IMG/VR virus record: IMGVR_UViG_3300037454_000475
Coordinates: 41,291-105,290 of that record
Strand: one strand, 5' to 3'
Length of the DNA stretch: 64,000 nt
Source of the DNA: a virus
Lineage: Duplodnaviria; Caudoviricetes
Part shown: in pieces, positions 1 to 64,000 of the stretch
Numbering within the stretch: the stretch's first letter is position 1
Layout of the letters: each line of letters opens with the position of its first letter
Made by a program: the position numbers and the translations under genes
Notes under the pieces: model-generated
Database searches by the model: none
What the model was told of the DNA's origin: nothing
The model's input: only the letters and a program-made list of their open reading frames with translations

Positions 1-104
1 TACGTGGGAACGTGTCCCACTTTCTATCTCTATTTATCTCGTGCTCGGAGTACGGAGCGAGCCCCTGTCGTTAATCACCATCCTTACCGTAAATGGCGAT
101 TTAG

Positions 105-192
105 TAGCGGGAGGAGGATTCGAACCTCCGACCTCCTTTTGGGAAGTACTGGCTTATGAGACCAGCGAGATAGTCCACTTCTCTACCCCGCG
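105..192 (-). tRNA. tRNA-Met(CAT), initiator-like, with a long variable arm
   Basis: Cloverleaf CGCGGGG...CTCATAA...GGTTCGAATCC; C1:U72 mismatch; 19-nt variable region with a hairpin. Confidence 0.8.
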
Positions 193-206
193 ATGTGTTT
201 TTAATG

Positions 207-363
207 TGGCCCCTCAAGGATTCGAACCTCGTACGCTTTCCAAAGCAGGGGCTCTTTGGAGTTTAATATCGAAAAACTCCTCGGGATCTAAAACGCATGA
301 CTTTCACATGATAGCCCAAGAGCTCTGTTGGGATATATAATAATCACCAGTCGTTAAGGGGCA
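207..363 (-). ncRNA. tRNA-framed RNA: acceptor stem and T-arm enclosing ~120 nt of hairpins
   Basis: GCCCCT/AGGGGC acceptor, CGAGG-TTCGAAT-CCTTG T-arm, four internal hairpins, no anticodon arm recognisable. Confidence 0.6.
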
Positions 364-389
364 ATTACTCCCTGTAGTTAGGTGAACTG

Positions 390-463
390 TGGTCCCGGGA
401 GGATTCGAACCTCCGACCTGCTGATTATGAGTCAGCTGCTCTAACCTGCTGCGCTACAAGACC
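390..463 (-). tRNA. tRNA-Ile2/Met (CAT)
   Basis: Canonical cloverleaf, GCTGA-CTCATAA-TCAGC; resembles lysidine-type Ile2. Confidence 0.85.
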
Positions 464-623
464 GAAGGATAATGTCCTTGTTTTCCGGCGAGAGGAGGCG
501 CTTTGCAAAGATTTTTGGACGTAATAACATCCAGTCCGGAGCTCCTCAAGGAACGGTATTATACGGTGCACCGAACGCAGATTTACATGGAATTAACCAA
601 TACGGCGTACAAGCGACATTATT

Positions 624-695
624 GCGGGGAGAACAGGATTCGAACCCATCTTATTTACGGCCTATGAACTTACTTTACCGGTATTAGCTCTTCCC
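624..695 (-). ncRNA. Degenerate tRNA-like element
   Basis: T-arm ATGGG-TTCGAAT-CCTGT and acceptor GGGAAGA/TCTCCCC; D and anticodon arms not canonical. Confidence 0.4.
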
Positions 696-774
696 GGTGT
701 TTCTTTTCAAATCCAACCTAACGGATAAAAGCCGGCCTCACGTTAGGAGCATCCCCAATATTTGTTTCCGGCAT

Positions 775-852
775 TGGTTGCGGGAACCGGATTCGAACCG
801 GTGTGGAACGGCTTATGAGACCGTGCTGGAACCATCTCCAGTCTATCCCGCA
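775..852 (-). tRNA. tRNA-Met(CAT)
   Basis: Cloverleaf, ACGGT-CTCATAA-GCCGT, encoded CCA. Confidence 0.85.
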
Positions 853-860
853 ATAAATAG

Positions 861-977
861 GTGCTTGGGTTGGACTCGCACCAACAACCTTCCGGTCTCA
901 TCCGGAGGCTCTACATAACCGCGGTGGTATTGATCAGATACCTGCTGACATCATGCCCCTATTTGAGCTACCAAGCT
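861..977 (-). ncRNA. tRNA-like RNA with ~53-nt D-loop and 6-nt anticodon loop
   Basis: GCTTGG/CCAAGC acceptor, GCTC/GAGC D-stem, TCCGG-ATGAGA-CCGGA, GTTGG-TGCGAGT-CCAAC. Confidence 0.65.
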
Positions 978-1500
978 ACGCATGTGCACTGCGCTTTTGA
1001 TTGTTTGGTGTATTAACGCCACACCGGCGTATTGGACGCCGATCAGATGACCGCATCGGCGCGCGGACTCTTGCTGTTAACGCAATAGTTGCAACGACCT
1101 TTCATGATTAGACTTTGCCTTCGTCGTCCCGGCGCCGTCCCTACTGGATCTGTTGGAGTCTGTCCCACTTCCGTTCCGTTCCTGTAAGAGTATCGAACAT
1201 CCGTGGTAAGCCGTCTTTCGGGAACCAAATATGTTTATCGCTTCCGGCATTGCATCGGCCCTCTCTTTGTGAATATATGGTCGTCTTTGGGCTTCTTGGC
1301 GGATTGGCTGGATGTTATCGCCTTTTCGGCCACGTGATCTTTCACAGCATCAGCGCCTTTCAATCCTGATGGTTTCCTGTTACATCGGGTGCCTATCATT
1401 TCAGCTACCTTTCATTTCGGCAGGAGTTAATTGAGGGGCGGACACGGGTCGGCCCAGGGCGGCAAAAGCCGCGGAATTACTCCACCCAGTTTAATCACAA

Positions 1501-1577
1501 TGGTGGACACAGAAGGGCTTCGAACCCTCGACCTCCTGACTGCCAGTCAGGCGTTCTACCAACTGAACTACTGGCCC
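1501..1577 (-). tRNA. tRNA-Ala(GGC)
   Basis: CCTGA-CTGGCAG-TCAGG, G3:U70, encoded CCA, one bulge in the acceptor stem. Confidence 0.85.
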
Positions 1578-1897
1578 ATAACATTCTCGGATGTTTTCTC
1601 CTTTATCTTATCACAAGACCAATTTCAGGTCAACTACCACTTGCAAATCTAACTCTTTGTTTGCGCGCGGGGAGGTTGTCGATCCTCCGTCTTCCGTGAA
1701 TGCTTTGATAAACACACTTCGGTTCTTTGTTGAGCTCGCGGATGGCATTTTATGGCTCCAATTCACCGGCGGGGTCATGACTCCCCAATGGCTGTCCGTT
1801 ATATTTCTATGGTTTAATCTTTCAACCTCCGAGGTCGTTCGGCGTTCCTCTGTAGGTTTTTTAATGCGCGCTAACCTACTTAATTATTGTGTGTTTG

Positions 1898-1970
1898 TCG
1901 GGTTAGGTGGGCTCGAACCACCGACCTATCGCGTATCAGGCGAGTGCTCTACCAACTGAGCTACAACCCG
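1898..1970 (-). tRNA. tRNA-Ile(GAT)
   Basis: Cloverleaf, loop CTGATAC. Confidence 0.9.
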
Positions 1971-2244
1971 GTGAGGCGGATGGAATCACTTCTTTCCGCC
2001 AATCTCATGGATACGACCAATCACTTTCCGTTTATTCGGTACTGTCAGGTGTTGGGTCGATTACTTCCACCACCCTACTGGCAGCGATCTCCTGATTTCA
2101 GCATATAGCAAACCGGTGAGTTTTGGGCCGCTTTCGGCCACGGGTGTGATTTAGTAACGTGAAATCGTATCCGTATATCTTTACCGCCCATTATACAAAG
2201 TTCCGTTCAGGTGGTTAACCATCCCTTCCAGCGATATGTGGCGG

Positions 2245-2320
2245 ATAAGAATCAATCAAATGTCTCCCAATATGTCAAAGAACGTTGTTCTTTGTTGTTG
2301 GAACCTTGTTCCTTCAACAC
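2245..2320 (-). promoter_or_regulatory. Leader with hairpin and boxA (GTTCTTTGACATATT), copy 1
   Basis: 39 nt identical to 9619-9657; directly downstream of a promoter. Confidence 0.7.
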
Positions 2321-2321
2321 C

Positions 2322-2353
2322 TATATATAATAAACACCGCTGATTTATTAACA
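2322..2353 (-). promoter_or_regulatory. Phage promoter TGTTAA-N18-TATATATA
   Basis: One of 7 copies with identical spacing. Confidence 0.75.
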
Positions 2354-2378
2354 AGGAAATTGAAAAAAAAATCGCTTG

Positions 2379-2449
2379 AGGCTCTTACTGGACTCGAACC
2401 AGTGTCTGTTGACTACGAAACAACTATTCTACCCCTAAACTAAAAAGCC
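2379..2449 (-). tRNA. tRNA-Thr(CGT)
   Basis: Cloverleaf, loop TTCGTAG. Confidence 0.8.
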
Positions 2450-2533
2450 ATGGACGGGGTTTTTGTTATTTTCTCATCGAGTGTTAGCCCCCGAAACTCA
2501 TAACTCGATAAAGTTGGGCGCTACCCAACACGC

Positions 2534-2606
2534 GGCGTATGTGCGGTGCTCGAACCCGCCAACAGGAGATTTGGTCCCCTCGCTCGCCATCTTGCGTTAC
2601 ATACTC
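2534..2606 (-). ncRNA. tRNA-like RNA with 5-nt anticodon loop
   Basis: GTATG/CATAC acceptor, AGGGGA-CCAAA-TCTCCT, GGTTCGAGC T-loop. Confidence 0.5.
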
Positions 2607-2692
2607 ATATGCGGTTAATTACTCCGCACGGGTACCCTCTCTTTCTCTTTCAATACCGCGTCCGATATTTACTCATACTCAAGTCAGGTCTG

Positions 2693-2773
2693 TACCCCGA
2701 GAGGGACTCGAACCCTCACCCTTTCGGACTGGGTTTTGAAGCCAGCGCGTCCTGCCAATTTCGCCACCGGGGT
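2693..2773 (-). tRNA. tRNA-Leu(CAA)
   Basis: Class II cloverleaf, loop TTCAAAA. Confidence 0.85.
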
Positions 2774-2951
2774 GTAAATAGGATTTCCTCTTATACTACC
2801 CATGAGGGAAACCCAAAAAGCTAACATGCACGTACACATACGATTACGTGACCCATCGGTGTCCCATATCCATCACCGAAGCGATGCACAGAGGGTGTGA
2901 GCAGCTGTACGATCCCAAGTACTGACCGGTACTTCGTTGGGCTTTCATGTC

Positions 2952-3911
2952 TTATATCTTCCCGTTAAACGGGTTCGGTATTCCGTAAATTTTGTAGATC
3001 AAATGATCATTTATATCAAATGGGTTACCATACAACTTCGAGTACCTAAATATGCAATCGTTCTTGTATTTTTCAAACATTTCATCGGTATAGGTAAGTT
3101 CCTTGTACTTCTCCCTAAAATCCATGGCAGCTTTCCAATCAAGATCCCGGATATCCTCAACCGGATCATCCATAACCGTTAACAAACCTTCAAAATAATT
3201 GAATGTGGAAGCTGATGTCAGTATATGTTTACCCATACAGATGTTCTCAAATATGCGAACCACATTTTGTGAAATTGCGGTATCCGATTCCGGGTTATGA
3301 GGTACGTCCAAAATAAATTTGGTGTTGTACACAACATCCTTGATTTCGTTGGGTCTCAATCCTTCGATACAATAAAATGACTTATCAATAAGTTTGATTT
3401 CATCAAAATATTTTTTTCTCGAACTTGATGCTTGACCAAAAAATCCAAGATTATAATCATAATCCCCGGAATTTCCGATGTGCTCTGATTGATTGTAAAA
3501 TCTTAATGGCATCCACTTGAGCTTGTTCCATTGATTTGGGAGGAGTTCCTTGTAATACTCAAAGGATTCCAGCCACAAAAGCCATATTTCATCAACATCC
3601 TGCAACCATTCATCTTCCATGTACGGCATAACCCAATACGGTGAATGTTCGGTTTCAAGTAATATCAACTTATTGTATCTCGCCTTTATTTCCTTGAGAT
3701 CGTACAAATTGATTGGTTGGGTTGGATATGGCTTTATGTCAAACGGAGCTTTTTTCGAATCAAACCGATCAATACATGGCCAATTGAATATGAGTGTCCC
3801 TTGTGGTTCGGTTTCATCATAGTGCTCAAGGATCATATCCCGAACGCTTGTGATATCCGAATTGAAGAATACACTAATATTTTTGCCACGTTGCAAATAG
3901 TTGATCTTCAT
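2952..3911 (-). CDS. Putative GT-B glycosyltransferase (319 aa) inserted in the tRNA array
   Basis: Start reassigned to MKINYL; C-terminal LGFFG..RKK / NTKFILDV / RIFENICMGK resembles CgeB/GT1-like domains. Confidence 0.55.
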   Translation of the reverse strand: MKINYLQRGKNISVFFNSDITSVRDMILEHYDETEPQGTLIFNWPCIDRFDSKKAPFDIKPYPTQPINLYDLKEIKARYNKLILLETEHSPYWVMPYMEDEWLQDVDEIWLLWLESFEYYKELLPNQWNKLKWMPLRFYNQSEHIGNSGDYDYNLGFFGQASSSRKKYFDEIKLIDKSFYCIEGLRPNEIKDVVYNTKFILDVPHNPESDTAISQNVVRIFENICMGKHILTSASTFNYFEGLLTVMDDPVEDIRDLDWKAAMDFREKYKELTYTDEMFEKYKNDCIFRYSKLYGNPFDINDHLIYKIYGIPNPFNGKI

Positions 3912-3928
3912 ATGTTTGCTTTTTATTG

Positions 3929-3997
3929 CACAACCTGTGAGGAATTGAACCTCAACCCCCGGCCGCGCCGGTGCTCTATACCGTGAGCTACAGGTGT
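3929..3997 (-). ncRNA. tRNA-like RNA with a 3-nt anticodon loop
   Basis: Normal D-arm GCTC/GAGC and T-arm; anticodon arm CCGGC-GCG-GCCGG. Confidence 0.65.
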
Positions 3998-4152
3998 ACT
4001 TCCGAATCGCACGGAATGCGGTTCCTTCAGGAGCCGGTAACTCTGTTTCCACCAGTTGGGTCAGGAACATACCCCCGCCTATTGCTACCAAGACGGCTAA
4101 TCCCTTCTCTTTTATATCGCCCGGTAGGGAACGTGCTATCACATGTGAAAAG

Positions 4153-4223
4153 TTGTCCCGTCGGGATTCGAACCCAAAATTACAGATCCAAAATCTGTCG
4201 TGTTACCGTTACACTACGAGACA
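4153..4223 (-). tRNA. tRNA-Gln(TTG)
   Basis: Cloverleaf, ACAGA-TTTTGGA-TCTGT. Confidence 0.9.
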
Positions 4224-4336
4224 ATAGTAACCCAACCTACCTCAACTTCTATTTTGCTTCATTGGCATCCTGAACCTCCGGAGAGTGGAACTTAAACCCT
4301 TTCACTGGTCTTTCAACCTTCTATCGGTTGGGTTTG

Positions 4337-4408
4337 TTGTTCTAACTGGATTCGAACCAATTCCTCCTGATCCAGGGTCAGGTGTACTACCGGATATACT
4401 ATGGAACA
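4337..4408 (-). tRNA. tRNA-Gln(CTG)
   Basis: CCTGA-CCCTGGA-TCAGG; C33 instead of U33. Confidence 0.8.
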
Positions 4409-4450
4409 ATCAACTTTGGTATAATATATGAAACCTTTACAAGAATTTCG

Positions 4451-4849
4451 TTATTCAACAATATTTATTCGGCAATTGCAGTTCTCATAAGATATCTTAC
4501 CATCTCCATTTTCAAGTATGTAATAATAATCATCCTGTGTTATTTCCAACCCTTTGAATCTGCATTGGTTGCCTCTGTGATCAATGACTTGTTTTCCAAG
4601 GTTATATTTCACATATTCACATATTGGCTTCATATTTCCGCATCCGGATCTTTCGATTTGTGAATCAACAAAATCTTCCGGTTTGGTAAGTTGAAGGCTG
4701 TAACCAATAGTGCTGAAATACGATGGAGTAAATAGTCCCAATCTTGTAAATATGCGGAACCATATACTTTCATACCAATCAAGCATCTGCTTTATGGATT
4801 TGAATCGTATTGTGTAATGAAATGGTAACCTTAAACGCATATACCGCAT
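4451..4849 (-). CDS. Hypothetical protein
   Basis: 132-aa AT-rich ORF between tRNAs. Confidence 0.65.
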   Translation of the reverse strand: MRYMRLRLPFHYTIRFKSIKQMLDWYESIWFRIFTRLGLFTPSYFSTIGYSLQLTKPEDFVDSQIERSGCGNMKPICEYVKYNLGKQVIDHRGNQCRFKGLEITQDDYYYILENGDGKISYENCNCRINIVE

Positions 4850-4866
4850 ATACCATATTTTATTTG

Positions 4867-4941
4867 CCCGAACGAACGGTTACGATCCGTCTATTTTACC
4901 GGAGTGACAGTCCGGTTCCTCACCAAGAGGCCTACGCTCGG
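4867..4941 (-). tRNA. tRNA-Asp(GTC), atypical T-loop
   Basis: CCGGA-CTGTCAC-TCCGG; T-loop ATCGTAA. Confidence 0.75.
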
Positions 4942-5000
4942 ATAGAACCACGCTTTATTTTTGTCATTGTATGATGAAGCATGGGTGAACATCACATGCG

Positions 5001-5156
5001 TGGGTATGGGTGGAATTGAACCTTGAACAACGCCGTTACTCCTGTCTTACTTGCCGCGGATTTTCGTACAGTTTCTCAACGCCGTAAACCTAACCCTCTA
5101 AATAAGAGGAACCTCCCTCACTGGAGGCCCCGCTACCGTTACGGGGTTACATACCC
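5001..5156 (-). ncRNA. tRNA-Tyr-like frame with anticodon arm replaced by a ~95-nt multi-hairpin insert
   Basis: GGGTATG/CATACCC acceptor, CCCCGTAACGGTAGCGGGG D-arm, GGTTCAATTCC. Confidence 0.6.
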
Positions 5157-5162
5157 ATATGT

Positions 5163-5236
5163 TGGCAGGGGTGGATGGAATCGAACCACCAACTACGGTT
5201 TTGGAGACCGGCATTATACCGTTTAACTACACCCCT
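5163..5236 (-). tRNA. tRNA-Trp(CCA)
   Basis: Loop CTCCAAA, encoded CCA. Confidence 0.9.
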
Positions 5237-5330
5237 ATACGTGTACCATTCACCATGTTCGAACGGTACCAATGTCACCACAACTCTATTGTTTCACCAT
5301 TATGTCCGGAGCGGTGGGAGAAGACACGCG

Positions 5331-5403
5331 TGGGAAGGAGTGGAGTCGAACCACTATCTTCGGATTTTCAGTCCGCCGCATAGACCTGCTTTGCTACCTT
5401 CCC
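5331..5403 (-). tRNA. tRNA-Phe(GAA)
   Basis: Loop CTGAAAA. Confidence 0.9.
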
Positions 5404-5410
5404 ATATATG

Positions 5411-5493
5411 CGGAGAGCAGAGGAATCGAACCTCATACGTTGCCGTACACACAATTTAGCAGAATGGTTCCTTGCCTGAAGGATTTACTCTCC
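5411..5493 (-). tRNA. tRNA-Ser(GCT)
   Basis: Class II, loop CTGCTAA, weak anticodon stem. Confidence 0.75.
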
Positions 5494-5502
5494 ATTAAGA
5501 AA

Positions 5503-5781
5503 AAACCGAGTAAGAATTGATGATCACGAAGACCTCGAATTACATGGCGAGCTACGGACTGGAGAAACGGCGGCTGGTTACGCCGATTGCATTACCACGT
5601 AGGGTTTTACCTCCTGTTGCGTTGCGCGTATGGCTCCTCACGGACAAGACCCTTTCGGGGTACCAACACTCTTCACGGAGCTGACGGTCTGCCTTCGGCT
5701 ACCGGCGCCTACATGCACGCTTATTCCGGAATTACACGTACACTTACCTCCGACACTACTGGGTGGCCCTATACTCGGTTT
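5503..5781 (-). ncRNA. Candidate ~280-nt structured RNA
   Basis: Closed by a perfect 10-bp stem AAACCGAGTA/TACTCGGTTT; internal GNRA hairpins (CCCC-GAAA-GGG, CTCC-GTGA-AGAG). Confidence 0.5.
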
Positions 5782-5799
5782 AACCGAATGAACGGTTTG

Positions 5800-5876
5800 T
5801 GGAGCAGATGACGGGGTTCGAACCCGCAAACCTCCTGCTTGGCAAGCAGGCTATCTACCAATTGATATACATCTGC
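5800..5876 (-). tRNA. tRNA-Gly(GCC)
   Basis: CCTGC-TTGCCAA-GCAGG, encoded CCA. Confidence 0.9.
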
Positions 5877-6061
5877 ATGGATGCAAGTCGCTAACGTTCT
5901 CTCGAAACCTCACTTGCGAACCCGGCCGTGGTTCATGGTTTTGGCTGATCTACCTCCTCACAGCTGGCGCCCGGATTATATGGCAAATCCGGGTTAGCCC
6001 CGTTTTACTCCGCCGGGAAGCACTTATTGTCTCCGGCCCCCGGTCGCTTAACGGTACAGCG

Positions 6062-6143
6062 TTGGAAGGGAGGGATTCGAACCCCCGAACCCAATGGGAG
6101 TGGATTTACAGTCCACCGCGTTTAACCACTTCGCTACCTTCCA
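6062..6143 (-). tRNA. tRNA-Tyr(GTA)
   Basis: GTGGA-CTGTAAA-TCCAC, class II. Confidence 0.9.
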
Positions 6144-6286
6144 ATGTTTGGAACTAATGAAGCTGTGTCAACTTTCATTCTTCATCCGAGTTAAAGAATT
6201 ATCTGTCATTTAACTAATGTGACCATTGTATTCAAGGCGCCCGGCCACTATCCTCGGTTTTTGTACTTCATGTCATTGTCCCATTG

Positions 6287-6382
6287 TGCCGCCGGTAGGG
6301 CTCGAACCTACTTACTGCTAAAGTCCACTACGAAAATTTGTTAAAGCAGATCGGTTTTACAGACCGGTTCCGTTACGTCGGC
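6287..6382 (-). ncRNA. D-armless tRNA(GTA)-like RNA with ~39-nt variable arm
   Basis: 8-nt connector instead of D-arm; CGGT-CTGTAAA-ACCG; CTGCT/AGCAG variable stem; GTAGG-TTCGAGC-CCTAC. Confidence 0.65.
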
Positions 6383-6427
6383 ATTATAATAACTCCCATA
6401 TTACTTGGCTGTATACCCTATAGGAAC

Positions 6428-6489
6428 GTGCGTTGTTTGGAGTCGAACCAAATTCAGTAACAGCATCACTTGACAAATGCTTCGCGCAC
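6428..6489 (-). ncRNA. Mini tRNA-like element lacking an anticodon arm
   Basis: GTGCG/CGCAC ends, GCAT/ATGC hairpin, TTTGG-TTCGACT-CCAAA. Confidence 0.5.
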
Positions 6490-6523
6490 TACCTTTCCAG
6501 TTTATACAGCATGAAAGGAATTG

Positions 6524-6595
6524 AGCCGATGGAGGGATTCGAACCCCCGACCAACTGATTACAAAACAGTAGCGCTACCACTGCGCCACATCGGC
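6524..6595 (-). tRNA. tRNA-Thr(TGT)
   Basis: Loop TTTGTAA. Confidence 0.9.
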
Positions 6596-6602
6596 TTATC
6601 TG

Positions 6603-6676
6603 TCTCCCTGGAGGGACTCGAACCCCCAACCTTATGATCCGTAGTCATGCGCTCTATCCAATTGGGCTACAGGGAG
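6603..6676 (-). tRNA. tRNA-Arg(ACG)
   Basis: Loop CTACGGA. Confidence 0.9.
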
Positions 6677-6764
6677 GAGTTTGAAGAGTTACTACGCTAC
6701 CCTTCGAAGCTGTTCCAACGGTGCCTTATCAGGCAGCGATGGCCATTTTTGATCTATTGCCGTT

Positions 6765-6850
6765 TGGCGGAGAATTGAGGTATCGATCCCCATACAGAAT
6801 GTACAGCACGTTTTCAAGACGGCTCCCCTCACCATCAGGGTTAATTCTCC
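6765..6850 (-). tRNA. tRNA-Ser(TGA)
   Basis: Loop CTTGAAA, class II, encoded CCA, T-loop ATCGATA. Confidence 0.8.
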
Positions 6851-6949
6851 AATGGAGCCGCTTTCGAGTGATCCCGGACACTACCCCGGCGGGCGCGGCA
6901 TACCCATATGTGTTTGTGCGATTGTATCCTATAAAAGGTGGGTGAGAAC

Positions 6950-7250
6950 TACGCCCTCACCCGTGGCTGTGCTTCGGTGCCTAACTTTAGGCAGCGATAG
7001 CCATTTCAGTACGTGCGCCAGTTATTGCGCGGACACCATCTCTTTTGTTCCTTCGGCCGCTGTCAAAACCAAACACCCCCATATGAGAAGGTTTATACGA
7101 TACCTACAAACGTTTGGGGACACCGTATGGCATCGATCCACCACCGATTTTTACGAAATCGGAAACGTCTTTAATTGGCGAAAGAGTGGAGGTGACGGGA
7201 GTCGAACCCGTGTCCAAACGGATTATCTAACAAAATACAAACGATTGTGC
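6950..7250 (-). ncRNA. ssrA: Circularly permuted (two-piece) tmRNA; tag (A)GARTEMAIAA at 7019-6987
   Basis: Acceptor piece ending GGACACGGGTTCGACTCCCGTCACCTCCA (7187) lies upstream of 5' piece GGGGGTGTTTGGTTTTGACAGCGG (7080); 7-bp acceptor stem with G3:U; outer limits approximate. Confidence 0.9.
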
Positions 7251-7254
7251 CATG

Positions 7255-7328
7255 CGGTGTTGAAGGGGCTCGAACCCTCGACCTCCGCCGTGACAGGGCG
7301 GCATTCTAACCAGCTGAACTACAACACC
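7255..7328 (-). tRNA. tRNA-Asp(GTC)
   Basis: Canonical, CCGCC-CTGTCAC-GGCGG. Confidence 0.95.
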
Positions 7329-7451
7329 ATATAGAAATCCAACTCAAAAATCCGTAGACGTGGGGGTGAAAAAGGAAAGGAGGTGACCCACAAGCCGTTC
7401 GTTCGGCATCGGATTAAAACCTGTTGGATACTGCGGACGCAGTGGTTTTTG

Positions 7452-7524
7452 CGGGATCAGAAGGAATCGAACCTTCAACCTACGGATTAACAGTCCGGTG
7501 CTCTACCGATTGAGCTATGAACCC
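7452..7524 (-). tRNA. tRNA-Asn(GTT)
   Basis: Loop CTGTTAA. Confidence 0.9.
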
Positions 7525-7584
7525 ATATTTTGCAGATTTTATTGTCAGCTGGTAACGTCTGCAAACCTTACTGACAACCTTTCG

Positions 7585-7658
7585 CGGGGGAGGTGGGGAT
7601 CGAACCCACGACCATGTGCTTAACGGGCACCCGCTACGACCAACCGAGCTCCTCCCCC
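7585..7658 (-). tRNA. tRNA-Asn(GTT), C33 variant
   Basis: Loop CCGTTAA. Confidence 0.75.
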
Positions 7659-7669
7659 ATTATTAAAAG

Positions 7670-7742
7670 TACCACCGGTGGGATTCGAACCCACAACCTC
7701 ACGGTTAAGAGCCGCGAGCTCTGCCAATTGAGCTACGGAGGT
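7670..7742 (-). tRNA. tRNA-Lys(CTT)
   Basis: Loop CTCTTAA. Confidence 0.9.
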
Positions 7743-7822
7743 ATGATGATCGGATATTGTAGCATTAGGTACAAGTGCACCCTGAGGCATGTTTCACCTC
7801 GGATCTCGGCATATCCGATTTG

Positions 7823-7895
7823 TGCTCCCGGTGGGACTCGAACCCACAACTCCCACATTAAAAGTGTGGTACTCTGCCAGTTGAGTTACGAAAGC
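7823..7895 (-). tRNA. tRNA-Lys(TTT)
   Basis: CCACA-CTTTTAA-TGTGG. Confidence 0.9.
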
Positions 7896-7946
7896 CTACT
7901 GTTTACCTGATTTGTCGTCTTCCACGACAGTGCGTTTTCGTCTCAT
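7896..7946 (-). CDS. 16-aa mini-ORF MRRKRTVVEDDKSGKQ abutting tRNA-Lys
   Basis: A-rich leader, ATG; stop codon directly precedes tRNA nucleotide 1; paralog at 8055-8114. Confidence 0.5.
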   Translation of the reverse strand: MRRKRTVVEDDKSGKQ

Positions 7947-7988
7947 GTTATTAATTTTTTATTTGTTTCAGTTTAAGTGTGACTTAAT

Positions 7989-8064
7989 TGGTGCTCCCGC
8001 AGGGACTCGAACCCTGAACTCCCGGAGTAAAAGTCCGGTACTCTACCAATTAAGTTACGAGAGC
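7989..8064 (-). tRNA. tRNA-Lys(TTT)
   Basis: CCGGA-CTTTTAC-TCCGG, encoded CCA. Confidence 0.9.
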
Positions 8065-8114
8065 CAACGTTTACCTGATTTACCGTCCTTTACGGCTTTA
8101 CGTTTTCGTCTCAT
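8055..8114 (-). CDS. 19-aa mini-ORF MRRKRKAVKDGKSGKRWLS overlapping the tRNA-Lys 5' end
   Basis: Paralog of 7896-7946 with conserved frame. Confidence 0.5.
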   Translation of the reverse strand: MRRKRKAVKDGKSGKRWLS

Positions 8115-8551
8115 AGCTTAAATGTTTATTTGATTGTTGTTCGCCCTTTAATTAAAAACACCCTACGAACGTTGTACTCGGCAACCTCGGATATTGTGGA
8201 GGGCCCATCCACGGTTTTGACCAGCTAAAGTTTGATGGTGCTTGGTATCCCAATCTCCACTTGCTCGCCTGCGGATGGCGGATGCCGCTGTGGCCCGGCA
8301 ACTGGCAACGGAGTACCCATCCGATCAGGGCCGTGCTGTTCCTTGGCCAACACGGATACCATTTAGACCTCCAATAGTTATCGAAACCTGAAGTATCCAC
8401 CTACCATCAGGGGAAGTTTGCAACCTTCCCGGGAATCCAGTTTCAACCTCCCGTCCTTTACACCACCTCGCGCATTTCACGGATCAGCCTTCTCCGGAGT
8501 TGCCTTCGCTCTCACGGCCGCGTGGTTCCACGGATTGGAGTATTGTTTCTG

Positions 8552-8719
8552 TGATCTCGGTGGGAGTTGAACCCACATTACCATAATCGTTTGCTTTACC
8601 ACTGCAATGGTGGGGCGACTAACACGCGTTGTCGCGCTGTCCTCCCCCAAACTTTCAGGTACTACCACTATATCCCAGTGTGAATCTGTTGCAGCATCAT
8701 CTCTTTGGAGTACGAGACC
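8552..8719 (-). ncRNA. tRNA-framed RNA with ~130-nt internal domain
   Basis: GGTCTCG/CGAGATC acceptor, GTGGG-TTCAACT-CCCAC T-arm. Confidence 0.6.
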
Positions 8720-8730
8720 TTTTAAATATG

Positions 8731-8867
8731 CACCAAGACGAGGATTCGAACCTCGGCCTCAATGTCCTCTCGGGCATTGTATTCTGTCCTCTTTCCATCG
8801 TGGCAACTCCGGCCGGCTGTACAACCAGCTTATTGGTCTTACCACGACTTCATCTAACTACCTTGAT
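8731..8867 (-). ncRNA. tRNA-like RNA with expanded D region and a GAGA tetraloop in place of the anticodon loop
   Basis: ATCAAGG/TCTTGGT acceptor, CAATGCCC-GAGA-GGACATTG, CGAGG-TTCGAAT-CCTCG. Confidence 0.65.
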
Positions 8868-9051
8868 TGATTGATTATTTCCCTCACTCATCAACCGGTG
8901 GTGATTCGCGACTCACCACCCGACCCTATTTGCCGGTTCAAACTCTACCGGTGTCGGCTGATTACGTTACGCGGGAGAAGCTACCTCCCTGGAAGGTACT
9001 CTACCTTCCCAAACAGAATTGTTTGTTATGAATGAGTTATTTCCTCAACTT

Positions 9052-9124
9052 GTGGATTGGTGGGATTCGATACCCACATCACGCGGTTGCATACGACCGG
9101 AATATTACTTATACTTACAATCCA
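9052..9124 (-). ncRNA. Degenerate tRNA-like element
   Basis: TGGATTG/CAATCCA acceptor, GTGGG-TATCGAAT-CCCAC; irregular anticodon arm. Confidence 0.5.
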
Positions 9125-9430
9125 TCGGCCTCGAGATTACCATACGTTTCTCCTGTTGGCTGTGCACACCAACAACTCCCCTACGGACGCCATCCTCTGT
9201 ACTCTGTTGACTTTCGGTTTACTGCAGCACCTACATGGTCCAACGTTTCCGTGACTTTACGCGACTGGCTCTTGTGAGAAGACCTCGTTATTATCGGACG
9301 CTTTTGCATCGATTCTTTGTCCGATTGCCTCTTAACCTTGTGTTACGCCTGTGTTCCGGTGGCCGGAGTGGTATCTCCCAATCGAGCTTTTGTACCACTG
9401 CTAACACTGCTCTGAAGAGATTCAAACTTG

Positions 9431-9503
9431 AGCGAAGAATGGGACTCGAACCCACGATCTCGACCTTGGCAAGGTCATATTCTACCAACTGAACTACCTT
9501 CGC
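9431..9503 (-). tRNA. tRNA-Gly(GCC)
   Basis: GACC-TTGCCAA-GGTC. Confidence 0.9.
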
Positions 9504-9618
9504 ACCGTGGGGAGGCGATATCTCATCTACCTCCCCGTATATCTTGATCAGCCTTTGACCCACGGTTAATATTCCAGTGAAGGGCAAACCGCATATTATT
9601 TCAGGTTGTTTCGGCTGA

Positions 9619-9702
9619 ATAAGAATCAATCAAATGTCTCCCAATATGTCAAAGAACCCTTGTTTTATGTTGGTTGGAACGTTTTATCGTTCCTTTCAAC
9701 GT
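9619..9702 (-). promoter_or_regulatory. Leader with hairpin and boxA, copy 2
   Basis: 39 nt identical to 2245-2283. Confidence 0.7.
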
Positions 9703-9703
9703 C

Positions 9704-9735
9704 TATATATAATCAACCTCCTGCGAAACTTAACA
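9704..9735 (-). promoter_or_regulatory. Phage promoter TGTTAA-N18-TATATATA
   Basis: Recurrent motif, heads the tRNA array. Confidence 0.75.
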
Positions 9736-9801
9736 CTCTATCGAAACTTTTTTGAAACTTTTTTGTTTTTTGTTCATTTGCAAGTATTTATAATAGGTAT
9801 T

Positions 9802-9833
9802 AAAAAAGGTCATCCGTTTTTGCGAATGACCTT
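9802..9833 (-). terminator. Intrinsic terminator, possibly part of an attenuator
   Basis: AAGGTCATTCG/CGGATGACCTT hairpin followed by a U-run. Confidence 0.7.
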
Positions 9834-9874
9834 CTTGTGTGGGGGTTATATTTCAAATTGTCATTCGCCTTCTT

Positions 9875-9976
9875 CTATCCCCCTTGCTTGGCATCATAGC
9901 CGCAAAATCCTTCATTACCGAGTACAATGGCGGTATTCATGGCTGCTGGGCGGCTCCATGATTGTTTCAATGTCAT
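9875..9976 (-). CDS. 33-aa candidate leader peptide MTLKQSWSRPAAMNTAIVLGNEGFCGYDAKQGG
   Basis: ORF ends just before a 9-nt segment complementary to the terminator 5' arm. Confidence 0.4.
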   Translation of the reverse strand: MTLKQSWSRPAAMNTAIVLGNEGFCGYDAKQGG

Positions 9977-10122
9977 TGTATGTAGGGATAAATTCATCGA
10001 ATGATTTTTAATTCTTTCTAATATGGATAATAGGACAGGTTTTTTAAGTTTTTAACTTTTTTGCAAAAAAATAATGGAGACCATTGCTGATCCCCATTAT
10101 ATTTTTGATCTCCGTGGTTTCG

Positions 10123-11178
10123 TTATTCACGGGTGATCGTTGCGCACCTTGAAAGCTCAACAGTGTCATAGGCATCCAACTTCGTGGTAACCTGAATGTT
10201 GGTATACCCATTCTGCTCAAGGATGGCTTTCACTGCGGCGGCACGGGCGTTAGCCAAATCGGAGTTGTAATTCTCGGTTCCGGTCTTCGTATCGGCGGAT
10301 CCAACAATCACGATGTTGGCGTTCTTGTCAACATTGGCCATAAAGATATCCAAACGCTGCATCTCCGTGGTAGTAATGGTTGAGCTATTCTTTGCGAAGG
10401 TAAGAAGTGTGTTGTTGGTGTTCACCTCAACAATCTTCTCAACAATCTTTTCGACAATAACGGTATCTCTCTCCACCTCACGGTTCATACATCTCATGCA
10501 TTCATCGTACATGGTGTAAAGCTCCGAGTATTGCTGGTCGGTATACGTCTTATCGCAGATCACGAAGTTATGGGAACCGGTCTTATTTGACTTAAATCGA
10601 TAAGCCACGCCGATGTTGGCCTGAAGATCCGCATGCTTTACCATTGGTTCGATGTGACGGGACTGGAGGATTTCGTGAGATACGACTTGAGGTGTAAACG
10701 TAATGTACCAAGCGCGTTCTTTACCTAAATTGAAATCAAATTCGAGGCCGGCGTTCAATGATATATCGTTGGGGTTACTTGAGTTGAACATATGATCCCA
10801 TCCGATACCGGTTACGGTTTGAATTTCAAAAATCCTTGGTTGGCCTTTGTACCCGGCAAACAAATTCATTAGGTTGAACTTGACGTTTCCGTTCAAATTC
10901 GTTGCACTGATGGCAAAACCGTCCTCGAAGTTAGGTCTCATGTATCCAACCAACGAAAACCCGGTGATAGGGGTAACGTTCTTGCCAAGTTCAAGACCGG
11001 CGTTCCAGTCCAAGGTATTGAACTCAAAATTATCGTAGTTGGAAACAGGGTTGTGAATGGCACCGCCATTGATGCCAACATACATGTTGGAAAAAACACC
11101 ACCGCGTTCAACGGTTTGAGCATTTGTGATTGTGAAAGCCATAAACAAGGCGATCATCAAAGAAATAATTTTCTTCAT
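10123..11178 (-). CDS. OmpA-family outer membrane protein (Bacteroidales type)
   Basis: Signal peptide, beta-barrel, C-terminal GSADTKTG..YN..LA.ARA.AV OmpA domain. Confidence 0.9.
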   Translation of the reverse strand: MKKIISLMIALFMAFTITNAQTVERGGVFSNMYVGINGGAIHNPVSNYDNFEFNTLDWNAGLELGKNVTPITGFSLVGYMRPNFEDGFAISATNLNGNVKFNLMNLFAGYKGQPRIFEIQTVTGIGWDHMFNSSNPNDISLNAGLEFDFNLGKERAWYITFTPQVVSHEILQSRHIEPMVKHADLQANIGVAYRFKSNKTGSHNFVICDKTYTDQQYSELYTMYDECMRCMNREVERDTVIVEKIVEKIVEVNTNNTLLTFAKNSSTITTTEMQRLDIFMANVDKNANIVIVGSADTKTGTENYNSDLANARAAAVKAILEQNGYTNIQVTTKLDAYDTVELSRCATITRE

Positions 11179-11406
11179 AGTGATTTAATTTTTTATTACG
11201 ATTAAAGTTTATTTGTAAGGTATGTTATAAAATAGAAAAAGTTTTCAGGATTTTTCAATAAACATTGTGTTTATCGAGCACTTCCATAACCAAGTTTTCC
11301 GTAACATGCTCTGAACGAGCAATTTCTGCAATCGTGCATGGCTCGTTTATATACATATATATTATACTGTCGATCTGATCCCTGGTGAGATCCTTATAAT
11401 TTGATA

Positions 11407-11682
11407 TCATGGTTTGGCCTTTTTTCTTTGTATGTGATAAACATATAGGAGTTCAATCCGGTTATTTCCGTATCGCCTTATGTATAAATCCGCCAAATCT
11501 CCGGTCTTACGTCTCCTGAATGATATCCGATAGTCCTCGAAAAATTCAACGGTGGAATTATCGCAGATATAATCCAAATCCTCCCCGAGATATTCGATAT
11601 CCGGATTGTCATTTGTTTTCACCACCTCCTGTAATTCCGGTAGCGTATACTTCTTTCCAAATAACCGGACTTTTTCCTTCAT
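11407..11682 (-). CDS. Hypothetical protein
   Basis: ORF coupled to the upstream gene. Confidence 0.65.
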   Translation of the reverse strand: MKEKVRLFGKKYTLPELQEVVKTNDNPDIEYLGEDLDYICDNSTVEFFEDYRISFRRRKTGDLADLYIRRYGNNRIELLYVYHIQRKKAKP

Positions 11683-11683
11683 A

Positions 11684-12361
11684 TTATTTCCACTCGATCA
11701 GCTCATGGCCGTTATCAGTGTCCAGTACAAAAGCCTTACGGCAATCCAAACAAGCGAACTCGTTGGTGATTATAGGGTTTTCCATTTGCTGGGTATGCCC
11801 GAAGATTTGATATAATCCTTCGATCTTGGAAGAATCATAGTATTCATCCACATCCCCCCATACACAACTGCCACATTTTTCCCAGCCACCTCTATACGGG
11901 GATACCTGCATCAATGCGTTGTACATTTCGGGGGACATATTGGCGATGTCACAATTCAATAAATCCTCGATGGTGAGGTTATTTGCCTGCAACCATAACG
12001 GAAGTACACCGGAATGGGAGAATAGGATATCACCATCTTTATGGGCGAGCTTGAGGTTCATCCGGACAAGGTATCCGTGGATCTCATCCTTATGATAACG
12101 GTCAAATCTGTCCGCCATGTTACCCATAATATAATTACCATCGTGGTTACCGAATAGGCATACCACCTTATCCGGATGGGTTTCTATGAACGGAACAAGA
12201 TTATCACGGAGACGGTGACGGGATGTATCCGTGCTTACTTGGAAGGTATATGGGTCGTGATAATCGCCCAAGAATATGACCTTGTCAAATTCATCAATGT
12301 GTTCGCATGGTTTCATCCAAAAATCACGGCCATGCACATCCGGTATAACGAGTATTTTCAT
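11684..12361 (-). CDS. Calcineurin-like metallophosphoesterase
   Basis: DVHG, GDYHD, GNHD, HSG, GHT motifs. Confidence 0.9.
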   Translation of the reverse strand: MKILVIPDVHGRDFWMKPCEHIDEFDKVIFLGDYHDPYTFQVSTDTSRHRLRDNLVPFIETHPDKVVCLFGNHDGNYIMGNMADRFDRYHKDEIHGYLVRMNLKLAHKDGDILFSHSGVLPLWLQANNLTIEDLLNCDIANMSPEMYNALMQVSPYRGGWEKCGSCVWGDVDEYYDSSKIEGLYQIFGHTQQMENPIITNEFACLDCRKAFVLDTDNGHELIEWK

Positions 12362-12618
12362 ATCTTTTTGAGTTTGCGTCCATAATAATTATCCATATAA
12401 CGGAGTTCCGGAAACAACCTGTAAAAACGTTTCCACGTGGATCTGCCGCGTTTCAGTGACGGAATCCGGATGGAAAACGGAGTATGCCGTCCGTAATGCC
12501 AGTCGGCGGGATCCGGAACAAACCGGGGACGGTCTTTGTCGGAACTATTATTAAAGTATCCGTTGTTGTCCTTGTATACCGGTTTGGGCATCCGCTTATA
12601 TTTCCAATAGTCTCTCAT
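12358..12618 (-). CDS. Hypothetical basic protein
   Basis: ATGA overlaps with both neighbours. Confidence 0.7.
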   Translation of the reverse strand: MRDYWKYKRMPKPVYKDNNGYFNNSSDKDRPRFVPDPADWHYGRHTPFSIRIPSLKRGRSTWKRFYRLFPELRYMDNYYGRKLKKI

Positions 12619-13004
12619 TGGGTTCTTTCCGTGAGTTCGTACACGACTCCGTCAATAACGATGGTTTTCTTTCCGGTGGAATCCTCCGTGACATCCTGTT
12701 CCTCCGGTTCCGGCGAATTGATGATTGCCGCATGAATCGTATCGTCCAGCTCGTATTCATTCCATACCCACCCCGGGAGGCTATCGATGCAACAGTCGTA
12801 ACGTTTACCGTTCGCGGTTTTTGTCAACTGAAGCGTGCAGATGTATCCATCTTCCGTGAGGTACCTCGTTTTACTCCTTACACTAAATCCATCATATACG
12901 TTGAGGACTTCAGTTACATCCTGCCTTTCCGTCATGCGTTTTTCGGAATTTCCACAGGCGATCATCGCCAAACACAGTGCGATACAAATCAATAATTTCT
13001 TCAT
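12615..13004 (-). CDS. Putative lipoprotein
   Basis: MKK + hydrophobic segment + MIA-C lipobox. Confidence 0.7.
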   Translation of the reverse strand: MKKLLICIALCLAMIACGNSEKRMTERQDVTEVLNVYDGFSVRSKTRYLTEDGYICTLQLTKTANGKRYDCCIDSLPGWVWNEYELDDTIHAAIINSPEPEEQDVTEDSTGKKTIVIDGVVYELTERTQ

Positions 13005-13053
13005 TTCTTTAAGGTTTAGTTGTTAGTACTTTATAATATCTTCGATTTTCACC

Positions 13054-13914
13054 TTATTCTTCAGATCTTTGTTCGGATAAAACTTGTTCGCCTTGGGTTA
13101 TCTCCTCCTCACCTTCGATATTGTTGTCATATAGGAATGAACGGGACTTGGCCCTGGAGAATGCATATAGCACTGCATGGATTTTTAACTCCTCATATGT
13201 TTTTAATTCCGGATGTTCCTTCTTGGCATGCTCGAGGTTGATTGCATATTGGAAAATGGAATAGTCCACAGTATCCGGTTTGACCTGTTTGAATGTTTCC
13301 ACGTTTTGACATCCGAGGAGGTGTACCTTTTTGCCGCACTGGCGGGCATAATTCATCATCTTACGGAACTCGTCCCGGTAAAGATGCCAATCCCTTGTCA
13401 TGGCAAGACCACCAATGGCAAGTTTGTCATATAGGTCACTCTCACAAAGACGCTTCCAGTACTCGAATCCTTGGTGCATTTTGAAAACCGGAGTCGGATA
13501 CCGGCCGGTAATCTCCTTGATTTCGTCACGGAGGTAATTCTTGGGCGAAAGAAGATCTTCATCCTTACGGAAATACTCATTATCGAGTTCAAACATCTCA
13601 CATGGTTTGACCACGCGGAGAAGTGCAAGGAATTTACGCCTCATTTTCTCACATGCTTGGTGGAACTTTTCACTATCCGCACCGTATTTGTTTTGAAGCT
13701 TGTAAAGGGTAAAACCTCCGGAGTCGAGATACAAACGTTCCTGACCAACAGTATCATATATGACCTTTGCGGCGTTCTTCGGCATATCCACGGTGGAAAT
13801 CAATACGGCATTATCAAATGTTTTCAAAAGTGTAGGGAGAACCTGTTTCCACCTACCTTTTGAACCACAGGAATATACGAGTCCGCCACCCAGTCCGTAT
13901 ACTAATTTATGCAT
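13054..13914 (-). CDS. TGT/DpdA-like transglycosylase
   Basis: YLDSGGF, ELD, PVF..H, AIGGL, VHLLG, TVD motifs of the TGT-like barrel. Confidence 0.7.
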   Translation of the reverse strand: MHKLVYGLGGGLVYSCGSKGRWKQVLPTLLKTFDNAVLISTVDMPKNAAKVIYDTVGQERLYLDSGGFTLYKLQNKYGADSEKFHQACEKMRRKFLALLRVVKPCEMFELDNEYFRKDEDLLSPKNYLRDEIKEITGRYPTPVFKMHQGFEYWKRLCESDLYDKLAIGGLAMTRDWHLYRDEFRKMMNYARQCGKKVHLLGCQNVETFKQVKPDTVDYSIFQYAINLEHAKKEHPELKTYEELKIHAVLYAFSRAKSRSFLYDNNIEGEEEITQGEQVLSEQRSEE

Positions 13915-13916
13915 AT

Positions 13917-14039
13917 TTATTTTGTTTTCTTTTCAGTTTTATCCGGATCCTTCTTGCCTTGTTTGATTTCAAACAACCATTTTTCCGGATTGAGGAAACT
14001 TTTTATCATTTCCACGTAGTTTGAGAGATTAACTGGCAT
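13917..14039 (-). CDS. 40-aa hypothetical protein
   Basis: Fills the gap between the ParB-like and TGT-like genes (MPVNLSNYVEM...). Confidence 0.5.
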   Translation of the reverse strand: MPVNLSNYVEMIKSFLNPEKWLFEIKQGKKDPDKTEKKTK

Positions 14040-14051
14040 GGTGTTTTTAAT

Positions 14052-14564
14052 TTATTCAACGGCAACATAGTTACCATTATCATCAAGCGGTGAACCGGCG
14101 GCACCCTTAATAAGGTCTTCCAATTCCGCCTTGTTATCCTTGAACGAGGACATGCCGAGTTTCTTCATCATCGGATCAACATTTCCGGTCTCGGACACCA
14201 TGCGGTCAACGGCGGAATAATTCCAACGGGAATATTCTCCGACCCGGTTATCCGCGATAACAAACCCACGGATTTCATCATCCGTCATTCCCCATACCTT
14301 GATGACCCACTCATGGGTTTGTCCGAGAAGACGCAAGGCTTTAAGACGGGTGTGTCCGGTGAGGATGATATTATTTTCTCCGGTTGCCGTGATGGGACAT
14401 ATATATCCGTACATCTTGATGGATTCCGCCACCATCTTCGCGGATTCATTGTTATGACGGGGGTTGCCGGAATACGGAACCAAATCATCAAGGTTCATCC
14501 ACACAAGCTCGAGTTTGCGCTGTGGAATTTCAACAAAGACCGGCTTTTTATCATTTTTTGCCAT
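14052..14564 (-). CDS. ParB/Srx N-terminal domain protein
   Basis: L.PY..NPR.N, SIK.YG...PI, ILTGHTRLKA, IADNR. Confidence 0.85.
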   Translation of the reverse strand: MAKNDKKPVFVEIPQRKLELVWMNLDDLVPYSGNPRHNNESAKMVAESIKMYGYICPITATGENNIILTGHTRLKALRLLGQTHEWVIKVWGMTDDEIRGFVIADNRVGEYSRWNYSAVDRMVSETGNVDPMMKKLGMSSFKDNKAELEDLIKGAAGSPLDDNGNYVAVE

Positions 14565-14644
14565 ATACTATAGGGTTTCTTTCATATCTATCACAATATA
14601 TATAATCCGACAAAATTTTTCCATATTCCGGAAAAATAAAAAAA

Positions 14645-14720
14645 TTTGCGCTCTAAACGCAAATCTTTTTTGTCCTTCATAATTTATCACGGGACTCGAG
14701 AAAAGCGATTAGGGCGCAAA
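14645..14720. repeat. Long imperfect palindrome, possible diverged copy of the dispersed element
   Basis: TTTGCGCTCTAA/TTAGGGCGCAAA arms, AT-rich loop. Confidence 0.45.
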
Positions 14721-14742
14721 TATGATATGTTTATGCGGATTT

Positions 14743-15333
14743 TTACGGCTCATCCACAGGGGTTGGTTTGGAATCCGGCTCCGCCGTGGAATCCGATACC
14801 ACAATATCTTCATCTTGATTTGTTACCACCGGCTCATGACGGTTGCGTTTCAACATATTGACCACCATGGAGGTCATGCATAGGGCAACCACCGGGAGGA
14901 TAGCTCCTGTAATGTACGAAATCATTACGTAATTATAGTCGGGGTTTGGTGACTGGACAAAGAATAACACCGATTTTGTGAAATAATCAATTTGATCGGT
15001 ATTGTGCATAATCATGTAACGATATGATGAGAACACATTACCAAGAATTTGAACGATAGTCAATATGGCCATCAAAATCCATGGAAGGGTTTTCTTATCG
15101 TCCTTGTCAGTATTTGTAAGAATCGAGAATAATACACCGGCCTGTCCAATTTCAAATGCAATGGCGAGGATCACAGCGAGCCAACCAGGATTGGATAGAC
15201 CGAAAAATGCAATTGCGTGGTATGTGGATACGAATGCAATAGCTGCGTAAAGCACTATAAACAACCACAAAAAGGTTTTATTAAATGTCTTATTTGTTTC
15301 CAATGTATTCAATGTTTTTTTATAAAAATTCAA
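14743..15333 (-). CDS. Membrane protein (about 4 TM segments)
   Basis: Hydrophobic helices. Confidence 0.75.
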   Translation of the reverse strand: MNFYKKTLNTLETNKTFNKTFLWLFIVLYAAIAFVSTYHAIAFFGLSNPGWLAVILAIAFEIGQAGVLFSILTNTDKDDKKTLPWILMAILTIVQILGNVFSSYRYMIMHNTDQIDYFTKSVLFFVQSPNPDYNYVMISYITGAILPVVALCMTSMVVNMLKRNRHEPVVTNQDEDIVVSDSTAEPDSKPTPVDEP

Positions 15334-15535
15334 CCGTTAACTTTGAGGTATTTTCACCTATCTTTACGATACGTGTCCCCGTATTGACTAAATATATCAA
15401 TTCGGAACCGGAATGTTCAACTCCAACCACAGTACCGGTAACGTCCAGTTTTACGATACAGTCGGAGGTAAACCTTACCTTCTTACCGATAAACAGGGAT
15501 CGTATGTAGTCCTTATATAATAACATTAGGCCCAA
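15320..15535 (-). CDS. Hypothetical protein
   Basis: Overlaps neighbours in the operon. Confidence 0.6.
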   Translation of the reverse strand: MGLMLLYKDYIRSLFIGKKVRFTSDCIVKLDVTGTVVGVEHSGSELIYLVNTGTRIVKIGENTSKLTVEFL

Positions 15536-16599
15536 TACATATATTCATAGAGATATGTGGCCCAGTTCGAGAAGGCCGTGGCTATGTAATTTTGGTTACC
15601 GGAAACTTTCCCTTCGATGATATATGTGAGGGATTGTATTAAAGCCTCAATCATCTTATGGTAACGGATTTGCGATTCGGCATCCAATGTGTTACAACCA
15701 CAATCTGCGAATGGGTCTATGATTTTACTACCCAATGGAAGACCAACCTTGAGAATACCGTTAAGGTATTTTTTCATTTCCACGCAGATCTCCACCTGAT
15801 CCATCCAATAATTCACGTTGGAGAATACTTCCACCATGTAATTATATATGGCATTGCGATACATTTGAAGTGGATTACATCCGGCAACCGGAGTTACACC
15901 AACACCTTGTACTCCGCCGTTACATCCACATCCGGCGGAAAGTGGAAGAGTTGCAAGATTTATGCGTTTATCCTTGGTTGTCGCAACAAGTACATTATCC
16001 TGCATATAGTTGGAAAAACCGGAAAGGATCTTTGTCGTGGCATCTTCAAGGTTTTGTTTGTAATATGTGAGCATTGTGATCAACATATCCGGATTGTCCC
16101 AGTTATTGACGACCGGTGTATTGGCCAACAGGATACTTGCAAGCCATGTGCGAAATACCTTGAGTTCTTCGATGGTGATATCATCATCCGGTGTAAACTC
16201 ATTGAGATAATCGTATTTGATTTTATCGTTTTGAAGGATACTCAACGTACGAACTTGATCAATCCATATACGGAGGTCGTCAAATTTGAGTAGATTTTCC
16301 ACCGCCACGGTTCCGATTTCAACATTCACGTAGTTCAATTCATCACCCGGGTTAAATGGGTCTCCGGTTGGGATAGAACCATTGTTATCCGCCATCGGCA
16401 ATATATGTGTCCAATGAATTGCATACGCATATTTATTGCGAAGCATGTTGTTGAAATAATCACAGAAGTTATTGATGGAAAATTCCACAAATGGAGAACC
16501 ACTCTTCCATACGTAGTTATCATCCACTATTTCTGCATATCCGGCTTCAACGAGAACATCCGGAGTCATTACGATATCTTGAAACTTAACTATATTCAT
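15526..16599 (-). CDS. Hypothetical protein
   Basis: 357-aa ORF with CGC motifs. Confidence 0.75.
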   Translation of the reverse strand: MNIVKFQDIVMTPDVLVEAGYAEIVDDNYVWKSGSPFVEFSINNFCDYFNNMLRNKYAYAIHWTHILPMADNNGSIPTGDPFNPGDELNYVNVEIGTVAVENLLKFDDLRIWIDQVRTLSILQNDKIKYDYLNEFTPDDDITIEELKVFRTWLASILLANTPVVNNWDNPDMLITMLTYYKQNLEDATTKILSGFSNYMQDNVLVATTKDKRINLATLPLSAGCGCNGGVQGVGVTPVAGCNPLQMYRNAIYNYMVEVFSNVNYWMDQVEICVEMKKYLNGILKVGLPLGSKIIDPFADCGCNTLDAESQIRYHKMIEALIQSLTYIIEGKVSGNQNYIATAFSNWATYLYEYMYWA

Positions 16600-16623
16600 A
16601 TTATTGACTTTATTTCATTTACA

Positions 16624-19600
16624 TTACGGTGCCATCTTAACTTGAACCTTACCGTCCGATATCACCTTGTTAACCTTTGAGGTCAAATCATTTATTGCCC
16701 TTATGACATTATCAAGGTCACTCTTTGTAAGTTGATTCTTATTAACCGGTTGAGGCTCTCTCTTTTCATTGACTCCAGCGGAACCGGATGGTTGAGATAT
16801 AACATCTCCGGCAACTGCAACATTGAAGTCTTTCTTATTAACATCATCAAGTGCACCGGTGAGTTTTTCAAGTGCCTCAAGAAGGTCTTCATTAATGGCA
16901 TGGGCAAGTTCCTTGAAATTACCATTGATGGACTTCGATAATCCCTCAATGTGTTTCATCAAATCACTTGCGGTCTTGAGTTTATCAAGGTTGACTGAAT
17001 CAACTGTTTTAAGAAGACCAACCGTTTCCTTCACATTGTTTTGGAAGTTCTTGGCTGAATTATCATTAATCTTCGATACATTGGTCAATGAAGCGGCAAC
17101 ACGTTCAAATACAACCAACGAACCCTTCTTGACCACCTCCATCCTGTCAGGATCGAGATCTGCAAGAGGAGATACAATACCAAAGATTACACCTTCAAAT
17201 GCAGGTTTGATGGATTCCGTATCAACGCCGGATAGCTTATCATTATACAAATCAATGATATCGGTAATCGGTTGTTTGATCGTATTGAGAACACGGGAAA
17301 TCTTATAACCTTGTTCGTCAGCCTTTTTGACATAATCCATGGCGGTATCACTATCGGCAATCCATGCAATTGCTTTGATAGGACACATGATCAAATCATA
17401 CACGGTGCTTGTGATCTTACCCTGATTCTTATTAATGTACTCTGCAAGGTTTATGTACTCGACTGCAACGTCCTGTCCGTACGTAGGCGAATTTGGATCA
17501 GTATCACGTGCCCATTTCGAAGCCATGCGGCCTCCGGCAAGAGCCTTAACAAGATCCATGATATTACCGAGACCCTTAATGGCATCCATGGCAATGCCGA
17601 GTTTCTTCATATTCCTTTTCGATATATCGGAAAGTTGATCCTGCATTCTTTCATCACCAAGGATGTTGACAACACTAAAAAGCATCTTTTCGGCCATTGC
17701 CATTGCCTGATTGAAGTCCTGTTGCGTCATCTTACGCCATTTCTTCGGTGTACCATTTTCATTGAAGTCCTCTGCAGTGTTGCAATCAGGTACTATCAAG
17801 CTGGAAAGGTTTTTAAGGGTTTCACCCAAACCACCAACCACGGCGATGATCTCACCGAGACGTTCCATCTTCTTCTTCGTACTACGTGAAATATTATCAA
17901 GTGCATCCTCCGATATTGGGTTGACAACAAACGAACCTACGGAGCCCAATGATAATGTTACACGTTCCTCTCCAAACAATGCACAGAAGAACTCAAGCAT
18001 CGAACCAGCGGTCAATGAGGCATTGGCGAGATCCTCCGCGGTCATCATACGCCATTTCTTCGGTGTGCCATTTTCGTTGAAGTCATCCGGGCCCATGGCA
18101 TCCGGAACGGTAAGTGAGGACATATTCTTGAGTGTTTCCGCCATACCGCCAACCACAGCCACAATTTCACCAAGACGGGCGACTTTCTTCTTGGTACCAC
18201 GGGAAAGGTTGTCGAGGACGGCCATACTAATCGGGGTGATGGTTACCTGTGATCCGGCAAATTCCATGGTGGTTGGGGAATCAGCGAATATGTTGGCGAA
18301 GAACGCAAGTATGGAACCGGCGTTAACTGCAGCATTTCTAAAGTCATCACTTGACATTACGTTGAATCCTTTAGGTTTACCATCTTCAGTAAATCCTTTA
18401 TCAGGATCAGGTATCATCAAGGACGATATATTTTGAAGGCTGACCGCCATACCACCGACTGCGGCAACAATATCACCAAGACGCTCAATCTTACGGCGTG
18501 TGCTACGGGAGATCTTATCAAGAGCAGCCATATTAAGTGGTTCAACCGTTGCTTTTGAACCTCCAAATATAACCTCCGTTGCCTCCTCGGCGAACAAACC
18601 AGTAAAGAATGAAAGGATAGCGGATGCATTTTGAGCGGCTGACATAAAGTCCTCGGACTTCATCAATAGATACCCTTTAGGTCTTCCCTCTTCGGTGAAT
18701 CCTTTATCAGGATCCGGCATCTTCAATGAAGCAATATGTTGAAGCGTGTCCGCCATATTCGATACATGACCGACAATCCTCGAAAGTAGTCTAATCTTAA
18801 ATGTTGTCTTCAAACTTATCTTATCGAGAGCAGCCAAATCACAAGGAACCACCGTGAATTTGGCTCCATCACCAAGTTCGAAATCAACTTGTTCTTCACC
18901 AAACATGGCTGAAGTCATACCAAGGATGACTGCGGCATTTTGAGCAGCGGCCATAAAGTCCTCGGACTTCATTTGTTTATATCCTTTCGGATTACCTTTT
19001 TCATCAAATCCCTTATCAGGATCCGGCATGTTCAATGAAGCAATATGTTGAAGGATATCTGCGATCTTTCCAATGGAGCACGTGATGGTTGCAAGTTCGG
19101 TCACTCTACCAACATACGATGCCATTTTTATCGGGTTTGGAAGATCAGCAATATAACCAAATAAGCTCTTGCCGTCTTTATCCTCCTTCGTAAATGCCTT
19201 AATCGGTAATGAGATTATTGCTGCAACCTCATCCGGATCTTTAAGACCGGCAGCTTTGACTGCCATAGCAGCCTTTGCCGTATTCTTAACGACTTCGGAT
19301 AACAAGAGAGCAACAACTATCAATGAACTCATAGCAGCCATACCAAGACCAAATGCAATTGCTTGTGGGCCGGCAAGTAACATACCGGATGCAATGGTCA
19401 TTGCACCAACGGCAACCATGATAAGGGCCATGATACCGGTCACTTCGAGGATCTCAAGTGGAGGTGCAATAGATGCTGCTTTCGCGAGGTTCTTCATTAC
19501 AATGGACATTAAGAACGCAATACCGGCAATTACTGCCACACCGATGGCGCCTTGCATAATTTGTGATTGAAGAACACCGGCCAATACGGCAATACCACCA

Positions 19601-22416
19601 ACGGCCACCATCACAAGAGCCATAATGCCAACAACTTCAAGGAGTTCGAGAGGATCTGCGGTATTGGCTATTTCCGCAAGCACATATACAACAGCGGCCA
19701 TTGCGGCGGCAAACAATACCACGATCAACATGGCCTTCCAGCCTTTTTCTATGGTCTTACTTGCACGGGCAATCAAATATACTGCACCAACAAGGACAGC
19801 AAGTAATAGGGTTACCGTAAGTACCGGTTCCCAGTTAACCGTGAGCAATCCTCCAACATACACCATCAACATAGCGACTCCGGCAAGGATCGCAACTGCA
19901 AGTGCAATGTATAGGAGTTCCTTGGCTCCACTTTCTATCCACTTCTTTGCCAATGATAATAGCAAGCAGGAACCCACAAGTACAAGGAGATATGCGGATA
20001 TTATAAGCATGTTCTCCCAGTTGGCTGTGATATATTGTCCAACAACTGCCATCAACATAGCAACGCCGGCGAGGATGGCAACTGCAAGTGCAATGTATAG
20101 GAGTTCCTTGGCTCCCTCGTGTATTATCTTTTTAGCCAATGCCAATAGCAAGCAGGAACCTACAAGTACAAGGAGATATGCGGATACTATAAGCATACTC
20201 TCCCAGTTGGCTGCAATAAATTGACCGGTTAATGCCATTAACAATGCCGTGGTCGATAGTATGAGCATTGCCAATGCCATATCTTTGAGGACTTTTCCTC
20301 CTTCTTTCACGTTCTTGGAGATCAGGCTTATAAGAACCATCAATCCAACTATTGCGAGTGTGGCCACAACGGCAACCGCTATTAATGGAGCGGCTATCAT
20401 AAAGGTCAATCCAACAATTACAAGGCTTCCAACAAACAAGAGCAAGCTTACTGACATTTGGTTGAATGTCTTCGAAGCTGTATTGATATCCTTTTGTTTA
20501 TCCGCAACTACCGAATATATACGCATAAGTCCTTTAATGACCAACGATAAGGTAAATACGGTAAGTATGGATATTGCGATCAATGGAGTGGCCAAAGCAA
20601 TAAGTGAAACACTACCCACTATAATGAGCAAGCTCGAGGCCATTTGTTTAAGGGCCTTCGATGCTGCATTAATATCACTTTCTTTGTTGGCTACATTGGA
20701 ATATATACGTAGAAGTCCTTTGATGACAAATGATAATGTGAATACAGTGATCAATGACACCATGACGAACGGGGTTGCCAAGCTGATAAGTGAAACACTA
20801 CCAACAATGGCAAGTAAGCTCGATGCCATTTGTTTAAGAACCTTCGAAGCCGTACTGATATCTCCCTCTTTATTGGCCACATTGGAATATATGTGGAGGA
20901 GACCTTTAATAACCAACGATAGTGCAACCACCGTGATCATCGACACTATAACGAACGGGGTTGCCAAGCTGATAAGTGAAACACTACCAACAATGGCAAG
21001 TAAGCTCGAAGTTAGCTGTTGGATAACCTTTGATGTTGTGTTGATGTTACCTTCATTATCGGCAATCATCGAATATACACCCAAAATACCTTTGATGGTC
21101 ATCTTCAAGGCAACCGTGGTGAGTATGGATAATACAACGAACGGGGTTGCCAAGCTGATAAGTGAAATACCTCCAACGATGGTAAGCAAGCTCGAGGTTA
21201 GCTGTTGGATAACCTTTGATGTTGTGGTGATGCTACCTTCATTATCGGCAATCATCGAATATACATTCATGATACCTTGGATGGCCATCTTCAAGGCAAC
21301 TGTGGTGAGCATGGATAACACAACAAACGGGGTTGCCAAGCTGATAAGCGAAATACCTCCAACGATGGTAAGCAAGCTCGAGGTCAATTGATTAATGACA
21401 TTGGATGCCGTACCGATACCGGATGCATTTTCTGCAATCATTGAGTATACGTTTACGATACCATTGACGGCAAACTTCAAGGCAACTACTGTAATCATGG
21501 ATAACATGACGAATGGAAATGCCAAACTAATAAGTGCAACACTTCCAACAATTGTGAGTAAGCTTAATGCCATCTGCCCAATGGTCTTCGAAGCAGCATT
21601 GATATCTTTCTCATTGCTGGCAATCATTGAATATATGTTCAAGATACCATTGATTGCGAACTTCAAGGCAACCACTGCGATTAGTGACAACATCACAAAT
21701 GGGAATGACAAGCTAATAAGCGAGATACTTCCGATAATCAAAAGCAAACTCGAGGACATCTGCTTGAATGCAACCGCAGATTGAATGATTTGTTGTTGCT
21801 TACTGGAAGCATTTGAATATATGGTTATGATGTTATCGACAACCAATGACAAAACCTTAACAGCAAGTACAGCCAACGTCACTACCGGGAGAGAAGCACC
21901 AAGCACAACAGCCATTTTCGTAAGATCATTGGTTGTTGGTGCCACTTGTTTGAGTATTTTAGTGCCATCAATGAGGGATTTTGCCTTGTCTTTATCCCCA
22001 ATTTTTTCAAGCATTGGTATTACACCTTTAGGGTTTTTGCTTGAATCTCCAAACATCAAATCCATAAGACGGTTAACGGAATGTTTTGCCATACGGATTT
22101 GAGCACCATTAATCTTATTAATGTTGGAGATCACGGTAACAAGTGTATCGAATGCTTGGGTTGTGGATGCCAGTGTTTTTGACGCCTCCGCAGATTTACC
22201 AATATCGTATGAATTCATCTTATCAAGCGATTTATATATGGTATCAACCGCGGTATCTATGGCCTTCGATGCAGAGGTAATCGTTTTTACCAAGTTTTTA
22301 TCTATACCACTATTCACAATAACCTTAACCAATAGAGCAGAGGACTCCACTTGGGCTTGAAATATAGCAAATAGATTATTGCTGTTTGGAATATTATTGT
22401 GTTTTTTGCTTGGCAT
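16624..22416 (-). CDS. Tape-measure-like giant protein with 62-aa hydrophobic repeats and ~103-aa repeats
   Basis: 1930 aa, Ala/Ile/Leu-rich helical; 186-bp and ~309-bp DNA periodicity. Confidence 0.65.
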   Translation of the reverse strand: MPSKKHNNIPNSNNLFAIFQAQVESSALLVKVIVNSGIDKNLVKTITSASKAIDTAVDTIYKSLDKMNSYDIGKSAEASKTLASTTQAFDTLVTVISNINKINGAQIRMAKHSVNRLMDLMFGDSSKNPKGVIPMLEKIGDKDKAKSLIDGTKILKQVAPTTNDLTKMAVVLGASLPVVTLAVLAVKVLSLVVDNIITIYSNASSKQQQIIQSAVAFKQMSSSLLLIIGSISLISLSFPFVMLSLIAVVALKFAINGILNIYSMIASNEKDINAASKTIGQMALSLLTIVGSVALISLAFPFVMLSMITVVALKFAVNGIVNVYSMIAENASGIGTASNVINQLTSSLLTIVGGISLISLATPFVVLSMLTTVALKMAIQGIMNVYSMIADNEGSITTTSKVIQQLTSSLLTIVGGISLISLATPFVVLSILTTVALKMTIKGILGVYSMIADNEGNINTTSKVIQQLTSSLLAIVGSVSLISLATPFVIVSMITVVALSLVIKGLLHIYSNVANKEGDISTASKVLKQMASSLLAIVGSVSLISLATPFVMVSLITVFTLSFVIKGLLRIYSNVANKESDINAASKALKQMASSLLIIVGSVSLIALATPLIAISILTVFTLSLVIKGLMRIYSVVADKQKDINTASKTFNQMSVSLLLFVGSLVIVGLTFMIAAPLIAVAVVATLAIVGLMVLISLISKNVKEGGKVLKDMALAMLILSTTALLMALTGQFIAANWESMLIVSAYLLVLVGSCLLLALAKKIIHEGAKELLYIALAVAILAGVAMLMAVVGQYITANWENMLIISAYLLVLVGSCLLLSLAKKWIESGAKELLYIALAVAILAGVAMLMVYVGGLLTVNWEPVLTVTLLLAVLVGAVYLIARASKTIEKGWKAMLIVVLFAAAMAAVVYVLAEIANTADPLELLEVVGIMALVMVAVGGIAVLAGVLQSQIMQGAIGVAVIAGIAFLMSIVMKNLAKAASIAPPLEILEVTGIMALIMVAVGAMTIASGMLLAGPQAIAFGLGMAAMSSLIVVALLLSEVVKNTAKAAMAVKAAGLKDPDEVAAIISLPIKAFTKEDKDGKSLFGYIADLPNPIKMASYVGRVTELATITCSIGKIADILQHIASLNMPDPDKGFDEKGNPKGYKQMKSEDFMAAAQNAAVILGMTSAMFGEEQVDFELGDGAKFTVVPCDLAALDKISLKTTFKIRLLSRIVGHVSNMADTLQHIASLKMPDPDKGFTEEGRPKGYLLMKSEDFMSAAQNASAILSFFTGLFAEEATEVIFGGSKATVEPLNMAALDKISRSTRRKIERLGDIVAAVGGMAVSLQNISSLMIPDPDKGFTEDGKPKGFNVMSSDDFRNAAVNAGSILAFFANIFADSPTTMEFAGSQVTITPISMAVLDNLSRGTKKKVARLGEIVAVVGGMAETLKNMSSLTVPDAMGPDDFNENGTPKKWRMMTAEDLANASLTAGSMLEFFCALFGEERVTLSLGSVGSFVVNPISEDALDNISRSTKKKMERLGEIIAVVGGLGETLKNLSSLIVPDCNTAEDFNENGTPKKWRKMTQQDFNQAMAMAEKMLFSVVNILGDERMQDQLSDISKRNMKKLGIAMDAIKGLGNIMDLVKALAGGRMASKWARDTDPNSPTYGQDVAVEYINLAEYINKNQGKITSTVYDLIMCPIKAIAWIADSDTAMDYVKKADEQGYKISRVLNTIKQPITDIIDLYNDKLSGVDTESIKPAFEGVIFGIVSPLADLDPDRMEVVKKGSLVVFERVAASLTNVSKINDNSAKNFQNNVKETVGLLKTVDSVNLDKLKTASDLMKHIEGLSKSINGNFKELAHAINEDLLEALEKLTGALDDVNKKDFNVAVAGDVISQPSGSAGVNEKREPQPVNKNQLTKSDLDNVIRAINDLTSKVNKVISDGKVQVKMAP

Positions 22417-22492
22417 ACTTTTCTACTATAATTGATTATTTTTATAATAATCCTCAACATGCAGCTTGTAGAGATAATAAAACAAATAACAT

Positions 22493-24679
22493 ATGAAACA
22501 TTTGGATTTCAATAAAGGTTTTATAAAAGAGTCAGCCCAAACCCCGGAAACGATCAATGAGTTCTTTGGTACCTTGCTTGTATGTGGTGTCCTTGGTGCT
22601 TATTGTTCGATGGGGGTACTCTCCGTATTTAAGAAGCTCGGTGGTCTTCGTAATGAACTTGTGGATTTGCGTCAAAAACGTTTATCTGCCAAAAATGAAA
22701 GAATGAAACAAAAGTACGAACTTGAGATAGAGAAACATAAATATAAGCTTTTGAAGGCTGGGTACTCTACTGATGAAATCGATGATATCATAAAAACTGG
22801 CAAAACAAATGTTGGTGACGAAAAGGAGGAAAAAGAACTACGCAGTTTGTTGAAGAAGAAAAAAGCCGATTTGAGTCCAAAAGAACTTGCCCGTATCAAG
22901 GAATTATCGGATAGAGTTGAAATCGACAATGTGTTGACCGATAAGGAACAGGAGGCATTGAAATCATTAACCGGTGGTGATACAGATCCGCAAGAACCAC
23001 AAACACCTCAACTCACTGCTGGTGATAAGGAAAAACTCGACAAAGAGGCAGAAGAGATTAAAACCCAACGTAATAAGTCACTTAAACTTATGATGGCTTA
23101 TGAAAATACCGTCAAACAGTTGCCGGAAGGCCCTGACAAGGATAAACATTCAAAACATCTTGAATCATTAACAAAAGTTATGAGTGGTTCGGGTTCTCCT
23201 GAAGATATTGAAGTTGTTGAAAAATTTTCCAAAGAATCATTGACACCTGAAGGTCAAAAAATCGCCGAGCAGGTTGAAAAGAGCGCCGAAAAGATTTCCG
23301 ATGAAGACGTTGAAAAATGGAAGAAGGAAAAAGGTATCACAGACGATGGATTAGTCAAAACAATGAAAACCGTGGCAAAAGAAAATCCAAAACTTCTCGG
23401 AGAACCTAAAAAAGAACCTGAAAAGGAACCTGAAAAAGAACCTGAAAAAGAACCTGAAAAAGAACCTGAAAAAGAACCTGAAAAAGAACCTGAAAAAGAA
23501 CCTGCTAAAAAGGAGGGTGATCCAAAGGAACCTGAAGGTGGTGAACCAAAGAAGGTTGAACCGGAAGAATTCAAAGATCCTGACGGCACGGTATATAAAA
23601 AGGACGAAAACGGTAAGTGTACAATGACCACAGCCGATGGTGATTCCACAGAAATCGAGCCGGAGGAATTTGAAAAGCAAAAGAAGGCCAACGAAGAACC
23701 CGAAGAAGATGACGCCAAGGATGGCGATGAACGTACGGATAATGATGATGACCTTGAGGATGAAAAGTTTGATACGAAGGGTGGAAAAGCAACACTTTCG
23801 GACAAACAAGATCCCCGTAAAGTGTTCAAACAACGTACGTATAAACGTGGCAACAAGACATTTAGAACAAAATCATATTACAGCAAACGTGGGGTCGCCA
23901 TATCAAAGGATGAATTCAAAGAACGTGTTGCTAATTGGGAAAAGAAAAACAAAAAAGACAAAGTGGAAAACAGCTCTTTCAAGGGTTCTCCGTGGACAAT
24001 GACCCGTCTATGTGAAACAAGGAAACCGGCCCCAGTAATGGAAGCCGAGCAGGGTTCCGACATGGAATCCATATGCAAGGAACGACTTGTATATATCAAA
24101 TTTGTAATGGATACCACAACGAATAGCGTTGAAAAAGTAAAGATGGAACGTATGTATAACGCCATCTATAACTGCTGTTTCGATGCCAATGGTAAAGCCC
24201 GTTCCATGGAAGACCTTTATAACTACCTCAATGATACCATGATCGAAAACAAGGGTGAGGTTCCGGGTCTTCCAACCAACGATCAAGTGGTCAATATTGA
24301 TGATAAATGCAAGGCATGGAGGAAAATCTCACCGGATAAATTTGATGCCTATATGGCACGTCTCAACAAGGAACTCCTTGATAAAACTGGTACTAAAAAA
24401 ACCGATAAGGCAAAAGATATTCTTTCACCGGATGGCGAGGATTCAAGTACCAGTGCACTCGATAAGATCCGTGATCTTTCGACCAAATATGGTTTCACTA
24501 ACATCCTTGGCCTTGAGCCTTCACGCAAAGCATCCAAAGAGGATGATGAAAAGAAGGATGAGGTAAATAAACAGGAAAAGGATGGATCGCCAAAAGCTGA
24601 TTCCAAGGATTCCAAGGATGTAAAAGCAGATGACGTATCGCCGGAACAAGTTGATAAAATTGTTGGTGTATCCAAATAA
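22493..24679 (+). CDS. Highly charged putative virion internal protein
   Basis: N-terminal IKES/INEF then a TM helix; K/E/D-rich; KEPE repeats. Confidence 0.7.
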   Translation: MKHLDFNKGFIKESAQTPETINEFFGTLLVCGVLGAYCSMGVLSVFKKLGGLRNELVDLRQKRLSAKNERMKQKYELEIEKHKYKLLKAGYSTDEIDDIIKTGKTNVGDEKEEKELRSLLKKKKADLSPKELARIKELSDRVEIDNVLTDKEQEALKSLTGGDTDPQEPQTPQLTAGDKEKLDKEAEEIKTQRNKSLKLMMAYENTVKQLPEGPDKDKHSKHLESLTKVMSGSGSPEDIEVVEKFSKESLTPEGQKIAEQVEKSAEKISDEDVEKWKKEKGITDDGLVKTMKTVAKENPKLLGEPKKEPEKEPEKEPEKEPEKEPEKEPEKEPEKEPAKKEGDPKEPEGGEPKKVEPEEFKDPDGTVYKKDENGKCTMTTADGDSTEIEPEEFEKQKKANEEPEEDDAKDGDERTDNDDDLEDEKFDTKGGKATLSDKQDPRKVFKQRTYKRGNKTFRTKSYYSKRGVAISKDEFKERVANWEKKNKKDKVENSSFKGSPWTMTRLCETRKPAPVMEAEQGSDMESICKERLVYIKFVMDTTTNSVEKVKMERMYNAIYNCCFDANGKARSMEDLYNYLNDTMIENKGEVPGLPTNDQVVNIDDKCKAWRKISPDKFDAYMARLNKELLDKTGTKKTDKAKDILSPDGEDSSTSALDKIRDLSTKYGFTNILGLEPSRKASKEDDEKKDEVNKQEKDGSPKADSKDSKDVKADDVSPEQVDKIVGVSK
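23411..23506 (+). repeat. 12-bp coding tandem repeat (AAAGAACCTGAA)x8
   Basis: Encodes KEPE x7 + KEPA. Confidence 0.95.
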
Positions 24680-24691
24680 CCAATAACTACG

Positions 24692-24726
24692 AAAAAGAAA
24701 AGGGTCTCCGCGGAGACCCTTTTTTG
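24692..24726. terminator. Bidirectional terminator
   Basis: AAAGGGTCTCC/GGAGACCCTTT between convergent genes. Confidence 0.85.
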
Positions 24727-24738
24727 TTTTATGGAGGT

Positions 24739-25302
24739 TCATTCCGCCTCCTTGATCACATCCTTTACCTTGAATGGCCCGGCAAGTAGTTTGAATCGGT
24801 CGATAATCATATCTACTGTCCACCCGGCAAGGAATACCGGATCGGATGCCGGAAATGCGGTTTCCACATATTCCCAACTTTCCACATAGTAACTATCCGG
24901 CCCATGAGGAATGTGGAGGTTTTTGACAGTGATTTTTGACGCGGAAATGTCGATCTGTGCATGGAACTTCTCCATGAACCATTCCAATACTTGTATGTAT
25001 GATGGACGGGCAAAACGATGTCGGATGATAAAGTTATCCGGGTAATTGATGAATTTACCGTTACCGCACATCTCCCAATTGCTGTTACGGCATTCCCATT
25101 GGCTGCGTTCCGGGGTACCTTCCGGATAATCGGCAAAATCATCTTCATTATGGAAGTATGTTTCACATGGAACATTAAATCCATAATCAAATAGTAAATC
25201 ACCGATGTCGTAATTCACATACCCGTTGGTGAAATCACAATCCGAAATCCCCTTATGGGCGCGGTCTCTGATTATAAGGCTTTTTAACTGACTGATATTC
25301 AT
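24739..25302 (-). CDS. Hypothetical protein
   Basis: 187-aa ORF. Confidence 0.7.
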   Translation of the reverse strand: MNISQLKSLIIRDRAHKGISDCDFTNGYVNYDIGDLLFDYGFNVPCETYFHNEDDFADYPEGTPERSQWECRNSNWEMCGNGKFINYPDNFIIRHRFARPSYIQVLEWFMEKFHAQIDISASKITVKNLHIPHGPDSYYVESWEYVETAFPASDPVFLAGWTVDMIIDRFKLLAGPFKVKDVIKEAE

Positions 25303-25314
25303 AATGTTAATAAT

Positions 25315-25530
25315 TTATTGTTCGATGAAATCCACATCATCCCATGTAAGATCCGCGATACGGACCAATGCACGGTGTTTATGGTCAATAGATTCAATTT
25401 TACAATAATCATTATGACCACAATGTGTAATGTTCATTTCGAGGACGTAATACAGTCTGTCCGGGTATTCATCCCAACGAACCATCTCGCCAACTTTAAT
25501 TTCCTGTGTAGGATTCAAATGCTCATACAT
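25315..25530 (-). CDS. Hypothetical protein
   Basis: 71-aa ORF. Confidence 0.6.
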   Translation of the reverse strand: MYEHLNPTQEIKVGEMVRWDEYPDRLYYVLEMNITHCGHNDYCKIESIDHKHRALVRIADLTWDDVDFIEQ

Positions 25531-25565
25531 AAGTTATAGGTATTTCGATAATTGTTCCGTGGTCA

Positions 25566-25814
25566 TTAGATAAAAAAGTATTTGTTAATCGAATCACGAA
25601 GAGTTTTCTTGACGTTTTCGTCCGTGGCACCACACCCGGCAATATATCCGTCAAGCCAAATACCTCCCAGCGCTATTGACATTGCATTCTTTTGACCGGC
25701 ATTGGCCTTTACGCCTTCTGTAACAGCCATTTCGATCAAATCAAAAGCTTTTTCGTTATCCACACCGGCATAGTCTCCTTTAATGTAGATACCCAAAGAA
25801 TCTATCTTATTCAT
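25566..25814 (-). CDS. Hypothetical protein
   Basis: Start reassigned to MNKIDS downstream of the promoter. Confidence 0.6.
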   Translation of the reverse strand: MNKIDSLGIYIKGDYAGVDNEKAFDLIEMAVTEGVKANAGQKNAMSIALGGIWLDGYIAGCGATDENVKKTLRDSINKYFFI

Positions 25815-25842
25815 TTGTAAAATTATTAATCGGTTTTTCAAT

Positions 25843-25874
25843 TATATATAAAGGAACTTGATGAAATATTAACA
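25843..25874 (-). promoter_or_regulatory. Phage promoter TGTTAA-N18-TATATATA
   Basis: Recurrent motif. Confidence 0.75.
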
Positions 25875-25883
25875 GGAAACATT

Positions 25884-26366
25884 ATGCCACACGATATAAA
25901 AAAGATACGGCCAAATCAGCGATATAAAGGAGGTCAAATCAACCCGGCGTCCTGTCGTAAACTATATGAATCACAGAAGACTCGGCCGATTATATATAGA
26001 TCCTCGTATGAACGGGATTTTATCTATTGGTTGGAGCATTCCCCGAGAATTGTGCATTGGGGTAGTGAATGCGTTGGGATCCAATATACCAACCTACGGG
26101 ATGGTACAACACATACGTATTATCCGGATTATATCATGGACATGTATAATGACCAACACGATCCATCAAAAGGTATTACCACAATACTTGTTGAAATTAA
26201 GCCATACAATCAAACCAAAGCACCGGATCCTACGCTACCGCGAGACTCATACGCATGGAATGAGTATGTGAAGAATATCTCAAAATGGCGAGCTGCCGCG
26301 GAATTTGCCAAGCAGAACAATATGCTTTTTAAGATCTTTACCGAGAGGACTATATCAAGGCTGTAA
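25884..26366 (+). CDS. Head completion nuclease (T4 gp4-like, TnsA-type PD-(D/E)xK)
   Basis: YRSSYE, WGSE, YYPD, LVEIKP..QT, KW.AA, F.IFTE. Confidence 0.9.
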   Translation: MPHDIKKIRPNQRYKGGQINPASCRKLYESQKTRPIIYRSSYERDFIYWLEHSPRIVHWGSECVGIQYTNLRDGTTHTYYPDYIMDMYNDQHDPSKGITTILVEIKPYNQTKAPDPTLPRDSYAWNEYVKNISKWRAAAEFAKQNNMLFKIFTERTISRL

Positions 26367-26467
26367 AAATTCGATTTTTGCGCGTTTATTTGCGATATAA
26401 CAAGAGATCTCCTCCGCCCCTATATAGTTATTCGGGACGGAGGAGATCTCCTTTTATATGCGAGTTT
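26367..26467. repeat. Dispersed ~100-bp palindromic element, copy A
   Basis: Core GAGATCTCCTCCGCCCC-TATATAGTTATTC-GGGACGGAGGAGATCTC at 26404-26450. Confidence 0.9.
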
Positions 26468-26998
26468 TTAATTTATTGGCTCCGCTGTTTTGAAACTAAC
26501 TAACCATTGACGAGATATATTAAGGTCAAGACGTTCGGCAAATCCCCACCCGTATGGATAATGGCCGAATACATCAAGTCCTACGGCACCACTATCGAGA
26601 TCATGGGTGATTCCTTCGTATCCATATTCCTTGCATGCCCTGGCATATGCACTATCGCATGATTTTTCGCCAAAAGGATCCTGTTTAAGGCTTCGGGTAT
26701 AGTTCATGTATGCATAATCAAGAACCCCTTGTAGGAACGCGGCGTATTGACGCTTGTTTTTTATTACAAATTCATACTTCATTGAGCCATTCATGTATAC
26801 GTTAACCAAATCCCGAACATTACTGAATGATTGTACGGGGCCGGTCTTGAGGATGTTGTAATAAAGAATTTGCACCTCTTCCCAACGCTTATCCTCGGTT
26901 TTGTATACATATTTCTCCTTCTTTTTGAATAAGGACTTGAGTTTACCAAAGGCATCTTTGATGCCCTCATTAACTATGTACGAATATAAGTCTTTCAT
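26468..26998 (-). CDS. Hypothetical protein with CTS-like N-terminus
   Basis: MKDLYSYIVNEG. Confidence 0.7.
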   Translation of the reverse strand: MKDLYSYIVNEGIKDAFGKLKSLFKKKEKYVYKTEDKRWEEVQILYYNILKTGPVQSFSNVRDLVNVYMNGSMKYEFVIKNKRQYAAFLQGVLDYAYMNYTRSLKQDPFGEKSCDSAYARACKEYGYEGITHDLDSGAVGLDVFGHYPYGWGFAERLDLNISRQWLVSFKTAEPIN

Positions 26999-27010
26999 AA
27001 TCAATACTTT

Positions 27011-27346
27011 TTATAAATGAAGCACATTAAGATACAGATTGAATATATCTGCGTTTAATGTGTACGCCTGCTTGCATGCAAACACCGCTATTCTACGAAC
27101 AAGTTTTTTCTCATCATTGGTAAGGTTTATCTTTCCGGTCTTGGAGAACTTGTCATATAATGGAGTGAGAAGGGATTTTTCATGGTCATCCATAAAGAGC
27201 GGAAAATTCTTCATATTGGGACAATACTTTTCAACCCACGTGGTTGTATCGGGATCGACCAATGATCCCAATAAATCACGTAATGTGGCAATGTCCCGAT
27301 CCTCCCACTTAAATGACTCATTCAAATATTCGTATAATGGTTTCAT
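27011..27346 (-). CDS. Hypothetical protein with CTS-like N-terminus
   Basis: MKPLYEYLNES. Confidence 0.7.
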   Translation of the reverse strand: MKPLYEYLNESFKWEDRDIATLRDLLGSLVDPDTTTWVEKYCPNMKNFPLFMDDHEKSLLTPLYDKFSKTGKINLTNDEKKLVRRIAVFACKQAYTLNADIFNLYLNVLHL

Positions 27347-27360
27347 ATCGTTCGTTTTAT

Positions 27361-27894
27361 TTAGAAGTCAAACATTACGACTCGGCCATCCTTTGTTTCA
27401 CCAAGGTTCTTCAATGCAAAATCACCAAGACCGGCACGATCACCACATATTTGGGAGAGTTCGTATTTGAGATGTGTAAGGAAATGAACGGTATCTTTCA
27501 CAATACCTCTGATCGCCCATCGGATATCCATGCAGTCACCTTCTTCCGGAGTGTACCACAAGTGTCCGTCATATACCAACTGATATATTGTATCCGGTCC
27601 GGATTTTGGAAATGGTACCTGTTGGGAGGTCTTGTATATGGATTTGCATTTCGATGTGTTTGGGGTACAATCTTCACGGATAATATAATCATCCCCCACC
27701 TCGAATACCCTTGGGAGAGCCTCGATCTCGACACCCATTTGGCATGCCTGATATAGGAGTTGCCATGGAAGAGGTACCCTGCCTCGTTTGAAGACCTTTT
27801 TTACACGGCCATCACCAAGGTCGAATACCTCCCCTTCTTCACCTTTACCAAGTGACTTGAATGATTCTTCTATGTATGTGTATAACGACTGCAT
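27361..27894 (-). CDS. Small protein-kinase-like protein with CTS-like N-terminus
   Basis: MQSLYTYIEES; LGKGEEGEVF, VKK, D...KN, MFDF; TAATG coupling with the upstream gene. Confidence 0.75.
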   Translation of the reverse strand: MQSLYTYIEESFKSLGKGEEGEVFDLGDGRVKKVFKRGRVPLPWQLLYQACQMGVEIEALPRVFEVGDDYIIREDCTPNTSKCKSIYKTSQQVPFPKSGPDTIYQLVYDGHLWYTPEEGDCMDIRWAIRGIVKDTVHFLTHLKYELSQICGDRAGLGDFALKNLGETKDGRVVMFDF

Positions 27895-28205
27895 TACTTG
27901 AGGCGGGTAATATAACCCCAACTATCTTTATACACCTCACCGGGTTTAAGTTTCGCAAGTTTTGCCGCAACTTCTTCCGTTTCTCCGGCCCATTGGGTGT
28001 ATCCTTCAATATCGCTTGTGGATATGATGTCAATTTCACCGGCATTATCATCATACATGACGTAAAGCTGGTCTGCGCGAACGTTTGATATCGGGAGGAC
28101 TTCTGTTGAGCTTTCCTCATGCTTTTGAATTTTGCCATTGCAACGAAATGAACTTTCATTTACTTGGCCGAGATTTTCAATTATTGCATCTTTAAGGTCT
28201 TTCAT
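27894..28205 (-). CDS. Hypothetical protein with CTS-like N-terminus
   Basis: MKDLKDAIIENLGQVNES. Confidence 0.7.
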   Translation of the reverse strand: MKDLKDAIIENLGQVNESSFRCNGKIQKHEESSTEVLPISNVRADQLYVMYDDNAGEIDIISTSDIEGYTQWAGETEEVAAKLAKLKPGEVYKDSWGYITRLK

Positions 28206-28221
28206 TGGTTTATGTTTTGTT

Positions 28222-28587
28222 TTATTCAATGGTGTATCCATCTATGTAGTCATTATCCGTCTCCCCTTCATTATCACATGAAAGTGATATCGTGACATCA
28301 TTCTCCTTGTTTTTGAACCATCCTTCACCTACATTGGTTCCGTTTCCGGTTATCTCAATGAATTTCCACTTTCCTGGTAGAATTGAATTTAGGTATTTTT
28401 CGGCGGATGCTCTTTCAGCCTTGTCGGATTCAGCCCAGTTGAAAAACCAAGCATCAATCGATTTATCGGATATACATTTTTCAAGTGCGGAGCGGACTTT
28501 CTCCACAAAGGCATCCCGGTTTGAAGACTCAGTTACCCCGTTTACATGATCCAATGATTCGTTTAAAAAATCTTTCAAGTCCTTCAT
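28222..28587 (-). CDS. Hypothetical protein with CTS-like N-terminus
   Basis: MKDLKDFLNES. Confidence 0.7.
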   Translation of the reverse strand: MKDLKDFLNESLDHVNGVTESSNRDAFVEKVRSALEKCISDKSIDAWFFNWAESDKAERASAEKYLNSILPGKWKFIEITGNGTNVGEGWFKNKENDVTISLSCDNEGETDNDYIDGYTIE

Positions 28588-28588
28588 A

Positions 28589-29272
28589 TTACAATGCGTC
28601 AATGTATTTTTGGTAACCGGGTTCCTCCAACACAATACCAACAAATGCGTTGGAACCGTCCATCTCATATTTCTTGATAATCTTTTTGGCCATGGTATTG
28701 CCGTATTTCCTTACAAGATAATGTTTTGCAATTTCATCGGCCTTATCGTATTGGTCTCCACCGTCCATCCAATCGTAAAACATTTCTTGGGTCATACCCA
28801 TTTGCTCAAGGTGTCTTGGCACGGTGCCATATTCATCGATATCCTTGCTTTCAAACAAAGGTTCCGGCGAATTATTGAACGCCCAGCATGCAATGTTTAG
28901 CACATCAATCATTTGGGTGAGATCAAGGCCGCGTTGATTGAAGAAATCAAGATCTTGAGGCGTGAGATCCCTGTTTTTCCTGTTATATTCATCGAATGAC
29001 CCTTGTTTGAGTTTGAAACGGTAATGCACCATACGGGTAGCGCGCCAGCTTGGACACTCAACCTCCAACATATTTGTATCATAATTGAATGCAAATGTTG
29101 CCTCGTTAAAGGCTTTGTCGTAATTATGGGATCCGCTGAATTGTTCCCATTCACTACCAAATAATCCAGGGCGGTATATTACTGTCCTACCTTTATAAGC
29201 ACATGGAGTCTTCTGTTTGGATGTAGGAGTGGACTCCAACATACTTGTAAGATGTTCTTGAAGTGATTTCAT
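28589..29272 (-). CDS. Hypothetical protein with CTS-like N-terminus
   Basis: MKSLQEHLTSMLES; shares FNNSPEP.F with its neighbour. Confidence 0.75.
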   Translation of the reverse strand: MKSLQEHLTSMLESTPTSKQKTPCAYKGRTVIYRPGLFGSEWEQFSGSHNYDKAFNEATFAFNYDTNMLEVECPSWRATRMVHYRFKLKQGSFDEYNRKNRDLTPQDLDFFNQRGLDLTQMIDVLNIACWAFNNSPEPLFESKDIDEYGTVPRHLEQMGMTQEMFYDWMDGGDQYDKADEIAKHYLVRKYGNTMAKKIIKKYEMDGSNAFVGIVLEEPGYQKYIDAL

Positions 29273-29285
29273 ATTGTTTTATCGC

Positions 29286-29774
29286 TTATTTGTAAATTTG
29301 TGGGCCTTTAGGTGATGTTTTAAAAATTGGCTCCGGTGAGTTGTTAAAGAAGTAACAAACAAACCACGCCATTTTTTCGGCGACATCTGCACCAAATTTA
29401 TTCTTCGCCTTGGGTGGAATCTTGAGATCCTTAACGGTTAACCCGTTAGGCTTGTTTTGATAATCGTGATAAGTAACGAGGTCGTCTGCCACCTTAAAAT
29501 CGTAGCTCACTGTTCCGGTATTATATGGGTCATCCATCACCGGGGTAACAAGGCTGATCTTCTTATCGTCATAATACATCACGATTTTGACATAGTCGAA
29601 CTCTTCGTCATCTGTGCTTACATCCATGCCAATTTCATCGAATCTCTCCTTGGTGATCCGATCACACTTGTCAAAATTGAAACGATATGTGGCGGCATGA
29701 GTTCTTTCGTTAAGTTCCCAATATTGTGCACCTTCATTAAGGGTTTCAACAAGATGTTCCTGAAGTGATTTCAT
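29286..29774 (-). CDS. Hypothetical protein with CTS-like N-terminus
   Basis: MKSLQEHLVETLNEG. Confidence 0.75.
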   Translation of the reverse strand: MKSLQEHLVETLNEGAQYWELNERTHAATYRFNFDKCDRITKERFDEIGMDVSTDDEEFDYVKIVMYYDDKKISLVTPVMDDPYNTGTVSYDFKVADDLVTYHDYQNKPNGLTVKDLKIPPKAKNKFGADVAEKMAWFVCYFFNNSPEPIFKTSPKGPQIYK

Positions 29775-29846
29775 ATTGTGTTGTTTGTATTTTTCCTTTT
29801 AATAATACTCATATGGTTATATAAACAATATTTGAGCATGTTAACA

Positions 29847-30713
29847 TTAGATGGTATTTGGTTGGAAGAAATAATCAGCTGCGTGGTTATTCGTAATCCA
29901 TTCCCTGATACGATCGAGCTCCTCGGAAGCCGGATCGGAATATGCTGAAACATTGATTTCAACGCCACCCGGGTATTTGAATGTAAACGTACCGTATATT
30001 TGGGCAAGTGCGGCCTTCACGCTACATATACAGTAACGTTTGAACATATGGCTATTATACAAATCCTGCAGGCGGACTCTCTTCCATGTGTCGATAACTA
30101 TATTGGAACCCTTACTATCACCAATGATGGTGAGTTTTTTGGAGTATTCATTGAAATTATATGAAAGGGTCGGTTCAAGGGTTTGTTTGAAGGTATCAAT
30201 CTCATACATACCGATCACAACATCCGATAATTTGAATCCACTAACTCCATTGAACGCTCCACCCACTCCAGCGGCACCTCCACCACCGATACTTCCGAGA
30301 CCACCAAATGTGGCATATGATGACATCATCATACGTTCGATGGAGAAATCTCCAAGGTTTCCGTACATGGTTTCGGAGGATCTATAGCATCCTTGAACAG
30401 CCATAATTTGTACCGGAAGTTGGATTATCTTATTGAATGTGTTACCTTTACAGAGCTCGGAGTTTGGTATGAAATAAAATCGTTGCTCAACCGCACTGTC
30501 ATCATTTTCCCAAAAATACCCGGCAGCATCCAGTATAATTGCCGGGATACGTTCCAAAGGTATAGGAGATGGGAGTACACAGGATTGGGTAACTGCGTTT
30601 ATAACGCTTTGCATAAATTGCATATCGACTTCATCCTCCCAAGAAGCTGTATCAACCCTGTTGTTATGTTCATTATATTCTTTCGGGATAAATCCGGTTG
30701 GTCCTGATTCCAT
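29847..30713 (-). CDS. Neck protein (T4 gp13-like)
   Basis: C-terminal KRY...K..L...G.F..KYPGGVEIN. Confidence 0.75.
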   Translation of the reverse strand: MESGPTGFIPKEYNEHNNRVDTASWEDEVDMQFMQSVINAVTQSCVLPSPIPLERIPAIILDAAGYFWENDDSAVEQRFYFIPNSELCKGNTFNKIIQLPVQIMAVQGCYRSSETMYGNLGDFSIERMMMSSYATFGGLGSIGGGGAAGVGGAFNGVSGFKLSDVVIGMYEIDTFKQTLEPTLSYNFNEYSKKLTIIGDSKGSNIVIDTWKRVRLQDLYNSHMFKRYCICSVKAALAQIYGTFTFKYPGGVEINVSAYSDPASEELDRIREWITNNHAADYFFQPNTI

Positions 30714-30787
30714 GGTTATTATTTCAATTCTTTTATAAAATAATAAAAGGCTCCGGTGGGAGCCTTTAGATTGATATTTATGTGTTT

Positions 30788-32290
30788 TTAATACTTCTTA
30801 CCACCACGTAGGGATTGAAGTTTCATTTGTTCCTTAATCATACGTTCGGCTTGGGCATCATCATCAACATCCTCGAATACCTTGGCCACCGTGACAAAAG
30901 AACGGATGGAAATTTCCATTTTTGATTTACTACCGGCAAGATCCTCGAGGTATTTAAGGGCTTTGAACTTGGCATCCACGGAGAGTTTGTTCGGCATAAT
31001 TGCCGGCATAATACTCTTAACCAACCCAAGACATTCTTCCACGGTAAATTCAAGGTCACAAATAAGACCACGGTTACGGATTGCCGTATCGATTTGACCG
31101 GCATTACGGTTTGTAATGATAATCATTGAACCCTCGGTGATGAATGATTTTGGATAGGTGTGTAATTCTCCACCACCACGCACGACCATAACGCCACAAA
31201 TTTCCTGATCCTCATAAGGGAGGCTCATGTATTCCTCTTCGGACATTATTGGTGGTTTCGAGGTGCCATAACTAACAATACGTTCATCGCTGGAATCGGT
31301 TGCAGCCTTAATAAGATTGATGATGGTTTCATCCGTCAATACATCATCGGCATCATCGCAAATAAGAATATCGCCTTCATGACGGAAATGGAACAAGTCC
31401 ATATAAAACGCCAAGGCGGTTTCCTTACCTTTAATGACTTTGAAGTTGCGGCCGGAAGATTTCACTTTCTGCATAACCCGATAGGTCTTACCTACACCCG
31501 GGGCGCCACAAATAAGAACACTGGGTTGGAGACCTTTCAAGACCATACTAACGTAATGTTCCATGTCACTGAAACGTTCCTCCGGTGTGGCACGTTGTTC
31601 AAATTCATCCTCCTGTGCCCGGTATTCACCACTATCTCCTTCAACATTAACGGATACGCCTGAACGAACTGATATTTTGGCCTCCTGATATTGGCGATCT
31701 ATATCGTCAAATTCAGCTTGTAAACTGGTGATATCCTTTCCTTTTTTCTTCCAATCATGAATACGATGGCGGAGAAGTTCACGCTGTTTCTTGAGGGCAT
31801 CAATATTGTCCTCATTGATGGCGAAAAAACCAGCTCCTTCGTTTAATGATTCATAGAGCTGATGTTCATTGAACCACTTACGAATATCATTTGCGTCCAT
31901 TTTCGTTTTGCCGGAGACAACATCACGTACCAATGGAAGAACTTGGACAAGTGGAATACCATTGACATTACAGCTTACGTCAAATTTGCATTTACCACCT
32001 TCGGTAAGTAAAAGAAGGATTTTCGCAGCCTCATTGGTAAACATCACACCATCAAGCTCGGTCGATTTACCTTGCTTCCAAAGGAAATATGCTCCTTTCA
32101 TGGTTTGACATGAGTAAGCAAAATATCCGTAATATTTAATTCCTTCCACAGTGAGGTTGCTTATATCCTTACGGATAAAGATATGGCTCTTCTTGAGGTA
32201 ATTTTGAATGGTCGTCGTGGCCTCCTGAAATTGGCCGTTGGCGATTGCCTCATTTACTGTGTTTGTTATGTAGTATCGGAGGTCTATCAT
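30788..32290 (-). CDS. AAA+ ATPase with CTS-like N-terminus
   Basis: GAPGVGKT Walker A, LICDD Walker B, IIITN sensor; MIDLRYYITNTVNEA. Confidence 0.8.
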   Translation of the reverse strand: MIDLRYYITNTVNEAIANGQFQEATTTIQNYLKKSHIFIRKDISNLTVEGIKYYGYFAYSCQTMKGAYFLWKQGKSTELDGVMFTNEAAKILLLLTEGGKCKFDVSCNVNGIPLVQVLPLVRDVVSGKTKMDANDIRKWFNEHQLYESLNEGAGFFAINEDNIDALKKQRELLRHRIHDWKKKGKDITSLQAEFDDIDRQYQEAKISVRSGVSVNVEGDSGEYRAQEDEFEQRATPEERFSDMEHYVSMVLKGLQPSVLICGAPGVGKTYRVMQKVKSSGRNFKVIKGKETALAFYMDLFHFRHEGDILICDDADDVLTDETIINLIKAATDSSDERIVSYGTSKPPIMSEEEYMSLPYEDQEICGVMVVRGGGELHTYPKSFITEGSMIIITNRNAGQIDTAIRNRGLICDLEFTVEECLGLVKSIMPAIMPNKLSVDAKFKALKYLEDLAGSKSKMEISIRSFVTVAKVFEDVDDDAQAERMIKEQMKLQSLRGGKKY

Positions 32291-32304
32291 GGTGTTCCTG
32301 TTTT

Positions 32305-32688
32305 TTAGTATTGGCTATTGATGAAATCGGTGAGTTCCTTGGTAAACTCCGGGGTCTTACGGGCTTTTCCGTATTTCTCATAGAATTTCATCACGGTTGG
32401 AACGATATCCGCCTTACGTTTTATGACAACTTCATCCTTGTCGTTTTTCCATGCGGTGATTACACCGGTTTTATCATCATAGTGGAACGAACAGAATACG
32501 CCGCCAAAAGCATCGGTTTCGATGGCGACAAGTTTAAAACCATAATCGGGGTAATCTTTCACATCCACCTGACATTCAAGTTTCTTGGCAATATCCTTAC
32601 ACAAGTCAACGAATACATTGAAGTCCTTAAATAGACCACGTGATTCATTGGTAAGGGATTCGGTCAAATGTTCCTGAAGGGATTTCAT
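32305..32688 (-). CDS. Hypothetical protein with CTS-like N-terminus
   Basis: MKSLQEHLTESLTNES. Confidence 0.75.
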   Translation of the reverse strand: MKSLQEHLTESLTNESRGLFKDFNVFVDLCKDIAKKLECQVDVKDYPDYGFKLVAIETDAFGGVFCSFHYDDKTGVITAWKNDKDEVVIKRKADIVPTVMKFYEKYGKARKTPEFTKELTDFINSQY

Positions 32689-32717
32689 AATCGCTACTTT
32701 ATTTCCATTAAATAATA

Positions 32718-32739
32718 AAAGGCCTCCGTAGAGGCCTTT
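32718..32739 (-). terminator. Hairpin terminator after queE
   Basis: AAAGGCCTC-CGTA-GAGGCCTTT. Confidence 0.6.
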
Positions 32740-32771
32740 ACCGAGGAATTTATGCTATCTTGCATGGGCTC

Positions 32772-33641
32772 TTATACACCACGTTTGTCGCCCCACAAAC
32801 GGATATGAAGGCGATCGGCGAACCTCCAGCCTCGTTCGATACAAACCTTGGCGGCTTCGAGGCCGTTTTTGTTGATTTGATCGGCTGTAACACCTTCGGG
32901 CATCAACATGATATCTTCGGGATATATGGTTTTACCCATCTTACGGAGGGTGTCCACTAACTCATCGATATCCTTCACTGATTCCGGGCCGGAGTAGACG
33001 AACTTCAATTGGAAATCCTGCATATCCATCATGGCTGCAATAGCATCGGGATTGTAGCGGGTCTTGTTGAGTTTTTCAACTTCAGCCTTTGTGAAGGTTT
33101 TCGATACCACCTTACCATCATGTGTGTAGTAATATGGTTTGTCGGGAACCGGCATTGAAGTTGACAGCTTGGGCGAAATGCTGTACAAATCAACAACTTG
33201 CTTGATTGGGCCGAAAGTGCCGTTTGTTTCAATGGTGATACGATAATCCATATCGTTTATACATCCAATGTATTCGATAAGATCATCAAGTTCCTCACCG
33301 AACATTAACGGTTCTCCGCCGGTAAAAACGATGTCAATGATATTTGGGTTCTTTTGAAGCATGGTGACCACGTCATCCTTACTGTATTTGCCCTTTTCCG
33401 GGCTAAATGAGGAGTATGCGGTGTCACACACGGTGTTCTTAAAGCAACAACGAAGGTTGCATCCGGATATCCTAACGAACAGGCTGGGCATACCAACGTA
33501 TTTACCTTCACCCTGGAGTGAGACAAATAAGTCAACAATGTTGAGTCTATCACACAAACGTGCGAGTTCTTCCGGTTCCTTATTACGTCTCTTCACTGGG
33601 GTTGACATGTCCAGTTCTTCGTGTTTTTCGTGTTTTTTCAT
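32772..33641 (-). CDS. queE: 7-carboxy-7-deazaguanine synthase (radical SAM)
   Basis: F.SLQGEG..VG.PS.FVR.SGCNLRC...CDT, TGGEP, IETNG, SPKL, RLH..LW. Confidence 0.92.
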   Translation of the reverse strand: MKKHEKHEELDMSTPVKRRNKEPEELARLCDRLNIVDLFVSLQGEGKYVGMPSLFVRISGCNLRCCFKNTVCDTAYSSFSPEKGKYSKDDVVTMLQKNPNIIDIVFTGGEPLMFGEELDDLIEYIGCINDMDYRITIETNGTFGPIKQVVDLYSISPKLSTSMPVPDKPYYYTHDGKVVSKTFTKAEVEKLNKTRYNPDAIAAMMDMQDFQLKFVYSGPESVKDIDELVDTLRKMGKTIYPEDIMLMPEGVTADQINKNGLEAAKVCIERGWRFADRLHIRLWGDKRGV

Positions 33642-33656
33642 ACTGTGGAACTTTTT

Positions 33657-34286
33657 TTATCTCCAGTCGTTATCTTGACCTGTAGGATTTGCTTTTACCT
33701 GATTGTACGGCGAATATTCCGGGTTAATGGTTGCGTTGGGGTTTGCAAGAAGGAGAGCGAGGTCTCCACTGATATCCTCCTTGACGGCATCACTCAAACC
33801 AATGCGGTAGAAGTTGTTCTTATCCCACATGGTATCAAGATCCGCCTCGCAACAATGAGCGTATCCGGATTCGGTTTCATGGTAGATAACACCACAACAA
33901 TGAAGATTCTTATCTTCGCCATTGATCTTGGCTGTGTGACGGATGATGTGGTTGATCGCGTCCATGAAGAATAACGAAAGCATCTCGGCTGTTGGATTGA
34001 ATGGAAGGGCAATCCAGCGATCACTGTCGGAAATGATATTGCTGATATAACTGGGGTCATCCTTATCCCAATACACAAAACAGTGATCGAACATATCGAT
34101 GAACTGTTTGACCGTACCTTTCATCAAACCAAAATCATAAAGCATTCCTGCCTTGTCAAGGTGTGTACCTTCGAGAAGAACCTCGATGACCGCACTATGA
34201 CCATGCATTGAATGCGAGCAACGTTTGGATGAACAATTACGGACGATATGTCCCATTTCCACCCTGTACTTTTTGCGTATAATCAT
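33657..34286 (-). CDS. queD: 6-carboxytetrahydropterin synthase
   Basis: H......C...HGHS, G..YDFG..K, FDH, NPTAE; adjacent to queE. Confidence 0.9.
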   Translation of the reverse strand: MIIRKKYRVEMGHIVRNCSSKRCSHSMHGHSAVIEVLLEGTHLDKAGMLYDFGLMKGTVKQFIDMFDHCFVYWDKDDPSYISNIISDSDRWIALPFNPTAEMLSLFFMDAINHIIRHTAKINGEDKNLHCCGVIYHETESGYAHCCEADLDTMWDKNNFYRIGLSDAVKEDISGDLALLLANPNATINPEYSPYNQVKANPTGQDNDWR

Positions 34287-34332
34287 TTTGTTGTACTTTA
34301 ATTTAATTAATATATTAAAGGTCAAAGTAAGT

Positions 34333-34842
34333 TTACTTGTATGCCTTAACCGTGGTAGCGATCACGCTGTTTTCTGCATCCGGGTACTTTTCCTTGACCT
34401 TGGCGATGATATCCTTCATAAATGGCATGATGTTACCATTGAAGGCGTGGTCTGTCATAGCCTTAATCTTGAGGAAATTTTCAACCACACACTTGGTTTC
34501 CTCCTCGATCTGTTCCTTCGTAGGGCCTTTAGCTGAATCCGGGAGAAGACTGAAAATGATATCAGCTTCCCCGAGTTCATCAGCGGCACGCTGTTGCTCA
34601 CCGGCGTTTTTATAGATGTCAGCGGCTTTCTTGCGTTTGGCGATCATATCTTTCAGGATGGCAATTTCCTGATCGTCAGTAGGGATGTGGGTGGCATTAT
34701 ATCCGGCAGTTGCAAGCTCGGTTTTGACTGCACGGAATACCTCGAGGGTTATCTTGATACTTTCCTCCTCGATCAAATTGCTTGCGTGTGCTTTGTCCTT
34801 GATTGCGTTTGCAATCAATTCGTCAATTTTTTCGTGAATCAT
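34333..34842 (-). CDS. GatB/YqeY domain protein
   Basis: A.KDK, R.VK.E, IL...I.KR..A...Y..AG, E..E..I...LLP. Confidence 0.85.
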   Translation of the reverse strand: MIHEKIDELIANAIKDKAHASNLIEEESIKITLEVFRAVKTELATAGYNATHIPTDDQEIAILKDMIAKRKKAADIYKNAGEQQRAADELGEADIIFSLLPDSAKGPTKEQIEEETKCVVENFLKIKAMTDHAFNGNIMPFMKDIIAKVKEKYPDAENSVIATTVKAYK

Positions 34843-34854
34843 GGTTGTTTTGTT

Positions 34855-35151
34855 TTATTTGGTTATTTCATCTGTGTATTTGTTGATAGGTGTTGCATTT
34901 TTCCATACCTCTTGAGGGGTAAGTCCGAGATCCGGTCTGTACCAAAGGGGGTTCACGGTGACCACCTGATGTACAGTGATATGTCCATCTTCTTCAAGAT
35001 GGCAATGAACATTTACATTGGTCACTGTATTTGGACCTCCCCAAAAATCGAAGATATCACCAAGCGAGAACTTCCAGTCAATTGGGAACTGCCCAATGAT
35101 GTAGGTTTGGTGTGTTTCGGGATCATCCCATCTGAATTGTACAACGTTCAT
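34855..35151 (-). CDS. Hypothetical protein
   Basis: ATGA overlap with the sigma gene. Confidence 0.6.
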   Translation of the reverse strand: MNVVQFRWDDPETHQTYIIGQFPIDWKFSLGDIFDFWGGPNTVTNVNVHCHLEEDGHITVHQVVTVNPLWYRPDLGLTPQEVWKNATPINKYTDEITK

Positions 35152-35810
35152 AGCAGATCCTCCAATTCTTCGCAAAGAGCCTCATCACTACGGATGGCAG
35201 CAATGATACGTTGATTGACGTAAGTGATTGCCGCGCTGGACACCTTGTACTGTTTTGCGATCTGCGTGCGGGGGACATCATCCTGCTCACCCAAGCCGAA
35301 TGTTTGGAAGAAAATATCCGTATCCCGTTTTGAAAAACGGCTTGACACAAAGATACGGATGTGTTCCAATGCAGCCCCAACGGAAATCTTATCCGGGTCT
35401 ACGGAAGGTTCCGGAATATTCCAGTGTTCATCACCATCCGAATCCGTCTTGGAAACGATTGGTTGATAAATGTAGGTGGGGCGACCTTCGGCCTTGGCCT
35501 TCTTCTGTTGATAGTTTGAGAAGGTTACGATGTGGCCCTCACGGTTGGTACCGTTCATGATGAAGTAATAAATACGGTATGCCGCATACTGGAGGAATGA
35601 CTGACCGGAATCCGGCTTGTAAGTATTCATGGCGTCTGCCAATCCTTCAAAACCGAAGCCGATGATGTCATCGTAAGTCAACGGGGTTTTGTCCTTGTTT
35701 TGGTTAGCAATCTTGTAGACCAACGGTGTATACTGGCGAGCATACTCTTCGCGTTCTGCCTGTGTGGTTGGTCGGTGAAACTGAATACTTTGGTTTCCCT
35801 TTTTATTCAT
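35148..35810 (-). CDS. Sigma-70 family sigma factor
   Basis: Region 2 (LV.KIA, DII..G..GL..A...Y.P..G.SF..YA...I) and region 4 HTH. Confidence 0.85.
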   Translation of the reverse strand: MNKKGNQSIQFHRPTTQAEREEYARQYTPLVYKIANQNKDKTPLTYDDIIGFGFEGLADAMNTYKPDSGQSFLQYAAYRIYYFIMNGTNREGHIVTFSNYQQKKAKAEGRPTYIYQPIVSKTDSDGDEHWNIPEPSVDPDKISVGAALEHIRIFVSSRFSKRDTDIFFQTFGLGEQDDVPRTQIAKQYKVSSAAITYVNQRIIAAIRSDEALCEELEDLL

Positions 35811-35853
35811 ATGGATATGTATTAGAGTTAATGCCTGATGTTTGATATTCTTC

Positions 35854-35885
35854 CATATATAAATGAACCTCGAAATAAATTAACA
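35854..35885 (-). promoter_or_regulatory. Phage promoter TGTTAA-N18-TATATATG upstream of the sigma gene
   Basis: Recurrent motif. Confidence 0.7.
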
Positions 35886-35922
35886 AAAAATTCCGAGGTT
35901 TATTGTGTGATTGGATAAAACC

Positions 35923-36474
35923 TTATCCTTTAATGGGTTTGTTTGGAATGCTACATATGATCTCCCAAGGAAATACATTCATGTTGATTCCGCTTGCAAA
36001 CTTACACACCATACAGGTTTTTATACCATACGGACAAGTCGGGCAGGACATTTCCAATTGCCGTGCCGTGCAATCACATGACATTGGTGATTGTGGCAAT
36101 TCTATGGTTTTTGGTTCCGGCTCCGGTTCGACCTTCTTTTGTGAATCTTCTCCGGATGAAAATTGCTGACGCATACATTCCATGAGTTTTTTGCATTCGT
36201 CAATATTCTTGATAAGCCAGTCGCTGTACTTGATTATTTCCAACCGGATGTTATCGCCACATTTCTCCTGAAATTCCGCTTGTTTCTTCTTGGCGGTTTC
36301 CCATATCATTGGAACCGGTGTACCTTTATCCAAGGCGTATTCACCAACTCCCTTTTTAACGACATTTACACTGCCACCCATAATGATGTAGTGGTCTCTC
36401 TTAATGCCGGATTCCCTTTTTAATTCGTCTTCGAATGATTTAAGGGCTTCTTTTACATCTTCGTATGTTCTCAT
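35923..36474 (-). CDS. Hypothetical protein with Cys-rich C-terminus
   Basis: CxC, CxxC, CxxC; start reassigned to MRTYE. Confidence 0.65.
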   Translation of the reverse strand: MRTYEDVKEALKSFEDELKRESGIKRDHYIIMGGSVNVVKKGVGEYALDKGTPVPMIWETAKKKQAEFQEKCGDNIRLEIIKYSDWLIKNIDECKKLMECMRQQFSSGEDSQKKVEPEPEPKTIELPQSPMSCDCTARQLEMSCPTCPYGIKTCMVCKFASGINMNVFPWEIICSIPNKPIKG

Positions 36475-36563
36475 GTCAATTATTCTGATTAAAAACCATT
36501 GATTCAATAAAATATATTGTTTGGCACCGGTATTTTTAATATGACGAATAAAAATATCCTGAT

Positions 36564-37184
36564 ATGAATTTAAGCCTTGCTCCGCGATTTGATCAGTTTA
36601 GGTTTGTAATCCCAAAGGATTATATACCAACGGAGGTTCTCAATAAATATGACAGAATACTCGCCAAAAACCCAAGCACGTTCATGAGTGCAATCGATTA
36701 CCTTAATGAGTCCATCAAAGGTATCTCATTACCGGCAATAGAAAACATCATTGTTGAACAGCCGCAGGTTTCCCATAATACGATGAAAGAAAATGGCTCG
36801 CTTCTTGGTAAGATCAATATAGAGCCATCTCATCCCAATGTGACCTTATCTTCCGAAAATATCCTTTCCAAGATAAACAATACGTTTACGGTTACATTCC
36901 GCCAAAATCAAGGTTTGTATAACTACTTCATGTTATATGAGAGTATATTTCATAGGTACATGAAGCCGGAACTATACCACCAAAACGATAATGAAGTATT
37001 TGACGTTGTTTTCTTGGATGAGGATAGTTTGCCGGTGTCCCGGATGATGTTATATCAGCCGGAATTTAATGGCATATCGGGTTTGGAGTTTTCGTATGAT
37101 AAGGTTGAACGCCAAACAGACACATTTGATGTCGTGTTTACCTTCAACAACATTGATTTTGATTTCATCCCGGGTAAACAATAA
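36564..37184 (+). CDS. Tail tube terminator / tail completion (T4 gp3-like)
   Basis: F.F.IP, GISLP, F.VTF......NY, ISGLEF, F.V.F.F pattern. Confidence 0.7.
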   Translation: MNLSLAPRFDQFRFVIPKDYIPTEVLNKYDRILAKNPSTFMSAIDYLNESIKGISLPAIENIIVEQPQVSHNTMKENGSLLGKINIEPSHPNVTLSSENILSKINNTFTVTFRQNQGLYNYFMLYESIFHRYMKPELYHQNDNEVFDVVFLDEDSLPVSRMMLYQPEFNGISGLEFSYDKVERQTDTFDVVFTFNNIDFDFIPGKQ

Positions 37185-37200
37185 ATTCAAAGAACTTAAT

Positions 37201-37230
37201 AAAAAAGGCCCTCGCGGGCCTTTTCTTTTT
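37201..37230. terminator. Bidirectional terminator
   Basis: AAAAGGCCC-TCGC-GGGCCTTTT between convergent genes. Confidence 0.85.
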
Positions 37231-37244
37231 CGCGGTTTGTGGAG

Positions 37245-38453
37245 TTACTGTACAAACTCGAGGATGCACTTGACATTGACCTTGCGCAAAACATCATGCT
37301 CGATCTTGTAGGGCTCAACGTGTTGCATTTGGCCAACGTCCTTGTTGTAACGGACGAGTTCGTTGAATCCGGAGACTCTGACCTTACATGGGCCGGGGTG
37401 ATATCCAGTGAGTTCCTCCTTCGCAACAGGAACCATACCAGTGACTCCAATGCTCGGGATCTCCACGAAGACGCCTGTCTTGTTTTGTGTGCGGCATACG
37501 CCGGTAATGTTGCCATCGTAGACGATCTTGACCTGTTCCTTCCAAGCCTTGTTGTCCTCGCAGTAATCCTTGAACATTTGGATAATGTTAAGGTCACCGA
37601 GGAAACGGAGGTATTCCTTGACGGAACATGCCACAGTGACATTGGTGGTACCCGGCTTGACAGCGAGGTTTGTGACGAACGTATCCACGTCCTTGCCATC
37701 CCACTTTTCGAAATCGGACTCGATGTTAAGTGTGATCTGTGAGCCCGGGATGAACGCCTGCATGTACATATCCTTACCGCAGAAGTCGGAGACGTTGTCG
37801 ATGCGGATGTTACCAATGTAACCGGCGCGCATGTGTTGAAGGCCGCTGACCCTGGTGGTGATCGGGTGCTTCACGTTGGCTTGGATGTTGACGAGGTTGT
37901 TGATACTGGCGATGAAATCGTCCAACATGGGCTGCAACGGATCCACATAGACATTGTTGGCGTCCTTGGACATAACCTTCACCTTCACCGGATCCTTCGG
38001 AATGAATTTCTTGAAGTTCGGGAACTGGTGGAGATTCACCGTGGATACGATGGTCTCCTTGTAGGTATCCTGCTCGAACACAACACCTTTTTTGGTGATG
38101 GCCACGATACGGAGTTCAACGACATCGCCCGGTTGGAGATCCACACAGGTGATACTTTGTAGGTGTTCCATGTTTTTCTTGGAGCCGAAAACCTTGTCCT
38201 CACCATAAACGGCTGCGAAAGATTCCGCGATGGACTCGTTGCGGTGGAGGTTGCTGGTTTCTCGGATACGTTGCATGTCGTTTGAGGAGGTTGTCCAATC
38301 GAATCCCGGAGCGCCTTCGTCACCAAGGTTCCTGACTTTTTCGAGGGCATTCAATGCGCGATTTTTACGCGTGCTTGCAACAAATTCCTCATGTGAGCGG
38401 CGAGGCCCGCTGTGACGTGAATTGGCCGGAGAGGCCACTTGATTTTTACTCAT
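37245..38453 (-). CDS. Ribosomal protein bS1-like protein (about 3 S1 domains)
   Basis: PGDVVE.RIVAI.KKGV, AFIPGSQI, G.ITGV....GVFVEI...GVTGMVP. Confidence 0.75.
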   Translation of the reverse strand: MSKNQVASPANSRHSGPRRSHEEFVASTRKNRALNALEKVRNLGDEGAPGFDWTTSSNDMQRIRETSNLHRNESIAESFAAVYGEDKVFGSKKNMEHLQSITCVDLQPGDVVELRIVAITKKGVVFEQDTYKETIVSTVNLHQFPNFKKFIPKDPVKVKVMSKDANNVYVDPLQPMLDDFIASINNLVNIQANVKHPITTRVSGLQHMRAGYIGNIRIDNVSDFCGKDMYMQAFIPGSQITLNIESDFEKWDGKDVDTFVTNLAVKPGTTNVTVACSVKEYLRFLGDLNIIQMFKDYCEDNKAWKEQVKIVYDGNITGVCRTQNKTGVFVEIPSIGVTGMVPVAKEELTGYHPGPCKVRVSGFNELVRYNKDVGQMQHVEPYKIEHDVLRKVNVKCILEFVQ

Positions 38454-38555
38454 TCAAAAATTGTTAGAGGGTTAAACATATGTGAATTATGATTAAAAAT
38501 ATCAAATCCTCAAATGCTTTTAACCGAGGATTTGATATTTTTTCTTTTTCATGGG

Positions 38556-39359
38556 TTATTTGTCTTGATCCGTATTGGAATAGTATGCGTTTCTAATGGA
38601 TCTCTTCGTGATATTTGTGCATACATTATCACCGTTATTCGGGGTGAATAACCATTTGATGTAACTTGGATTGTTTTTACAAACATCCACCACCGGATAT
38701 TCCTTGAACTTACCGATACGGAAACGGAGGACTCCGTCCTTATCCGTATATACGAAACCTTCAGGGGAGGTTCTCATCATATCCGTGACATAATCGTTTG
38801 ATTCCTTGATGATTTCCACACCGGTTTCCGCATCGATTGCCGTACCATGGGCTTTGAGTTGTGCCATGTATACATCAATCGTGGCATCCACATCTGCGCT
38901 GGAATCATGGGCGTTTTCGAAATCCCGGCCGTAGTAACGGCGGTATGCATCGCCAAGTTTGTTGGAGTTCACGCGGCGTTCGATGTCGAATGAATCAATA
39001 AACGAGTGTTTTTCAAATTGGGCATCAAGGCCTTCACGCTCGAACTCCCTCTGTAAGAAGCAGATATCGAACGAACTTCCGTTATACGTAAGGATCGGAA
39101 GGTCACCAATGAGTTCCATAAGTTCCGGAAATACCTCGCGGAGGGACACACCATTTTCACGGATGAACTCCTCGGAAAGGTTATGGACGGCTTGGGCGTC
39201 CGGATTGATTTTCCATGTGCCGGATGGGAGAATGTACTTGTTTAATGAGGCGATGCGTTGACCAGTTTCACTGTCGAATACTTTACAAGATAATTGGATA
39301 ACTCGGTCGGTGTTTTTGTTGAGACCGGTGGTTTCCGTATCAATACATGCGATTTTCAT
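38556..39359 (-). CDS. DEDDh 3'-5' exonuclease (DnaQ-like)
   Basis: DTETTG, YNG.SFD, AH.S.AD. Confidence 0.9.
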   Translation of the reverse strand: MKIACIDTETTGLNKNTDRVIQLSCKVFDSETGQRIASLNKYILPSGTWKINPDAQAVHNLSEEFIRENGVSLREVFPELMELIGDLPILTYNGSSFDICFLQREFEREGLDAQFEKHSFIDSFDIERRVNSNKLGDAYRRYYGRDFENAHDSSADVDATIDVYMAQLKAHGTAIDAETGVEIIKESNDYVTDMMRTSPEGFVYTDKDGVLRFRIGKFKEYPVVDVCKNNPSYIKWLFTPNNGDNVCTNITKRSIRNAYYSNTDQDK

Positions 39360-39367
39360 GGTTTGTA

Positions 39368-39799
39368 TTATTTTGTTACCGATTGTTCCTCTCTATCATC
39401 ACCGGTACCATGCAGTGTGCCGGTTTCAACTCTTTTCTTACACTTGGCGAGGTTTTGATATGCCACTTCCGAAAGTTTCATGCCCAAACTATCAGCAATG
39501 GCTGCGATGTACCAAAGGGTATCCCCAAGTTCCTTGCGGATGCCATCAAGTTCCTCGTACTTGAACATCCTACGGGCGGCGGCAATAATCAAATCATCCT
39601 TGGAAATTTTGGTACCTACATTGGCATTATTGATTTCCATGGCGAATTTATAGTAATTATCACGCCAAAACTTTTTGAGTTTATCCAGTACCTCACCGGC
39701 CTCACCGGACAATCCGAGGGCGTAATAAAAGGGGTTATCCGGACAATCTTTGGAAAGGATGGCATCTCGTTGATAGCGGTCAAGTGTTAACTCGTTCAT
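39368..39799 (-). CDS. MazG-like nucleotide pyrophosphohydrolase
   Basis: LGL.GEAGEV, KELGD.LWY, G.GD.R. Confidence 0.85.
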   Translation of the reverse strand: MNELTLDRYQRDAILSKDCPDNPFYYALGLSGEAGEVLDKLKKFWRDNYYKFAMEINNANVGTKISKDDLIIAAARRMFKYEELDGIRKELGDTLWYIAAIADSLGMKLSEVAYQNLAKCKKRVETGTLHGTGDDREEQSVTK

Positions 39800-39875
39800 A
39801 ACTGTAATGTTTGAAAGAATATATGAAAAAAGCCCCTCATTTTAATGAGAGGCTTCATGGGGCTACAAATATGGA

Positions 39876-40262
39876 TCATCTCACCATAACCACCCAGTTA
39901 TTTTGAGTGTTCCAAAACTTTTCGGTTCGTATAACGGTTACAATATCGATCTGTAGTTTGTCAGGAGCGGTACCTCTATGAAGTACACATACGATATTTA
40001 GGTCAGTATTGCCATCCCGCACAATAAACCGGTCGTCTATATTTATATGATCATTAACTATATCCTCAAGAATCTTCTCGGATGCTTTACGGACGGTTTC
40101 GATGATTTCATCATCGGAGATAAACCCTCGATTATCCGACCCATGGCGGCTTTGACGTTCACTGGCGTGAAATGTTTTGGAAATATTGATATCAAATTCC
40201 ACCTTCTTTGAGAAGCTACCAATGGGTTTGGCCTCATTAATGTATTCAATAAGTGTTTTCAT
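39876..40262 (-). CDS. Hypothetical protein with CTS-like N-terminus
   Basis: MKTLIEYINEA; HA.ER motif. Confidence 0.7.
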   Translation of the reverse strand: MKTLIEYINEAKPIGSFSKKVEFDINISKTFHASERQSRHGSDNRGFISDDEIIETVRKASEKILEDIVNDHINIDDRFIVRDGNTDLNIVCVLHRGTAPDKLQIDIVTVIRTEKFWNTQNNWVVMVR

Positions 40263-40331
40263 TTATCAAAATTTGTTTCGTGTTAATCATTATTATAATA
40301 ACAGGTTTTATCCTAAAGAAATGAATTCAAT

Positions 40332-40772
40332 ATGTTTCTTAATTCGTTATTAAAGAAGAAACCCCAAATATTTTCGAGCGTTCTTGGTGAAAATATTATT
40401 CATCTCGGTGCTCAAACCTTCCGTATGCCATCATGGGCGGCATATACGGTATATAGAGTAAGTAAATCGCATATTGCACGACCGGATCTTATTTCCCGTA
40501 TCATGTATGGGACGGAAATATACGGGGATTTTTTATGCAAGGTTAATGGCATATCAAATCCATTTGAGATCAACGAGGACGATGTTTTAATCATTCCGAA
40601 CCTTAATAATATGGGTGATTTCATGATGGAGGATAGTTTTAACGATACGCTGGTGGAGGATGATAGTAAGCCAAAACCAAAAACAAAGAAGGAGAAACGT
40701 AAGGCTAATGAAGCCGTTGTTGGTGATACCCGATTTAAGATTGATAAAGAAAACCATGTAATTATTTACTAA
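40332..40772 (+). CDS. Baseplate wedge protein (gp53-like, LysM)
   Basis: RPDLIS...YG......LC..NGI.NPF. Confidence 0.75.
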   Translation: MFLNSLLKKKPQIFSSVLGENIIHLGAQTFRMPSWAAYTVYRVSKSHIARPDLISRIMYGTEIYGDFLCKVNGISNPFEINEDDVLIIPNLNNMGDFMMEDSFNDTLVEDDSKPKPKTKKEKRKANEAVVGDTRFKIDKENHVIIY

Positions 40773-42124
40773 TGATAGAAGTAAAACAAGATCATAAACT
40801 ACAATTTCCAACCATCGAGGTTCCAAAGTATAACGAATTGGATGATGAGGGAGCTAACATTGCAAGACAAACCAATATAGAAGGTGTGCTTGTACCGCTT
40901 TTCCGTTTCAACAACCTCACCATCACATTCGAAATGGTTCGTATGATGAAGTTGACCTGTGATAGGGTTCCGGAAATTCGTATTGAAATCAAGGATTTCC
41001 TTGATTTGATTAAGATTATGGATTCTCCGGGTTTGGATAATATCCTTTATATGCAAATCATACCTCCTTTTGATGATGCGTATAAGAAGATAGAACTTGC
41101 GTTTTATATCACAAGTACGAATATCATTGGCAACATAGTTACCTTGGAAGGTACTTACTATGTCCCTAAATTATTCGATACCGTTATGAAACCGTATGGT
41201 ATGATCACATCATATGAGCTTTTTAACAACATATCGAATGATTATTCATTGGGATTTTGTTCCAATGTTGATGATTCCCCGGATGAAAGGTATGTGTATA
41301 ATCCGAATAAGCCGGTTATGGAATTTATGAATGATGAGGTGGAATTTTCCGGCGAAAAGGAACATGTATTTACGTGGTGGATCGATTTTTGGAATAACAT
41401 AAACTTTGTGGATCTTTTCAAGGAATACACGGAGATATGTTCCGATGAAGATATGCAAATATGGATATCCGATACGTTTAAGTCAACCGATAACGAGGAG
41501 AATAAGCCTTACCAACAAATTGCGGCATTTAGTAACCATCCGGCATTCGTATCGTCACCAATGTATATATCCGACTACCGGCCGGTTTCCCAATCCGCCC
41601 TTATCACCGATTGCAATTTTGAAACATATTCCATGGAGGATTTGGAGGCATCATCCACACTCATCCAAGATGGAGATGTCCATAATGATGTGTTTACAAA
41701 ATACAGATATGGTGGTGAGGTATTCGGAGATTTTAATTACTTATCCCAGCGGGCATGCCGTGATATGTTTCTCAATAAGGTCAATTCCCAATGTATCGAG
41801 GTGACCATTAAAGTGCCAATGCTTGGTTTGATTAAAGGTGATCATGTAAATGTATGGTGGTATGATATCGGTAATCAAACTGCAAAAAACATAGATACTT
41901 CGGATATCGAATCAAATGTGGCACTACCGGAGGATCCGGAAAATAGCAGGGAAGGTGATGTGCCAATTGTTATCAACAAAACCATTTCCGGTCAATATTA
42001 TATAGTTGATATCGAATTCAATTATATAGGTGGTATGTGTTGGGAAAATAAATACGTGTTAAGCCGTTCCGCGGAAAATATCCAACGTATAAATCCACCA
42101 TCAAATGAATCGTTTATGAGTTAA
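40772..42124 (+). CDS. Putative baseplate hub protein
   Basis: Position in the operon; C-terminal ISGQYYIVDI typical of hub proteins. Confidence 0.55.
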   Translation: MIEVKQDHKLQFPTIEVPKYNELDDEGANIARQTNIEGVLVPLFRFNNLTITFEMVRMMKLTCDRVPEIRIEIKDFLDLIKIMDSPGLDNILYMQIIPPFDDAYKKIELAFYITSTNIIGNIVTLEGTYYVPKLFDTVMKPYGMITSYELFNNISNDYSLGFCSNVDDSPDERYVYNPNKPVMEFMNDEVEFSGEKEHVFTWWIDFWNNINFVDLFKEYTEICSDEDMQIWISDTFKSTDNEENKPYQQIAAFSNHPAFVSSPMYISDYRPVSQSALITDCNFETYSMEDLEASSTLIQDGDVHNDVFTKYRYGGEVFGDFNYLSQRACRDMFLNKVNSQCIEVTIKVPMLGLIKGDHVNVWWYDIGNQTAKNIDTSDIESNVALPEDPENSREGDVPIVINKTISGQYYIVDIEFNYIGGMCWENKYVLSRSAENIQRINPPSNESFMS

Positions 42125-42125
42125 T

Positions 42126-43739
42126 ATGAGTACGTTACAATTAGGAAATAAGGACTATCAATCATTATACAACGTCCGGGAAGCATACCGTAGAGCCGGA
42201 GGTCATTCGGATACATATGCCGGAAAGTTCAACCGTTTTGATAACCCCAATACGTATTTTTTCCGTATATTTTTTGATTTCCATAAGGGATTGCTCGATT
42301 ATGAACATGACCTTGGCAGGGCAAACGCCGATTTGGGTTACGAAACCATTTGGGATAGAAACACATATATCGCTAATTCCGCACTTAACTATTTGGTAAT
42401 CAATAATGAATGGGAACGTGCGGATATGTTAAGGGAGTTCATCCATCTCATATCGAATATAAATACGTATTCACCGTGGTATTTTGCTGAAATCGAAGGT
42501 CTCGGTGAGATGCTTAATAGGACTGAATTTACATCCGAAGCATTTGCATTGCCCGAAATAAAGGCAATTAATATCAAATGTCTCCCGGATTCCTTCGATA
42601 ACCGCATTGGTACCTTAATTGATTTATACAGGGCAATCTGCTACTCATATCAATTACATAAGGAAATCATCCCGGCCAACCTTCGTAGGTTTGATATGTA
42701 TGTATACATATTTGCCGCCAATACCCGTGGTATACATACGTTACACAAATACGTTGAAGGTGCGGATAATATTGAATCGAAAGAGCCGGTGGAGGAGAAA
42801 TTTGCAACGTTTGATCAGCATTTGATTGAAGTTGATGATGATGGTTGGGTAACCAAACGTAATAATGATGCACCATACCTTACATCCTCGAAACTTATCC
42901 AGCTTTCCGGATGTGAAATTGATTTGAACGCATCGATATCCGGATACCAGGGCGTTAAAAATGATGAAGGATTCATACAGGAATACACCATACCAATCAA
43001 GGTGCGTACCGTGATGGAACAGCGTTATAATGAATTTCTTTTGAAACGTATTGGTGACTTTGTTGTTGCCGATATGGATTTACCCGGCTCGAACGAGGAA
43101 TCCGCAGGGGAGAATCGTAACCCGATATATGATAGCGATACGGCAAACCAAGCAGCAATGTTATCGCTTGAACTCAACGACCGACTTGATGAACATTTGA
43201 TGAGACGAGGTATCGCAGTACCTAATCGTGGTCATGAAGAAGAATATGAATCATATAAGGAACTCCATGAAGCATCAATGCTTAATAGTAGTAAATATCG
43301 CGATCAACATAAAACCTCTCTTCTTGATCCATGGCTTAATATGGGTAAGCAAAAACTCGACCGTCTCACCGAGCAGGCAAATCAAATGGTTAATGCCGGT
43401 AAATCCGCCCTCGAAAGCTGGACTAATATGAGTAAACTTAATGAATCCCTTGTTGGAGGTGCAAACAGTTTGATAGACCGGCTTATGTGGGGTAATTTAT
43501 TCAGGCCAAACATACAAAGTACTGTGAATGATGTATCACAGAAATTGTCCAGTGTATCCTCCGGTAATGTGATAAATCAACTTACCCGTAAAGGATGGTC
43601 TCATGAGGATCGTACCTCACCAAGCCGTCCCGGTCAGTTAAATCAAAACCTATCACAATCGAGTAATAGTGTTTTGGGTAATCGTAAATACACCGGCAAT
43701 CCTCCCGGTGGAAATATATTTGGACCAAAAACTGAATAA
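42126..43739 (+). CDS. Putative tail/baseplate structural protein
   Basis: 537-aa ORF in a structural operon. Confidence 0.55.
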   Translation: MSTLQLGNKDYQSLYNVREAYRRAGGHSDTYAGKFNRFDNPNTYFFRIFFDFHKGLLDYEHDLGRANADLGYETIWDRNTYIANSALNYLVINNEWERADMLREFIHLISNINTYSPWYFAEIEGLGEMLNRTEFTSEAFALPEIKAINIKCLPDSFDNRIGTLIDLYRAICYSYQLHKEIIPANLRRFDMYVYIFAANTRGIHTLHKYVEGADNIESKEPVEEKFATFDQHLIEVDDDGWVTKRNNDAPYLTSSKLIQLSGCEIDLNASISGYQGVKNDEGFIQEYTIPIKVRTVMEQRYNEFLLKRIGDFVVADMDLPGSNEESAGENRNPIYDSDTANQAAMLSLELNDRLDEHLMRRGIAVPNRGHEEEYESYKELHEASMLNSSKYRDQHKTSLLDPWLNMGKQKLDRLTEQANQMVNAGKSALESWTNMSKLNESLVGGANSLIDRLMWGNLFRPNIQSTVNDVSQKLSSVSSGNVINQLTRKGWSHEDRTSPSRPGQLNQNLSQSSNSVLGNRKYTGNPPGGNIFGPKTE

Positions 43740-43846
43740 ACCGCGCAAAACTCGCGTATAAACGGCGATCTCCTCCGTCCCGAATAACTATATAGGGGTG
43801 GAGGAGATCTTTTATTAGGGAAAGGAAAAATGAGCTTAAATCGAAT
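43740..43846. repeat. Dispersed palindromic element, copy B (inverted)
   Basis: Core 43765-43811 is a near reverse complement of the copy A core. Confidence 0.9.
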
Positions 43847-44698
43847 TTAATTCGCAGGGTATTTGCGGGCGAAGATACGTTCCGCCCATTCCTTGATTTC
43901 CTCTTCGGTCTTTTCGGGGGCCTTTTCACGGCACCAGTCAAGCAGACCGGGCATCTTGGATTCCTTGAACGCGTTGTATTTTATCTGCTTCTCGTCCAAG
44001 ATGTCATTGGTGTTCACCTTGGTGAAGGGGTACACACTGGTCAGTGCCTCGGTATCTTCAGGGTTGGTCTCGAGGATCGCAGTGAGTTGACACGAGATAG
44101 CCTTCATGGCCTCGTCCGTATCAAGGTACGCGGGGTTGATGAAGTGAATCACGTTGTCCTCACCGAGTACCTTGGCAACGATGTGGTAACCTCTGTTACG
44201 GTACACCCACGGGCCATCCTGCTCCTTGACCAGTTCAAGGAGGGTACCGGCACCACGGTACTTACGACCACGGTTAACCATGACAGGGAGGTTCAGTTCA
44301 CGGCCGATCATATTGACGACCGGAAAATCCGGAATGTAGTGGGGGAGGTTCGTGAGGTCATGAACCACGGAGTCGAGGTATGAGTTCCAACGGTCGTTGA
44401 CGAACTTGTTATACACCTCATCGGAGATATATCCGGCTTCATGGGCATCCGGAACCATCATACGAAGGTATGAGCCGAAGTAGGGACATGCACCGGCGGT
44501 TGTCCAGCTATCACTCGTCTGCTCGCCGGTTTCCGCATTAAGGTACCAAAACGTGCAATAGTCATCCTCATAGAGGCCGCGATAATTGAGCCCTATAAGA
44601 TACAGGTTATCCTCGGATTTGACCTTGGGGCACTCGCTTGAGCAACTGCAACCGTATAACTTGAAGATTTCGTGAGCGATGTAATTGGACTTGTTCAT
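43847..44698 (-). CDS. Hypothetical protein (own promoter)
   Basis: 283-aa ORF, GC3-rich. Confidence 0.75.
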   Translation of the reverse strand: MNKSNYIAHEIFKLYGCSCSSECPKVKSEDNLYLIGLNYRGLYEDDYCTFWYLNAETGEQTSDSWTTAGACPYFGSYLRMMVPDAHEAGYISDEVYNKFVNDRWNSYLDSVVHDLTNLPHYIPDFPVVNMIGRELNLPVMVNRGRKYRGAGTLLELVKEQDGPWVYRNRGYHIVAKVLGEDNVIHFINPAYLDTDEAMKAISCQLTAILETNPEDTEALTSVYPFTKVNTNDILDEKQIKYNAFKESKMPGLLDWCREKAPEKTEEEIKEWAERIFARKYPAN

Positions 44699-44736
44699 CT
44701 TGATAGGATTTAGGGGTTAATGATTCAATTTTCACC

Positions 44737-44768
44737 TATATATAACTGGGTGTGCCGGTATGTTAACA
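44737..44768 (-). promoter_or_regulatory. Phage promoter TGTTAA-N18-TATATATA
   Basis: Recurrent motif. Confidence 0.75.
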
Positions 44769-44789
44769 AATTATTTTGAAAATTTGTAA

Positions 44790-45098
44790 TTACATGGTTT
44801 CCGGCTTGCCATTAATAAGCCGGTATCCGGCCTTGGCCATCAACTTGTTGAATTTTTCGATATCGGTATCGGAGGCCTTTTTAACATCGCGATCCTCCGG
44901 ATGGAACCAATTTGCACCCAAGGGGCTGAACATCCATTCCCACGAGTTTCCGCCTTTATGGCAGTCACATGAACTCGTGATTCTATCCTCGAGGATTTCA
45001 TCGATGATCAATATGGCATCGTATTCCAGGCAAGTGATCCTGACATAATCTCTGCTCTTGAATCCGGAAAGTTTGGTAGTGGGGTTAGTGTTACTCAT
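44790..45098 (-). CDS. Hypothetical protein (own promoter)
   Basis: 102-aa ORF; 5' UTR similar to that of 43847-44698. Confidence 0.7.
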   Translation of the reverse strand: MSNTNPTTKLSGFKSRDYVRITCLEYDAILIIDEILEDRITSSCDCHKGGNSWEWMFSPLGANWFHPEDRDVKKASDTDIEKFNKLMAKAGYRLINGKPETM

Positions 45099-45137
45099 CT
45101 TGATATGGTTTTAAGGGTTATTTATTCATTTTCCACC

Positions 45138-45169
45138 TATATATAAAGGGGATCGTTAGCATCTTAACA
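45138..45169 (-). promoter_or_regulatory. Phage promoter TGTTAA-N18-TATATATA
   Basis: Recurrent motif. Confidence 0.75.
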
Positions 45170-45221
45170 ATCCCCTTTGAATTTTTTGAAAATGTTGGAT
45201 TTACAATTCACGAATCATAAA

Positions 45222-46316
45222 TTAAAATGGTAAATCCATAAATAATTGTTCCACCGGCTCCGTGTGCGAGGCGAGAACTTTATAATTATTACGAAGGTAA
45301 TCAAGATCGGCCACCGTATACTCGTCCTTATGTCCATTCATCGCCAACTGGTATTTACGGGGGATTTGCTCCTTGCTAAGCCTCACGAGGGACATATTGT
45401 AATCAAACATTTCTATTAAGTTATCCATATTATAAGGACAATCATGTAGGCGAGGAATTGAACGTAATGCGTTAAGGATCAAAACCTTATTCTTTTTGAA
45501 ATCATCTATGGTTTTGATATGGAGCTCCTCCTTGATCTTATTCCATTCCTTTTGGGATACCGTATTGGTTATGGTTTTACCGGTTTTTGTTTGATGCTCC
45601 ACCCGGATCAATGCCTTGATATTATCCCCGTGGTCACCACATACGACTTTTGACATGATGATATCATCCGGATTGATATAGGTGCATTTACCAACACGTT
45701 TACATATTTCTTCGATGAATGGATCAACCGTATCGAAGTTCATGAGAATATCCATATCTGTGTTCTGCATGGATTCCGGGAGGAATATGCCGGATTTATC
45801 ATTAAACCATATAGTCCACGCATTCGTTGCCGGGTCTTTTTGAATCAACTGCTTGAGGTCGGCATCGGTAGTCCATATAATACAATTCGTACCTACATGA
45901 TTCAGGTATTTACTCCAATACCAACACCAATCATCACCCTCGATGAGTTTTTCCGTAACACATGTGATATTATTGGCTTTAAAGTTTTGACAGATGGTTT
46001 TAAGTGCATCCCACACATAATTCCATGCAACCTCCTCGTTTACAACCCTATTACCTTTGTATTCTTCGTGGATTACTGATGGTTTTGGAAGTGTACGGCG
46101 CCATGAGCCACCATCCTGAACCATCATGATATTATCGATATGAGGCCCCCAATAACTTATGATTTTGTTAATTGATTGTGCAATAAAGTCGATCATATCA
46201 TTTTTAGCCTGTTCAAGATATTCCGGTGCAAGAGATTTTGAGAAGTCACCCATTTTGACGCCAAGCCGGCTCATTAAAAGCCAGTTGCCATCAATTATAA
46301 GTGTACAATTATTCAT
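45222..46316 (-). CDS. 5'-3' exonuclease / T4 RNase H-like flap nuclease
   Basis: IIDGN, SWR, YKGNR, EGDD, D.DLKQL, GD.GDNI. Confidence 0.9.
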   Translation of the reverse strand: MNNCTLIIDGNWLLMSRLGVKMGDFSKSLAPEYLEQAKNDMIDFIAQSINKIISYWGPHIDNIMMVQDGGSWRRTLPKPSVIHEEYKGNRVVNEEVAWNYVWDALKTICQNFKANNITCVTEKLIEGDDWCWYWSKYLNHVGTNCIIWTTDADLKQLIQKDPATNAWTIWFNDKSGIFLPESMQNTDMDILMNFDTVDPFIEEICKRVGKCTYINPDDIIMSKVVCGDHGDNIKALIRVEHQTKTGKTITNTVSQKEWNKIKEELHIKTIDDFKKNKVLILNALRSIPRLHDCPYNMDNLIEMFDYNMSLVRLSKEQIPRKYQLAMNGHKDEYTVADLDYLRNNYKVLASHTEPVEQLFMDLPF

Positions 46317-46430
46317 ATCTGATTGATTTATTTTGCTTAAACGTAAATAAATATATAAAACAAGCCATAGCGTTTAACCATGGCTTGTGTTATATGCTAC
46401 CTTAACCAATTGGGAAAGATTATGTTATGG

Positions 46431-48467
46431 TCATTGTAACCATACGAAATACGGGTTGTCAATAACTGACATTACCGAACACATATATGCATGGTACGGT
46501 GTATTGTAATTTCCACGGGCGTTATCACATATATACTTGTTCGAGCACCATCCCCAATATTTGGTGAATTTATTTTGGAAATCACAAAGTTTCTTATATT
46601 GTTCGAATGGCATAATCATCGTATTGTTGATCAATGCCATACCCGGTACCGCAAGATTATTGTTTTGGAGAAATTCGGTCACCTCTTTCCTATATCCCAT
46701 GCAATTTTCGGGGTTCTCGATCACACCTATTTTTGGAATAACAGTCATGTTGAGATCAAGCGCATATCGTAGGTATTGTTTGATATTTTCCTCCGAAAAA
46801 AGCACGGATAATGTGGCCGCATATTGTTTTTGTTCCTCGACAGATACCTTGGTTACTGCATATTCAAGGGGAACACCAATATTGATAACTATAGGATCCT
46901 GAATGTTTTTCCTTACTACATGGGGCTCACCACCCATTGCGATATTAAAATAGTTGTAATTATATGCGTGGTGTACGAGGAATGAAAAATCATATTGGGG
47001 TTCCGGGGTTATGGATTCATCATGCTCCAGTTCATTTTTATCTATACCACATATATGTGTTTCCGTGAGGAAACAATTTGAATTATTAAGAATATTTAGA
47101 CATATCTTGGCGATAACGCTGTTGATATAATCATTACCATCAAGCATAAACCAATTGAGAAACACGTCGGGATGGAAGGAATAATTCATCTTCATGCCAT
47201 GTTTTTCGAGGAATATTTGTTCTTTTTCGGTCAGCGAAGGTAGGGTATCAGTGAAATAATTCAAATTTTGATTCCAAAACCAAAAAGCCCATCCATCACT
47301 ACCGGGTTGGGCGTCCCCACCGGCATGGCCTCGGAGGTATTTATGGAAATAAAAATCACTGATGTTTCTTAAAAGGAAATGTTTAACATATACGCCTTGG
47401 GACATAAAATCCTCCTCGGAAATGTATAAAAGACTTTCCTTCGTAATAGGATTATTATTGTAATCATTCTCACGGACTTCATAATTAGGGGAATCTAATT
47501 GCGAATCCAATTCCCATGCAAAGTGCTCATTCATTTGAAGCCTATATCCCGGCTTGTATATGCTTTTACACCAGTTATGAATATATTCACAACGGCAATT
47601 TTTCCTTGTATTAAATGGGAGTAATTTATCATTTACCTCCCATATAGGTTTGTCGGATGGTTTATCATCACCGGAGGTTGCATAACAATGCCATTGTAAC
47701 AATACACCAAAGCGATCCGGGTCGGTACATTTATCTTGCAAGAACTTCTTGATATTGTTGTATTTATATGTTTCATTAAACCAAATAAATTCATCAATGT
47801 CAATAACTGCGAGCCATTTGAACGGTACCGTATAATAAAACTCATTGTACATCGCATTTTGTAAACCGGATTTATCCCTGAAGTTAACCAAACAAACCTT
47901 ACCTTCATTGATATACTCCGAAAGGATTTCATCGTAGGTCTCGTTGGGATCATCGTTATTGTCAAACAAATAAACCTTATCGAATCCTATATGGAGGTGG
48001 TAGGCCACCCAATCCTTTATGTAGTGTTTTTCTTGTTTGGCGATACCCAATACCACATACTCCTTTGATAATTTATCGTATTCCTCCAACGTATAGTTAT
48101 TGGTTATGAAAAGGGGATATCCTTCGGCATGTGAAATGATGTATCCAACATTGATTATATGTTGAACTGCCAAACTACCATGATTTTTTTCGGTCAAGGT
48201 AGTATTCTCCTTGAATTTTTGTTCAAGTAGTTTGAGGAAATCATCCGGAAATTCATCCATATACACAGATACACCCTGCTGTGTCCTTGAAAAGATATCC
48301 ATTATAATATCAGCTCGTTTAACCGGATCTTGAGGTGACTCCGTAAATATGATATTTTGGTATTGAATTATGGTATCGATATTTAGCTCGTCATTATAGG
48401 CGATTTCAATATTACGTCCCGGGATACCATTATCCCTATACGTATTGAAAAACTCGCATATCGTCAT
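46431..48467 (-). CDS. Glycosyltransferase (GT2/GT92-like domain)
   Basis: E..YI.DWV.YH..IGFD...L.DN, W...ID.DEF. Confidence 0.8.
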   Translation of the reverse strand: MTICEFFNTYRDNGIPGRNIEIAYNDELNIDTIIQYQNIIFTESPQDPVKRADIIMDIFSRTQQGVSVYMDEFPDDFLKLLEQKFKENTTLTEKNHGSLAVQHIINVGYIISHAEGYPLFITNNYTLEEYDKLSKEYVVLGIAKQEKHYIKDWVAYHLHIGFDKVYLFDNNDDPNETYDEILSEYINEGKVCLVNFRDKSGLQNAMYNEFYYTVPFKWLAVIDIDEFIWFNETYKYNNIKKFLQDKCTDPDRFGVLLQWHCYATSGDDKPSDKPIWEVNDKLLPFNTRKNCRCEYIHNWCKSIYKPGYRLQMNEHFAWELDSQLDSPNYEVRENDYNNNPITKESLLYISEEDFMSQGVYVKHFLLRNISDFYFHKYLRGHAGGDAQPGSDGWAFWFWNQNLNYFTDTLPSLTEKEQIFLEKHGMKMNYSFHPDVFLNWFMLDGNDYINSVIAKICLNILNNSNCFLTETHICGIDKNELEHDESITPEPQYDFSFLVHHAYNYNYFNIAMGGEPHVVRKNIQDPIVINIGVPLEYAVTKVSVEEQKQYAATLSVLFSEENIKQYLRYALDLNMTVIPKIGVIENPENCMGYRKEVTEFLQNNNLAVPGMALINNTMIMPFEQYKKLCDFQNKFTKYWGWCSNKYICDNARGNYNTPYHAYMCSVMSVIDNPYFVWLQ

Positions 48468-48473
48468 ATTGTA

Positions 48474-49826
48474 TTAATTTAATTTTTTTGGTATGATCAT
48501 GTTTTCATCGGAACCCCAAAGCGCGGGAGAAAGTTGATCCCAATATTTCTCCCAATTATCCCGTTGTGAATCCGTGGAATTATGATAACAATATTCAAAA
48601 TAATCACTGAATAGTATTTTGGATTCATAAATACATGCCTTATGGGTGTTCCACATATATTTGGATATCATCATACCACGTTGCGGCATATATAATATTG
48701 CTATATCTTTTCCTTCACCAGGGTTTCTCATCATCACATCCCACGTCCGGTTATTTACCATATTTACAAGGCGGGTATTTTTTCCTCCGTATATGGTTGT
48801 TTGAACCTGTGATTCATCAACCCATGGTTCATCCTTGAAAATACCATCAATCACATCACGTTGGTGCTGTGTAAATCCATGGAAGTTATTTACAACCCAC
48901 CGACCGGCTTCCCAACGACCTATATTGGTCACCATATTGGTCAATTCAATTACTTCGTAATTTGAATTAATAAACGGTTCCATCAAGGCGTCCGTGAAAT
49001 CTTTTTTAATTTGTATACTACCATCAACCCACAAGAATACATCGGATTCTATGAATTCGAATGGATGGTATTTGACGTAAAAGGATTTCGCATAACCACT
49101 CATCCCGTCAAAAAACGAATCAACCAATTTAACTTTCCATGTTGATGATGTGAGGTTGGGGTTATCCGTGACCACAACATACTCAACATCACTCCTTGGA
49201 TTTTGGACTTCACGAATTAACTCATAATTCCCAAATATGGCGGTAAGCACTGCGTATTTGTATTTGGTTGATTTACATTCATGTACATTGAGAAATGTTT
49301 TGGTTTCAACCGGATTCATACATATACCAAGAAACCATTCAAATTCCTCATATTTCATATCAAGTGCATCCTTCACATTATAGCAGGCACTTTGGTCATC
49401 TCCTTTCCTTATAACACCCAAACCATACGAGCAATCCCAAAGCAGGTTAAATTGGTATCCTTCACAGCATTGCCTATATTTAATGAATGACCGGATCTCC
49501 GGATTGTCAAATTCCTTATAATATGGGAACATCCAATCAACCAATATAAAACCGGACTCACTTAATATACCAATACTTGCGTTGATGATATCGAATAGAT
49601 TTTCATTTGTACCATGGATATCTATGTATATGATATCCGGTTTCCCATCCCTTACCATCATAACGTATCGTTCAATATCATTCATGGTATGAACCTCAAG
49701 ATATGATGTTAAGTCAAATTTTCTCATTAACTCATGGATTACGTCTTGGACAGGGATGCCGGGTATCCATAATTTATTAGGATCTTGGTCTCTTTTTGTG
49801 TTGAAACACACCCTGATGTAATTCAT
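48474..49826 (-). CDS. Glycosyltransferase (DUF616-like) with a degenerate methyltransferase-like N-terminus
   Basis: TAIFGNYE, YVVVTD, K..P, WVDGSI; N-terminal DIIYID.H, GFILVD. Confidence 0.65.
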   Translation of the reverse strand: MNYIRVCFNTKRDQDPNKLWIPGIPVQDVIHELMRKFDLTSYLEVHTMNDIERYVMMVRDGKPDIIYIDIHGTNENLFDIINASIGILSESGFILVDWMFPYYKEFDNPEIRSFIKYRQCCEGYQFNLLWDCSYGLGVIRKGDDQSACYNVKDALDMKYEEFEWFLGICMNPVETKTFLNVHECKSTKYKYAVLTAIFGNYELIREVQNPRSDVEYVVVTDNPNLTSSTWKVKLVDSFFDGMSGYAKSFYVKYHPFEFIESDVFLWVDGSIQIKKDFTDALMEPFINSNYEVIELTNMVTNIGRWEAGRWVVNNFHGFTQHQRDVIDGIFKDEPWVDESQVQTTIYGGKNTRLVNMVNNRTWDVMMRNPGEGKDIAILYMPQRGMMISKYMWNTHKACIYESKILFSDYFEYCYHNSTDSQRDNWEKYWDQLSPALWGSDENMIIPKKLN

Positions 49827-49919
49827 AACAATACGTTTATTTGATGTATAAAAAATATGCCAGTCCTAAACGTATTTTAGTCGTTATCCCATTATTTTTA
49901 TATAAAATAAATTTATATT

Positions 49920-51770
49920 GTGGCAAGTATATTTACACATAATGAGTCATTTGATAACATTGGAAGTAAAATGATGATATCAAATCCTGAATGGGATCAA
50001 TCAGCCAATCAGGAACTCAATACATATCGTTCATACAATCCGATTGCCCTCGTGGTGGAACCTATTTTTCACAGTCCGGATGAGGATGATGTTGATTATA
50101 TGCCGTTTTCCTCAAAAACTCCGGGTAAACAATTTGAAGGTCGCCATTCGTTGTTTAATGCCGTTAATGCAGTTGGTAACGACCTAAAATATCAGGTTGC
50201 ATTGAATGTACCCCTCTTGGATTGTCCGGAAGTTCGTGATGAGATCAGACGTAAATCCGATTGTTCCGTTAAGGCTCTTGTGGATGCATCCGCTCGTGGT
50301 GAAATGGGTAGGGCTGTGTATACGTATGCAGACTTTATGTTCTGTAAGCATTTAGGACGCATCTCCAACAACTATCTCATCACCCTACGTAGGTTTCCGC
50401 AACCACCGGGTGACCACATTAATTTCACCCTTGAAAACGAATATAATGAACACCTCCCTGATATTGGTAGGTTGGTCACTTGGATGGGTACCCCGGGTAA
50501 TGATATGGCGAATATATTGAAGTATTCGGTTAAATTACCATATAAGGAGATGAAAGCCAATGTTCAAACGGCACAAGCCAATGCAGATAATAGTGGTGGA
50601 TTCCTCGGTGGTATCATGAATCTTGGATCCAACGCATATAGGCAAGGTATGTTAAATGGATCCGCCGGTACAAGGGCGATAGATTCGATCAAAGCAGCAT
50701 TGTCTCCATTTGGTGGTGCATTTGCAAACAATCTTCAAGGCCCACCGGATACGTCATGGGCATACCATAAAGACGACAATAAGGTTTGGGGCCCCGTGGA
50801 TACTATCACAAAAACATACTATCGTCAAGGAGCAGAAGATGGTGGTATTGAATTTGAACAAAATATTCAGCTTGTTTTTGATTACGAACTTCGTAGTTTT
50901 AATGGCATCAATCCACGAGCTGCTTTCCTTGATCTTCTTGGTAATATTCTTGCAGTGACGTATACGAATGCATCGTATTGGGGTGGTGCCGTACGTGGAA
51001 CCGGTGCAGCCCAATCCAACGTATTTGCCAACCTTCCGATATTCCATATGAAGGAGCCGTTGACATTCGCAGGTGTTCAGGATTCAATTTTCGATACTGT
51101 GGGGCAGATTGGTGCCCACTTTAACAACGGTAACCCGATTAATAACCTTAAAGATGCCATGAATGCCATGGGTAACCTTTTGAAAGGTGCACTTACTGGT
51201 GTTACAGCCGGCTTGTTAAACTCGCTTGGCCGTCCTCAAAAGAACGCCCTTAACTCCATGTTGAATTTTGCCCCAACCGGTATGTGGCATCTTATGGTTG
51301 GTAATCCAAAACACCCGATTATGTCAATGGGTAATATGTTCCTCGATGGATGTACAATCGAGCATTACGGCCCGCTGGGATTTGATGATTTCCCAACAGG
51401 TATTCGTGTGAATATCACACTGAAACATGGTATGCCACGAGACAACCTTAAAATCGAGCAAATGTATATGAACGGTGACTACCGCATATATCAACCACTT
51501 GGAGACCGGGTATATGAGGCTTGGGAAAATGCGGAGGAGATAAATTCAAGTAATTCAGGTGAAACAAATGATGTTTCAAGGGTTACTGATCAGGTGGATA
51601 ACCAAGAAAATGATCTTGAAACCACGGAGGTCGCGAATGCCAAGCAAACAAGTACCAGCAAACGTTTGATGAAATACTTTGGTACTGATAACAAGACCTC
51701 CATTATAATTGCCGGTGAGGAGGGATACCTTGGTTCGAATAAACCAAAAGATGTTACGGGTAAACTTTAA
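49920..51770 (+). CDS. Putative baseplate/tail-junction structural protein
   Basis: 616-aa ORF with tube-fold-like C-terminus (WHL.VGNP..PI, G.DDFPT.I.V.ITL). Confidence 0.55.
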   Translation: MASIFTHNESFDNIGSKMMISNPEWDQSANQELNTYRSYNPIALVVEPIFHSPDEDDVDYMPFSSKTPGKQFEGRHSLFNAVNAVGNDLKYQVALNVPLLDCPEVRDEIRRKSDCSVKALVDASARGEMGRAVYTYADFMFCKHLGRISNNYLITLRRFPQPPGDHINFTLENEYNEHLPDIGRLVTWMGTPGNDMANILKYSVKLPYKEMKANVQTAQANADNSGGFLGGIMNLGSNAYRQGMLNGSAGTRAIDSIKAALSPFGGAFANNLQGPPDTSWAYHKDDNKVWGPVDTITKTYYRQGAEDGGIEFEQNIQLVFDYELRSFNGINPRAAFLDLLGNILAVTYTNASYWGGAVRGTGAAQSNVFANLPIFHMKEPLTFAGVQDSIFDTVGQIGAHFNNGNPINNLKDAMNAMGNLLKGALTGVTAGLLNSLGRPQKNALNSMLNFAPTGMWHLMVGNPKHPIMSMGNMFLDGCTIEHYGPLGFDDFPTGIRVNITLKHGMPRDNLKIEQMYMNGDYRIYQPLGDRVYEAWENAEEINSSNSGETNDVSRVTDQVDNQENDLETTEVANAKQTSTSKRLMKYFGTDNKTSIIIAGEEGYLGSNKPKDVTGKL

Positions 51771-51818
51771 GAAAAAACACCGCAAAAAATCATATTATAA
51801 AATATAAAGAAAACTTAT

Positions 51819-54800
51819 TTGAACATGGGAGGTAACACTAATAGCATATCCGAATGCCTTGCACAGATGGTGAATTTAACAAAGAAAAATCTCGCCATTC
51901 TTAAAGCAGTCAACGAGGCATTTTATACGAAAAGGGATCATCTCGCAGTGGTTGTTAATGATGAAACCTTCGTAATACCTTCGTTTATATCATTGGAATC
52001 CCGAATAGAATCCCTTGAACATAATCTCGAAAACATAGTTAATGCTCCTCTTACCGGAGAAGCATTCACATATTTCGATGGTACAACCCAACGTCTCGAA
52101 TTATCAGGATACCATACCGCTCCGGCGCATGTTGATATTCAACCAGTTACAAGATATGGTGTGGAGACAAACAATATCTTCAAAGATTTTATGAGTCCAA
52201 ACCCATTCGTTAAGATTGATATGCAGTCGATTCCTAACAATATCAAACATGCAGTGGTTCGTAAGATATCAATCCACGAACTTGCCACCGGTTTACGCGA
52301 TGCCATTGAGGGATTATCGGATGATGGAATGGTTGATTTCGCCGATGTCGAAAAGATACTCTATGCATATAGAGAAGGAGAGGATTACACCGTATATGAT
52401 ACTGTCCGCCGCTTACCAATCCGTAAAGGGGTTGCCCAAGGTGAGTATGAAATCGTTGATATCATCGATAACTACCAAGACGCCAATTTTGATGAGTTCT
52501 ATGAACTTGAATTGAATACCGATTTGGTATATTTCATCAATAACGGTACTATCCAAAAGGATATCAAGGTGGGCGACACGTTGGTTACCTATACCGACAA
52601 AGTTATGCTTGAGGTTATGGATATCAACTACGTCAAACGTACCATTGTTGTAAAAGTTACACAAGGTGCGTATGCAGATTTGCAGGATAAAACCTCCGGT
52701 AATCCTTCCCTATACAAACTCAAATATTATAAGGAGGAAACCGATATCAATAGCACAAAATACCTCAACATACCACTCGAAGAGGATCCATATGTGGTTA
52801 TTTTCGTGGCCCCGGTTAATGACACAACGAATACGAGGGCTCCGTGGGGTAAGGGTATATTCATATCGACTGATAAACTCGTCATGGATGTTGATGGTGA
52901 AGATGTATCGTTCCGGGATTACTACAACAAATATGTGAATAACGTGGGTGATGCATTGATGGGTATTACCTCCATGATGGATGATGACCAACAGGTTTCC
53001 CGTCTCACCCCGGCCCAATTTGAACTGATTAAATCCATCAGGCCGGTTATTAATAAGGATATTATCGAGGTTACCCAAATCAACAGACACCTTAACGATA
53101 CGAAATCCATCAAGACGATTCGTAATTTGTATAACCAAAAATCCCAATACAAGATGGAGTTGGATACCATCCAACGCAGTATCGATCAGATCAATAAGGA
53201 GCTTTCCGAACTTTCATTTGATGATACCAAAAACTCACGTACTGTTTACGAAACCCAACTTTCCGAATACAACCAAAAGAAGATCGAACTTGTTGACGCA
53301 ATCAATAAGATCATACAGGAGATCTCCATCAACGCCAATAACTCGGAAACACCGATAGAAAATGCAAAATACCGCATACGTGGTTTCATTCCAACCATAT
53401 TGCAGGAAATCAACGGCAGCATCCCGGATTATGTTGAGGTTATAAAGATTGATGTTGAATACCGTTATAAGAACAAATCAAGCTTTACCGGTAACGCTCA
53501 AACATTTAACGATTATGTATTTTCGGACTGGAACAAAATGTCCTCCATATACAGGAGAAGGGTTCCAAAATACGAGAACAACATGTACAAGTATGAATGG
53601 GAGGCCGATAACGGTGATACGAATAACCCATCATATAACCAAATTGATATCCCGATCACACAGGGTGAAATCGTTGATATCCGTGTTCGTTTCATCTATA
53701 ATCTCGGATACCCATTTGCAGAGGTTAGTTCCGATTGGAGTGCCATATACACGCAGGAATTTCCGGTTGAGTTCTCCAAGAATGTCGAGATCCTTGATAT
53801 CATCGCAGAGAATAACGATGAAATCAAAACCAAACATTTTGAAAGTATCCTCGAACAAAAAGGTATCATCGACCACATTGAGGATGGTATTCAGGATCAA
53901 ACGATCAAGTATCTCCATAAAGCGGAACACATTGCCAGTGGTTTTGTCACGGCAGAACGTAGGGTGATTCCGCTTGATGCAAAACTTCATGATTTTGATG
54001 AGTCCATCGAATATCTAAAGTCCGAGGTATTTGGTGTGGCCTCGACCAACCTCCTTGTCACCTTGAGTGATAACAATAACAACATAATGCTCAAGCCGGA
54101 TATTATCAATAAGTTCCACACCATCAGCTTCAAGGATGCTATCAGTCATTCAAATGTGGTCAATTTTGGTAGTGCCGCAAGTCCTCAAAACGCAGCTATC
54201 TCACAACTTACATTGACGTTGTATAACAATGGGGCATATGACATGAAACTTCACAGCCTCTTCCCTGGTTCGTCAAAACAATTATTGAATCCAAATGCAG
54301 ATAACACAGTATTCCCAATAAGTGAATATGCTGCAAATGAATCCATCTATATGATGCTTGACTCTAAAGAAGGGGATAATCTTTACACAGCCCAAAGGTA
54401 TAACCAATTCCTTTATTTCCGCCGCATGCTTACGGATGTCATGGGTAATCCTGCATTGTATCAATCCGGTGACATCAGTTCGATATTTGTATCGGATGAC
54501 AATATTGAGGACACCGGTGTCCCAACGAAAAAACTTCTTGGCAATGGAAATAACGTTATAGAAGTTTCCGATGATTACGCAACGATAGCCAATTTGATGA
54601 AAACCGCAAATAACAACGGTAGATTTGCTTGTTTATACCCATACATCGGTTCAGTTGCTTCGATATGTAACGACACAGGTGATACGTTTACGGTATTGGC
54701 ACCCGGTGAAAGCATTAGTATTCCGATTAACTTTGTGTATTGGTTCAAGGATAGCGCCAATGATTCCGGATTGAAAACTGCATCGCAAATGAAATCCCGT

Positions 54801-55055
54801 ACGGTATCCCGCATGTTGGCCTTTGATATCCGTACCAGCTTATACCAAGACCCAATCACATATAAATTTGTTGTTGATGCTTCGTTCAATGATACGAAGG
54901 GATTCGAGCTCAAGAAAACAACCGTTGAGGTCAATTCGAATAAGATGCAAGTCCTTGGTACGGCAACTCCAAAAACTATCGCACGTAACGCCACAGAACT
55001 TATGAGTGGTGCAACCGCAACCACACATGGAAGAAAAAATAATGCTGATAGATAA
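51819..55055 (+). CDS. Large putative structural protein
   Basis: 1078-aa ORF with coiled-coil segment in a structural operon. Confidence 0.65.
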   Translation: MNMGGNTNSISECLAQMVNLTKKNLAILKAVNEAFYTKRDHLAVVVNDETFVIPSFISLESRIESLEHNLENIVNAPLTGEAFTYFDGTTQRLELSGYHTAPAHVDIQPVTRYGVETNNIFKDFMSPNPFVKIDMQSIPNNIKHAVVRKISIHELATGLRDAIEGLSDDGMVDFADVEKILYAYREGEDYTVYDTVRRLPIRKGVAQGEYEIVDIIDNYQDANFDEFYELELNTDLVYFINNGTIQKDIKVGDTLVTYTDKVMLEVMDINYVKRTIVVKVTQGAYADLQDKTSGNPSLYKLKYYKEETDINSTKYLNIPLEEDPYVVIFVAPVNDTTNTRAPWGKGIFISTDKLVMDVDGEDVSFRDYYNKYVNNVGDALMGITSMMDDDQQVSRLTPAQFELIKSIRPVINKDIIEVTQINRHLNDTKSIKTIRNLYNQKSQYKMELDTIQRSIDQINKELSELSFDDTKNSRTVYETQLSEYNQKKIELVDAINKIIQEISINANNSETPIENAKYRIRGFIPTILQEINGSIPDYVEVIKIDVEYRYKNKSSFTGNAQTFNDYVFSDWNKMSSIYRRRVPKYENNMYKYEWEADNGDTNNPSYNQIDIPITQGEIVDIRVRFIYNLGYPFAEVSSDWSAIYTQEFPVEFSKNVEILDIIAENNDEIKTKHFESILEQKGIIDHIEDGIQDQTIKYLHKAEHIASGFVTAERRVIPLDAKLHDFDESIEYLKSEVFGVASTNLLVTLSDNNNNIMLKPDIINKFHTISFKDAISHSNVVNFGSAASPQNAAISQLTLTLYNNGAYDMKLHSLFPGSSKQLLNPNADNTVFPISEYAANESIYMMLDSKEGDNLYTAQRYNQFLYFRRMLTDVMGNPALYQSGDISSIFVSDDNIEDTGVPTKKLLGNGNNVIEVSDDYATIANLMKTANNNGRFACLYPYIGSVASICNDTGDTFTVLAPGESISIPINFVYWFKDSANDSGLKTASQMKSRTVSRMLAFDIRTSLYQDPITYKFVVDASFNDTKGFELKKTTVEVNSNKMQVLGTATPKTIARNATELMSGATATTHGRKNNADR

Positions 55056-55057
55056 TT

Positions 55058-56086
55058 ATGGATGCAGAAACAAGAGCATTATGGGAAGATATTCGAAGAG
55101 GTGTTGTTGATATCAATAACCAACAGTTATTCTTTTCGATTGTCGCCAAAGGTTTCATATATAAACTCAACCAAAGGCTCAAGTTGCGTGGGAAGAATAT
55201 ACCTCATTATATTCTAAATACTGGTGATGACATCATGTATCTTGAGGTTAAGGGGCAAGACCACTCCATTGAGCCGGTTGAGATATCGAATGAGGATTTT
55301 GTATACTCACAGGTACCTCGTTGTATGATCCAACCGACTGGAATAAATGTTCAAATGGATCAACTTTCCAACCCATATTCACATGGTAAGTTTGAAATTG
55401 AGCACAATGACATGATATACAGTTTTCGCGCGGAGTTTCGTAGGATACCGGTGACGTACGGGTTTTCACTCAAATACTATCTTGATAACTTCACGGATTC
55501 ACTGGATGTTATTCAGCAGATCATTACAAATCTTTCGTTTGTCAATCTATTTAAGGTCTTATATTTAGGCCAACAGATCAACTGTTCTTATCAAATTCCG
55601 GATTCGTATCAAACGGAATACATGATGGAATTTGATGGAATCACCACGGAATCAAAGTACCGTACAATTTCCTTGGAACTCGAAGTAACGACAAACATTC
55701 CAGTGATACACGAGGAAACCATCATACCATCCAATATGATTATTAGAGAAGTCCTATTGGGTGTACACGAACCGGAACGCGGCAAAACCAACAGTATTTC
55801 CGGTGCCGGTTCCATCATTAGTACAGGTACTGGATCCGCCAACGGAAATAATGGTGGTTCCGGTGGTTCCGGTGATGGATCAAATAATTCCGGCACATCC
55901 GGTGATGTTAATGGTGGTTCCGGCGGAAATTCCGGCGGAAATTCCGGTGGCGGAACGGATAGTGGTTCCGGTGGAGTGAACAGTGGTTCAAATAGTGATA
56001 TACCGGAATTGGTATTCCGCCACGGCCTAATACTCCACCCGAAAGGTGGGTTATATACATCCGATGGTGAAATATCGGATAAATAA
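55058..56086 (+). CDS. Tail sheath stabilizer/terminator (T4 gp15-like) with Gly/Ser-rich tail
   Basis: VPR, IPV...F.L, position; GS-rich linker at 55800-55990. Confidence 0.55.
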   Translation: MDAETRALWEDIRRGVVDINNQQLFFSIVAKGFIYKLNQRLKLRGKNIPHYILNTGDDIMYLEVKGQDHSIEPVEISNEDFVYSQVPRCMIQPTGINVQMDQLSNPYSHGKFEIEHNDMIYSFRAEFRRIPVTYGFSLKYYLDNFTDSLDVIQQIITNLSFVNLFKVLYLGQQINCSYQIPDSYQTEYMMEFDGITTESKYRTISLELEVTTNIPVIHEETIIPSNMIIREVLLGVHEPERGKTNSISGAGSIISTGTGSANGNNGGSGGSGDGSNNSGTSGDVNGGSGGNSGGNSGGGTDSGSGGVNSGSNSDIPELVFRHGLILHPKGGLYTSDGEISDK

Positions 56087-56088
56087 AA

Positions 56089-56784
56089 TTGAATTATGGT
56101 ATGAGAATGGCAATGTGTGACATACGACCCGGTGTGATATTAAAGGTTGTCGATAATTATGGCACTATCAAGGCATCCGCTCAAGGAATATTTTCCGAGG
56201 AGGATGATCCGGATCTTCTCCCACCAATTACTCAATTTATCCTTCCATCATCAACCTCATTTAGTATGCCACATGAGGGTGATAATGTGTGGGTATGGCA
56301 TTTTGAAGATAACCCACAGGAACTTTTATATACATTCCGGGGTAATACACAAAACCTCAACGGGGATGAACTGGATAACGAATACAAGGACGTTGAAATC
56401 CAAATGAAGCGCAAATCCGATAATGGTGAGATACAGGTCAGTTACAACGATGATGATGGCTACACCGTGGATAACAGCGGATCCCAAATTAATATAGACA
56501 ATAAAGACCACGAAATTCACTTAAAATGTAAAGGTGGAAAAGAAGTATCCATAAACAAGGACGGTATTTCCCTTGGTAAGGATGGTGGGTCAAAATATAA
56601 GGCGGTTTGTGGGGAGGAACTCATCAAAAGCCTTGATGATATCAAAAATGTCCTCAATGCAATAAAGGATGCCGCCATGGGTAACCCATACACGATGCCG
56701 ATTGGAACGGCAATGACACCTCTCCTTCCAAAATTGAATACTTTTAAAAAGATGCTATCCAACGTGGTAACCCTTGAAAAATAA
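56089..56784 (+). CDS. Baseplate spike (gp5/gpV-like)
   Basis: P..GD.VWV.. OB motif, I.LG, AV.GE.L. Confidence 0.65.
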   Translation: MNYGMRMAMCDIRPGVILKVVDNYGTIKASAQGIFSEEDDPDLLPPITQFILPSSTSFSMPHEGDNVWVWHFEDNPQELLYTFRGNTQNLNGDELDNEYKDVEIQMKRKSDNGEIQVSYNDDDGYTVDNSGSQINIDNKDHEIHLKCKGGKEVSINKDGISLGKDGGSKYKAVCGEELIKSLDDIKNVLNAIKDAAMGNPYTMPIGTAMTPLLPKLNTFKKMLSNVVTLEK

Positions 56785-56796
56785 TATATTGATAAC

Positions 56797-57921
56797 ATGG
56801 CCGGAGGAATTGACGGATTGAAAGATATAATAATGACCGTTGTTAATGGTCAAGTGTCACCTGCAACTATTGCTGTTCAGCAGGCACAGGATGCTATAAA
56901 AACTGTGATGGCTGAAGCAAAGTACATTTTGGAGATGACCAAAATCGTTGTGCCCCAACAAGCCAAGTTAGCCGGTGAAATCGCAGAGCTTGAAGGTAAA
57001 AAGGCTGCTAAAGAAGCAGAAAAAACCATCAAAGAAGCAGAAGTTACTGCGATAGACACCTTTATAGATGCACAGGAAAGGCTTCTCGACCTTGAAAAGA
57101 AAAAAGAAGCGGAACTCAAAAAACAACAGGATAAAGCAGCCGCAAAAGCAAAATCCCGCGGAGTGGAATATAATCCACCTGCAGTTAACCCCGAGGATAG
57201 TATCAGGTCGAAAAAGGAAAACCTCGACAAACAAAAAAGTAAAAGCGAAGAAGTTCACAAGGAAATTGAGTTCATCGAGGCAGATATTGCTGATTTTCAG
57301 AGCCAAATAGAGGAAAAACAGAAAACAATCAAACTACTCACAGCCCAATTAAGCCCGGCTGCATCCCTTATGGCATCCAAAGTGAAGGCACAGCAAGCCC
57401 AATCAAAGGTTGATAATGCCCCTACACCGGAGGCCCGGGAAGCTGCCCAACAGGAACTTGAAGCGGCCCAAGAAGAGGAGGAATCAATGCAAACAATATC
57501 GGATGAACATGATGCCGCAATTGAAGGTAATGAGGAGCAAAATGAACCAAAAATGATGCAACTTCGTGCAGAGTACCAAATCATGGATTCCGGTGTTACC
57601 GTATTGAATTATCTTGTAACCAACCTTCCAATACTCGGTACCTCAATTATGACAGTACCTTCGACCATTGTGGCCGGTATGGCAACCGGTGTGGCTAATC
57701 CGGCATTTGGTATAATGTGGGGAAACGTCCTTTATGGATATGCATTTTTCATATTGGCCACCGTTAAAGCCGCATCCATCAGATTCCTTGCATTGGCACA
57801 GGAAATTGATTATACTCCAACAGCGGAAATGGCCATTATTAATATGATAGCCCCTACGGAAATAGCATTAAAGGCTATTATGGGCGCCCTACCTGCACCG
57901 GCTGGAGCTGCCTTAATGTAA
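56797..57921 (+). CDS. Coiled-coil protein with hydrophobic C-terminus
   Basis: 374-aa ORF. Confidence 0.7.
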   Translation: MAGGIDGLKDIIMTVVNGQVSPATIAVQQAQDAIKTVMAEAKYILEMTKIVVPQQAKLAGEIAELEGKKAAKEAEKTIKEAEVTAIDTFIDAQERLLDLEKKKEAELKKQQDKAAAKAKSRGVEYNPPAVNPEDSIRSKKENLDKQKSKSEEVHKEIEFIEADIADFQSQIEEKQKTIKLLTAQLSPAASLMASKVKAQQAQSKVDNAPTPEAREAAQQELEAAQEEEESMQTISDEHDAAIEGNEEQNEPKMMQLRAEYQIMDSGVTVLNYLVTNLPILGTSIMTVPSTIVAGMATGVANPAFGIMWGNVLYGYAFFILATVKAASIRFLALAQEIDYTPTAEMAIINMIAPTEIALKAIMGALPAPAGAALM

Positions 57922-57932
57922 AACGATTAAAA

Positions 57933-58178
57933 ATGAAGAATATATACGCAAACGGAACCCGATACGAAACATATAGACTCTATGAAAATCAACTTCATAG
58001 ACGTTATGACTATGCGAATGAAGGTCTTTTGAAACACCTTATTTCACCCCGTCTTCGTGATACCCGGAATCCTATCCTAAAGTATATGCTTTCGTATATT
58101 GAGAAGAGTCTTGTATTTGCTATGAAGTCCGTGGATATCCTTCAAAATTTTTACAATTACAATTGGAAAAACAGATAA
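57933..58178 (+). CDS. Hypothetical protein
   Basis: 81-aa ORF in the operon. Confidence 0.65.
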   Translation: MKNIYANGTRYETYRLYENQLHRRYDYANEGLLKHLISPRLRDTRNPILKYMLSYIEKSLVFAMKSVDILQNFYNYNWKNR

Positions 58179-58182
58179 TATT

Positions 58183-58416
58183 ATGAAATCACTTTATGAA
58201 TATCTACAATTAGCCTTCGAAGAAGAAGGTGGAGGAGTAACACAAACTCCAGCCAATACCATGGGTATGGGTAATGTGAGTCCGGATACAGACCCAATAC
58301 TTGCCGCTCCGGAAGGTGGTATTCCAAAAGAGACCACAAAAATCCATAGACGCAGAAAAAAGAAAAGAAAAGACTCTCGGGATTTCATAATGAACGACGA
58401 CATCCATAAAGTTTGA
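58183..58416 (+). CDS. Small protein with CTS-like N-terminus and basic tail
   Basis: MKSLYEYLQLAFEE; TPANTMGMG; RRRKKKRK. Confidence 0.65.
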   Translation: MKSLYEYLQLAFEEEGGGVTQTPANTMGMGNVSPDTDPILAAPEGGIPKETTKIHRRRKKKRKDSRDFIMNDDIHKV

Positions 58417-58517
58417 TTTTTGCGCGTTTTTATGCGATATAAAAAGAGATCTCCTCTGCCCCTATATAGTTAATCAGGGCGGAGGAGATCTCCTTTTATA
58501 CGCGAGTTTTGCGCGTT
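58417..58517. repeat. Dispersed palindromic element, copy C
   Basis: Core 58446-58492 nearly identical to copy A. Confidence 0.9.
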
Positions 58518-59234
58518 TTACTCGGCTGGGGATTCTTCGGATTCTTTCACCTCTTCACCAAGAAGGTTATCAAGGTATGCCGTGAATGCCACATCAACCA
58601 TGGATTCGAATTTTTCGGCAAGACGGCCGATCATATAGGCTTTGAGTTCGGAACGCTTGATATTAAGTGTATTGACCAACGTGGCCACACCATTATTAAC
58701 TTTCTCGATACTATTCACGTTGACGGCAACGATGTCATTAAAATCAACCTTACCAAGAACGCGATCGATCATACCATAGCTGACCGCATCAAGTTCCTCC
58801 GCTTCCACCATTCTTTGCTGTGCATCAAGAGGATCATTAATAGGATCCACATCTTTCCTCACCATACCTTGACGGGATGGTTGTTGGAACTTTGCACCCG
58901 GATGAGAGTATTTCAATGAGCCGAAACTTTTTGGATTATCGATCTCATCATTCACGATGGCGGACTTATCGATACCTTCAAGTTGGCTTGGATTGATCTG
59001 TGGAGCCTGCTGTTCTCTTTCGTGGCCAGTGATTGGTGTATCCGATTGGATGTAATGTTCCATGACATCCGCGGATAGAAGTCTACCATCGGTCGTTCTC
59101 ACCGAGAAACCTTCAGGACTCATAAGTAGCTCACGCACGGTAAAATGATCCGTACCATCCGGTTTCCACCATGTGGTATTTTCAAGACCGGTTTCACCAC
59201 CCATACCTAAATCCATTGTATTGTTATTGACCAT
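58518..59234 (-). CDS. Hypothetical protein
   Basis: 238-aa ORF. Confidence 0.7.
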   Translation of the reverse strand: MVNNNTMDLGMGGETGLENTTWWKPDGTDHFTVRELLMSPEGFSVRTTDGRLLSADVMEHYIQSDTPITGHEREQQAPQINPSQLEGIDKSAIVNDEIDNPKSFGSLKYSHPGAKFQQPSRQGMVRKDVDPINDPLDAQQRMVEAEELDAVSYGMIDRVLGKVDFNDIVAVNVNSIEKVNNGVATLVNTLNIKRSELKAYMIGRLAEKFESMVDVAFTAYLDNLLGEEVKESEESPAE

Positions 59235-59262
59235 AACTTCTATGTTTTTTTATGCTTTTCAA

Positions 59263-59844
59263 TTAACCATTAAACGCTTTAAGGTATACATCCAACAAAT
59301 CCGGATGTTTAATCACGCTATATATAATTGCAGCTACCCTATCAGGATGTTCATTGTTGAAATACAGAATCGCATTGTCGTTGATCCTATCTGTGAAATC
59401 CTGAATATATTCCTGCTCAATACGTTCTTGACGGATAAAATCATATTTACGTTTTTCCGAACGATGGCGGTTATGACGTTGCGCCGAATTGTTATCCAAC
59501 CACACAAATACGACATTATCGTCAAAACGGGCAACCGTATTAAACTGATCGGGGGTCATCACGAATACATCATGTGTTTGATATTCATAGAATGAGATAC
59601 CTTCATAGTATCTATTGGCCTTGTTGACGGATTCCTTAATAAATAAGTATGCCTGATTTTCAAAAAGGTTATTTAATTCCTTCACATCATACACGATGGT
59701 ACTCAATGAATATTGGTTACCCACGGTATCTGCAGATCTAAACGTTTGACCAACCTTTACTCCCATCTCCCGCAACGTATTGGCTACAGCCATTTTACCA
59801 CTGCCATTAAAACCAATGATTATGTATTTGTTCTTGTTTTCCAT
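59263..59844 (-). CDS. P-loop NMP (guanylate) kinase-like protein
   Basis: IIIGFNGSGK; VFVWLD....R..R lid. Confidence 0.6.
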   Translation of the reverse strand: MENKNKYIIIGFNGSGKMAVANTLREMGVKVGQTFRSADTVGNQYSLSTIVYDVKELNNLFENQAYLFIKESVNKANRYYEGISFYEYQTHDVFVMTPDQFNTVARFDDNVVFVWLDNNSAQRHNRHRSEKRKYDFIRQERIEQEYIQDFTDRINDNAILYFNNEHPDRVAAIIYSVIKHPDLLDVYLKAFNG

Positions 59845-59847
59845 CTG

Positions 59848-60159
59848 CTAAATCTTTGGCATTTTTGGTACAGAAGGTACTGAAGGTAAATGAGTTTGAT
59901 AATTATGCATCATTTGGTTGGTTTGACGTTGATATTGGTTCATATTCGGTGGTTTATATCCGCCTTGCTGATCCTCATCCTGACGTTTCTTCTCCTCTTC
60001 GGCTATCTTTTCACATTCCTTCAGCGTTAGCTCGAACTCCCAATATGGCATGCGCATCAACTCGGATGGCTGGATATTGAAGTTCTTACATACGATAACC
60101 TTACTTCGAACCAAATTTTCTATGTCTACCTTGAATAGCAAATAGATACTTAATTCCAT
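59848..60159 (-). CDS. Small baseplate hub assembly protein (gp51-like); start uncertain
   Basis: IQPSELMRMPYWEFE; overlaps the 3' end of the gp26-like gene. Confidence 0.55.
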   Translation of the reverse strand: MELSIYLLFKVDIENLVRSKVIVCKNFNIQPSELMRMPYWEFELTLKECEKIAEEEKKRQDEDQQGGYKPPNMNQYQRQTNQMMHNYQTHLPSVPSVPKMPKI

Positions 60160-61183
60160 TTGGAAATCGGACAGTGCTACGCACCTCCTCGCCACAATTT
60201 GGACATGTACCGATAAGCTTCTCGGTCGGATTAATAGTAATGTTACGGCGAACTTCATCGAAGAAGAGGAATGTATCGGCATCCCAACGTTTGTATTCGT
60301 TATGACAATCCTTGATCATACGGTCGAGGAGAGCCGCATCCTTCGGGGCGCGTTCTAACATATACGGGAGGAACTTAATGAATACATCGTCAACCTTCTT
60401 ACCGGCCTCGTTCTGTGCATACAACCAAGCAAGAATGGCGGCATCCTTTTGAAGTGTAGGAACGAAGAACTTAACCTTATGATAATCAACGTCATAGTCG
60501 TTAGGATCGATGTCCCAGTACATTTCGTTTTGGTTCCAGTTACGCTCAACAACTTCGGCATCCGGGAACTCGTAGTACAATGATTCGGCGTTAAGCACGA
60601 AGTGGACATTTTCACCACAGCTGTCGCATTCCTCATCGAACTCCATGGCTTGCTCACCTTGGGCGAATGTATATTCGCGGGCCTTGAGGATAAACCAAAA
60701 ACGATCCCACGAATTGATCTTATCCCATGATACCGCCATGTTTGTTGTTTCATCAAAGATGCTCACGCACGACTTGATGATTTCATTCATAACGTTATTA
60801 ACCACGGAAAGGTTTTCTTCATTGATGGATGACCAGTTACGGATAGCTTCGACCGTGGCCGGGCGGACGCGGAACTGCCAACCTTCTTTGTAGAATTGAG
60901 AACGAATACCAAGTTCCGACCTATCGATAGGCACCCAACCTTCATGTATATCGTTTGTTTCGGGAACCATCTTTACGGTTTTCGAACCACGCTTGCGTGT
61001 GATGGCGTTTTCAAAAGCATCTCGTGATTTTTGTTCGTCTTCGGAAAGTTCCTCCTTTTGACCGGGGATATGGTGGAGTTTACCAAAATCTTTCAATTCC
61101 TCACCGGCACCAGCCTGCTCACCACCCATGTTACCGATTTGCTCCTCCATTGCCTCGTTGAATTCATTATCTTTATTCTTCAT
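60101..61183 (-). CDS. Baseplate hub assembly chaperone (T4 gp26-like)
   Basis: DR..FIL..RE, CxxC twice. Confidence 0.65.
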   Translation of the reverse strand: MKNKDNEFNEAMEEQIGNMGGEQAGAGEELKDFGKLHHIPGQKEELSEDEQKSRDAFENAITRKRGSKTVKMVPETNDIHEGWVPIDRSELGIRSQFYKEGWQFRVRPATVEAIRNWSSINEENLSVVNNVMNEIIKSCVSIFDETTNMAVSWDKINSWDRFWFILKAREYTFAQGEQAMEFDEECDSCGENVHFVLNAESLYYEFPDAEVVERNWNQNEMYWDIDPNDYDVDYHKVKFFVPTLQKDAAILAWLYAQNEAGKKVDDVFIKFLPYMLERAPKDAALLDRMIKDCHNEYKRWDADTFLFFDEVRRNITINPTEKLIGTCPNCGEEVRSTVRFPNGIKYLFAIQGRHRKFGSK

Positions 61184-61288
61184 AAACCATGAAATTTATT
61201 TTTCAGCTTATATAGAAAATAAACTGCATAAAAAAAGTGTTAAGCTTTTTTTGAAAAACCTAACACTTTTTGTCAAATTTCCATGGAG

Positions 61289-62245
61289 TTACTTGTCGGA
61301 TTTCTCTGCAAGATACCATTGCTTCATGATCCATACAGCAAAACATTGCTTGAGATCCTTGTCCATGAAGTTGTTTTTTTCGAGCCACTCCACGATGTCG
61401 TCACGGCCTTGCGATTTGAGCGTCTCAATGACAACCGGCTTATATTTGGTTATCATAATCTCCATGGTTTCCGCGGACAACGAACGGCGGACATCCACAT
61501 AATTCCAAAGGTAATCCACATAGTCGCCATTATCGTCATAGAGGTTACAATATTCGCGCCCCGGAGTTTCCTTACAGATCAACTTGTCATTGTTGCGATA
61601 ATATTGTTTATCTTCCACAACCGCATGAAGCACTTTACCATCGCGGGTGCAAGTGAACTCATCGAGGTGTACATAGTCAATGTATAGGTTGATGATTTTA
61701 CCGGCCTTTGCCGCCTCCTCGATCGCATTATACACAACGTGGTTCTTTTCAACCCATTCCTTGTTTGAATTTGGTGACACACCAAGATACACGTTGAAAT
61801 TGATGTATTCCTTGTCATGGGAACGCCACATGAAGTTATGGGCGAGTGCCTCCTTTTTGATTTTGGCGGCACGCTGGGCGTAGGTGAGAGTCTTATCCTT
61901 GGATACCTCCGATTCAAACTCGCGGAAATCGTTGAGTTCCTTAACACGTTTCTTGTATTCGGGTTCACCAAATGTAAGTTTGGGGATGTAATACCAAAAA
62001 CCATGAAGTCCCTTACACCATTTTTCAACGACCCTCTTTAGGTCTTCACTTGAGATGTAATAGCAATCCATTGGGACGACAGTTACCGGTTTTTCTCGTT
62101 CATCGCGATAGAATGCCCACACACCATGTTTCCTCCATGTTTCAAAGGATTGCGGGTAGCACTCTGTAGTTGGCCCCTTGGCGTTGGCGTATACGTCAGC
62201 GACACATGGTTCAAGCCTTTTCTTGTCAAGATCTTCCCTGTTCAT
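61289..62245 (-). CDS. Hypothetical protein
   Basis: 318-aa ORF. Confidence 0.7.
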   Translation of the reverse strand: MNREDLDKKRLEPCVADVYANAKGPTTECYPQSFETWRKHGVWAFYRDEREKPVTVVPMDCYYISSEDLKRVVEKWCKGLHGFWYYIPKLTFGEPEYKKRVKELNDFREFESEVSKDKTLTYAQRAAKIKKEALAHNFMWRSHDKEYINFNVYLGVSPNSNKEWVEKNHVVYNAIEEAAKAGKIINLYIDYVHLDEFTCTRDGKVLHAVVEDKQYYRNNDKLICKETPGREYCNLYDDNGDYVDYLWNYVDVRRSLSAETMEIMITKYKPVVIETLKSQGRDDIVEWLEKNNFMDKDLKQCFAVWIMKQWYLAEKSDK

Positions 62246-62372
62246 GATTGTTATGTTTAAGTTATCGTAATTTATTACAAATAGTCTGCGTTACGATAAA
62301 ATATATAAAAAACCGATTAGAACTTTCAAAATTCCAATCGGTCATGCGAAAAATATTATTGGTCAGGCTTAA

Positions 62373-62660
62373 TCAGTTGTATTCCTTTATAACCTCATCG
62401 TAGAACTTTTTAACATCGCCCTTTGGTTCGATATCCCATTCGCGGTCATAGTTGGCAACCACCTCCTTGGTCTTGATATCCTGAATCCAAAGTTTCGAGA
62501 TCTTACCTCCTTCGATACCATATTGGGCTGAAGGTTCGTCAAATCTCATTATTTGACAACGGTATTTATCAGTCTTGATTTCATACCATGGGTTACCAAA
62601 TGTACTTTTAAGTTTCTTGGCCTGAAGCTTTTCTACGAGGTATGTTGGAAGATCTTTCAT
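62373..62660 (-). CDS. Hypothetical protein with CTS-like N-terminus
   Basis: MKDLPTYLVEKL; FDEPS.YGI.GGKISKL, NYDR.WD. Confidence 0.7.
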   Translation of the reverse strand: MKDLPTYLVEKLQAKKLKSTFGNPWYEIKTDKYRCQIMRFDEPSAQYGIEGGKISKLWIQDIKTKEVVANYDREWDIEPKGDVKKFYDEVIKEYN

Positions 62661-62707
62661 ATTATTATCGTTTCTTTATATGTCTATAATAAGCAGTGGT
62701 AAATGAA

Positions 62708-63103
62708 TTAATAAGGGTTCTCCATGGTACCACGCATATCATCATGCATCCAACGGATGACACTTTTGAGGGACGTGGATTTTTTGTACCAGTAATCCTC
62801 ATCACCAGTCCCGTATGAATTGAAATACTTATAGAGGATCTTATCCACAGTGTTGCAATGAGGTACACTGTATACACTTGCACTGTTACGATGCTCGAAG
62901 GTGCACTTCAAATGGGTGAGGTGAGGCCACTTTGCACCAATCCTACGAGCCCATTCCCTGGCGATCCAACAATACATATCGCTCGAGGTTATGGCAGGGC
63001 CAGCTGCACCGAATCCTCTTTTATGGATTTCCTTGATTATTTCTTCCAGTACCTCCGCCGGAATCTCATCGGCGTTATAATAGGTGGTTGTAGGGCGTTC
63101 CAT
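62708..63103 (-). CDS. Hypothetical protein (own promoter)
   Basis: 131-aa ORF. Confidence 0.65.
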   Translation of the reverse strand: MERPTTTYYNADEIPAEVLEEIIKEIHKRGFGAAGPAITSSDMYCWIAREWARRIGAKWPHLTHLKCTFEHRNSASVYSVPHCNTVDKILYKYFNSYGTGDEDYWYKKSTSLKSVIRWMHDDMRGTMENPY

Positions 63104-63126
63104 ATCTTCTATCTTTTATGTTCATG

Positions 63127-63158
63127 TATATATGAAGGAACCCACCCGGATCTTAACA
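63127..63158 (-). promoter_or_regulatory. Phage promoter TGTTAA-N18-CATATATA
   Basis: Recurrent motif. Confidence 0.7.
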
Positions 63159-63205
63159 AGAAACGAGTGGGTTTTAATGATTTTATCAGTATGAGTTTCA
63201 GTAAG

Positions 63206-63628
63206 TTAGAAGAAAACGGACATTTCTTTTGCCATATTTTCGACATTATCCGAAGAATGGATACAATTTCTCATTTCATCCTCACCCCACAATGCCCGGA
63301 TCTTATCCTTTAACTCGTTGGTGATTTTGAAAGGTTCCTCAATACCCCGGGCATCAAACAATATACCGATACATGGAGCCGATGACATGTATTTACAAAG
63401 TTTGTAATAGAAATCCTCATCCTTATGAACGTAGTACATACGCTTGGCTTCACTCATGGAAAGCTGTTTGGTACGCATCTTCATAAAACGGAAACCTTCA
63501 CGGGCAAACTTATCAATGATTTGATTTGCCTTTTCGAGGAATCCTGGTTTAATAACCACAAATACCTCCTTTGGGATCATCTCATTTGTATCTGCGGGAT
63601 TTTGTAAATATACGAGAAGTGGTTTCAT
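63206..63628 (-). CDS. ndk: Nucleoside diphosphate kinase
   Basis: IKP, Y..H....F...L..YM.S.P, RN.IHSSD catalytic His. Confidence 0.9.
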   Translation of the reverse strand: MKPLLVYLQNPADTNEMIPKEVFVVIKPGFLEKANQIIDKFAREGFRFMKMRTKQLSMSEAKRMYYVHKDEDFYYKLCKYMSSAPCIGILFDARGIEEPFKITNELKDKIRALWGEDEMRNCIHSSDNVENMAKEMSVFF

Positions 63629-63670
63629 ATGTTTTTATTTGATTTTTTCAACTATTTGGTTATCAATATT

Positions 63671-64000
63671 TTAATCTCTTCCGGTTTCTCCATTGGTTGG
63701 ATCGTCATTGGTTGGATCATCTTTCGTAAAATGGGCCACCACCGTTTGGGTACGGGTAACCTCAAACGTATACGATGCATCCGTGCTTACCTCTACACCA
63801 TTAACCGTCCAGTTGACGAAATCGTAACCGGAGGCCGGTGTGGCAACAACAGTTGCTCGGGTTCCTGAATCGTATGTATTATCGCCACTTGTACTACCAC
63901 CTTCGGATGGGTCGGCTTCTGTTGTGATTGTAAATTGAGGCGTGGCTTGTTTCGTAAAGTGGGCCACCACCGTTTGGGTACGGGTAACCTCAAACGTATA
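63671..64000 (-). CDS. C-terminal part of an InlB-B/Flg_new-type repeat protein (truncated by the window)
   Basis: GG.TSG...Y..G...TV.ATP..GY.F.NW; 228-bp repeat (63733-63772 = 63961-64000). Confidence 0.8.
   Translation of the reverse strand, partial: YTFEVTRTQTVVAHFTKQATPQFTITTEADPSEGGSTSGDNTYDSGTRATVVATPASGYDFVNWTVNGVEVSTDASYTFEVTRTQTVVAHFTKDDPTNDDPTNGETGRD

Follow-up and report, generated by a model that had tools for sequence, protein, structure and literature searches.

The closest described counterparts of the RNAs reported here come from phages T5 and T4. RNA1, RNA2 and RNA3 of T5 are annotated in GenBank AY543070.1 as misc_RNA, either 'tRNA-like stable RNA with unknown functions' or 'putative tRNA-like RNA'. 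All three belong to the tRNA cluster of the phage, share its strand and have further stable RNAs that are not tRNAs as neighbours. In the folds of RNA1 (144 nt) and RNA2 (125 nt), an acceptor or acceptor-like stem is combined with a D-like hairpin and a large insert, and the T-arm is canonical. The tRNA-like fold of RNA3 (73 nt) has loops of 6 nt at the anticodon position and 8 nt in the T-arm. T4 species 1 RNA (rnaC) has 139 nt, and its canonical T-arm (CCGGG-UUCGAAU-CCCGG) and acceptor-like closing stem enclose a two-hairpin insert of about 100 nt. It lies within the T4 tRNA cluster and is directly adjoined by tRNA genes. The functions of T4 RNAC and RNAD are unknown, for decades in the case of rnaC (PMC3014915, PMC9697503).

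The locus studied here is a 16-kb tRNA island on a single strand of an uncultured large phage (35.1–50.8 kb of the genome). It contains 41 ARAGORN genes, 40-odd of the island's genes being real tRNA genes, together with a permuted tmRNA and 11 orphan T-arms. The window, which is the whole stretch of 64,000 nucleotides analysed, starts inside the island; a further 6 kb upstream, with more such elements, was missed by the preliminary description. ARAGORN found 23 tRNAs and the tmRNA (6896–7276) in the window, and Rfam found 21 tRNAs and tmRNA_permuted. The preliminary description had listed twelve elements as a family of tRNA-framed non-decoding RNAs and as a candidate for an undescribed system. 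All of them lie on the minus strand, like the tRNAs, and none of the twelve was called by ARAGORN or Rfam at default settings. ARAGORN with introns allowed and a lowered threshold matched 206–324, 860–977, 3930–4095, 8551–8719 and 8730–8804. The claim of novelty does not stand, since the annotation of T5 RNA1–3 already describes tRNA-like stable RNAs, and T4 rnaC is built alike. However, the sequence likeness of the T5 RNAs to the island elements is limited to 12–14 nt of the T-arm, and T5 has three such RNAs against 11 orphan T-arms here. Moreover, infected cells were seen to contain the T5 RNAs in stable form, whereas the island elements are known from sequence alone. T4 rnaC likewise shows no homology past the T-loop, and two U-U mismatches interrupt its own acceptor; it is the only such RNA of T4, in which rnaD lacks a T-arm.

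The tRNA-like domain of tmRNA is also a large non-tRNA domain framed by an acceptor stem and a T-arm. In contrast, the island elements have no G3-U70 alanine pair, no tag reading frame and no Rfam tmRNA match. In the mitochondrial tRNA punctuation model, MALAT1 mascRNA and the gammaherpesvirus tRNA-miRNA units, a non-decoding tRNA-shaped fold is kept because RNase P and RNase Z cut there and free the neighbouring RNA. These systems are eukaryotic or organellar, whereas cutting in the island is a proposal, and the sole match to mascRNA in Rfam is a weak one, at 19 bits with a cut-off of 42.5 bits. The bacterial Y-RNA-like YrlA (RF02553) is another non-decoding tRNA mimic, found in phages as well. 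However, its topology is opposite, as the ends of the RNA are located in the Ro-binding stem and a loop closes the acceptor. The sole RF02553 match scored 26 bits against a 69-bit cut-off and spans two true tRNAs.

A strict T-arm was defined by a 5-bp stem, G53, TTCRA and C61. All 50 strict T-arms in the 105-kb contig fell within tRNA genes or the island, and none of the 11 orphans lay outside it. T-arms of the tRNA type are confined to the island and its strand. Seven of the 11 orphans are in the window (215–231, 633–649, 3938–3954, 6295–6311, 6436–6452, 8560–8576 and 8739–8755). A paired acceptor and T-arm had been described for nearly all elements; the T-arm is deviant in 5001–5156, 861–977, 2534–2606 and 9052–9124 and absent from 1663–1871. 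Nor do the elements form a family in sequence, because only 12–15 nt of T-arm are common to them. Acceptor pairing was compared with shuffled upstream sequence. The P value was 0.006 for 8552–8719, 0.12 for 8731–8867 and 207–363, and 0.11 for 6287–6382; pairing was not significant against the same shuffles for 624–695, 3929–3997 and 6428–6489. The folding z-scores were –3.0 for 8731–8867, –2.9 for 8552–8719, –1.9 for 207–363, –1.8 for both 5001–5156 and 3929–3997, and –1.4 for 861–977, and those of true tRNAs in the island ranged from –1.0 to –2.4. Three elements folded no better than shuffles and had no homologue, namely 624–695 (0.0), 6428–6489 (–0.6) and 9052–9124 (–0.9). Overall, six of the twelve elements are well supported (8731–8867, 8552–8719, 6287–6382, 2534–2606, 3929–3997 and 5001–5156), two are plausible (207–363 and 861–977) and these three are weak remnants. 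The region 1663–1871 was rejected as a tRNA-framed element. It has no T-arm, its GCGCGC closing stem is not retained in the relative L025, and it overlaps a different conserved structured RNA at about 1713–1893, which shows five compensatory pairs and, over 181 nt, 80% identity to L025.

Paired positions were compared with one relative per element, a sample that permits no proper covariation statistic; counts are given as same/one-sided/compensatory/broken. Element A (8731–8867, 137 nt) has a fully paired acceptor (ATCAAGG/TCTTGGT, 7/7) followed by U8-A9, and a canonical T-arm (CGAGG-TTCGAAT-CCTCG). A 52-nt hairpin occupies the D-arm position, and a 7-bp hairpin with a CGAGA loop occupies the anticodon position. 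Its homologue in the related genome G003 is placed identically, after tRNA-Gly(gcc). The only difference in the 3' 60 nt is two adjacent bases, CC to TT, with pairing kept as G-U; the pair counts are 26/4/1/3. Element B (8552–8719, 168 nt) also has a 7/7 acceptor (GGTCTCG/CGAGATC), the T-arm GTGGG-TTCAACT-CCCAC and an insert of about 125 nt with two conserved hexaloops, CUGCAA and UUGCAG. Its counts against its homologue in G003 are 19/1/5/0. A covariance model was trained on B and this homologue, and its scores for the two, 195 and 180 bits, are what such a construction leads one to expect. A and B have stayed together at the matching site in G003, although most spacers can no longer be aligned there.

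Two elements are anticodon-less cloverleafs. The one at 2534–2606 carries a 6-bp stem with the 5-nt loop CCAAA at the anticodon position, a short D-arm and a T-arm with a 4-bp stem and a 9-nt loop. It is 90% identical to the relative L019, on par with true tRNAs, and its counts are 21/1/2/0; the loop-closing A-T became T-A, and GCGG/CCGC became GTGG/CCAC. The other, at 3929–3997, is the orthologue of a tRNA with a CUA anticodon in relatives, and its anticodon arm has collapsed to CCGGC-GCG-GCCGG with a GCG triloop. Its acceptor is frayed (5/7), its T-stem GAGG/CCTC is replaced by GATG/CATC in L019, and its counts are 18/0/2/0. These loops, the hexaloops of B and the CGAGA loop of A bear out the small anticodon-position loops described earlier. 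The 3929–3997 element always lies directly 3' of element X, a structured RNA of about 150 nt (3998–4151, minus strand) that follows tRNA-Gln(ttg). Element X is 98.7% identical to L019 and 82–87% identical to other lineages, is flanked by tRNAs on both sides at all 11 loci, and matched no Rfam family at E ≤ 10. X may be a small RNA, with its ends set by the flanking tRNA processing sites. The eight lineages aligned have the acceptor, D and T arms of the tRNA after X in common, and these arms show compensatory changes. Its anticodon arm takes several forms: a 7-nt loop with CUA, a lengthened stem with a loop of 5 nt, or a stem of 3–4 bp with a loop of 3–7 nt. The layout of a tRNA, a conserved 85–150-nt RNA and an anticodon-less tRNA recurs as Gln-X-3929 and Leu-spacer-2534, and in two tRNA-Glu modules upstream of the window.

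The element at 6287–6382 (minus strand) is a structurally deviant tRNA-Tyr(GUA), for which the label 'non-decoding' is not supported. It keeps G1-C72, A73, the anticodon loop CUGUAAA with a perfect GUA, and a long variable arm of 35 nt, but 6 nt stand in place of the D-arm. It scored 26.6 bits with RF00005, below the 29-bit cut-off. The homologue in the 110-kb contig of the relative G001 (L009:9887–9985) gave counts of 14/0/6/0 and is the only Tyr-anticodon element found there, no other Tyr tRNA being called. Decoding capacity is probably retained.

Among the remaining minus-strand elements, 5001–5156 has a 7/7 acceptor (GGGTATG/CATACCC), an extended D-arm with a GG loop and the conserved T-loop motif GGTTCAATTCC on a T-stem of only 2 bp. 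Its insert consists of two conserved hairpins and a hypervariable middle of about 60 nt. Identity to L019 is 76% in the 5' part, 42% with indels in the middle and 92% in the 3' part, and the counts are 19/4/4/0. The element at 861–977, matched by relaxed ARAGORN with a 32-nt 'intron', resembles a class II tRNA, with a 6-bp acceptor, a D-arm, a long variable hairpin, a non-canonical T-loop (TGCGAGT) and a lengthened anticodon arm ending in the 7-nt loop CUGAUCA; no homologue was found among the relatives searched. The element at 207–363 combines a canonical T-arm (CGAGG-TTCGAAT-CCTTG) and a 6/7 acceptor, the 5' strand of which may be placed at 363 or 324, with a multi-hairpin insert of about 125 nt. 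No sequence homologue was found; the aberrant tRNA that G003 carries at this position is a different one, its anticodon loop being 14 nt long. The near-complete 9052–9124 (acceptor 7/7; T and anticodon-position loops both of 8 nt), which resembles T5 RNA3, is probably a degenerate tRNA. It is absent from G003, where the gap between Gly(gcc) and element A is just 77 nt. The 624–695 remnant has a canonical T-arm and a 6/7 acceptor with an A-C mismatch but lacks U8 as well as any clear D or anticodon arm, and the 62-nt remnant at 6428–6489, whose T-arm is likewise canonical, is closed by a 5-bp stem; neither had a homologue among the relatives searched.

The elements descend from tRNAs, their structure is under selection, their neighbours are conserved and their build is like that of the T5 and T4 RNAs. 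The chances seem slightly better than even that they are tRNA-derived genes in one long transcription unit of tRNAs and small RNAs, of the same kind as T5 RNA1–3 and T4 species 1 RNA. The retained acceptor stem, T-arm and usually D-arm elbow would let host tRNA-processing enzymes excise each element from the precursor, with RNase P acting at the 5' end, followed by 3' trimming and CCA addition, and would give it protected, stable ends. No CCA is encoded in the elements, and the 58%-complete contig yielded no CCA-adding enzyme. The rebuilt lower half would yield four sorts of product: an odd-structured yet decoding tRNA (6287–6382); cloverleafs with a sealed anticodon loop (2534–2606 and 3929–3997), which may be cutting marks fixing the ends of adjoining strongly conserved small RNAs such as X; frames with folded domains of 60–125 nt (8731–8867, 8552–8719, 5001–5156, 207–363 and 861–977); and decaying remnants (624–695, 6428–6489 and 9052–9124). 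The tRNA frame may thus be a processing and stability handle that also punctuates conserved neighbouring small RNAs, and the scaffold role proposed earlier fits the layout. However, 5001–5156, with its 2-bp T-stem, and 3929–3997, with its frayed acceptor, would be poor RNase P substrates, and the density of true tRNAs seems to leave little need for extra cutting marks.

Plain decay, in which duplication and loss in tRNA arrays leave functionless dead copies, is improbable for the set as a whole. It would suit the three remnants, the 42% identity and indels in the middle of 5001–5156, and 3929–3997, which has a frayed acceptor and is only 80% identical to L019. The neutral yardstick against L019 is, however, an identity of 58% at fourfold sites and of 63% at the third codon positions in a 132-aa ORF, and the elements lie well above it; spacers are 94–99% identical to L019. 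Compensatory changes with few or no broken pairs, against one relative each, occur in A, B, 2534–2606, 5001–5156, 3929–3997 and 6287–6382. Therefore, most elements are not decaying pseudogenes. Decay also leaves unexplained why A and B are conserved in G003 where spacers are not, and why inserts of 60–125 nt fold better than shuffles (z about –3). Together with the eight-lineage comparison, these results uphold the earlier view that the changes fall mainly in the decoding half, with selection preserving the frame. The picture of about ten tRNA-derived RNAs with rebuilt decoding halves, maintained by selection, largely holds.

Evasion of host nucleases that cut tRNAs is unlikely too, if a little less so than decay. 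Rebuilt arms could remove a cleavage site while charging and decoding are kept, or mimics could soak up tRNA-binding defence proteins. The first route suits 6287–6382, which has all Tyr identity elements, six compensatory pairs, a wholly rebuilt variable arm and no D-arm, but a canonical tRNA-Tyr adjoins it at 6061–6143. The anticodon-less members could not make up for depleted tRNAs, and the loop recognised and cut by anticodon nucleases is missing from them, which argues against the suggested decoys for such enzymes. No defence or counter-defence gene was linked to the elements. It is very improbable that they are ordinary tRNA genes interrupted by introns and spliced to normal tRNAs, even though ARAGORN labels elements as intron-bearing tRNAs when introns are allowed. 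No group I intron or other Rfam family matched at E ≤ 10, the inserts are too short for group I and oddly positioned, their removal yields no proper anticodon stem-loop, and they are themselves conserved with compensatory changes. Apart from these elements, the island contains unusual Ser tRNAs at 5410–5493 and 6768–6851, which the preliminary description had missed.

Most of the listed elements belong to a genuine, mixed set of tRNA-derived RNAs under selection. In the contig, a strict tRNA-type T-arm was found 50 times, on the tRNA strand every time. Of these T-arms, 39 lie within called genes; the other 11 are orphans, and seven of the orphans coincide with elements that the preliminary description had proposed as tRNA-framed, non-decoding RNAs. 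All of the elements are on the minus strand and placed between tRNAs, and the same layout is seen in phages T5 and T4. Acceptor pairing is clearly above chance in 8552–8719 (element B; P = 0.006), modest in 8731–8867 (element A), 207–363 and 6287–6382 (P about 0.1), and at chance in 624–695, 3929–3997 and 6428–6489. The folding z-scores are about –3 for elements A and B at 8.5–8.9 kb and about –1.8 to –1.9 for 207–363, 5001–5156 and 3929–3997, the true tRNAs here ranging from –1.0 to –2.4. They are about 0 to –0.9 for 624–695, 6428–6489 and 9052–9124. A T-arm, an acceptor-like closing stem and a replaced or expanded decoding half are combined in 8731–8867, 8552–8719, 2534–2606, 3929–3997, 207–363 and 861–977. 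The same build is partly present in 5001–5156, where a 2-bp T-stem surrounds the conserved T-loop motif. About eight of the 12 elements first listed hold up, three are weak, and one, 1663–1871, does not belong: it lacks a T-arm, and the stem that closes it is not conserved in the short related contig L025. A different RNA, conserved, structured and devoid of tRNA features, lies at this place (window 1713–1893, minus) and shows 80% identity to L025, with five compensatory pairs. The idea of a single family was not borne out, as an all-against-all comparison showed just 12–15 nt of T-arm in common; the exception is a duplicated tRNA-Glu module upstream of the window.

Close phage genomes were sought in INPHARED and none was found, the matches being tRNA-sized only. 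The relatives were drawn from IMG/VR and JGI metagenomes. They are G003 (locus L015, 37 ARAGORN genes), the more distant G001 (locus L009, a 110-kb contig) and G002 (locus L010), the close relative L019 (a 2.5-kb contig), the short contigs L025 and L024, and L021, a section of a 321-kb contig. Searching with the OmpA-like protein, which lies upstream of the island, yielded no relatives. A 396-aa ORF was also tried, and its "protein" match was in fact a conserved RNA, element X (3998–4151); the start listed for this ORF, which overlaps element X, is probably spurious.

A 132-aa ORF within the island served as the neutral yardstick against L019: its fourfold sites are 58% identical and its third codon positions 63%. 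Identity to L019 is 90–98% for true tRNAs, 94–99% for the spacers between tRNAs, 90% for 2534–2606 and 80% for 3929–3997. In 5001–5156 it is 76% in the 5′ part, 42% in the middle and 92% in the 3′ part. Base pairs were counted on RNAalifold consensus structures as same, one-sided, compensatory or broken. The counts are 19, 1, 5 and 0 for 8552–8719; 26, 4, 1 and 3 for 8731–8867; 21, 1, 2 and 0 for 2534–2606; 19, 4, 4 and 0 for 5001–5156; 18, 0, 2 and 0 for 3929–3997; and 14, 0, 6 and 0 for 6287–6382. Since each count is based on one relative, no probability is given. The 3′ 60 nt of element A are equal in G003 save two adjacent bases, while the tRNAs of both phages are only about 80% alike; G003 was the sole match when the pattern of this 3′ half was searched in viral contigs. 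A covariance model of element B gave weak frame-level matches only over all fetched loci (L024:761–891, 26 bits; L021:12561–12680, 22 bits).

The claim that the decoding half is where change concentrates finds its clearest support in 3929–3997, the orthologue of a CUA-anticodon tRNA in G001, G002 and L024. Eight lineages retain the acceptor, D and T arms, and their anticodon arm varies between a CUA loop of 7 nt, an elongated stem that carries a 5-nt loop, and a short hairpin. To assess the CUA tRNA, G001 and G002 were examined for TAG recoding, of which there was no clear sign. Element 2534–2606 is likewise a cloverleaf, with a sealed 5-nt loop. Apart from these two and 6287–6382, the elements that hold up are tRNA frames with large inserts.

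The label "non-decoding" does not suit 6287–6382. A canonical tRNA has a 7-nt anticodon loop with U33 on a 5-bp stem, and 6287–6382 alone fits this pattern; 861–977 carries a CUGAUCA loop on an abnormally long arm, and the anticodon-position loops of the others have 3–6 nt or are missing. Element 6287–6382 has a G1–C72 pair, A73 and the very CUGUAAA loop of the neighbouring canonical Tyr gene, and the whole G001 contig contains no Tyr-anticodon element other than its homologue. The anticodon stem, 5 bp long in G001, has 4 bp in this phage; there is no D-arm, and the variable arm has 35 nt. None of the 12 elements reaches the 29-bit gathering cut-off of RF00005, 6287–6382 scoring 26.6 bits. We read 6287–6382, a tRNA-Tyr, as a decoder that works or recently worked. 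The Ser tRNAs at window 5410–5493 and 6768–6851 (minus) and genome 35334–35417, with anticodons GCU, UGA and GGA, are the phage's only ones. Their acceptor stems have 8–9 bp and their T-stems 4 bp, similar to the described 8/4 and 9/3 tRNAs (PMC5389517). They are not called by default ARAGORN and have weak tRNA-Sec scores in Rfam. Default tRNA finders thus overlook odd-structured but probably working tRNAs, namely Tyr without a D-arm and Ser with long acceptor stems. Therefore, phage tRNA counts and "non-decoding" labels need care.

Such RNAs had been put forward as an undescribed system. In the T5 record AY543070.1, however, RNA1 and RNA2 bear the annotation "tRNA-like stable RNA with unknown functions", RNA3 is entered as a "putative tRNA-like RNA", and the T5 tRNA region holds five further stable RNAs. 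The folds of T5 RNA1 and RNA2 combine an acceptor stem and a canonical T-arm with an insert, and T4 species 1 RNA (rnaC) has the same build. RNA3 is a short tRNA-like form whose T-loop has 8 nt and whose loop at the anticodon position has 6 nt. Therefore, the kind is already known. No homology of the elements to the T5 and T4 RNAs was found beyond 12–14 nt of T-arm. Judged by sequence, the members here are new and unrelated to those RNAs, the same kind and not a homologous family. Orphan T-arms number 11 in this contig, 10 in G001, 12 in L021, 6 in G003, 3 in Rctr197k, 1 in T4 (rnaC) and 0 in Phass-1; the lineage of this phage is unusually rich in them. The tRNA-like stable RNAs of T4 and T5 have been without an assigned function for decades, and the role of rnaC is still unknown (PMC3014915, PMC9697503). 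The island and its relatives show that RNAs of this sort can occur in large numbers, that selection on structure maintains them and that they are tied to strongly conserved neighbour RNAs.

One such neighbour is element X (3998–4151, minus), a structured RNA of about 150 nt directly 5′ of 3929–3997. It is 98.7% identical in L019 and 82–87% in other phage lineages, a conservation far above that of the surrounding tRNAs, with compensatory changes in one hairpin. A tRNA stands on each side in 11 of 11 loci, and the next gene is always the same tRNA or tRNA-like gene. Element X has no Rfam match, and its pattern was absent from 185,579 species genomes. The order of tRNA, conserved 85–150-nt RNA and anticodon-less tRNA recurs at 2534–2606 and in two tRNA-Glu modules. 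These modules lie in tandem upstream of the window (genome 39038–39208 and 39405–39572). In each, tRNA-Glu is followed by an RNA of about 95 nt, whose loops CUACCA and UGGUAG are complementary, and then by an anticodon-less tRNA; many paired changes separate the two copies.

Several explanations were weighed. A chance origin was rejected, as were three known identities. Against tmRNA (judged by G3–U70, tag frame and Rfam match), the elements have no G3–U70 pair, and tmRNA matches are confined to 6896–7276. Against tRNAs bearing a group I intron, no intron family matched at E ≤ 10, and the inserts of 23–125 nt are at non-canonical positions. The sole match to YrlA, a bacterial Y RNA (RF02553), scored 26.4 bits against a cut-off of 69 bits and covers two true tRNAs at 6537–6655. 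YrlA has a Ro-binding terminal stem and an internal tRNA-like module, a topology opposite to that of the elements here. Plain decay fits the three weak elements (624–695, 6428–6489 and 9052–9124), but it is a misfit for most of the others, given the pair counts and the 3′ 60 nt of element A matching G003. Shaping by tRNA-cutting host nucleases fits the Tyr variant 6287–6382: Septu and retron-Eco7 cleave tRNA-Tyr in its variable loop, and a different loop lets T5 tRNA-Tyr escape (PMC13096335). The same evasion is a poor fit for the anticodon-less members.

For these members a role in processing is plausible, in which anticodon-less tRNAs would act as cutting marks and tRNA-processing enzymes would make stable ends. 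The recurring order of tRNA, conserved RNA and anticodon-less tRNA makes this the reading that we favour. Should the frame serve cargo RNAs as a processing handle, engineered tRNA-guide arrays would have a natural counterpart in it. A broader proposal, which we consider rather unlikely, is that the tRNA frame is a general carrier, from which host tRNA enzymes would excise and stabilise unrelated folded domains acting in takeover or counter-defence. The cargo would be the inserts of A, B and 5001–5156, and neighbours such as element X with an obligate anticodon-less tRNA partner. If true, it would at last give the T5 and T4 tRNA-like stable RNAs a function.

The window spans bases 41291–105290 of an IMG/VR virus contig. 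The contig has 105,290 bp and an estimated completeness of 58%; neither a CCA-adding enzyme nor RtcB was found in it. Its tRNA genes are all on the minus strand in one island at genome 35.1–50.8 kb, which puts the start of the island 6 kb ahead of the window and its end at window 9503. Of the 41 genes that ARAGORN called in the contig, 24 are in the window, a permuted tmRNA among them; Rfam was concordant. The sole clear terminator is upstream of the island (10100–10071), and promoter matches are at chance level. Two ORFs within the island matched no family in Pfam and PHROGs. The permuted, two-piece tmRNA (window 6896–7276, minus) has the tag GARTEMAIAA, and a related one in G003 has GARQEMALAA. 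Also conserved in G003 (L015:4846–4934) is an 89-nt tRNA at window 104–192 (minus); its anticodon is CAU, and its variable arm of 7 bp is out of the ordinary for Met or Ile. The minus-strand spacers 2450–2533, 2607–2691, 4224–4335, 4942–5000, 5237–5329 and 5494–5635 are 94–99% identical to L019, and 5578–5642 also matches G001 (86%); such conserved spacers probably represent additional small RNAs or signals for processing. The tRNA-Trp at 5163–5236 (minus) is just 63% identical to its L019 counterpart between spacers of 95–98%. In its stems, many of the differences are paired, which suggests allele replacement or fast change. A stretch of about 1 kb at window 2950–3926 (minus), holding a 324-aa ORF of no Pfam or PHROG family, is missing from L019, whose sequence joins window 3927 straight to 2949. 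It is likely a mobile insertion within the tRNA island.

Follow-up and report, generated by a model that had tools for sequence, protein, structure and literature searches.

Two leaders that head the halves of a 15.6-kb block of tRNA genes in a large rumen-type phage probably mimic host ribosomal RNA (rrn) operons: with the help of host machinery for rRNA transcription and processing, they would frame an untranslated array of tRNAs, tmRNA and non-coding RNAs in the way pre-23S rRNA is framed. The block lies on the minus strand, as do all its features given below, and its leader and trailer elements enclose 38 tRNAs, a tmRNA and other RNAs. Within the window, by which we mean the whole 64,000-nucleotide stretch that was analysed, the array covers positions 104..9503, with 23 tRNAs and a permuted tmRNA; beyond it, the array runs on to G000:C1:35152. 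The first tRNA of operon B is tRNA-Gly gcc (9503..9430), while operon A opens with tRNA-Ile (1970..1897) and tRNA-Ala.

Promoters and folded domains of the two leaders

Each leader is preceded by a promoter-like motif in which GTTAA sits 16-17 nt upstream of ATTATATATAG. In motif B (9703..9734), GTTAA occupies 9734..9730 and, after a 16-nt spacer, ATTATATATAG occupies 9713..9703; in motif A (2321..2352), the two halves, again with a spacer between them, are found at 2352..2348 and 2331..2321. The 105-kb record has nine copies of this bipartite motif, every one of them on the minus strand; none appeared in 200 Markov simulations. Seven of them are followed by a start codon some 20-45 nt on, and only the other two by a hairpin and the 39-mer that is the subject of this work; boxA is limited, among promoters of this class, to the two that head untranslated operons. 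Motif B is unchanged in the alignment (A2) of four leaders, two of them (L242 and L243) from a related phage. The phage codes for an RNA polymerase sigma factor of 220 aa (35148..35810; phrog_351 'RNA polymerase sigma factor', E 1e-13), with a Pfam Sigma70_r2 score of 22.4 bits, slightly below the 24-bit cut-off, and this protein is the likely reader of the phage-specific motif. The 58% of the genome that the record represents yielded no match to a T7-type RNA polymerase, a weak result since the positive control of the search also gave nothing; the rest of the genome may encode an RNA polymerase or a Nus-like factor of the phage's own. Shortly before promoter B, a terminator-like intrinsic hairpin with a T6 run (9802..9831, read from the sequence) closes the upstream gene (10123-11178); this element also precedes the head of the array in a related phage. 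Promoter A is internal to the array: tRNA-Thr(cgt) comes before it, as does a T9 run (2371..2363) that is missing in the relative L242.

Behind the promoter motif comes a two-tier hairpin of the form GUUG..GGAAC(G)-loop-(C)GUUCC..CAAC. In leader B (9669..9700; outer stem GUUG/CAAC, inner stem GGAACG/CGUUCC) it is present in both the MFE and the centroid folds, and it is retained in the relative L243; in leader A (2294..2318) the same outer stem surrounds GGAAC/GUUCC, for which L242 shows the compensatory change GGAAU/AUUCC. In four leaders out of four, a small hairpin occupies the boxB position just upstream of boxA. The 39-mer itself exists in two exact copies (2283..2245 and 9657..9619; no match in 100 shuffles), 38-46 nt downstream of ATTATATATAG; it is on the sense strand, upstream of untranslated genes, in predicted transcripts whose putative start sites are placed from the promoter motif. 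Copy B (9619..9657) comprises the boxA core GUUCUUUGACAU (9657..9646), a 21-nt invariant core (9657..9637), the leader strand of a long-range helix (9650..9632) and UCUUAU (9624..9619), which begins a local closing stem. The corresponding parts of copy A (2245..2283) are the boxA core at 2283..2272, the invariant core at 2283..2263 and the helix strand at 2276..2258.

The local stem closes a domain at 9535..9626 in leader B (AUUCUUAU ... AAGAUAUACGG) and at 2171..2252 in leader A (AUUCUUAU-CCGCC ... GGCGG-UA-AAGAUAUACGG). Independent folds of leaders A, B and L243 gave the same closing stem, UCUU-AU-CCGCC...GGCGG-UA-AAGA in A and UCUU-AU-UCAGCC...GGCUGA-UC-AAGA in B; the inner helices differ between A and B. 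The motifs that flank the domain occur in the relative G004 too. The preliminary description, made from the letters of the sequence, had placed a promoter, a hairpin, an identical 39-mer and a stem-closed domain in each leader, and this layout held throughout. A further hairpin stands directly 5' of tRNA-Gly gcc (9509..9536), where L243 has a hairpin of other sequence at the matching place, and another, GGCGGA...UCCGCC, directly 5' of tRNA-Ile (1975..2000). In leader A, an upstream CAAAGAAC is able to pair with the 5' half of boxA, a predicted pairing that might occlude it. Neither leader matches a family known to Rfam.

Conservation is concentrated on GTTCTTTGACATATTGGGAGA, 21 nt that do not vary among the four leaders (two paralogues and, in L242 and L243, two orthologues), whose flanks are about 60-88% identical. 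In L242 and L243 the invariance stops after these 21 nt, with differences in the following 10-13 nt, so that identity over all 39 nt is specific to this genome; a search for viral contigs containing the first 20 nt of the 39-mer found none. Three variants of boxA are present in G005, a relative at a greater distance. The annotated 'phages' collection contained no near-identical phage, and the prohead protease, used as a single-protein query, brought up no relative; one 98%-identical relative is known, on a 180-kb contig.

The boxA element and its host counterpart

Nucleotides 1-15 of the 39-mer, GTTCTTTGACATATT, are those of the boxA of Bacteroidota 16S-23S spacers, at 15 positions out of 15. 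About 83 of the 120 loci with exact genome matches bear Bacteroidota names, and in 48 of 121 exact genomic matches the 15-mer has a 23S gene 36-246 nt downstream of it, in the same orientation; Rfam places seven of these matches between the spacer tRNA-Ala and 23S. The match to Bacteroidetes rrn leaders proposed in the preliminary description is therefore exact for the 23S leader, and the refuting outcome named there, a lack of any match to host rrn boxA, did not occur; the match does not extend to the 16S leader, the boxA of which reads GTTCTTTGAAAATATT or GATCTTTGAAAGTTT in the same host genomes, unlike the phage element. A further qualification is that boxA proper makes up only some 12 nt of the 39-mer; what else is conserved in the core forms the leader side of the long-range helix. 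Among experimentally defined boxA elements, that of B. subtilis, AUGAUCUUUGAAA, contains the CUUUGA core of the phage element and that of E. coli, UGCUCUUUAACA, is related (PMC13753749); the core is kept in the boxA variants of the diverged relatives G004 and G005. The literature searches turned up no boxA experiment in any Bacteroidota, so that homology and position are the basis on which the host element is assigned. NusB was found in the control genome, that of Bacteroides thetaiotaomicron. Not every copy of the 15-mer is a boxA, since Bacteroides oleiciplenus carries it 15 times in an IS-like repeat, where it lies upstream of the promoter of the repeat.

The same element precedes tRNA genes in other viruses. 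In 47 of 117 other viral contigs that contain it, the 15-mer is followed, within 2.5 kb downstream, by tRNAs on the same strand, and in none by tRNAs on the opposite strand, while a reversed-pattern control had tRNAs downstream in one contig of 119; no 23S was found in the viral 15-mer loci. For the proteobacterial boxA, 5 of 114 contigs have a tRNA array behind it, and in the two cases read in detail it comes after a promoter element of the sigma-70 type and then a hairpin; in Xanthomonas phage XacN1, the E. coli-type boxA was not found. The canonical Bacteroidota -7 motif TAnnTTTG lies no more than 60 nt upstream of the viral boxA in 12 of 98 non-redundant contigs, as against 3 of 77 in the control (p = 0.06), so that promoter proximity is not claimed for most viral copies. 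Host tRNA operons were considered as the model that phages copied, and rejected: tRNAs lie downstream in only two non-rrn genomic matches.

Pairing between leader and trailer

The 20 nt that directly follow the last tRNA of the array, 8.4 kb and 15.8 kb downstream of the two leaders and outside the window (G000:C1:35151-35132, identical to L241:15732-15751), are the pairing partner of bases 8-26 of the 39-mer. This pairing is absent from the preliminary description. Past it by 35-85 nt, at the end of the array, comes an intrinsic terminator, again outside the window (G000:C1:35097-35066). Within 21 kb of transcript, the best complement of the leader is the 16 nt immediately 3' of the last tRNA; the helix has 18 bp and -21.6 kcal/mol, as against -12.3 +/- 3.2 for shuffled leaders. 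When 85-nt flanks are included, the helix of this genome is not significant (312 of 1000 shuffles match it). Its significance from this genome alone is modest, and the support for it comes from position and from covariation in relatives. In G004, which has two leaders with identical tails, other sequences pair at the same two places, with -36.3 kcal/mol as against -23.0 +/- 4.2 (4 of 1000 shuffles reach this value), and a leader change from AUAUU to ACACU is compensated in the trailer by AAUAU to AGUGU. In L128 a perfect helix of 15 bp is formed 4 nt past the last tRNA, and in L140 one of 11 bp; in G005 no significant leader-trailer helix was found. Host pre-23S helices take in GACATATT of boxA, overlapping it as in the phage. 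That both leader copies have to fit a single trailer would account for their being identical where the 39-mer is paired.

On a rival account, the conserved segment would be nothing but the leader strand of an RNase III-type processing helix, which by itself would excise or stabilise the array, and the likeness to boxA would have no role in elongation. The overlap of the helix with the 3' half of boxA and the covariation that backs the pairing agree with such an account, as does the fact that 30S biogenesis in E. coli depends more on the leader-trailer helix than on boxA (PMC10250234). However, GUUCUUU, the 5' half of the element, stays outside the helix and is still invariant in the four leaders of the lineage; the CUUUGA core persists in G004 and G005, and many phage arrays have boxA 26-30 nt ahead of their first tRNA, mostly with no significant helix when tested. 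We consider it unlikely that processing alone explains the element.

Proposed mechanism, alternatives and known systems

In the rrn-like reading that we prefer, the core RNA polymerase of the host would initiate at both GTTAA-N16/17-TTATATATAG promoters, probably under the direction of the phage sigma factor. The nascent RNA would first fold into the small hairpin that stands where boxB is expected and would next expose boxA, identical to that of the host 23S leader. Host NusB-S10 would bind it with NusG and NusA, resulting in a fast, Rho-resistant antitermination complex of the rrn type, and this complex would carry transcription across 7-16 kb of RNA that ribosomes do not protect. Subsequently GACAUAUUGGGAGAcAUUU, which overlaps and follows boxA, would pair with the trailer as it emerges right after the last tRNA, closing the array, in the manner of the pre-23S RNase III stem, with a helix that is a candidate for RNase III cleavage, and the intrinsic terminator would end the transcript. 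More speculatively, and we hold this to be possible yet rather doubtful, phage tRNA arrays in several bacterial phyla would be full pre-rRNA mimics, each with a boxA matched to the host and a leader-trailer helix overlapping that boxA, in which the end-of-array helix strips NusB-S10 from boxA and ends antitermination just before the terminator. If true, Rho would stand in the way of tRNA-carrying phages in general, and they would have to get past it.

The segment might instead act at the DNA level, or have as its ligand a phage protein (a repressor, an activator or an N-like factor) in place of the Nus factors of the host. In favour of this are a promoter class specific to the phage and the many phage proteins that lack annotation; we deem it very improbable, given the exact identity to a host element, a boxA variant that in proteobacterial phages matches the host phylum, and an order, hairpin then boxA, that is the order of rrn and not that of lambda nut. 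The chances are slimmer still that boxA RNA is mainly a decoy, with abundant leader RNA titrating NusB-S10 away from host rRNA operons and thus aiding host shut-off: the sequence is that of the host, two copies stand behind seemingly strong phage promoters, and processing at the local stem may release the leader, but the orientation- and position-specific tie to tRNA arrays and the trailer pairing indicate a role in cis, alongside which a decoy effect could exist. Weakest of all is the idea of a passive, functionless remnant of host rRNA-spacer DNA captured with tRNA genes, suggested by host spacers that have tRNA-Ile and tRNA-Ala beside boxA, the very pair that begins operon A, since the likeness to host spacers stops after about 20 nt, the phage order (boxA, then tRNAs) is the opposite of theirs, and the motif recurs in unrelated phages and stands here behind phage-specific promoters in two paralogous leaders, invariant while its flanks diverge.

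Many large phages have long tRNA arrays, and the literature searched neither addresses how they escape Rho over kilobases of ribosome-free RNA nor describes an rRNA-framed, boxA-led phage tRNA array. The host solution for rRNA, boxA together with a leader-trailer frame, copied onto a phage tRNA block would provide a testable mechanism of phage tRNA expression, and a natural system in which the roles of boxA and of the helix can be followed apart from ribosome assembly. As the boxA variant tracks the host, it would also be a sequence-based marker of host phylum for uncultured phages.

With the Bacteroidota rrn operon the phage shares the 15-nt sequence, the hairpin upstream of it, and a helix whose start falls in the 3' half of boxA (GACAUAUU), with the partner strand right after the last gene of the unit. 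By contrast, the phage frames its tRNAs, tmRNA and other RNAs instead of 23S, uses a phage-specific promoter, has two leader copies per trailer and adds a local stem-closed domain after the leader. The order of promoter, hairpin, boxA and helix leader strand is also that of the rrn operon in which, according to a looping model, boxA is held by the polymerase until the trailer emerges (PMC10250234); the role would be alike too, namely protection of a long untranslated transcript, with the phage side read from sequence, while the phage boxA differs in being the Bacteroidota variant. Lambda nut, the site of N-dependent antitermination, is another case of a phage employing boxA and, as we infer here, host Nus factors; nut, however, has boxA then boxB and requires the phage N protein, an order not seen in the present leaders, where the hairpin comes before boxA. 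Finally, Gammaproteobacteria are described as having boxA upstream of CRISPR arrays and of suhB (cited in PMC13753749 and PMC7862264; PMC5725501). These are further uses outside rRNA operons, by which RNA polymerase is kept moving along RNA that is translated poorly or not at all; they concern host genes, which have no leader-trailer frame, whereas in the phage it is a virus that uses the host signal.

A ribosomal-type boxA sequence in the leaders of two tRNA operons

The preliminary description had placed an identical 39-mer in the leaders of the two tRNA operons, each copy set between a hairpin and a stem-closed domain, and had likened its beginning to the boxA of Bacteroidota rrn leaders. 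The 39-mer is indeed present in exactly two copies on the minus strand (leader A, window 2283..2245; leader B, 9657..9619), where none is expected by chance. Ahead of each copy stands a promoter-like element ATTATATATAG (2331..2321 and 9713..9703, minus strand), with GTTAA 16-17 nt upstream, and the hairpin that comes after it is predicted to be two-tiered, GUUG/CAAC enclosing GGAAC/GUUCC. The domain also holds in modelling: its closing stem was recovered in independent folds of both leaders, as UCUU/AAGA with CCGCC/GGCGG (leader A) or UCAGCC/GGCUGA (leader B). This domain, of 60-90 nt and closed by UCUUAU.../...AGAUAUA(C/G)GG, lies at 2171-2252 and 9535-9626 (minus strand) and recurs on the reverse strand of another contig (L515, ~4250-4325). 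Its position and flanking motifs are kept in three phage lineages, while the interiors differ.

The likeness to host boxA was likewise borne out. In a scan of one genome per prokaryotic species, the exact first 15 nt of the 39-mer (the 15-mer) lie 36-246 nt upstream of the 23S 5' end, on the same strand, in 48 of the 121 matches listed, and in seven loci Rfam places them between a spacer tRNA-Ala and 23S; among the matches listed, about 83 of at least 120 loci bear Bacteroidota names. In these genomes, boxA of the 16S leader differs (GTTCTTTGAAAATATT or GATCTTTGAAAGTTT), so that the phage copies the 23S-leader version. Its CUUUGA core occurs in the B. subtilis boxA, AUGAUCUUUGAAA, shown to bind NusB; that of E. 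coli is UGCUCUUUAACA (PMC13753749). To be sure, not every 15-mer is a boxA: Bacteroides oleiciplenus (L364-L377, L379; G003) has 15 copies, each in an IS-like repeat whose own promoter-like TATATCTTTG and start codon lie ~25 nt further downstream. The Rfam motif DUF2693-FD RNA, as it occurs in a family of gut viral contigs (L137:5097-5171, 75 bits), ends 11 nt ahead of the 15-mer and may correspond to the hairpin of a leader with boxA.

A related phage, 82-88% identical in DNA, is represented by two contigs from a metagenome scan: L242 carries the orthologue of leader A, L243 that of leader B. Across the four leaders, promoter elements, hairpin and the 21 nt GTTCTTTGACATATTGGGAGA are all invariant, apart from a compensatory hairpin change (GGAAC/GUUCC to GGAAU/AUUCC). 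Over the 10-13 nt that follow, the two leaders of the relative depart from each other, which makes the full 39-nt identity particular to the present genome; beyond this stretch, (A/T)TCTTAT is conserved again. An 8-bp pairing with a 3-nt loop is possible in leader A (2275-2293, minus strand) between GUUCUUUG of boxA and CAAAGAAC shortly before it. This pairing, found in orthologue L242 and lacking in leader B, could mask boxA.

A predicted helix between leader and trailer

A search of the 21-kb minus-strand transcript for complements to leader A gave as its best hit G000:35151-35136 (coordinates of the whole phage record), directly following the CCA of the last tRNA, tRNA-Gly tcc, with an intrinsic terminator past this trailer (G000:35097-35066). 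In the duplex, 18 bp join GACAUAUUGGGAGA-c-AUUU to AAAU-u-UCUCCCAAUAU-u-GUC; its energy is -21.6 kcal/mol, where shuffled leaders give -12.3 +/- 3.2. Since the pairing segment is identical in leaders A and B, a single trailer is able to pair with either, the enclosed loop measuring 8.4 kb or 15.8 kb, and the identical tail of the 39-mer is explained by this predicted helix. When the flanks were lengthened, the shuffle test gave no significant result for this genome by itself, so that the case for the helix rests on position and on relatives.

Three related lineages had usable leaders, one of them with both leader and trailer; the relatives G004 and G005 were found through the gene adjoining the trailer. 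In G004, where the neighbouring protein is 71% identical, the same promoter motif and GGAAC/GUUCC hairpin precede a boxA variant, GAACTTTGACACACTGG, and two leader copies again have identical tails. Its leader, ACACACUGGU ... CAAAUAGGAGAAGAA, pairs with UUCUUCUCUAUUUG-AA-ACCAGUGUGU directly after the last tRNA, at -36.3 kcal/mol against -23.0 +/- 4.2, a value reached by 4 of 1000 shuffles, and the leader change AUAUU to ACACU is matched by AAUAU to AGUGU in the trailer. G005, a more distant relative, shows no significant leader-trailer helix; of the three variants of boxA in its array, the first directly follows a canonical TAccTTTG promoter. Helices also occur in unrelated contigs: in L128, a perfect one of 15 bp (GACAUAUUGGAAAAA/UUUUUCCAAUAUGUC) lies 4 nt past the last of 18 tRNAs, and L140 has one of 11 bp.

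Hosts display a counterpart. The Bacteroidota pre-23S leader-trailer helix overlaps boxA as that of the phage does, taking in GACATATT in five of six loci tested (-36 to -49 kcal/mol, well below shuffled leaders); at the sixth, it begins 11 nt into the 15-mer. With the 3' half of boxA lying inside the helix, one may speculate that NusB-S10 would be released as the helix forms, and that termination would thereby be restored. The internal second cassette of the phage also parallels the second boxA found in the spacer of rrn operons. Beyond rRNA, boxA is known from lambda nut, suhB and CRISPR arrays (PMC5725501, PMC13753749, PMC7862264); in the literature on boxA with phage tRNA arrays, leader-trailer helices or Bacteroides, we did not find this arrangement described.

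Host phylum and transcribing enzyme

Among 117 viral contigs containing an exact 15-mer, 47 have tRNAs on the same strand in the 2.5 kb downstream of it, none has opposite-strand tRNAs there and none carries 23S; the reversed-pattern control gave 1 of 119. The first tRNA starts 26-30 nt after the boxA start in nine of the 47, with up to 16 tRNAs per array. Of 114 contigs with the proteobacterial boxA, TGCTCTTTAACAATT, 5 have it at the head of a tRNA array. Which variant of boxA is present thus goes with the phylum of the host, an argument in favour of a host ligand. In the 105,290-nt phage record, of which the window is C1:41291-105290 and which is 58% complete (CheckV; 43% G+C), NusB was not detectable. 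In four viral contigs (L381, L416, L458, L471) the proteobacterial boxA stands directly before 3-24 tRNAs. Of those inspected closely, L416 and L458 have sigma-70 type promoter elements (a TAGAAT -10 element and TTGACA-N17-TAGAAT, respectively), followed by a hairpin, then boxA. These four may be easier experimental systems.

GTTAA and ATTATATATAG form a bipartite motif with nine copies in the record, all on the minus strand, and none in 200 Markov simulations. A start codon comes ~20-45 nt after seven of the nine; hairpin and 39-mer follow only two, those at the tRNA operons. The phage encodes a sigma factor (window 35148-35810; phrog_351, E 1e-13; Sigma70_r2 just below cut-off), and no T7-type RNA polymerase was found in its record by a search whose positive control was also negative, so that the transcribing enzyme is likely host core polymerase with the phage sigma. 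Adjoining the sigma gene (32772-34842, minus strand), genes for QueE-like radical SAM, QueD-like 6-pyruvoyl-tetrahydropterin synthase and YqeY-like proteins suggest a 7-deazaguanine or queuosine-type modification.

Contents of the array

The phage is of myovirus type, encoding a tail sheath-like protein, an S77 prohead protease and a Pif1 helicase. Its main array holds 38 tRNA genes and a permuted tmRNA, all on the minus strand (genome 50,793 to 35,152), 23 of these tRNAs and the tmRNA lying in the window (104-9503). T-arm-like GGxTCGAACC segments between called tRNAs (205-230, 620-648, 868-897, 2544-2563, 5406-5434, 6285-6312, 6763-6851, 8550-8588, 8726-8754 and 9059-9088, minus strand) were not called tRNAs by ARAGORN or Rfam, 6768-6851 scoring 33.7 bits as tRNA-Sec, under cut-off; they resemble non-canonical RNAs of tRNA shape. 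A T9 run (2363-2371, minus strand) sits between promoter A and operon B, directly after tRNA-Thr(cgt). It is missing from L242 and is therefore not a conserved terminator. A 396-aa ORF within the array (2952-4142, minus strand) has no match in Pfam or PHROG; ~977 nt of it (G000:44240-45216) are missing from L242, so that the two close relatives differ here by an insertion or deletion. Outside the window, the array embeds a GH16-like 257-aa ORF (G000:C1:37015-37788, minus strand; Pfam Glyco_hydro_16, E 5e-10). The circularly permuted tmRNA (6896-7276, minus strand; Rfam tmRNA_permuted, 63 bits; ARAGORN tag GARTEMAIAA) has a counterpart in L232, an unrelated 185-kb phage contig, where the array is also boxA-led.

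Follow-up and report, generated by a model that had tools for sequence, protein, structure and literature searches.

A miniature permuted tmRNA gene with Bacteroidales-like sequence in the tRNA array of an uncultured phage

tmRNA is the RNA that rescues stalled ribosomes. The two-piece tmRNAs of the alpha, beta and cyanobacterial lineages share their gene order and consist of two pieces joined by the acceptor stem and P2. They keep pseudoknot 1 and an outer-tail pairing. Permuted genes of this kind, in the order acceptor-spacer-coding, are also found in lytic-type phages, e.g., Melnitz (OM43 phage), the pelagimyophages and cyanophage S-CAM1. These often adjoin tRNA genes and presumably depend on the host SmpB; they are of the alpha or cyano type and come mostly from marine phages. 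Among isolate phages 53 two-piece tmRNAs, mostly aquatic, have been reported, and that of Melnitz is related to Alphaproteobacteria (Buchholz et al., 2022; PMC9004378). Of the tmRNA database, which has 97,179 sequences and 11,946 permuted ones, 79 entries are listed as phage tmRNAs in the paper of 2025, whose supplement includes, uncommented, 48 permuted genes in Bacteroidota assemblies (PMC11915505). A literature search found no paper on a Bacteroidota-type or pseudoknot-free permuted tmRNA lineage. Two-piece phage tmRNAs are already known (PMC9004378); what appears to be new here is the Bacteroidota-type, pseudoknot-free form.

The stretch of DNA analysed here (64,000 nt, hereafter the window) corresponds to bases 41291-105290 of a linear 105,290-bp IMG/VR virus record, which CheckV estimates to be 58% complete. 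ARAGORN called a permuted tmRNA on the minus strand with the tag GARTEMAIAA* and tRNA-domain brackets that include G3.U. The Rfam model RF04321 (tmRNA_permuted) matched over its full length (1-213) at 7234-6987 (-) with 63.1 bits against a cut-off of 47 (E 7.7e-10 for the whole window). A circularly permuted two-piece tmRNA in a phage is what the sequence-only reading had proposed, with ARAGORN and the Rfam permuted models as its suggested check. ARAGORN and RF04321 are both positive, and the permuted tmRNA gene is real. The acceptor end at 7187, the 106-nt intervening segment, the 5' piece beginning GGGGGTG and the P2 pairings that it had given all hold.

On the minus strand the gene runs from an acceptor piece (7253-7187, about 67-70 nt, CCA not encoded) through the 106-nt spacer (7186-7081) to a coding piece of about 150 nt (7080-6931). 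The acceptor piece contains the 3' strands of the P2 helices (P2c 7251-7243, P2b 7235-7229, P2a 7221-7217), the T-arm (7211-7195), and the acceptor 3' strand CACCUCC with a discriminator A (7194-7187). The coding piece opens with the acceptor 5' strand GGGGGUG (7080-7074), followed by a D-loop-like UUUGGUUUUGAC (7073-7062) and the 5' strands of P2a (7061-7057), P2b (7049-7043) and P2c (7040-7032). By the ARAGORN call and the covariance-model alignment, the two pieces make up a tRNA-like domain with a 7-bp acceptor stem (GGGGGUG/CACCUCC), the G3.U alanine identity pair, a T-arm and the discriminator A. The two P2 pairings already described, AGCGG/CCGUU and AACAAAA/UUUUGUU, are present, and we found a third P2 helix, GAUgGUGUC/GGCACaAUC. 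Minimum-energy folding of the two pieces or of the precursor recovered the acceptor stem and P2 but missed the T-arm, therefore the covariance-model alignment was relied on instead. An outer-tail pairing (UGGC with GCCA), a feature of alpha-type tmRNAs, was considered and dropped, as it is broken in one of the related assemblies (L177).

The tag reading frame (7019-6987 (-), ARAGORN) begins with a GGC resume codon and encodes GARTEMAIAA followed by UAA. The stop codon lies within a hairpin, as had been noticed from the letters; this is UGCCUA-AAGU-UAGGCA (6993-6978), the equivalent of helix 5. A terminator-like hairpin (GGGUGAG...CUCACCC, 6962-6940) follows and leads into a U-run; the whole element (6962-6931) is likely to close the coding piece at its 3' side or to stabilise it. 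The distance from the end of P2c (7032) to the GGC (7019) is 12 nt, too short for pseudoknot 1. In the alignment with host tmRNAs, neither the pseudoknot 1 region (~60 nt) nor the pseudoknot 2-4 region (~190 nt) has a counterpart in the phage RNA. The region that the sequence-only reading had called very reduced thus lacks all four of the usual pseudoknots, and the mature RNA would be about 215 nt. Pseudoknot 1 is present in nearly all known tmRNAs, although it is typical rather than strictly defining, and in E. coli tmRNA a hairpin can stand in for it. With pseudoknot 1 absent, the function of the phage RNA rests on inference.

Directly upstream is a tRNA-Asp(GUC) gene (7328-7254 (-); ARAGORN, and 67.4 bits on the Rfam tRNA model). 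Its 3' end comes 1-2 nt before pairing begins in the acceptor piece, so that 3' processing of the tRNA would create the 5' end of the acceptor piece. The junction is conserved in three related assemblies (L036, L038 and L177). The spacer contains two hairpins, CCGAUUU/AAAUCGG and GAUGCC/GGUGUC; the second reads GATGCC/GGCATC in L038 (GGUGUC to GGCAUC), with the pairs kept. A protein gene in the spacer was ruled out, the 106 nt holding chance ORFs only, and a 160-aa plus-strand ORF (6852-7334) runs antisense across the tmRNA and the tRNA-Asp. The almost invariant spacer may itself be functional, e.g., as a small RNA or a signal for processing. The bases with which it begins, UUUCGCCAAU, are found again in the trailers of two distant family members (L016, L020).

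Downstream of the tmRNA unit, at a distance of about 80 nt, is a tRNA-like element (6851-6765 (-)) with an acceptor stem of 9 bp, a T stem of 4 bp, a long variable arm, the anticodon UGA (Ser) and an encoded CCA. The element scores 33.7 bits on the tRNA-Sec model, under the cut-off of 47, and is nearly invariant in L036 and L038. ARAGORN called no tRNA-Ser anywhere in the phage record, and the element could be an unusual Ser-type tRNA. CCA is encoded in 0/40 of the phage tRNA genes and is likewise missing from the tmRNA gene.

These 40 tRNA genes and the one tmRNA call are all on the minus strand of the record and fall within ~16 kb (ARAGORN). Most large proteins of the record have no family match in PHROG or Pfam. 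A 1078-aa phage protein has relatives (21-26% identical) in 31 phage records, mainly jumbo phages of Prevotella, Tenacibaculum, Chryseobacterium and Flavobacterium: 15 Prevotella Lak phages, six uncultured huge phages, five Tenacibaculum phages, two Chryseobacterium phages, one Flavobacterium phage, and two records of Sphingomonas phage PAU. The permuted tmRNA is absent in five distant jumbo relatives (Chryseobacterium MA9V-1, Tenacibaculum pT24, Flavobacterium MaF61, Prevotella Lak-A1 and Sphingomonas PAU) and hence does not characterise the wider phage lineage. As queries against IMG/VR, the 1078-aa protein retrieved one 40.7-kb contig, which is without a tmRNA, and an OmpA-like neighbour protein had no match. 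The Bacteroides-type promoter motif (TTTG...TAnnTTTG) is not enriched (4 found vs 2.4 expected) and is thus no help for the host call. Neither SmpB nor a CCA-adding enzyme was found in the 105-kb record, 58% complete by CheckV, and this incomplete genome also yielded no tyrosine integrase (PF00589). The phage is probably a large, uncultured, gut-type phage with a host among gut Bacteroidales. A Bacteroidota host is likely for the tmRNA-carrying phage, in keeping with the initial description of a probable Bacteroidetes phage.

Close relatives of the locus are present in two Logan assemblies (L038 and L036) and a JGI metagenome contig (L177), giving four assemblies with this record. A pattern scan of JGI metagenomes gave five matches, four of them chance matches in unrelated DNA. 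The order tRNA-Asp, tmRNA, tRNA-Arg is identical in the four independent assemblies. An assembly artefact, the objection that the sequence-only reading had raised against itself, is therefore excluded by the shared gene and neighbours. The tmRNA and spacer are nearly invariant across the four, while the adjoining tRNA-Asp differs in L038. Among the relatives, an A-to-G substitution opposite U in P2b keeps the pair, and a C-to-U substitution opposite G in the stop-codon hairpin of L036 leaves a G.U pair. The tag changes at codon 4 only, Thr to Arg in frame, giving GARREMAIAA in L036 and L177. Since the four close relatives are ~97% identical, covariation within the clade is thin; the stronger signal is found among remoter members of the family, whose alignment was made by eye. 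In L038, a 97%-identical relative, tRNA-Asn is separated by a 146-aa Endonuclease_7 gene (L038:2257-2697) from a tRNA-Asp of variant sequence that immediately precedes the tmRNA; the window has only about 120 nt at the same spot. The arrangement resembles the insertion of a homing endonuclease accompanied by replacement of the local sequence.

Among the matches listed in a signature scan, the closest chromosomal counterparts of the phage RNA are one-piece tmRNAs. We scanned a 24-nt signature from the phage 5' half, GGGGNTGNNTGGTTTTGACAGCGG, over one genome per prokaryote species and obtained at least 120 genome matches. Those listed are all Bacteroidota (120/120), nearly all Bacteroidales. Among these 120 listed matches ARAGORN found a tmRNA gene in 104, and 103 of the genes are one-piece, nearly all with GENNYALAA-type tags; this agrees with the statement, in the sequence-only reading, that Bacteroidetes tmRNA is one-piece with GE.NYALAA-type tags. 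The phage RNA was then put back in collinear order and aligned with Bacteroidales tmRNA genes. Four segments are homologous, i.e., the 5' tRNA-like half, the resume context, the tag end and the 3' tRNA-like half, and the phage RNA is identical to the best host tmRNAs among the matches listed at 79/87 positions. These best-match hosts are MAGs labelled Paludibacteraceae, Prevotellaceae or Bacteroidales, many of them from the gut of yak, buffalo, deer or goat. Other sampled phage tmRNAs stand at 59-74/87 positions in the same comparison, the cyano-type S-CAM1 at 63/87.

With the one-piece tmRNAs of Paludibacteraceae and Prevotellaceae (RF00023), the phage RNA shares the 5' tRNA-like half (23/25), the 3' half (33/35) and a tag ending in Ala-(Leu/Ile)-Ala-Ala-stop; the tag end GCUnUnGCUGCnUAA matches host tmRNAs. 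The resume context ATAACT-GGC is identical in Paludibacteraceae and one Prevotellaceae genome over the six bases upstream of GGC, as is the upstream context written AAUAACU. Bacteroidales host genes end in ...CUCCAC, and CCA is unencoded there as in the phage. In contrast, the host one-piece tmRNA gene of about 394 nt is collinear, with pseudoknot 1 and a pseudoknot 2-4 region, whereas the phage tmRNA is permuted, about 215 nt when mature, and lacks roughly 250 nt of pseudoknot regions. The standard one-piece model RF00023 fails on it (34.3 bits vs 47), matching with the 3' part of the model only and cut at the 5' side. The middle of the tag is ARTEM in the phage and ENNY in the host, whose tags are GENNYALAA or GETNYALAA. 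The phage tag keeps the length class, the Gly resume codon and the terminal hydrophobic-Ala-Ala, so that nothing points to a changed degron, part of the sequence-only reading, although one is possible. In the closest hosts among the matches listed, acceptor pair 5 is C-G, against G-C in the phage. Both strands have changed, which shows that the two separated halves evolve as partners.

The models of the three classical permuted lineages all fail on the phage gene: alpha (RF01849) at 28.2 bits vs a cut-off of 50, beta (RF01850) at 32.0 vs 84, and cyano (RF01851) at 28.5 vs 70. Their partial matches cover the tRNA core only. The permuted gene of cyanophage S-CAM1, run as a positive control, scored 128.2 bits vs 70 on the cyano model. 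The phage sequence UUUUGAC-AGCGG departs from the permuted consensus UUCGAC-GGG and agrees with Bacteroidales. Given this Bacteroidales one-piece signature, the gene is best read as having arisen separately from the alpha, beta and cyano lineages. Unlike the tmRNAs of the Melnitz and cyanophage type, the one described here has no pseudoknots, is Bacteroidales-like, belongs to a gut-type phage and fails the lineage models. Its standing apart from the three types had been foreseen. The further proposal of an independent permutation in a phage holds in so far as the models and the Bacteroidales signature separate the gene from the classical lineages, but the permuted form is not particular to this phage.

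The 19-nt 5' end of the phage tmRNA occurs in 14 IMG/VR contigs. The tmRNA gene is permuted in six of these, standard in three and interrupted by a group I intron in three; no tmRNA form was called in the other two. Two contigs with a permuted gene, L027 and L034, came from a scan with a 29-mer from the T-arm and not from the 19-nt scan. The permuted genes of L013, L014, L016, L019, L020, L022 and L027 pass the generic permuted model only. The same is true of the RefSeq crAss-like phage cr7_1 (NC_055895), in which the gene is annotated as 'transfer-messenger RNA, SsrA' and is permuted by both ARAGORN and RF04321. A stand-alone permuted tmRNA, with the tag GNKIESKIAA and again passing the generic model only, was found in 1/151 sampled Bacteroidales genomes (L165). 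The 5' motif is UGGUUUUGACAG in cr7_1 and the IMG/VR contigs and GGAUUUGACAG in L027; L165 differs. The L165 gene (G029:C48:20201-20567) is on a Bacteroidales genome contig, preceded by a promoter element of the TAnnTTTG type and followed by a strong terminator. There is no permuted tmRNA in five host-like genomes, and BLASTN of this tmRNA and of L016 against isolate phages matched only the universal T-arm region.

The permuted IMG/VR genes resemble the present one in layout. Their acceptor piece starts with a strand of the distal helix, as here; there are three intermolecular P2 helices, the GGC resume codon is about 11-12 nt past the last helix, and a hairpin and U-run (T-run) come right after the tag. 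The distal P2 helix reads GAACAUU/AAUGUUC, GUACUUAC/GUAAGUAC or GAACUUG/CAGGUUC in members of the family, and GAUgGUGUC/GGCACaAUC here. Independent predictions for nine sequences (L036 and eight distinct phage tmRNAs) each gave three P2 helices, and the paired sequences are all different. The P2 duplex energy averages -14.8 kcal/mol with a sequence's own partners vs -9.8 with swapped partners. Family members differ from this phage in their tags (GKTI..., DNVNN..., GNKIESKIAA) and in their spacers, which range from 47 to 308 nt, several with another conserved motif. Over the compared segments, the phage RNA is nearer to ruminant-gut Bacteroidales tmRNA (79/87, among the matches listed) than to the set formed by cr7_1, the IMG/VR contigs and L165 (59-74/87). 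The compact architecture is found in other phage contigs and probably also in cr7_1 and L165, and is therefore not peculiar to this phage. The best explanation is that the phage tmRNA belongs to a wider compact permuted group in phages, separate from the alpha, beta and cyano lineages.

Several members of this group have features of their own. The spacers of L014, L016, L022 and L027/L034 contain the conserved motif GCTAACCCGTCGCGTTAGTACGG, which can form two interlocked short helices (CTAAC/GTTAG and CCGT/ACGG) and has no Rfam family match. A one-piece gene (L012:4717-5050 (-)) and a permuted gene (L013:307-773 (+)) have homologous resume and tag sequences, the tags starting with GKNIF..., which suggests recent switching between gene forms within phages. 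L013 also has a tRNA-Glu gene (L013:459-530) within the spacer of its permuted tmRNA; a tRNA gene in this position has been described in a single case, a tRNA-Ala (PMC11915505). Phage tmRNA genes with the same 5' end but with a group I intron inside (98.5 bits) occur in L010, L017 and L018. L010 and L018 have a tRNA array that includes a suppressor tRNA with the anticodon CUA.

We consider it probable, at roughly 80%, that the gene encodes a functional permuted tmRNA and that this is a miniature derivative of a Bacteroidales-type one-piece tmRNA, placed in an array of 40 tRNA genes. The ancestral one-piece RNA would have shrunk and lost all four pseudoknots. The array transcript would be cut by host tRNA-processing enzymes: 3' processing of tRNA-Asp would free the 5' end of the acceptor piece, and RNase P would cut before G1 of the coding piece, the 106-nt spacer being discarded. 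A host enzyme would add CCA, since the tmRNA gene and the 40 phage tRNA genes encode none. Two RNAs of about 70 and 150 nt would then be held together by the 7-bp acceptor stem and three P2 helices. The host AlaRS would charge the G3.U acceptor stem, and the host SmpB and EF-Tu would deliver the charged RNA to stalled ribosomes. Translation would resume at GGC and add (A)GARTEMAIAA before the stop codon. The likely benefit would be extra ribosome rescue in infection, as ribosomes become stranded through mRNA breakdown or through host defences that cut RNA.

The RNA might instead bind SmpB or the ribosome without tagging and so dampen host trans-translation. Its very small size and the missing pseudoknot 1 would fit such a decoy, and a tmRNA-like RNA of mycobacteriophage DS6A that has no CDS is cited as inhibiting endogenous tmRNA in E. 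coli (PMC11915505). In all four assemblies, however, the phage gene retains an intact frame, a host-identical resume context, a stop-codon hairpin and an Ala-Ala terminus, the sole tag change being an in-frame Thr to Arg, and we regard the decoy as improbable. A similarly small chance attaches to descent from the alpha, beta or cyano lineage (cf. Melnitz) with later convergence on Bacteroidales to fit the host SmpB, AlaRS and RNase P. Alpha- and cyano-type two-piece tmRNAs do exist in phages (PMC9004378; S-CAM1). Because the tRNA-like domain is conserved everywhere, part of the host likeness is uninformative, and S-CAM1 still has 63/87 positions. Against such descent, the lineage models fail outside the tRNA core, UUUUGAC-AGCGG fits Bacteroidales and not the permuted consensus, and the 79/87 with chromosomal Bacteroidales (among the matches listed) exceeds the 59-74 of other sampled phage tmRNAs. 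The Gly resume codon and the six bases upstream are also identical to those of the hosts.

Integrating elements often carry the 3' end of ssrA. The locus could in principle be a non-working leftover of this kind, with a host ssrA 3' fragment (an attachment site) upstream of a decayed 5' fragment, and the 33/35 identity of the acceptor piece with host tmRNA 3' ends would suit that origin. Decayed fragments are hard to reconcile with an acceptor pair 5 that has changed to match on both sides, with three P2 helices whose strands are complementary, or with a unit and spacer that are nearly invariant in four assemblies while tRNA-Asp varies. Nor was a tyrosine integrase found in the incomplete 105-kb record, and the gene is inside a tRNA array. 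We consider the leftover very improbable, and a functional, permuted derivative of a Bacteroidales-type tmRNA the preferred reading.

In a broader form, to which we would give an even chance, Bacteroidota phages carry a further lineage that was independently permuted from the one-piece tmRNA of the phylum, free of pseudoknots, about 215 nt long and matured via the phage tRNA operon, and this would be the smallest natural RNA for full, tagging trans-translation. If this is confirmed, tmRNA permutation would have at least one additional origin, in phages, besides those in the three bacterial lineages and mitochondria, and a natural minimal tmRNA without any pseudoknot would be at hand for studies of structure and mechanism. 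The tRNA-like domain and resume context follow the tmRNA of the host group and may therefore serve as a marker linking uncultured phages to hosts. The understanding of what tmRNA is or does would be unchanged, and the phage would be one more case of large phages with translation-rescue parts of their own.

Follow-up and report, generated by a model that had tools for sequence, protein, structure and literature searches.

In the leader-peptide attenuators of amino-acid operons and of pheST (trpL, hisL, pheL and pheM), a very short open reading frame (ORF) with its own initiation signal lies in the transcribed leader of the regulated gene. The ORF contains codons cognate to the product and overlaps with a conserved hairpin, and the peptide is otherwise poorly conserved. 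ORFs that abut tRNA processing sites are known from mitochondria ("tRNA punctuation"), and the E. coli tyrT operon contains the small basic tpr ORF. PrrC-type anticodon nucleases cleave tRNA-Lys(UUU). To our knowledge, tRNA genes are generally thought to be without gene-specific, demand-sensing control. A literature search on leader peptides before tRNA genes and on translated tRNA leaders found no precedent. Depending on the structure and pairing of the 5′ leader, RNase P rates can differ by orders of magnitude, and in polycistronic pre-tRNAs stem-loops set the order of processing (PMC10731613). The tRNA-Lys of phage T5 counters PARIS AriB, a defence that cleaves tRNA-Lys (PMC11464382), and anticodon-loop variants of phage tRNA-Lys rescue infection (PMC10264068).

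Here we describe a locus at which a small clade of phages keeps a 16-codon frame, a gene-start signal and a hairpin fused to the 5′ end of tRNA-Lys(UUU). All the features of leader-peptide attenuators listed above are found here as well. Unlike in the attenuators, the product is a tRNA and not an mRNA, the three AAA codons are dispersed and do not form a run, a single hairpin is present without a terminator U-tract or alternative helices, and control would act on folding or processing and not on transcription termination. In the way it works, the element comes closest to leader-peptide control, yet it lacks the terminator. As in tRNA punctuation, the frame ends at or within one nucleotide of the tRNA processing site (in the related contig L027 the stop TA|G uses tRNA nucleotide 1), and as in tpr/tyrT the peptide encoded within the tRNA operon is small and very basic; unlike both, the ORF is located upstream, has only 16 codons and is conserved along with an RNA hairpin. 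With structured pre-tRNA leaders it shares a stem-loop and a single-stranded A-rich tract within a polycistronic array, and a proximal leader that is unstructured, which is the preference of RNase P; leaders of that kind are not known to have an initiation signal or an ORF that closes where RNase P cleaves, and the hairpin here is 17 nt away from the cleavage site (PMC10731613). Like the phage tRNA-Lys countermeasures, the locus provides the phage's own tRNA-Lys(UUU), here in two copies with different anticodon stems, whereas the studies of those countermeasures deal with the mature tRNA sequence and describe no regulatory leader (PMC11464382, PMC10264068).

The window, which is the whole stretch of 64,000 nucleotides analysed, covers the right-hand 64 kb of a virus record in IMG/VR that is 105 kb long and has an estimated completeness of about 58%. 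The record contains 40 tRNA genes and a circularly permuted tmRNA, nearly all of them in one 16-kb island on the minus strand. The tmRNA (6987-7234, minus strand; Rfam RF04321, 63 bits; ARAGORN tag GARTEMAIAA followed by a stop) is located about 600 nt downstream of the Lys modules. Gene starts of the phage have no Shine-Dalgarno sequence, but an A-rich tract at −11 to −19 and an A at −3. An A-rich initiation region and an A at −3 are published determinants of initiation in Bacteroidetes (PMC6847099), and because the start pattern of the phage equals this one, the host of this small clade of large phages is probably a member of the Bacteroidota. T4-like genes found in relatives include those for gp13, an RNA ligase and a glucosyltransferase. 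The 73 long ORFs of the phage end with TAA (62), TGA (10) or TAG (1). A tRNA with the anticodon CUA is carried by a distant relative (L005, L006); the recoding of TAG or TGA that was suspected from it was rejected, and ORF lengths are the same under alternative codes.

Both modules are encoded on the minus strand. In module 1, an AAATAAA box (8125..8131) starts 17 nt 5′ of the ATG (8114-8112) of mini-ORF 1 (MRRKRKAVKDGKSGKRWLS, 8055..8114). The leader is 50 nt long, and the ORF has 19 codons (four AAA, one AAG) and ends 10 nt into the tRNA, with a TAA (8057-8055) at tRNA nucleotides 8-10. The stop at the junction is lost in this ORF (TGG is found there) and the frame closes 9 nt further on; in the orthologue L027:8187-8236 the stop consists of TA plus G1 of the tRNA. 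RNAfold and RNAalifold predict leader hairpin 1 (GCCGU-AAAGG-ACGGU, 8082..8096). The tRNA-Lys(UUU) copy 1 (7989..8064; ARAGORN; Rfam RF00005, 69.3 bits) has the anticodon stem CCGGA/UCCGG and an encoded CCA. In module 2, the AAATAAA box (7958..7964) starts 18 nt 5′ of the ATG (7946-7944) of mini-ORF 2 (MRRKRTVVEDDKSGKQ, 7896..7946), which has 16 codons (three AAA) in a leader of 51 nt. Its TAG stop (7898-7896) occupies positions −3 to −1, immediately 5′ of tRNA nucleotide 1 (7895). Leader hairpin 2 (UGUCGU-GGAAG-ACGACA, 7913..7929) is predicted with the same two programs, and the tRNA-Lys(UUU) copy 2 (7822..7895; ARAGORN; Rfam RF00005, 65.9 bits) has the anticodon stem CCACA/UGUGG. ORF2 represents the widespread, orthologous type, with orthologues in L016, L027, L028, L030 and L031/L033.

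The preliminary description of this DNA had placed mini-ORFs with Lys codons at the 5′ ends of both tRNA-Lys(UUU) genes, and codon counts and stops of the ORFs are as it gave them. It had also reported a hairpin of different sequence in each leader. Both hairpins are present at the same leader position, but they are homologous position for position and not unrelated sequences; they differ by one compensatory pair (C-G versus U-A) and one G-U/G-C change. Motifs ATGAGACGAAAACG and AAATCAGGTAAAC are common to both leaders, their exact copies in the window are confined to these leaders, and a 19-nt segment holding the hairpin separates them. The two copies in the window are clearly paralogous units of about 150 nt each. 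The anticodon arms of the tRNAs differ (CCGGA-CUUUUAC-UCCGG in copy 1 versus CCACA-CUUUUAA-UGUGG in copy 2), and that of copy 2 is also present in unrelated phage tRNA-Lys genes. The difference between the copies may be relevant to escape from defences that cleave tRNA-Lys.

As a chance control, the 150 nt upstream of all 40 tRNAs were scanned for ATG-ORFs of at least nine residues that end between −15 and +40. About half of the 40 tRNAs are preceded by such an ORF. Nine of these ORFs end at +10, and in eight of the nine, tRNA nucleotides 8-10 are TAG or TAA. A mini-ORF that touches a tRNA is therefore no evidence by itself. Chance is exceeded by two other features: the module is duplicated as a whole, and relatives conserve it.

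Relatives were found via an OmpA-like gene located 2 kb upstream (10123-11178), which has many homologues. Contigs with an OmpA-like homologue of at least 75% identity are syntenic. L016, L028, L030 and L031/L033 have one module each, of the copy-2 type, and L027 has both types. Thus, beside the window, the module is present in five related phage contigs, and altogether eight distinct leader-plus-tRNA sequences from six genomes or contigs were aligned. In the OmpA relatives with less than 70% identity (L018, L020, L023-25 and L029) synteny is gone and no tRNA island is found nearby; the contigs L017, L021, L032 and L036 end short of the locus. Scans of IMG/VR with exact leader patterns found no further copies. 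The sole pattern match in JGI metagenomes, L026, was rejected as a chance match: it is a GC-rich contig without a tRNA. The leader is absent from 13 IMG/VR tRNA-Lys loci found with a D-arm pattern, from L005 and from LR756501, a 735-kb phage whose tRNA is 87% identical. Since the unrelated phage tRNA-Lys genes examined are without the leader, it is specific to this clade.

Conservation of the frame and the AAA codons in relatives was a check set beforehand in the preliminary description, and the alignment bore it out: ATG, frame and the three core AAA codons are present in all eight versions. None of them has an indel inside the ORF, and the hairpin is kept in all. The junction stop is kept in seven of the eight, six with TAG or TAA at −3 to −1 and L027 copy 1 with TA plus G1 of the tRNA; in the eighth, window copy 1, the stop is at +8 to +10. 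Between orthologous copy-2 leaders, 3-5 of the 51 positions are different (6-10%), and between the two copy-1 leaders 8 of 50 (16%), counts that are small and come from only about five independent lineages. Four-fold degenerate sites in the adjoining OmpA-like gene of the same genomes differ by 33-55%. The 30 nt 5′ of the ATG are only about half conserved, with indels, and the trailers are unrelated. A sliding-window comparison of the island shows blocks of 98-100% identity interspersed with spacers of 50-75%; because conserved blocks alternate with diverged spacers, the island as a whole is not simply young. The leader is clearly under purifying selection.

These data bear on the simplest alternative, also named in the preliminary description, that a tandem duplication of the tRNA with its upstream flank left a neutral relic in which ORF and hairpin arose by chance. 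The paralogy of the two window copies and the frequency of chance ORFs upstream of tRNAs agree with it. A relic would not be expected to keep its frame in eight versions, in relatives with one copy as well as with two, at 6-10% divergence against 33-55% at neutral sites, nor to retain compensatory pairs and an invariant box between flanks that have decayed or been replaced on both sides. We consider it extremely improbable; a neutral duplication relic appears largely refuted and can be excluded for practical purposes.

Further conserved segments are found in the same island. The non-coding blocks 8400-8750, 8850-9100 and 9300-9450 (minus strand) are 98-100% identical to L016, and the four-fold sites of the gene adjoining them are 52% different from L016. 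These blocks, located between tRNA-Gly and tRNA-Lys, are strongly selected structured RNAs. The island also contains variable ORFs; in relatives, Endonuclease_7 genes adjoin tRNA-Lys/Asn (L027:9279-9821, L030:8539-9081). An ORF of 396 amino acids at 2952-4142 (minus strand) has no family matches, and its first ~57 residues alone match relatives. Two other mini-ORFs have good initiation scores. One, MNKKQKSFKKVSIEC (9777-9730, minus strand), is located directly 3′ of a TATAAATA box and upstream of the operon; the other, MKKNYYGRL (C1:39866-39837, minus strand), lies outside the window between tRNA-Leu(UAA) and tRNA-Glu.

All eight modules have the AAATAAA box without any change; it starts 17-19 nt 5′ of the ATG, amid an otherwise variable spacer. 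The same heptamer with the same spacing is found at real gene starts: of the 52 AAATAAA copies in the genome, 27 are followed by an ATG at a distance of 13-22 nt (examples are 49842-49836, 46333-46327 and 16615-16609, all on the minus strand), and about 19 of these 27 open ORFs of at least 54 amino acids. The box is the phage's own gene-start signal, of the translation-initiation type. A TATATA-like box is found 25-35 nt upstream of many genes and likewise at the start of the tRNA operon near 9704. A position-weight matrix for the start context was built from the 73 long ORFs. The ATGs of the mini-ORFs score 6.8-13.3 bits (real-gene median 8.0). For the island's 285 ATGs on the sense strand, the mean score is −6.7 and the 95th percentile 1.1; all eight mini-ORF ATGs are at or above the 98.6th percentile. 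The predicted unpaired fraction between −18 and +9 is 0.47-0.85 for the mini-ORFs, compared with an interquartile range of 0.47-0.64 for real genes and a median of 0.43 for island ATGs. The claim of an A-rich leader of the Bacteroidetes type therefore holds, as the ATG context scores like that of the real genes of the phage. As in leader-peptide attenuators, a short leader ORF with a functional-looking initiation region is present. This start signal is the most independent argument for translation, and we put the chance that the selected leader is translated at about one half.

The most probable function of such translation would be to gate folding and maturation of tRNA-Lys(UUU) through ribosome occupancy. 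Each cassette has the order AAATAAA box, 16-codon ORF with the hairpin, stop at the RNase P site, tRNA-Lys(UUU). We infer that ribosomes load onto the polycistronic pre-tRNA and translate as far as the junction. A terminating ribosome at a stop codon covers roughly the first dozen downstream nucleotides, which here belong to the tRNA. Because a ribosome at the junction stop would cover these first nucleotides, the tRNA should not be able to fold or undergo 5′ maturation while ribosomes travel along the leader, and vice versa, and the mini-ORF would be a cis-acting modulator of tRNA-Lys(UUU) output. We favour this reading tentatively and give it somewhat less than an even chance.

At the coding level, Nei-Gojobori estimates of pN/pS are 0.37 for the frame of the ORF, compared with 1.42 and 0.99 for the two alternative frames, values that rest on small counts and to which wobble positions of the loop contribute. 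The peptide itself is not conserved, because the compensatory changes in the hairpin are non-synonymous (V7A with D11G; V8T) and codons 6 and 16 are hypervariable, codon 6 being T, N, D, S or K. The peptide centres of the paralogues read VVEDD versus AVKDG or ATKDG. The frame ends with TAG in four versions out of eight (in three different leader sequences), compared with one of the 73 long phage ORFs, and rare codons are used (CGA, 7%, and AGA, 12% of Arg codons). These traits are not gene-like and would be expected of an incidental ORF or of a leader ORF that acts in cis, not of a peptide gene.

They have to be set against the possibility that a functional basic/acidic peptide of 16 residues, M[RK]RKR-x-VVEDD-KSGK-x, is made from an mRNA whose 3′ end is generated by RNase P in the style of tRNA punctuation. 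A gene-like start signal, a stop exactly at the processing site and the conserved N-terminal M[RK]RKR and C-terminal KSGK would be expected of such a gene. However, the conserved ends are conserved in nucleotides too, wobble positions included, the centre differs strongly between paralogues in addition to the hypervariable codons, and no homologue is found outside the modules in the genome or in the loci retrieved. We regard a functional peptide as very unlikely.

RNAalifold predicts the tRNA cloverleaf and a single leader hairpin, so that a conserved secondary structure is found in the 5′ leader of the pre-tRNA. Of the six hairpin pairs, two have changed on both sides in a compensatory manner (U-A/C-G and G-C/A-U), and a third varies between G-C and G-U; hairpin 1 has a change from G-C to A-U against L027 copy 1 and from C-G to U-A against copy 2. 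Altogether, 95.8% of the hairpin cells in the alignment are paired, while controls with slid partners reach at most 55%. Variable leader positions are in the loop, immediately 5′ of the stem and in the last 5 nt. The hairpin of 5-6 bp is surrounded by the invariant A-rich motifs AUGARACGAAAACG and AAAUCAGGWAAAC. The four-fold sites of the ORF (CGA, CGC, GTC, GTG, TCA and GGT; seven sites) have 0-1 changes per pair of sequences versus 2.5-3.7 expected. Since these synonymous sites are frozen, selection acts on the nucleotides themselves, and RNA-level selection alone could account for the conservation. An Rfam cmscan (E ≤ 1, window positions 1-12000) found nothing in 7896-7946 or 8065-8114, and elsewhere only the tRNAs, the permuted tmRNA and sub-threshold matches at chance level; a T-box riboswitch or another curated RNA family was thus not detected with Rfam.

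These observations raise the possibility that the leader acts as RNA alone. The hairpin and the two invariant single-stranded motifs would then form a structured pre-tRNA 5′ leader, which could serve RNase P or another endonuclease as a landing pad or timing device, or could be a protein-binding site or a stabiliser within the polycistronic precursor. The ORF would be incidental, and the AAATAAA box would have an RNA-level role that it also plays at gene starts. The compensatory changes in two pairs with 96% of cells paired, the restriction of variation to loop, 5′ stem junction and last 5 nt, the synonymous positions far below the neutral rate, the many strongly conserved non-coding RNA blocks of the island and the TAG stops and rare codons, which are atypical of phage genes, all speak for it. 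Such a leader would also fit known RNase P substrates, although 17 nt separate the end of the hairpin from the cleavage site, which places it beyond the contact zone of the RNase P protein (PMC10731613). It leaves unexplained why an ATG follows the invariant AAATAAA at gene-like spacing in all eight versions, why the frame is open exactly to the tRNA junction and why pN/pS is lower in that frame only. We consider an RNA-only leader, the main rival of ribosome gating, quite possible, if less likely than not.

No sigma-70-type match, no Bacteroidetes TAnnTTTG and no TATATA-type box was found before either module. Both modules seem to lie inside the operon, and because no promoter-like box precedes them, any translation would take place on a polycistronic precursor. 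The mutually exclusive antiterminator and terminator helices of attenuators are not present: one hairpin of 5-6 bp is followed by AAAUCAGG, and neither a U-tract in sense orientation nor a conserved alternative helix is found in the leader. The sole terminator match, a weak terminator-like site on the antisense strand, was dismissed as irrelevant. Classical attenuation is excluded because there is neither a terminator nor an architecture of alternative helices. Pairing of the leader with the acceptor stem (AUGARA:UYUCGU) is possible in all eight versions, with a variable pair that is A-U, G-U or G-C, and is predicted in nascent transcripts, but it is no better than with dinucleotide-shuffled leaders. 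Anti-acceptor pairing was therefore not adopted as an explanation of the leader.

AAA is found at codons 4, 12 and 15 in all eight versions and never replaced by AAG, although the ratio of AAA to AAG in phage genes is 52:48. Under the coding usage of the phage, three or more AAA in 15 codons have a probability of 0.016; the count is unremarkable for a leader with about 45% A. The three codons are dispersed and not clustered, and neighbouring non-Lys synonymous sites (CGA, TCA and GGT) are frozen equally.

The preliminary description had interpreted the leader as a feedback sensor, which is a special case of the gating proposed above. The AAA codons would be hungry codons: if Lys-tRNA(UUU) became scarce, as under attack by an anticodon nuclease, ribosomes would stall early, and a stall at AAA4 or AAA12 would leave the tRNA free for folding and processing, so that its output would rise. 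The invariance of the three AAA codons and their excess over coding usage are consistent with this, as is the position of the stop, from which a ribosome during termination would in every version reach into the acceptor stem. In addition, tRNA-Lys is a known target of nucleases in phage defence, and infection is rescued by tRNA-Lys variants of phages (PMC11464382, PMC10264068). Against Lys sensing, the AAA codons are dispersed and ordinary in number for such an A-rich leader, the adjacent non-Lys synonymous sites are just as frozen, mutually exclusive helices and a terminator are lacking, pairing between leader and acceptor is at the shuffled level, and the unrelated phage tRNA-Lys genes examined have no such leader. 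The earlier interpretation was thus right in that the leader is conserved and its frame kept, but with dispersed AAA codons and no alternative helices, the proposed function in AAA sensing and RNase P processing finds no specific support. We consider Lys sensing unlikely.

The cassette is small (about 150 nt) and portable, and the AAATAAA gene-start signal is useful for the annotation of small genes in these genomes. Even if the leader acts as RNA only, a cleanly delimited, selected leader element would be present in a phage tRNA array. If the leader is translated, the ribosome would directly gate the maturation of a tRNA, namely tRNA-Lys(UUU). Should Lys sensing be true, the phage would have a feedback loop read by the ribosome that releases its replacement tRNA after depletion.
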